From an uncultured archaeon (lineage in GTDB: Archaea > Iainarchaeota > Iainarchaeia > Iainarchaeales > CSSED10-239): 5,874 bases of DNA. A program made the position numbers and the translations under genes. Within the stretch, counting starts at the first letter, position 1; each line of letters opens with the position of its first letter. The notes beneath the pieces are model-generated. The model saw only the letters and a list, made by a program, of their open reading frames with translations, was not told the origin of the DNA and searched no databases. The stretch covers positions 1 to 5,874 of the forward strand of contig CAZQEL010000031.1 in assembly GCA_964591795.1 (NCBI GenBank). The letters run 5' to 3'. Of this stretch, positions 1-5,874 are shown in pieces.

Positions 1-419
1 TCGCCACTATCATCTTCATCAGACCATCTTTCAAAATACTCTCCACTTAATGCAATACCTCCATAAAACCCCGCAGTTAAAAAAAGTTTTCCATCACCTA
101 AATCAAATTTATAACCTAAATTTGCAGGTAGTTCAATATATGTAAATTTCAATATTCTTGTACTTTTATAATCTTCATCTTTGTATATTTCTTTATCTCC
201 TTTACCACTCAATAATAAACCTGATTGAAAAAATAACTTATCTGAAAATGAATAATCTAAGATGCCCCCTAAAGAAAGCGATAATCTTGAATCAGATAGT
301 TCGTAAGAGTCCTTTTCTAAATTTGCAATGTTGATACCTAATTTTGGACCAATTCTAACCTGTGAAAATGAAATAGAAACTAATAATAAAGCAACTGGTA
401 ATAAAATAATTTTTTTCAT
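1..419 (-). CDS. Outer-membrane beta-barrel protein (porin-family / OMP_b-brl_2-like). N-terminal ~139 aa only; the 3' end runs off the window.
   Basis: ATG at 417-419 (minus), with an uninterrupted frame to the window edge (hand-translated; absent from the ORF track because no stop is in the window). The translation begins MKKIILLPVALLLVSISFSQVRIGPKLGINIANLEKDSYELSDSRLSLSLGGILDYSFSDKLFFQSGLLLSGKG...KFTYIELPANLGYKFDLGDGKLFLTAGFYGGIALSG. It has a signal peptide ending SFSQ, then alternating amphipathic strands, including the YIELPANLGYKF and LTAGFYGG segments typical of Bacteroidota porin-family proteins. Confidence 0.75.
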   Translation of the reverse strand, partial: MKKIILLPVALLLVSISFSQVRIGPKLGINIANLEKDSYELSDSRLSLSLGGILDYSFSDKLFFQSGLLLSGKGDKEIYKDEDYKSTRILKFTYIELPANLGYKFDLGDGKLFLTAGFYGGIALSGEYFERWSDEDDSG

Positions 420-520
420 AATTTTTAAATTTATCCACCCCAGCCACAAGGATGGGTAAGTTAATTAAAGGGAACGTGAGGCTTTAACTTCAATCTATTT
501 TTTCAAAACTGAAGCTAACG
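420..520 (-). promoter_or_regulatory. Upstream/leader region of the OMP gene, with four blocks shared with the PKD-gene upstream region.
   Basis: The blocks, in plus-strand coordinates and sequence, are: AATTTTTAAATTT abutting the ATG (420-432), AGTTAATTAAA (459-469), AACGTGAG (473-480) and AAGCTAACG (512-520). The same four blocks occur in the same order at 1587-1599, 1623-1633, 1714-1721 and 1778-1786. Confidence 0.45.
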
Positions 521-629
521 TTTCTTTTTTATTTTATTCTTTTTCTATTTTTTAGGTTGATAACCCCTAAATTGTTTTTGATTATTATTTAACTTAATTC
601 AATTAATGTTTTTAATAGGTCATTCATAT

Positions 630-1586
630 TTATTGGGTACTGTATTTAACTTTAATATTATCAAAAAGACATCTTGTATCGCCACTGGTTAATCTTACAT
701 ATTTTAGCTGTAATTCTTCGTTAATAGCATTATCATTTTCTTGGTGTACAAGTTGCCCATTAATGTAATATTTTAATTCAACTATACTTTCTGATATTTT
801 ATAATCAATTTTTCCTTTAATCCATTCGTTTGCATTAAAACCACCAATTACTGTTTTAGACGGATAACAAGTAATGTCATTATTAGTTTCAAATCTAATA
901 AAATTTCTACCATAACCTGATGTCCAGCTTGTATTTGATTTAATTCCGAAAGAACCAAAACAATTATGATTTCCCACTTGACCCTCTCCTGTAAACAAAT
1001 ATTCAAATTCAAACTGGTAATGTTGATAACTATTATCATATTCTCTATAATTAATACCTTCCCAATTACCCCCGCTAATTCCTTGTATTGAAAAAGAATA
1101 GGGATAAGAAGAATAATCATCATTAGTTACATAACTATCATCACCATTGCCTGATGCTTCCCAATTACTTGGTAAAATATTTAACTGATAACTATTAAAA
1201 TTATCAAACCATAAAGTTGAGTAGCTAATATTTTCGGGATTAACATTAATATAATTTATTTTAGTTTCTGTATCTGAACCATAATCATTTGTAGTATTTA
1301 ATGAAATAGTATATGTGCCTGTTGAATTATAGGTATGTGCGGGATTTTGTTGGGTACTTATACCCCCATCTCCAAAATTCCATGACCAAATTGTAGGTGA
1401 ATTAGTTGATTGGTCAGTGAAACTAATTGTCTCCCCTTCTGTTATTATTGTTTTGTTAGATGTAAATGCAGTAACTGGTTCATATCCTTTATTTTCTTCA
1501 TCTTTTTTGCAACTATTTTGAAATACAATTATGCTACTAAAAAAGCAATAAAATATTAATGCTAAAAATTTTTGTTTTGTTTTCAT
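630..1586 (-). CDS. Lipoprotein with an N-terminal PKD domain and a C-terminal beta-rich (LamG/concanavalin-like?) domain.
   Basis: 318-aa ORF with a TAA stop at 630-632. The N-terminus MKTKQKFLALIFYCFFSSIIVFQNSC is a signal peptide plus lipobox Cys26 (codon 1509-1511), followed by KKDEE. The PKD hallmark is present: ISFTDQSTNSPTIWSWNFGDGGISTQQNPAHTYNSTGTYTISL. The C-terminal ~200 aa are Y/N/G/F-rich and end CLFDNIKVKY, which is jelly-roll-like; this is the weaker call. Confidence 0.85.
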   Translation of the reverse strand: MKTKQKFLALIFYCFFSSIIVFQNSCKKDEENKGYEPVTAFTSNKTIITEGETISFTDQSTNSPTIWSWNFGDGGISTQQNPAHTYNSTGTYTISLNTTNDYGSDTETKINYINVNPENISYSTLWFDNFNSYQLNILPSNWEASGNGDDSYVTNDDYSSYPYSFSIQGISGGNWEGINYREYDNSYQHYQFEFEYLFTGEGQVGNHNCFGSFGIKSNTSWTSGYGRNFIRFETNNDITCYPSKTVIGGFNANEWIKGKIDYKISESIVELKYYINGQLVHQENDNAINEELQLKYVRLTSGDTRCLFDNIKVKYSTQ

Positions 1587-1786
1587 AATTTTAAATTTTT
1601 GTTTTGCTCCAATCCCAAAAGCAGTTAATTAAAATAAAAAAGCGTGGAACTGTAGCTTATCCATTTCAAAGGTACTGTCATACCCAATGCCTAAACAAGT
1701 CAGCCCACGCTGTAACGTGAGCGTCATACTTATTATTCTAGGCATTTAAAAATTGACAGTTTTTGAAATGAAAATAAAAGCTAACG
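1587..1786 (-). promoter_or_regulatory. Upstream/leader region of the PKD lipoprotein gene (same four blocks as 420-520, plus the inserted segment).
   Basis: See the previous feature for the blocks. The order and orientation relative to the downstream (minus-strand) ATG are conserved. Confidence 0.45.
1641..1711. other. 71-nt GC-enriched segment bounded by a 7-bp inverted repeat. It is present in the PKD-gene upstream region and absent from the homologous OMP-gene upstream region.
   Basis: AGCGTGG (1641-1647) and CCACGCT (1705-1711) are perfect inverted repeats. The segment sits exactly between two blocks (AGTTAATTAAA and AACGTGAG). Those blocks are only 3 nt apart at 459-480 but 80 nt apart here. 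Confidence 0.5.
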
Positions 1787-1914
1787 CTTTTTATATTGTT
1801 TAAAAATTAATTGTTAATTTGGATAATTCCTCCTTTCTATTTTTAAGGTTTATAATTTGCAAATATAATAATTTTTGTAATATACAAATTTTTTTAAGAA
1901 TTTTTTTTGTTTTT

Positions 1915-1998
1915 GTGTGGGTAAGAAATAGCTCTTTTGGTTTTTCAAGGGTTGGGTTTTGCGTGTTAGCAAAAATCAAATGTGCTATTTGTGGGTTG
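1915..1998 (+). repeat. Intergenic G/T-rich repeat, copy C1 (most divergent).
   Basis: The sequence gtgtgggtaagaaatagctcttttggtttttcaagggttgggttttgcgtgttagcaaaaatcaaatgtgctatttgtgggttg aligns box-for-box with C2-C4: GTGGG-TAAG box, T-rich arm, G/T-rich loop, GTTAGCAAAAA-TCAAATGTG, then a GT-rich tail. The hairpin arms are 1936-1945 / 1971-1980 (10 bp including one G-T, i.e. G-U, pair). Confidence 0.65.
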
Positions 1999-2159
1999 TT
2001 TTTTGTATGAAATTTAATATTGAGATAAAAAATGGTTGCGGTTTTAATGGTATTTATTTTCTATAAAAAATAAAGATAATAAATTGCTTTAATTTTTTAA
2101 ATTATTACTTCTGTAGCAATTATTTTTTGTTTTTTATTTAAAATTAATCGTTTTTTATT

Positions 2160-2187
2160 TTGATTTTAAAAATATTGTGTATTTTTG
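2160..2187 (+). promoter_or_regulatory. Candidate Bacteroidota-type promoter for the OmpA-like gene.
   Basis: TATTTTTG (2180-2187) fits TAnnTTTG, and a TTG sits at 2160-2162. It lies ~25 nt upstream of ATG 2211. The surrounding DNA is so AT-rich that a chance match is plausible. Confidence 0.3.
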
Positions 2188-2210
2188 CTGTCTAATAAAT
2201 AAACAAAAAA

Positions 2211-3353
2211 ATGAAATCAATTATAGTGTCTTATACTCTGTCCTTTTTATTGGTGTGCAATTATTCTTTTGCACAAAACAATAAATGTGAATTTAAAGAA
2301 GGAGAATACAAACTTAAAGAATTGAGAAATTATATACATTCATATTATAAGAAAATAGATAATGAAATTAATTGTAAAAAGATAATTAATTATTACAATT
2401 GTTATAGTAAGTTTTTAACTGAATATGAAAAGAAGAAACCTATTATAAGTTTTAGAAATGAAGAAAATAGGAAAGAAATTAATTTCAATAAACTCAAAAA
2501 GAAAAAAGATATTTCAAGCAAAAACATAGAAAATATTAAAGAGAAATATTATAAAGCTGTTGAAGATTGTAAACCCCCTCATATAGACACTCTACATATA
2601 CCTGTAGATACATCAAAAACTCTCACAGACGTCAGAAAATCAAGCGCATTTAAACTTAAAAAAGCAAGACAAATAATTAAATCAATTAAAGAAGGACAAT
2701 ATGTCAAAACTGAGGAGATTCGTCAAATAGGAACAGACTTATATGTAGATTTAGCTTATTTTTTAAAAGACGAGTTTCCACCAGGTTATCATATTTTCCC
2801 TGATTATTCTCAAAAGGGTTTAAGAGAATTATTGTTGGTGTTTAAAGATTTTTTAAAAGAGAATGAAAGTAAAGGGATTTATGAATCAGCGATTGTTGTT
2901 AACATAACAGGATATGCAGATAGTATTCCTGTAGGAAATGATTTGAAATACAAGGGATTTACAGAAGATGTTAAAGATTGTAAACCTATAAAAGAAAATT
3001 ATTATTTGCTTGATGATTTTAATGATACACTTCCCGAATATAAAGATAAGTCCAATATTGAATGTGGTAAAAATATAAAAAATAATGAGGAACTATCATT
3101 AACTCGAACAATACATCCAAGAAATATTATTAAAGAAGTTTTAACCTTGTCTGAAATTAATTTATATACTTTACCCTCTCCGCATGGAGGAGGTCTTTAT
3201 AGAAGGGTTGAAATACAATATCTCGTGCCTGATTATTTTTTACCTGAAATGGAGGGCGTTTCAGACAAAGATAAGAAAAGATTTAATGAAGCATCTAAAA
3301 GTGAAATTGAACAAAATTTTAAAATATTTAGATTAGCAAAAAATAAAAAGTAA
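2211..3353 (+). CDS. Secreted Lys/Glu/Asn-rich protein with a divergent OmpA/MotB-like C-terminal domain.
   Basis: 380-aa ORF with a TAA stop. The signal peptide MKSIIVSYTLSFLLVCNYSFAQ is followed by a charged, low-complexity N-terminal half. The C-terminal region (approx. nt 2890-3230) carries ITGYADSIPVG ... NNEELSLTRT ... LYRRVEIQYLV. These follow the order of the OmpA_C motifs (GxTDxxG / NxxLSxxRA / NRRVEI), but with a ~50-aa insertion and substitutions. The A-rich, SD-less leader (aaacaaaaaaATG) is typical of Bacteroidota. Confidence 0.7.
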   Translation: MKSIIVSYTLSFLLVCNYSFAQNNKCEFKEGEYKLKELRNYIHSYYKKIDNEINCKKIINYYNCYSKFLTEYEKKKPIISFRNEENRKEINFNKLKKKKDISSKNIENIKEKYYKAVEDCKPPHIDTLHIPVDTSKTLTDVRKSSAFKLKKARQIIKSIKEGQYVKTEEIRQIGTDLYVDLAYFLKDEFPPGYHIFPDYSQKGLRELLLVFKDFLKENESKGIYESAIVVNITGYADSIPVGNDLKYKGFTEDVKDCKPIKENYYLLDDFNDTLPEYKDKSNIECGKNIKNNEELSLTRTIHPRNIIKEVLTLSEINLYTLPSPHGGGLYRRVEIQYLVPDYFLPEMEGVSDKDKKRFNEASKSEIEQNFKIFRLAKNKK

Positions 3354-3397
3354 TATAAATTTTTTCAATTGCTATTAATATTTTTTACTAAAAGTTT

Positions 3398-4336
3398 TTA
3401 ATTATTCTCATCTTTATAAAAAAAATCATTTTTGAATTCTTTAGCCTTTTTAAAATCAGCATTAGCTTTTTCAAAATTCCCTATTCTTTCATATGTGACC
3501 CCTCTACAATAATAAGCTTCGGAGAAGTTTGATTCTAATTCTATTGCCTTACTAAAGTTCTCAATAGCAGCAGCATAATCTTTTTTGTAAAAAAAAGGGT
3601 GTCCCCTATTACGATAAGTTTCAGAAGAGTTTGGATTTAATTCTATTGATTTATTATAATCTTTAATAGCCAAATCATAATTTTTATTTTTTTCTTCCCA
3701 CTTCCCTCTATCTGCATATGCAATAGCAATTAATTCTTGTTTTGTTAAATTTTTCATATAAAGGTTCTTTTCGATAGACTCTCTTTGGATAGTTAGCAAC
3801 CCAATATAATCTTTGTCAGAATATAATTCATTTTCAGTTGTCTCCCAATTAAAATCTCCCTTATTCACAATATCTGTACTTTCTAAACTACCATATCTTA
3901 TAAACATGTGACCTGGTGCTCTAACACCAAAAAGATTTAAATTAAATTTTTCTCCAACTGCCAAATAAATAAATGACATATCACTACAATCAAATTTATG
4001 TATTTCGTACTCAAGTCCTAAATTATTAATTTCTCTATGGGTTGTTTTTAATATTTCAATGACTTCCTCTTTAGAATATTTCTCTTTTTTATTGTATTGT
4101 TTTTCAACATTTTCAATTATTTTTTCTAATTTATTTACATCATGAAAGTTATTTTCAGAATCTTTCATAATTTCATACATAAAATGTGTTGTAGTAGGAT
4201 ATTTTTCTGTTTCATTCATAACTGAATCTACAAACGCAGATTTGTTTTGTCCTTTTTCTTGTGTTTGAGAATATCCTAATAAAGAACTAACTAGAAAAGT
4301 TCCTGCAATTACTGGTAACTTCCAGTTAAATCTCAT
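3398..4336 (-). CDS. Secreted transglutaminase-like (Transglut_core2 / SirB1-type) protein with C-terminal TPR repeats.
   Basis: 312-aa ORF with a TAA stop. The N-terminus MRFNWKLPVIAGTFLVSSLLGYSQ is signal-like. FDCSDMSFIYLAVGEKFNLNLFGVRAPGHMFIRY (approx. nt 3890-4000) matches the Cys...PGH core of transglutaminase-like proteins that are fused to TPRs. The C-terminal ~110 aa (approx. nt 3410-3730) show three TPR-like units: YDLAIKDYNKSIELNPN, YAAAIENFSKAIELESN and FEKANADFKKAKEF. Confidence 0.8.
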   Translation of the reverse strand: MRFNWKLPVIAGTFLVSSLLGYSQTQEKGQNKSAFVDSVMNETEKYPTTTHFMYEIMKDSENNFHDVNKLEKIIENVEKQYNKKEKYSKEEVIEILKTTHREINNLGLEYEIHKFDCSDMSFIYLAVGEKFNLNLFGVRAPGHMFIRYGSLESTDIVNKGDFNWETTENELYSDKDYIGLLTIQRESIEKNLYMKNLTKQELIAIAYADRGKWEEKNKNYDLAIKDYNKSIELNPNSSETYRNRGHPFFYKKDYAAAIENFSKAIELESNFSEAYYCRGVTYERIGNFEKANADFKKAKEFKNDFFYKDENN

Positions 4337-4338
4337 CC

Positions 4339-4376
4339 AAGTAGGATGATTTTTTTATTTAAAAAACTTCCTACTT
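4339..4376 (-). promoter_or_regulatory. 5'-leader hairpin abutting the start codon of the transglutaminase/TPR gene.
   Basis: AAGTAGGA (4339-4346) is the exact reverse complement of TCCTACTT (4369-4376). The interior can extend the stem through T-run/A-run pairing (4350-4354 with 4361-4365). On the minus-strand mRNA the stem ends 2 nt before the AUG (4336-4334). Confidence 0.5.
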
Positions 4377-4400
4377 ATAAACTACTATAAAATGGTATAT

Positions 4401-4417
4401 GTCTTGTGTGGCAAATC
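4401..4417 (+). repeat. Partial copy (tail box only) of the same repeat family.
   Basis: gtcttgtgtggcaaatc resembles the 3' tail box of C3 (tttgtgtgtgttagcaaaag) and C4 (tttgtgtgttggcaagc). It lies ~60 nt upstream of C2 in the same orientation. Confidence 0.4.
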
Positions 4418-4475
4418 GTAAATCAAAAATCGTTAATCCTTGTTCTTAAACCAATCTCTTGAAAAGTCAGTTTGA

Positions 4476-4557
4476 GCGTGGGATAAGTTCTTTTCAATTT
4501 TTTAGTGTTGTAAGTGAGTTGGCAAAAATTGAAATGGGCTTGATAGGGTGGGCAAAT
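4476..4557 (+). repeat. Intergenic G/T-rich repeat, copy C2 (first of a tandem pair).
   Basis: The sequence is gcgtgggataagttcttttcaattttttagtgttgtaagtgagttggcaaaaattgaaatgggcttgatagggtgggcaaat. Nt 4484-4505 are identical to 5562-5583 (22 nt). The hairpin arms are 4492-4502 / 4524-4534 (11 perfect bp). Confidence 0.8.
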
Positions 4558-4596
4558 AATAAGTATTAATTATCATTTTTAACTAAAATAGTTTAA

Positions 4597-4687
4597 GCGT
4601 AGGCAAAAACAAACTCTTTCAAATTTTTTAGCGAGGTGGGGCTGAGTTAAGCAAAAATTTGAATGTGTTTGTGTGTGTTAGCAAAAG
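4597..4687 (+). repeat. Intergenic G/T-rich repeat, copy C3 (second of the tandem pair, 121 nt after C2).
   Basis: The sequence is gcgtaggcaaaaacaaactctttcaaattttttagcgaggtggggctgagttaagcaaaaatttgaatgtgtttgtgtgtgttagcaaaag. Nt 4654-4676 are identical to 5604-5626 (23 nt). The hairpin arms are 4618-4628 / 4653-4663 (11 perfect bp). Confidence 0.8.
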
Positions 4688-4714
4688 TCCGCAGAAAGAT
4701 TTTTTACTTTTTTC

Positions 4715-4745
4715 TTGACTTTACATTTTTTATTTTGTATATTTG
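4715..4745 (+). promoter_or_regulatory. Promoter for the 69-aa ORF.
   Basis: TTGACT (4715-4720), an exactly 17-nt spacer, then TATATT (4738-4743) is near the sigma70 consensus. The same TATATTTG (4738-4745) also fits the Bacteroidota -7 motif TAnnTTTG, with a TTG ~20 nt upstream. It lies ~45 nt upstream of the ATG. Confidence 0.6.
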
Positions 4746-4780
4746 TCGCTTAATTCAATTAGTGTTTAACTTTTAAAATA

Positions 4781-4786
4781 GGAGGT
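4781..4786 (+). promoter_or_regulatory. Shine-Dalgarno sequence (GGAGGT).
   Basis: GGAGG ends 5 nt before ATG 4791. It is the only strong SD in the window; every other gene here has an A/T-rich leader without an SD. Confidence 0.65.
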
Positions 4787-4790
4787 AGCT

Positions 4791-5000
4791 ATGTCTGAAA
4801 ATATTAAATTTGGAAAAATTTTTTCTAGTAAAACAGGTATTGGAGCAACTTCGCAAGGGGTGGGAAATAAAGAAGTAGAATCACACTTCACCTTTGATAA
4901 AAACAAAGGTTTTCATGTATCAACTTATTTGAATGATTATTTGATGTCTAATTTAGAGAAAACTAATCAAAAAATAAAAGTGAATCAAACTAATTTTTAA
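4791..5000 (+). CDS. Hypothetical small protein (69 aa), apparently a monocistronic unit.
   Basis: The ORF is MSENIKFGKIFSSKTGIGATSQGVGNKEVESHFTFDKNKGFHVSTYLNDYLMSNLEKTNQKIKVNQTNF. It is preceded by GGAGG (4781-4785) 5 nt before the ATG and by a TTGACT-N17-TATATT promoter. A hairpin plus T-run terminator follows ~15 nt after the TAA stop. It has no signal peptide and I recognise no family. Confidence 0.6.
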   Translation: MSENIKFGKIFSSKTGIGATSQGVGNKEVESHFTFDKNKGFHVSTYLNDYLMSNLEKTNQKIKVNQTNF

Positions 5001-5015
5001 AAAATAATTTTAAAG

Positions 5016-5042
5016 GCAGGAATAAAAATTTTCTGCTTTTTT
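5016..5042 (+). terminator. Intrinsic (Rho-independent) terminator after the 69-aa ORF.
   Basis: GCAGGAA (5016-5022) pairs with TTTCTGC (5030-5036): 7 bp including one G-U, with a 7-nt loop. A T6 run follows immediately (5037-5042). Confidence 0.7.
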
Positions 5043-5083
5043 ATTGGCTTAAATATATAAGCTTAAATTGGTTTGTTTTATTA

Positions 5084-5497
5084 ATGGGTAATATAAAAGT
5101 AGCATCAATCATTTCAGATTTTTCTAAAAATATAAATTGGAAAAATCTTCCACAAGTAAATATTTTGGAGAAAAGGAATAAAAAAATTATTAAATTGAAA
5201 AGAGAAATAGAAAGATTTAATGAAAAAGAAGAATATGAGAAACTTTCGCTAAAACTCATAAATTTTTTAAAAGAAGTTCTAGTTACTGCTAATAAAAATT
5301 ATTCAAAACAAAAAGAATTATTTGATGAATTGTATTGGTTTCGTTATTCATTTGTAGATAAAGAAGAAGATTCACTTCTTTTGGATGAAATTTCAAATAT
5401 ATTTTTTGAATTTCAATCAGATCCAAATTACGATGAATTAATTAAAAAAATTGATTTTGCTAGGAAAAAAATTAGTTTAATTATTTCTAAAACATAA
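5084..5497 (+). CDS. Hypothetical protein (137 aa), predicted mostly helical and highly charged.
   Basis: ORF with a TAA stop and K/E/I/L-rich heptad-like stretches (KIIKLKREIERFNEKEEYEKLSLKLINFLKEVL). It has no signal peptide and no recognisable motif. It starts 42 nt after the upstream terminator. There is no clear RBS, so the start codon is uncertain. Confidence 0.5.
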   Translation: MGNIKVASIISDFSKNINWKNLPQVNILEKRNKKIIKLKREIERFNEKEEYEKLSLKLINFLKEVLVTANKNYSKQKELFDELYWFRYSFVDKEEDSLLLDEISNIFFEFQSDPNYDELIKKIDFARKKISLIISKT

Positions 5498-5557
5498 ATC
5501 TTTTTTTTTAATTTTTAATTTCTCAAATTATTTTTAAAAAAATAGGTTCAAACAAAA

Positions 5558-5634
5558 GGGTTAAGTTCTTTTCAATTTTTTAGCTTGTGAGAGGGATTGT
5601 GCGAAAATTTGAATGTGTTTGTGTGTTGGCAAGC
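5558..5634 (+). repeat. Intergenic G/T-rich repeat, copy C4 (mosaic: C2-type 5' half, C3-type 3' half).
   Basis: The sequence is gggttaagttcttttcaattttttagcttgtgagagggattgtgcgaaaatttgaatgtgtttgtgtgttggcaagc. It shares an exact 22-mer with C2 and an exact 23-mer with C3. The hairpin arms are 5571-5580 / 5603-5613, with a 1-nt bulge and a terminal T-G pair. Confidence 0.8.
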
Positions 5635-5765
5635 TTGCATGAATGTTTCTTTTTTTAAAATAGGGCATAACTCTGCAAATAAAAAATCGTTTTAATGTTT
5701 TTTATTTGTTGTTAAAATTTTAGATTAATCCCTAATTTTATAAACCCCTTCCTATTTCTTTAAAT

Positions 5766-5874
5766 ATGATATTAACAAAAGACGAACTAGAAGAAATTCT
5801 TGAAGAACTTAAGAAACATAAAGGAAGAGCAACTGAATTAATTAGTGTTTATATTCCTGCGGGTTATGATGTGA
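5766..5874 (+). CDS. aRF1/eRF1-family (archaeo-eukaryotic release factor-like) protein. N-terminal 36 aa only; it continues beyond the window.
   Basis: Hand translation from ATG 5766 gives [36 protein letters not shown], open to the window edge. An amphipathic helix followed by [15 protein letters not shown] matches the conserved start of aRF1/eRF1 domain N (compare human eRF1 ...LEAARGNGTSMISLIIPP, and archaeal aRF1 ...GRGTELISLYIPP from memory). Only 36 residues are visible, so divergent bacterial eRF1-like (baeRF) families cannot be excluded. Confidence 0.6.

Follow-up and report, generated by a model that had tools for sequence, protein, structure and literature searches.

The locus described here raises the question of what kind of element recurs between its genes, and whether this element works as double-stranded DNA, as a single strand or not at all. 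In the window, i.e. the whole stretch of DNA that was analysed (5,874 nt; 26% GC), the original prediction had recognised a new intergenic repeat family, for which an array of protein-binding boxes, a family of small or cis-acting RNAs and a REP-like extragenic repeat were considered. The family is real, as four plus-strand copies are found at or near the positions first proposed.

Copies and their arrangement

The repeat family comprises four full copies, each of about 95–100 nt and all on the plus strand, together with one or two fragments. C1 (1908–2004), C2 (4468–4560), C3 (4590–4687) and C4 (5546–5634) reach covariance-model scores of 77.8, 82.1, 97.2 and 63.1 bits, respectively. Two arm motifs are strongly enriched: GCAAAAATTTGAATGTG, with up to three mismatches allowed, has three matches, all on the plus strand, where 0.15 are expected, while TTCTTTTCAATTTTTTAG has four matches against 0.40 expected; none of 200 shuffles reaches three matches in the first case or four in the second. 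All copies are intergenic according to ORF and Pfam analysis, as had been claimed, and they are non-coding, since the short ORFs which start at a conserved ATG in the 3' arm (9, 11, 28 and 37 aa) are unrelated past the shared nucleotides.

C2 and C3 are a tandem pair with a start-to-start spacing of 121 nt, the value first given, while their 3' halves lie 129 nt apart because of indels. The partial copy that had been noticed beside them consists of the 3' tail alone (AATGGTATATGTCTTGTGTGGCAAATCG; 4391–4417, plus strand; read from the sequence) and contains the box TGGCAAAT (4409–4416, plus strand). As this fragment is situated upstream of the gene for a 69-aa protein, the fragment, C2 and C3 form a direct array, the spacing of which is about 130–140 nt.

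C4 is a recombinant. Its 5' arm is identical to that of C2 over 22 nt (5562–5583 = 4484–4505) and its 3' arm to that of C3 over 23 nt (5604–5626 = 4654–4676), exactly as originally reported, and the repeat scan returns both the C2/C4 and the C3/C4 repeat with a length of 26 nt and an identity of 96%, where the lone mismatch is at the 5' end. The combination of a C2-type 5' arm with a C3-type 3' arm has shifted the register and weakened the stem, which consists of 11 Watson–Crick pairs, 5 G·T pairs and 3 mismatches, and the C4 loop is unlike the loops of the other copies. Weak similarity runs on downstream of C1 and C4.

A further plus-strand segment, TTCTTTTTCTATTTTTTAGGTTG (537–559), is a possible half-site resembling the 5' arm and also resembles 1828–1855, with a z-score of only about 3–4. 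Its membership of the repeat family is uncertain, and it may instead belong upstream of minus-strand leaders. Homology of the repeat to these structured minus-strand leaders was considered and dropped, as the matches are weak (z of about 3–4).

The conserved hairpin

The four copies, aligned on structure by hand and eye, share a hairpin of 19 A/T-rich pairs, C1 included, which comprises from the outside inwards an outer helix of 5–7 bp, an internal T·T/C-G/T·T motif, an inner helix of 10–11 bp and a loop of 21–25 nt. In C1 (plus strand, as in all copies), the 5' box GTGTGGGTAAG (1915–1925) is followed by the outer helix AAATAGC/GCTATTT (1926–1932/1984–1990), the internal T·T, C-G, T·T motif (1933–1935/1981–1983), the inner helix TTTGGTTTTT/AAAAATCAAA (1936–1945/1971–1980), the loop (1946–1970) and the tail GTGGGTTG, after which there is a run of six T. 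C2 contains the 5' box AGTTTGAGCGTGGGA, the outer helix TAAGT/GCTTG (4484–4488/4538–4542; G·T pairs included), the internal motif TCT/TGG, the inner helix TTTCAATTTTT/AAAAATTGAAA (4492–4502/4524–4534), the loop (4503–4523) and the tail ATAGGGTGGGCAAATAA. The equivalent parts of C3 are the 5' box AGTTTAAGCGTAGGCAAAAA, the outer helix CAAAC/GTTTG (4610–4614/4667–4671; extendable to 4602/4679), the internal motif TCT/TGT, the inner helix (4618–4628/4653–4663), the loop (4629–4652) and the tail GTGTGTGTTAGCAAAAG.

Standard pairs occupy 93.2% of the 74 pair cells of this alignment, a percentage which is optimistic because the four sequences used for testing were also those from which the structure had been built, and the figure falls to 33–62% once the 3' partners are slid by 1–3 columns. 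Both sides have changed in 5 of the 19 pairs. The sequence of the outer helix differs among C1, C2 and C3, yet pairing is kept in all three, and this variable yet complementary helix is the strongest single argument for the hairpin. Relative to the C2/C3 inner helix TTTCAA(A)TTTTT/AAAAA(T)TTGAAA, that of C1 carries compensating changes. The hairpin arms, including those of C1, and the compensatory changes were under-used in the original prediction.

Divergence among the copies is very uneven, as the mean pairwise identity is 100% on the 5' side and 83% on the 3' side of the internal motif, 81–82% in the inner helix, 50–60% in the outer helix, 45% in the loop and 26–55% in the flanks, which is not expected of neutral duplicates. 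It is accordingly very improbable that the copies are mere leftovers of local intergenic duplications with no selected property. Such leftovers would fit with the finding that the known copies all lie within 3.7 kb of one contig, with the truncated copy and with the weak similarity downstream of C1 and C4, whereas the contrast between a fully identical 5' side of the internal motif and a loop of 45% identity, the compensatory changes in the helix and the composition of the loop, which has been kept though its sequence diverged, all speak against them.

The hairpin is also strand-specific. All eight wobble pairs are G·T on the plus strand and none is so on the minus strand, while the folding energies are -15 to -25 kcal/mol for the plus strand and -5 to -13 kcal/mol for the minus strand, the plus strand folding better by 5–12 kcal/mol. 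The thermodynamic z-scores of the cores are -2.3 to -3.6 for C1–C3 (-3.6 for C3) and about 0 for the recombinant C4. Taken together, conservation that differs so much between segments, a covarying helix and wobble pairs confined to one strand show that a single-stranded hairpin of the plus strand is under selection, and the long internal inverted repeat is the most strongly selected part of the element.

G-rich boxes, composition and tail

Each unit is built of a G-rich 5' box, the hairpin and a GT-rich tail, at the end of which the box, GTNRGCAAA, recurs, so that the common architecture and the thrice-repeated G-rich box of the original prediction are both upheld; the stem takes in half of the middle box. 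Exact GTNRGCAAA boxes number five against 0.36 expected, all on the plus strand and all within elements, and none of 200 shuffles reaches five. One is located at the junction of the loop and the 3' arm of C1 (1965–1973), and the remaining four are located at 4518–4526, 4548–4556, 4599–4607 and 4677–4685.

The loops, which had been described as made almost only of G, T and A, contain 1–3 C each in 21–25 nt, and they have stayed G-rich and C-poor despite their divergence in sequence. The elements contain 26–28% G and 7–12% C, compared with 15% G and 10% C in all intergenic DNA, and their GC content of 0.35–0.37 stands out from the AT-rich surrounding spacers (0.14–0.25). Across the elements, the GC skew ranges from +0.27 to +0.59; an excess of G over C marks the sense strand of the flanking genes and is even stronger in the elements. 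G-quadruplexes were rejected on inspection, as the G-tracts are not consistently four per copy.

These features could indicate that each unit is a stand-alone gene of a G/U-rich sRNA transcribed from the plus strand, where the copies are paralogous and, as in sponge RNAs with multiple motifs, the repeated single-stranded boxes (GUNRGCAAA) and the G-rich loop serve to bind either a protein or a target rich in C and U; this is a possibility to be kept in mind, but on the whole an unlikely one. It would account for a strand-specific hairpin with compensatory changes, for loops which are diverged yet still G-rich and C-poor, for the three boxes per unit and for elements that are richer in GC than their spacers, and tandem sRNA paralogues are common among prokaryotes. 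A run of at least five T also occurs within about 20 nt after every copy (1999–2004, 4576–4580, 4700–4705 and 5650–5656), but 17 runs of at least five T are found inside 3.7 kb of sense-strand coding sequence, and T runs so frequent inside genes are uninformative as an argument for a terminator; the 5' arm itself holds a T6 run in C2, C3 and C4 and a T5 run in C1. Half of the middle box is within the stem, no target complementary to the GTNRGCAAA box is present anywhere in the window, and the existence of a truncated copy and of a recombinant with a weakened stem likewise counts against a family of functional genes, as do the absence of the unit upstream of the same 69-aa gene in relatives and the lack of an Rfam match (see below).

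The boxes may otherwise be part of a double-stranded regulatory module between promoters, consisting of three direct regulator boxes and two divergent promoter-like half-sites, which appears rather improbable. On either strand, the sequence GC(A/T)AAAAATT(T)GAA reads like a BRE with a weak TATA box after it, but its TATA-like part has a central G. A central G in a TATA-like sequence is poor for TBP. The enrichment and strict orientation of the box favour such a module, as do the location of the copies, 50–180 nt ahead of where the core promoters of the flanking genes are likely to be, and the resemblance of the 5' arm, on the minus strand, to 537–559 and 1828–1855, upstream of minus-strand leaders. 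However, the arms are 21 to 25 nt apart depending on the copy, the island encodes no recognisable DNA-binding protein, and the downstream genes begin at anything from 105 to 235 nt away. These values agree with the 110–240 nt first given for the distance from each copy to the next plus-strand start codon, but a position upstream of such a codon says little, since the genes on either side are divergent in two of the three copy-bearing intergenic regions. Besides their pairing, the inner arms have kept their sequence, as sites of DNA recognition might do, whereas recognition of double-stranded DNA explains neither an outer helix which changes but stays complementary nor wobble pairs restricted to one strand. 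Because the outer helix varies yet pairs and the wobbles are strand-specific, the analysis favours the REP-like repeat and RNA readings over a plain array of double-stranded binding boxes.

Several further candidates were rejected. The minus strand of the boxes lacks the TA of a Bacteroidota-type promoter (TAnnTTTG), and the host is probably archaeal. A scan for sigma-70 promoters gave 46 sites against 38 expected, which is uninformative in DNA of 26% GC. C/D-box RNA, H/ACA RNA and the replication-origin ORB were dismissed on inspection and general knowledge, as their motifs are missing or the context is wrong.

Occurrence in other genomes

The known copies are limited to one 7.8-kb contig of one strain, which lends no support to the genome-wide element considered originally, so that the original interpretation is upheld in part. 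Protein look-ups retrieved the same strain in about 10 assemblies at about 100% identity (L001–L006 and L051–L055), one population variant (L150) and distant relatives. No copy was detected by nhmmer or the covariance model (E ≤ 10) upstream of the 69-aa gene in the contigs which encode homologues of 81% and 74% identity (L043 and L045–L050), and the other related loci gave no match either with nhmmer or the covariance model at E ≤ 10. The covariance model built from the four copies finds those four alone and nothing more in 52 kb of related sequence. The absence of the element from loci with a 74–81% identical 69-aa protein speaks against conservation as a regulatory RNA or operator.

The search pattern TTTTTTAGN{12,26}GCRAAAATTKRAATG, which fits C2–C4 (three of the four copies), has 19 loci in 185,579 GTDB species genomes, 17 in JGI metagenome contigs and none in IMG/VR, counts which are to be read with the fact that the pattern scans missed the source organism and the JGI scan missed a short JGI contig known to carry C2 and C3. 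The 19 and 17 loci are chance-like, as none extends past the pattern under the four-copy HMM and their flanks are unrelated. Two single-arm patterns were searched in IMG/VR, where the loci listed (80 of 90 for one pattern, and 2 for the other) are all chance-like, while blastn against phages and plasmids returned no copy. With no copies in relatives or in the collections searched, the family is therefore young or fast-evolving.

The original prediction named no RNA family, which accords with the search of Rfam 15, as the whole window has no match at E ≤ 1 and the only matches to 4380–4720 at E ≤ 10 score 11–17 bits, compared with thresholds of 37–230 bits.

Gene neighbourhood

The 7,849-nt contig (L001) starts with the C-terminal end of a class-I aminoacyl-tRNA synthetase, while at its other end it encodes the N-terminus of aRF1, a release factor of archaeal type with the NIKS motif. 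In other low-GC contigs, one of which is labelled Candidatus Nanoarchaeia, a homologous synthetase is found close upstream of aRF1; the two genes are adjoining in L154 and apparently also in L153 (as judged from a shared C-terminal motif), while they are about 1.4 kb apart in L149. Since the synthetase is close to aRF1 elsewhere, the window belongs to a variable insertion of about 7.5 kb between two conserved neighbours. DPANN-type contigs typically show this aaRS/aRF1 neighbourhood, and the host is probably an archaeon of DPANN type.

The order of the island is PKD side, C1, 380-aa and TPR genes, C2–C3, 69-aa and 137-aa genes, C4 and aRF1, where the elements occupy the borders of gene blocks, in the space between likely promoters. 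Several island proteins are of bacterial appearance (an OMP_b-brl_2 porin-like protein, PKD and TPR), and the named relatives of the OMP_b-brl_2 protein are from Flavobacterium, with about 30% identity. The structure models of the 137-aa and 69-aa proteins (mean pLDDT 56 and 51, respectively) were too poor for a fold search. The population variant departs from this arrangement at about position 433 of L001, and three distinct genomic settings are seen for the 69/137-aa gene pair. The 7.8-kb contig carries no gene for a transposase or recombinase.

The position of the copies suggests one more explanation, that of a non-canonical, structure-specific recombination site, loosely attC-like, by which the gene blocks of an archaeal island would be delimited; this is improbable. 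The uniform orientation of the copies at block borders, the three genomic contexts of the 69/137-aa pair, the variable spot between conserved neighbours, the break in the population variant and a strand-specific fold with two helices parted by a small internal loop are all in its favour. Against these stand the lack of a RYYYAAC ... GTTRRRY pair on either strand of the window, the conservation of the inner helix here rather than of the outer R boxes as in attC, and the lack of an integrase gene in the 7.8 kb. The blocks moreover hold oppositely oriented genes, C2 and C3 would enclose an empty cassette, and no hairpins are formed by the repeats on either side of the 69/137-aa pair in L043. That a fold of attC type without the attC core delimits exchangeable blocks in an aaRS-aRF1 hot spot of a DPANN-type archaeon is likewise hardly probable.

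Nature and significance of the element

The explanation preferred here, with a confidence that stays somewhat short of even, is a lineage-restricted, structured extragenic repeat which propagates through local duplication and recombination and is active in single-stranded form, probably as a plus-strand RNA. Its unit would be a hairpin whose outer helix is free in sequence, whose two helices are separated by an invariant T·T/C-G/T·T motif and whose inner helix is conserved in sequence. As DNA, the repeat may behave like a REP or MITE, multiplying locally, as suggested by the direct array with its truncated member, and its copies may recombine with each other, as suggested by C4. The copies occupy free space between the likely promoters of a variable island, and they are missing from related genomes. 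A local array with a truncated member, a recombinant, a variable island and absence in relatives are typical of repeated DNA which both multiplies and decays, not of a conserved regulator.

As selection keeps a strand-specific hairpin, the element appears to work as a single strand. We infer transcription, its direction, the effects on neighbouring genes and the mode of spread; the active form is most likely an RNA made in the plus direction. A long A-U/G-U stem-loop between genes could be a processing, stability or insulator element, and the exposed G-rich boxes are putatively available to a binding protein. Such terms as 'family', 'spread' and 'selfish' are an extrapolation from four copies on one 7.8-kb contig. 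The single orientation of all copies, which counts against the REP- or MITE-like reading, would arise by chance with a probability of about 1/4, given three independent sites.

To our knowledge, no structured interspersed repeat has been described before from a DPANN-type archaeon, and DPANN-type genomes are small and compact and not known for such repeats. If the element is abundant in the full genome, it would be the first such DPANN-type case known to us, and it could be used as a marker to type strains and follow rearrangements of the island, while it would be a minor local curiosity if limited to this locus. With its three exposed G-rich boxes, the strand-specific hairpin is a candidate RNA or single-stranded DNA ligand of a protein. 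If the recombination-site reading were true, the locus would represent a non-integron cassette system that moves genes across domains, some of its blocks encoding bacterial-looking surface proteins. Interest in the element would rise with many genomic copies or with a link to the exchange of gene blocks.

Comparison with known systems

The attC sites of integrons contain the core sites R'' (RYYYAAC) and R' (GTTRRRY), which form the base of the hairpin, and they fold into two helices with an unpaired spacer, extrahelical bases and a variable terminal loop over 57–141 nt. The element resembles them as a single-strand hairpin with two helices and an internal unpaired region, in the uniform orientation of its copies between gene blocks, in the similarity of these copies to one another and in a stem that in part keeps its structure better than its sequence. 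Its core measures 63–79 nt and has a variable loop and helices split by the T·T/C-G/T·T motif, but it contains no conserved bulged bases, its conserved helix is the inner and not the outer one, the R'' and R' core sites are missing, and the blocks are not typical cassettes. RYYYAAC-N35-130-GTTRRRY is absent from both strands of the whole window, while single GTTRRRY sequences occur in C1, C3 and C4 at different places and without a partner. Canonical attC is thus ruled out, as its core sites are missing from the window, even though integron attC sites have been reported in archaea too (PMC9668308).

The element may also be set beside multi-copy sRNAs with repeated binding motifs. To these belong the sponges of the CsrB/RsmZ type and tandem sRNA paralogues. 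It shares with them short motifs that are repeated in loops or single-stranded parts, a tandem arrangement of paralogues and a strand-specific composition, but it differs from them in matching no Rfam family, in its absence from relatives and in having three boxes per unit, one of which is partly paired.

The MITE-type repeats ERIC, Correia/NEMIS and bcr1 are co-transcribed and fold as RNA (PMC3184786). They are similar to the element in length (about 100–150 nt), intergenic location, long imperfect inverted repeat and patchy distribution, whereas the inverted arms of the element are internal and its conserved outer flanks are direct repeats. No terminal inverted repeats are present at the outer ends of the unit, where similarity reaches 15–25 nt past both arms and is direct, and inspection of the flanks revealed no consistent direct repeat (target-site duplication), the unit ends being not sharp with four copies. 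A classical MITE is ruled out by the outer flanks, which are direct repeats of one box, and no target duplication was seen on inspection. The original prediction had also argued against a MITE from the direct ends; these are indeed direct, but the argument was incomplete in that it overlooked the long internal inverted repeat.

REP/BIME elements are repetitive extragenic palindromes mobilised by RAYT transposases, and RAYT-associated REPs occur in tens to hundreds of copies per genome together with a RAYT gene (IS200/IS605-type Y1). REP and MITE families seldom carry three direct boxes or a strongly C-depleted strand. Like REP/BIME, the element is a short intergenic hairpin repeat, single or clustered, with complementary changes in the stem and a distribution that varies between strains or species, and it also contains a GT(A/G)GG motif 5' of the hairpin. 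REPs, which were described in bacteria, are G-C-rich and 20–40 bp long, have stems of 5–13 bp and loops mostly of 2–5 nt (range 2–20), and bear the GTAG tag directly at one end (PMC3733652). The element, in contrast, is about 100 nt long, with an A/T-rich stem of 19 bp and a G-rich loop of 21–25 nt; its GTRGG box is 5–17 nt from the stem and not at the foot, it has three direct boxes, and its host is probably archaeal. A canonical REP is ruled out on account of this length, the A/T-rich stem, the too large loop and the GT(A/G)GG motif away from the stem foot. The three direct boxes and the C-depleted strand fit an RNA or a protein-binding platform better than a REP or MITE, while the repeat as a whole, which is real and not in Rfam, most resembles the REP/MITE-like hairpin repeats known from bacteria.

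The variable island between the aaRS and aRF1 genes

The source contig of the window (L001, 7,849 nt) carries the 3' end of a class-I aminoacyl-tRNA synthetase (aaRS) gene at one edge (L001 1-174), and the 5' end of the gene for an archaeal-type release factor (aRF1), which contains the NIKS motif, at L001 7655-7849 (window 5766-5874). As these flanking genes lie near each other in DPANN-type contigs (L149, L153 and L154, which are other low-GC contigs), the whole window is a variable island of approximately 7.5 kb, and its host is probably an archaeon. The island encodes the bacterial-looking proteins OMP beta-barrel, PKD protein and TPR protein. TAA is the stop codon for most genes within the window.

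A contig originating from another sample, L150, is 100% identical to L001 across 1.7 kb of the island (L150 1-1703 versus L001 433-2135), departs abruptly from it just past the 74-aa gene, and then runs into a leader and the gene of an OMP paralogue with 79% identity at the protein level. L150 represents a strain variant with a rearrangement, or else the segment is present in a second copy.

Several other contigs show irregularities. In L154, a related contig, a TAA codon interrupts the aRF1 reading frame where relatives encode glutamate (WDI*PPMP versus WEIEPPMP), and a TAG lies in frame in the adjoining aaRS gene (genes at 1727-2812 and 2-1687); these stops could be due to sequencing error, pseudogenes or recoding. 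L153 (1124-1256) switches past aRF1 residue ~66 to a sequence translating as '...ECRSRWSPYH...', a stretch of the kind seen in a widely distributed repeat or artefact, and the contig looks chimeric. L148 (NCBI GCA_000992845.1, labelled Microgenomates) encodes at 8538-8812 an aRF1-type N-terminus sharing 86% identity with that of the window, and this reading frame has 4 nt in common with the terminal gene of a bacterial type-IV-pilus-like operon. The assignment of this contig to a CPR bacterium despite such an N-terminus suggests that the contig was mis-binned or is chimeric, or that a gene was transferred.

Direct repeats in a related contig

In L043 (20-60, 1005-1045 and 1801-1850; also 841-887 and 1660-1691; whole region 832-1892), a contig of a relative, the 69/137-aa gene pair is flanked on both sides by another, GC-richer direct repeat, AACGGCGGTCGCTCTTGAGCCAATGGTTATA. 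These direct repeats form no hairpins. The gene pair is followed by a 1-kb non-coding stretch, A/C-rich on one strand, with box-like words (GTTAGCAAAAT) on the opposite strand.

ATG codons in the 3' arm of the hairpin repeat

All four copies of the intergenic hairpin repeat carry an ATG, preceded by an A-rich run, at the same position of the 3' arm (window 1980, 4534, 4663 and 5613), opening reading frames of 28, 11, 37 and 9 codons, respectively. These frames share only the peptide MCLCV, found in copies C3 and C4, and a coding role is probably to be rejected.

Boxes and structured leaders of minus-strand genes

Two regions upstream of minus-strand genes (window 505-563 and 1771-1855) share the box AGCTAACG, within 505-536 and 1771-1802, and the box TTTCTATTTTT(T/A)AGGTT(G/T)ATAA, at 542-563 and 1834-1855 (91% identity over 22 nt), the latter resembling the 5' arm of the hairpin repeat. 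The PKD gene (630-1586) is preceded on the minus strand by a structured leader of approximately 210 nt (1587-1800), which is kept at a paralogous locus (L150 1855-2066). Its predicted fold comprises 49 pairs, 9 of which still pair despite changes on both sides, and its 3' end contains CCACGC and a T6 run, then a second hairpin immediately ahead of the start codon. Both the OMP gene (window 421-600) and the 166-aa gene (L001 1548-1654) are preceded by shorter related leaders. The ~210-nt leader has no match in Rfam, and may represent a so far undescribed RNA that regulates secreted-protein genes in cis.

What the first reader, a model, noticed from the sequence alone, without database searches (positions are those of the whole stretch)
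5766..5874. aRF1/eRF1-type release-factor N-terminus in a bacterial-looking (Bacteroidota-like) neighbourhood
The visible 36 aa (…[25 protein letters not shown]) match the conserved beginning of archaeal/eukaryotic class-I release factors. Bacterial RF1/RF2 are unrelated in fold. The other genes in the window look bacterial, and specifically Bacteroidota-like. The evidence is a porin-family OM beta-barrel, a lipoprotein with the C-K-K-D-E-E patch, an OmpA-like RRVEI domain, SD-less A-rich leaders and signal peptides ending SFSQ/SFAQ/YSQ. There are four possibilities. (a) Horizontal acquisition of an archaeo-eukaryotic release factor, or one of the bacterial eRF1-like (baeRF) families that have been linked to ribosome rescue or conflict systems. 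(b) A genuinely archaeal, or DPANN/Asgard-like, contig that carries bacterial-type envelope genes. (c) A viral or giant-viral fragment. (d) A chimeric assembly. TTTATAAA at 5737-5744, 22 nt before the ATG, fits either a bacterial -10 (TATAAA) or an archaeal TATA box for a near-leaderless mRNA, so the promoter does not settle the question.
Basis: partly seen in the sequence, partly recalled or inferred. Interest (0 to 1): 0.72.

Follow-up and report, generated by a model that had tools for sequence, protein, structure and literature searches.

The report
Archaeal release factor beside bacterial-type gene island
The fragment is the start of an ordinary archaeal release factor (aRF1) from a tiny DPANN (Pacearchaeota/Woesearchaeota-like) archaeon. 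The bacterial-looking genes beside it are a 7.5-kb block of Bacteroidota-type envelope genes sitting between two archaeal housekeeping genes that are neighbours in related archaea.

Summary
An ATG at 5766 opens an ORF that runs off the window, and its 36 residues match the N-terminus of aRF-1 (TIGR03676, E 6.8e-8). Overlapping public contigs complete the gene to 361 aa. It has eRF1_1/2/3 domains and NIKS, YxCxxxF and GGQ motifs, and it passes the curated aRF-1 cutoff.

Its 80 best genomic relatives (63-90% identity over the best-matching part of the first 65 aa) are all DPANN in content. Seventy-eight are labelled as DPANN lineages or simply 'archaeon'; two are titled 'bacterium' but carry archaeal genes. 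So this is not a bacterial acquisition of aRF1, and not a baeRF.

The neighbours really are bacterial in type. One is a PF13568 outer-membrane beta-barrel whose named homologues are all Bacteroidota. There are also lipoproteins with C-K-K-D-E-E-type patches, a PKD protein and a TPR protein.

A longer contig shows these genes form a ~7.48-kb block between valS and aRF1. These two genes lie on the same strand, mostly 0-100 nt apart, in at least 45 of 80 relatives. The block has the same GC (26%) as the archaeal contig that continues the gene, and its content varies between samples.

Best reading: reader option (b), an archaeal contig carrying a variable island of bacterial-type envelope genes. 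The release factor is ordinary and the island is modestly interesting. An assembly chimera is unlikely but needs read-level proof.

The parts
5766..5874 (+). First 36 codons of a classical archaeal class-I release factor (aRF1). The full gene is 361 codons and continues outside the window.
   Evidence: Translation. TIGR03676 E 6.8e-8 at profile positions 3-32. PDB aRF1 top hits. Contig L002 extends the ORF to 65 aa, including NIKS. L049 and P0110 give the full 361 aa with eRF1_1/2/3, YRCDKEF and GGQ. TIGR03676 412.8 bits against a cutoff of 234.7.
5737..5744 (+). TTTATAAA, a likely archaeal TATA box for a leaderless or near-leaderless aRF1 mRNA (inferred).
   Evidence: Read directly from the sequence. 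Several genes on the continuing archaeal contig L049 have a similar A/T box about 22-30 nt before the ATG. The box and the following ~20 nt are conserved in the second aRF1 allele, L091.
5820..5874 (+). Last 55 nt of the window, identical to the first 55 nt of archaeal genome contig L049. The boundary between two population alleles of the aRF1 5' end lies at 5819/5820.
   Evidence: The window's last 55 nt equal the first 55 nt of L049, and a 56-nt match fails. The last 141 nt of L002 equal the first 141 nt of L049. Allele 2 (P0230, L091) is 141/141 identical from codon 19 but only 37/54 identical in codons 1-18.
1..5765 (.). The part inside the window of a ~7.48-kb block that separates valS from aRF1. 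The block spans window coordinates about -1714 to 5765 and extends beyond the window's left end.
   Evidence: L002 contains the whole window with 1 mismatch and carries a ValRS C-terminus at window coordinates -1888 to -1718. valS lies on the same strand just upstream of aRF1 in 45 of 80 related DPANN loci, with a gap of -4 to 1870 nt and mostly under 100 nt. ValRS identity by NF009687.
3..419 (-). N-terminal 139 codons of a 217-aa porin-family outer-membrane beta-barrel protein with a signal peptide (MKKIILLPVALLLVSISFSQ).
   Evidence: PF13568 E 3e-14 for the window part and 8e-19 for the full length. All named homologues are Bacteroidota at 29-34% identity. The long-contig relative P0038 sits among T9SS-tail (Por_Secre_tail), Omp85 and GreA genes.
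630..1586 (-). 318-aa predicted lipoprotein with a PKD domain. The signal ends ...VFQNSC, followed by KKDEENK.
   Evidence: PKD_4 E 5.4e-18. The same protein occurs, identical, on contigs from five samples, and the DNA of those contigs is 100% identical to L002.
2211..3353 (+). 380-aa secreted protein of unknown family. Its signal ends ...NYSFAQ.
   Evidence: No Pfam, NCBIfam, PDB or PHROG match. The AlphaFold single-sequence model has pLDDT 34.9.
3398..4336 (-). 312-aa secreted TPR-repeat protein with a weak transglutaminase-like N-terminal region.
   Evidence: TPR_1 E 1.8e-18. Transglut_core2 E 0.002, below its cutoff.
4791..5497 (+). Two small ORFs (69 aa at 4791-5000 and 137 aa at 5084-5497) with no informative family match, the last genes of the block before aRF1.
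   Evidence: ORF list. No Pfam or NCBIfam family. In PHROGs the 69-aa ORF has no hit, and the 137-aa ORF has only a weak hit to a family of unknown function (E 0.0017).
5558..5626 (.). One of three copies of a hairpin-bearing intergenic repeat. The others lie at ~4480-4530 and ~4605-4680.
   Evidence: the repeat finder families D3, D7, D8 and I11. Alignment. No copies outside the block. No Rfam family.

Best explanation
Window 5766-5874 is the 5' end of the ordinary class-I peptide-chain release factor (aRF1) of a low-GC DPANN archaeon of the Pacearchaeota/Woesearchaeota/Nanoarchaeota group.

By homology, the protein reads all three stop codons through its N domain (NIKS and YxCxxxF motifs). 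It releases the peptide through the GGQ loop of its M domain. The gene is probably transcribed from the TATA box at 5737-5744 as a leaderless mRNA. These functional steps are inferred, not shown.

The bacterial-looking genes to its left are not the home genome of the release factor. They are a ~7.48-kb, strain-variable block of bacterial-type (Bacteroidota-type) secreted and envelope genes. The block contains an outer-membrane beta-barrel, two lipoproteins, a PKD protein, a TPR protein and several ORFs with no informative family match. It lies between valS and aRF1, two genes that are adjacent in related archaea.

The block most likely entered by inter-domain gene transfer into a recombination-prone intergenic spot. 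Since then it has been reshuffled between co-occurring strains. This also explains why every assembly breaks around the 5' end of aRF1.
For: Identity of the gene:
- The 36 aa match TIGR03676 at E 6.8e-8, and aRF1 chains top the PDB hits.
- A MEGAHIT contig holding the whole window (1 mismatch) extends the ORF to 65 aa with NIKS.
- Its last 141 nt are identical to the start of contig CAYVGH010000011.1, from a Woesearchaeota-labelled genome.
- The composite 361-aa protein equals database protein P0110.
- It has eRF1_1 (9e-14), eRF1_2 (2.9e-38) and eRF1_3 (8.3e-21), with NIKS at 52, YRCDKEF at 116 and GGQ at 174.
- It passes TIGR03676 at 412.8 bits against a cutoff of 234.7.

Lineage:
- 436 genomic relatives were found. 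The best 80 are all DPANN in content, at 63-90% identity.
- Full-length relatives are 75-83% identical and are named aRF-1 of Pacearchaeota or Nanoarchaeota.

The block as an insertion:
- The far end of the longer contig encodes a ValRS C-terminus (83.6% identical to that of L007).
- In 45 of 80 relatives that gene lies on the same strand directly upstream of aRF1.
- Here the two genes are ~7.48 kb apart.

Support for the joins:
- The left join is spanned by L002 (MEGAHIT) and L003 (Logan).
- The right join is spanned by the window and L002.

Composition: the block has GC 0.260, the window 0.262 and L049 0.261.

Bacterial type of the block: PF13568 with only Bacteroidota among the named homologues. 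A 34%-identical relative sits in a T9SS/Omp85/GreA context.

Variability:
- L089 diverges from L002 inside the block, into a second OMP paralogue.
- A second aRF1 allele has a different upstream region and different codons 1-18, then is identical from codon 19.

Background: bacterial-type genes in Pacearchaeota and Woesearchaeota are documented (PMC8204110).
Against: - No reads were available, so both joins rest on assemblies that may share the same raw data.
- The Logan assembly breaks 60 nt upstream of the ATG, at window 5705.
- All assemblies end within or near the first 65 codons.
- The window contig itself is not in the binned genome.
- The block's tetranucleotide pattern correlates only 0.58 with L049. 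That is no better than with other DPANN species.
- An outer-membrane beta-barrel has no obvious place in a single-membrane archaeon.
- No such gene was found in 1.1 Mb of related DPANN loci.
- The 18,283-nt JGI contig that carries the exact protein could not be retrieved.
- The gene upstream of the second allele is not valS within the 200 nt available, so an 'empty site' allele was not found.
Confidence: 0.8

Rival explanations
1. Assembly chimera. A fragment of a low-GC Bacteroidota genome was wrongly spliced between the valS and aRF1 genes of a co-occurring archaeon.
For: - Contigs break repeatedly around the aRF1 start: Logan at 5705, the window at 5874 and MEGAHIT at 5960.
- The joins lie in AT-rich intergenic DNA.
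- L089 shows the block continuing into more OMP genes instead of valS.
- The block genes look Bacteroidota-like.
- The window contig is absent from the binned genome.
Against: - It needs two independent false joins that attach the fragment to the two sides of one conserved archaeal gene junction.
- The left join appears in both a k=31 Logan contig and a k=141 MEGAHIT contig. The right join appears in the window and in MEGAHIT.
- The breaks at 5820 are fully explained by a second real aRF1 allele.
- GC is identical to the archaeal contig, 0.26.
- The one Bacteroidota-like relative contig has GC 0.33 and a tetranucleotide correlation of 0.17 with the block.
Confidence: 0.08
2. The block is native, fast-evolving DPANN surface-protein DNA. 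It is not a transfer from Bacteroidota, and its resemblance to bacterial envelope proteins is ancient or convergent.
For: - GC equals that of the host contig.
- The block's tetranucleotide pattern falls within the DPANN range, 0.3-0.8.
- Identity to named Bacteroidota porins is only 29-34%.
- Several block ORFs have no informative family match.
- DPANN lineage-specific families are often extracellular (PMC8204110).
Against: - PF13568 and PF13505 hits are well above their cutoffs.
- Every named homologue is Bacteroidota, and the long-contig relative is in a clearly bacterial context.
- No OMP-like ORF occurs in 80 DPANN loci.
- Both lipoproteins carry acidic patches after the Cys, typical of Bacteroidota surface lipoproteins. 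The meaning of that motif rests on my own knowledge and was not tested here.
Confidence: 0.08
3. A bacterium acquired an archaeal-type release factor, or the gene is a baeRF-1/VLRF1-type rescue factor in a Bacteroidota genome (reader option a).
For: - The immediate neighbours within the window are bacterial in type.
- The bVLRF-1 family is found predominantly in Bacteroidetes (PMC6514570).
- Pfam baeRF_family10 and acVLRF1 give secondary hits on the M domain.
Against: - The classical eRF1_2 domain scores 131.6 bits, against 52 and 41 bits for the baeRF and VLRF1 models on the same stretch.
- The protein passes the aRF-1 equivalog cutoff.
- NIKS, YxCxxxF and GGQ are all present.
- It is 75-83% identical to DPANN aRF1 proteins.
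- valS and the downstream contig are archaeal and syntenic with DPANN relatives. A TopA homologue lies in 20 loci.
Confidence: 0.02
4. The block is an integrated virus or other mobile element, or the contig is viral (reader option c).
For: - It is a discrete insertion at a conserved junction, and its content varies between samples.
- It contains repeated intergenic elements.
Against: - There is no match in the viral contig collection.
- There are no informative PHROG hits. Only a TPR family and one weak hit of unknown function were found.
- No integrase, transposase or capsid family was found.
- There is no tRNA.
- No flanking direct repeats were seen at the two joins.
Confidence: 0.02

Closest known systems
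Classical archaeal release factor aRF1 (NCBIfam TIGR03676; Pfam eRF1_1/eRF1_2/eRF1_3), as in Aeropyrum pernix 3agk and Halobacterium 4af1
   Same: - Three-domain architecture.
- NIKS, YxCxxxF and GGQ motifs.
- Passes the curated equivalog cutoff.
- N-terminal helix-strand signature KGRxTELISxYIP.
- 75-83% identical to aRF1 of Pacearchaeota and Nanoarchaeota genomes.
   Different: Nothing functionally distinctive was found. At 361 aa it is short, but so are its DPANN relatives (360-364 aa). Only the first 36 codons lie in the window.
Bacterial aeRF-1 paralogues (the baeRF-1 families) and VLRF-1 (Burroughs and Aravind 2019, PMC6514570)
   Same: Same superfamily. The Pfam baeRF_family10 and acVLRF1 models give secondary hits to the central domain.
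   Different: According to PMC6514570:
- these paralogues occur in bacteria alongside RF1/RF2;
- most lack the catalytic Gln or the flanking domains;
- they are spread by lateral transfer.
This protein keeps all three domains and all motifs. It scores far higher on the classical models and sits in an archaeal genome.
Bacterial-type genes in Pacearchaeota and Woesearchaeota acquired by inter-domain transfer (Castelle et al. 2021, PMC8204110)
   Same: The DPANN lineage group is the same. The genes are bacterial-type and extracellular or envelope-related. The context check is the same as in that paper: archaeal marker genes on the same contig.
   Different: That paper reports murein-like lytic transglycosylases, chaperones, Ack/Pta and similar systems, and a text search of it found no occurrence of 'outer membrane'. 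Here the cargo is a cluster with a porin-family beta-barrel and Bacteroidota-style lipoproteins. It sits at a defined, strain-variable site between valS and aRF1.
Bacteroidota porin-family outer-membrane beta-barrel proteins (Pfam PF13568 OMP_b-brl_2; NCBIfam NF049866)
   Same: Hits are above the Pfam cutoff over the whole barrel. The protein has a signal peptide and is ~200-240 aa long. All named homologues come from Flavobacterium or Draconibacterium.
   Different: It is only 29-34% identical to named members. It is encoded between archaeal genes in an organism expected to have no outer membrane or BAM machinery. That expectation is from general knowledge and was not tested here.

Membership tests
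Classical aRF1/eRF1 (TIGR03676; Pfam eRF1_1/2/3) | Score above the curated whole-protein cutoff of the aRF-1 equivalog model | tested here: met
   P0110, identical to the composite of the window and L049, scores 412.8 bits against a cutoff of 234.7. The 36-aa window fragment alone scores 31.7 bits at E 6.8e-8, below the cutoff as expected for a fragment.
Classical aRF1/eRF1 (TIGR03676; Pfam eRF1_1/2/3) | Three domains: N (stop-codon recognition), M (peptidyl hydrolase) and C | tested here: met
   eRF1_1 at residues 13-130 (9e-14), eRF1_2 at 137-265 (2.9e-38) and eRF1_3 at 269-361 (8.3e-21).
Classical aRF1/eRF1 (TIGR03676; Pfam eRF1_1/2/3) | NIKS and YxCxxxF motifs in the N domain and GGQ in the M domain | tested here: met
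   NIKS at 52, YRCDKEF at 116 and GGQ at 174. NIKS was also seen directly in the L002 extension.
Classical aRF1/eRF1 (TIGR03676; Pfam eRF1_1/2/3) | Peptide release at stop codons on the ribosome | not testable with these tools
   Needs a biochemical or genetic assay. It is inferred from homology only.
baeRF-1 / VLRF-1 bacterial paralogues | Best match to a baeRF or VLRF1 model rather than to the classical eRF1 domains | tested here: not met
   baeRF_family10 scores 52.1 bits and acVLRF1 41.4 bits, against 131.6 bits for eRF1_2 on the same stretch.
baeRF-1 / VLRF-1 bacterial paralogues | Encoded in a bacterial genome | tested here: not met
   Both flanks are archaeal. ValRS lies upstream, and the downstream contig comes from a Woesearchaeota-labelled genome. 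The synteny is shared with DPANN relatives.
Pelota/Dom34 | Score above the curated cutoff of TIGR00111, and absence of GGQ and NIKS | tested here: not met
   99.8 bits against a cutoff of 177.65. GGQ and NIKS are present.
Bacteroidota porin-family OM beta-barrel (PF13568), for the ORF at window 3-419(-) | Pfam score above the gathering cutoff across the barrel | tested here: met
   53.9 bits for the window part and 68.8 bits for the full 217 aa, against a cutoff of 27.
Bacteroidota porin-family OM beta-barrel (PF13568), for the ORF at window 3-419(-) | Insertion into an outer membrane by BAM in the organism that encodes it | not testable with these tools
   The rest of the genome was not available. 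DPANN archaea are not known to have an outer membrane (general knowledge).
OmpA C-terminal-like domain, for the 380-aa protein at window 2211-3353 | Match to an OmpA-family model or structure | tested here: not met
   No Pfam hit at E<=1, no NCBIfam hit at E<=10 and no PDB sequence hit at E<=10. The AlphaFold model has pLDDT 34.9 and was not usable for a fold search. A remote relationship is not excluded.
Integrative mobile element or provirus, for the 7.48-kb block | Integrase or transposase, flanking att or direct repeats, tRNA target, or virion genes | tested here: not met
   No such Pfam, NCBIfam or PHROG families. No tRNA. No flanking repeat pair at the joins.

The most novel reading that the evidence does not exclude
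The block records gene flow from a Bacteroidota partner into a Pacearchaeota-like episymbiont. On this reading the archaeon keeps intact, strain-variable copies of its partner's outer-membrane and surface-lipoprotein genes because it uses them at the cell-cell interface, for example for attachment, mimicry, or insertion into the partner's outer membrane. That would name a bacterial host lineage for a DPANN group whose hosts are unknown.
Probability: 0.12. Interest if true: 0.75.

Novelty: new member of a known kind. Interest (0 to 1): 0.3.

Why it matters
The headline worry, an archaeal-type release factor living in a bacterium, is resolved. The gene is the ordinary aRF1 of a DPANN archaeon, and nothing about translation termination needs rethinking.

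What remains is a clean, contig-level example of bacterial envelope genes embedded between two archaeal housekeeping genes. This is the kind of case usually dismissed as binning contamination. Here it is anchored by synteny on both sides, which makes it a useful positive control for inter-domain transfer into DPANN genomes.

It also offers a possible, unproven pointer to Bacteroidota as partners of these archaea in Antarctic lake water.

Tried and rejected
- Exact-match scans with a 46-mer spanning 5796-5841 found nothing in the viral, genome or metagenome collections. A 38-mer to the right of 5820 also found nothing in the metagenome collection.
- The word-indexed homologue search refuses queries under 40 aa. 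With the 36 aa padded by four X it found no candidate.
- The exhaustive representative search with the 36 aa gave 31 weak hits, mostly fragments, and added nothing beyond.
- The Logan contig carrying the 137-aa gene stops before the ORF.
- The 18,283-nt JGI contig that holds the exact protein P0110 is not retrievable.
- An alternative genetic code (table 4) does not lengthen the real ORFs, so the low coding density is not a code artefact.
- There are no tRNAs and no Rfam families.
- Tetranucleotide comparison was inconclusive. The block resembles DPANN loci in general, but not its own genome in particular. Only one Bacteroidota-like comparator was available.
- The intergenic hairpin repeat was tested as a marker linking the block to the archaeal contig. 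It is absent there.
- The single-sequence AlphaFold model of the 380-aa protein failed, with pLDDT 34.9, so no fold search was run.

Full report
**1. The observation.** Window 5766-5874 (+) starts with ATG and reads [36 protein letters not shown] to the end of the window. TTTATAAA is at 5737-5744. The similarity to archaeal release factors is real.
- NCBIfam TIGR03676 (aRF-1) aligns residues 6-35 to profile positions 3-32 at E 6.8e-8.
- The two best PDB sequence matches are aRF1 chains 3agk_A and 4af1_A, aligned at their own N-termini.
- Pfam gave nothing for so short a piece.

**2. Completing the gene.** The exact sequence was not found by pattern scans. However, the 318-aa PKD protein of the window led to an ENA MEGAHIT contig, L002 (7849 nt).
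- L002 contains the whole window with one mismatch. It runs from window coordinate -1888 to 5960.
- In L002 the ORF is 65 aa long and includes ...SKNIKSTSTRKNV, the NIKS motif.
- A genome scan with the 65 aa found 436 relatives. The best 80 carry DPANN-lineage or generic 'archaeon' labels (two are titled 'bacterium'), at 63-90% identity.
- One of them, L049, is a 10.8-kb contig from a Woesearchaeota-labelled genome. It begins at codon 19, and its first 141 nt are identical to the last 141 nt of L002.
- Joining the two gives a 361-aa protein that is identical to database protein P0110.
- The protein has eRF1_1, eRF1_2 and eRF1_3 domains, with NIKS at 52, YRCDKEF at 116 and GGQ at 174.
- It scores 412.8 bits on TIGR03676 (cutoff 234.7). 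It is below the cutoff for pelota.
- Full-length relatives are 75-83% identical. Where they carry a name, it is aRF-1 of Pacearchaeota or Nanoarchaeota.

This is a classical aRF1. It is not a baeRF or VLRF1 paralogue, whose Pfam models score much lower on the same stretch (background in PMC6514570).

**3. The neighbourhood.**
- The ORF at 3-419(-) is the start of a 217-aa PF13568 outer-membrane beta-barrel, E 3e-14 for the window part and 8e-19 for the full protein.
- All 78 homologues found carry PF13568, and every named one is from Bacteroidota, at 29-34% identity.
- A 34%-identical relative on a 14-kb contig sits among genes with T9SS C-terminal-tail (Por_Secre_tail), Omp85 and GreA domains.
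- The ORF at 630-1586(-) is a PKD lipoprotein with ...NSCKKDEENK. A 166-aa neighbour just outside the window has ...NGCNKEEEKE.
- The ORF at 3398-4336(-) is a secreted TPR protein.
- The 380-aa protein has no detectable family, so the OmpA-like idea is not confirmed.
- The standard genetic code fits. There are no tRNAs and no Rfam families.

**4. The key result.** The far left end of L002 (window -1888 to -1718, + strand) encodes the C-terminus of a valine-tRNA ligase. It is 83.6% identical to the ValRS C-terminus of relative L007.
- In L007 that gene ends one base before the aRF1 start.
- The family assignment rests on NF009687, which scores 776 bits (cutoff 738) for the full-length homologue in L046.
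- In 45 of the 80 related loci, the ValRS C-terminus lies on the same strand upstream of aRF1. The gap ranges from -4 to 1870 nt and is mostly under 100 nt.
- A full-ORF check adds at least L046 to that count.
- In this organism the two genes are ~7.48 kb apart, and all the bacterial-type genes lie in between.

So the contig is archaeal at both ends. The 'bacterial neighbourhood' is an inserted block at a conserved archaeal gene junction. That junction also holds smaller insertions in some relatives.

**5. Is the block really in the archaeal genome?**

In favour:
- A chimera would need two false joins that attach a foreign fragment to the two sides of one archaeal junction.
- The left join is covered by both a k=31 Logan contig (L003, window -1777 to 1663) and the k=141 MEGAHIT contig. 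The right join is covered by the window and by the MEGAHIT contig.
- GC is 0.260 for the block, 0.262 for the window and 0.261 for L049.
- The repeated contig breaks near the aRF1 start have a specific explanation. A second allele (P0230, contigs L090-L092) is identical from codon 19 onward (141/141 nt). It matches only 37/54 nt in codons 1-18, and further upstream it is unrelated.
- The window ends exactly 55 nt, and L002 exactly 141 nt, past position 5820. That is the pattern expected if assembly graphs with k=55 and k=141 branch at this allele boundary (the branching itself is an inference).
- One of the samples with the second allele, IMG 3300031227, is an Ace Lake (Antarctica) metagenome (PMC9324843).

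Against:
- No reads were available.
- The assemblies may share raw data.
- The Logan contig stops at 5705.
- The window contig is not part of the binned genome.
- The block's tetranucleotide pattern is only generically DPANN-like: r = 0.58 with L049, 0.3-0.8 with other DPANN loci and 0.17 with the one Bacteroidota-like contig.

I put the chance of a chimera at about 8%.

**6. Variability.**
- In another sample, contig L089 is 100% identical to 1703 nt of the block. It then diverges into a second OMP paralogue (79% aa identity) where L002 has a 74-aa gene and valS.
- Codons 1-18 of the window allele are 49/54 nt identical to L007, while the following 141 nt are 118/141. The 5' end of aRF1 is therefore mosaic between lineages.
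- Together these findings point to a recombination-prone, strain-variable site rather than a fixed gene order.
- No integrase, transposase, phage family, tRNA or flanking repeat marks the block as a classical mobile element.
- No OMP-like ORF occurs in the other 80 DPANN loci, about 1.1 Mb in total.

**7. How it works.**
- The aRF1 gene is presumably transcribed from the TATA-like box at 5737-5744 as a leaderless mRNA. Several genes on L049 show a similar A/T box 22-30 nt before the ATG. The box is also conserved in the second allele. This is inference, because A/T boxes are common in 26%-GC DNA.
- The protein's function is inferred from homology: stop-codon recognition by the NIKS and YxCxxxF motifs, and peptide release by GGQ.
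- What the block does in an archaeon is unknown. Its ORFs are intact and identical across five samples. That is compatible either with use or with recent arrival.
- Published work already reports many bacterial-type genes in Pacearchaeota and Woesearchaeota. It suggests that some of these archaea may live on bacteria (PMC8204110; PMC6349945).
- A host-derived origin for the block is therefore a reasonable but untested idea.

**8. Verdict.**
- The release factor is already-known biology.
- The block is a new example of a known phenomenon, bacterial genes in DPANN genomes. Its cargo is unusual: an outer-membrane barrel and Bacteroidota-style lipoproteins.
- Interest is 0.3.

Noticed in passing
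window ~4480-4530, ~4605-4680 and ~5562-5626: There are three copies of a hairpin-bearing intergenic repeat. The core is TTCTTTTCAATTTTTTAG, then a loop, then GCnAAAATTTGAATGTGTTTGTGTGT. Two copies lie in the 430-nt gap before the 69-aa ORF and one lies upstream of aRF1. There is no Rfam match, and no copies occur on the archaeal contig L049 or in the 80 DPANN loci.
   Followed up: partly
window 1633-1654; also L002 6239-6260 and L089 ~2000-2030: A shared element, TACAGTTCyryGCTTTTTTATT, lies upstream of three genes: the PKD lipoprotein gene, the 166-aa lipoprotein gene and the second OMP gene of L089. It has a hairpin-plus-T-run look. It could be a terminator or a common regulatory element of the block's surface-protein genes. 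The overlap between the two Logan contigs (window 1634-1663) falls on it.
   Followed up: no
window 1587-2210, 4337-4790 and 5498-5765: The intergenic regions are unusually long (about 620, 450 and 270 nt), and coding density is about 64% for a prokaryotic contig. This is not explained by an alternative genetic code, tRNAs or known RNA families.
   Followed up: partly
L089 1704-2882 (ENA ERZ27315634): In another sample the block continues into a second porin-family paralogue (79% aa identity) preceded by a GGAGGT Shine-Dalgarno-like motif. L002 has a 74-aa gene and valS at that position. The block's content therefore differs between populations.
   Followed up: partly
L090-L092, compared with window 5732-5874: A second aRF1 allele (P0230) has five amino-acid differences in residues 1-18 and none afterwards. 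Its upstream region is unrelated beyond about 34 nt before the ATG. What lies upstream of it is unknown.
   Followed up: partly
L046 (DAITPU010000001.1) and L065 (DAIQOR010000009.1): Two genome records titled 'bacterium' carry the same valS-aRF1 pair. L046 also carries archaeal Nre and Elp3-like radical-SAM/GNAT genes. Their content is archaeal, so the record titles look wrong.
   Followed up: partly
window 3398-4336 (-), residues ~120-154: The secreted TPR protein has a weak transglutaminase-like hit (Transglut_core2, E 0.002, below cutoff) ahead of its TPR repeats. This hints at a protease-like or adhesin-like N-terminal module.
   Followed up: no
L090 1153-1314 (-) and L091 1301-1462 (-): A 53-aa ferredoxin-like (4Fe-4S) gene lies on the opposite strand directly after the aRF1 stop codon. 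My ORF list for L049 used a 60-aa minimum and missed it.
   Followed up: no
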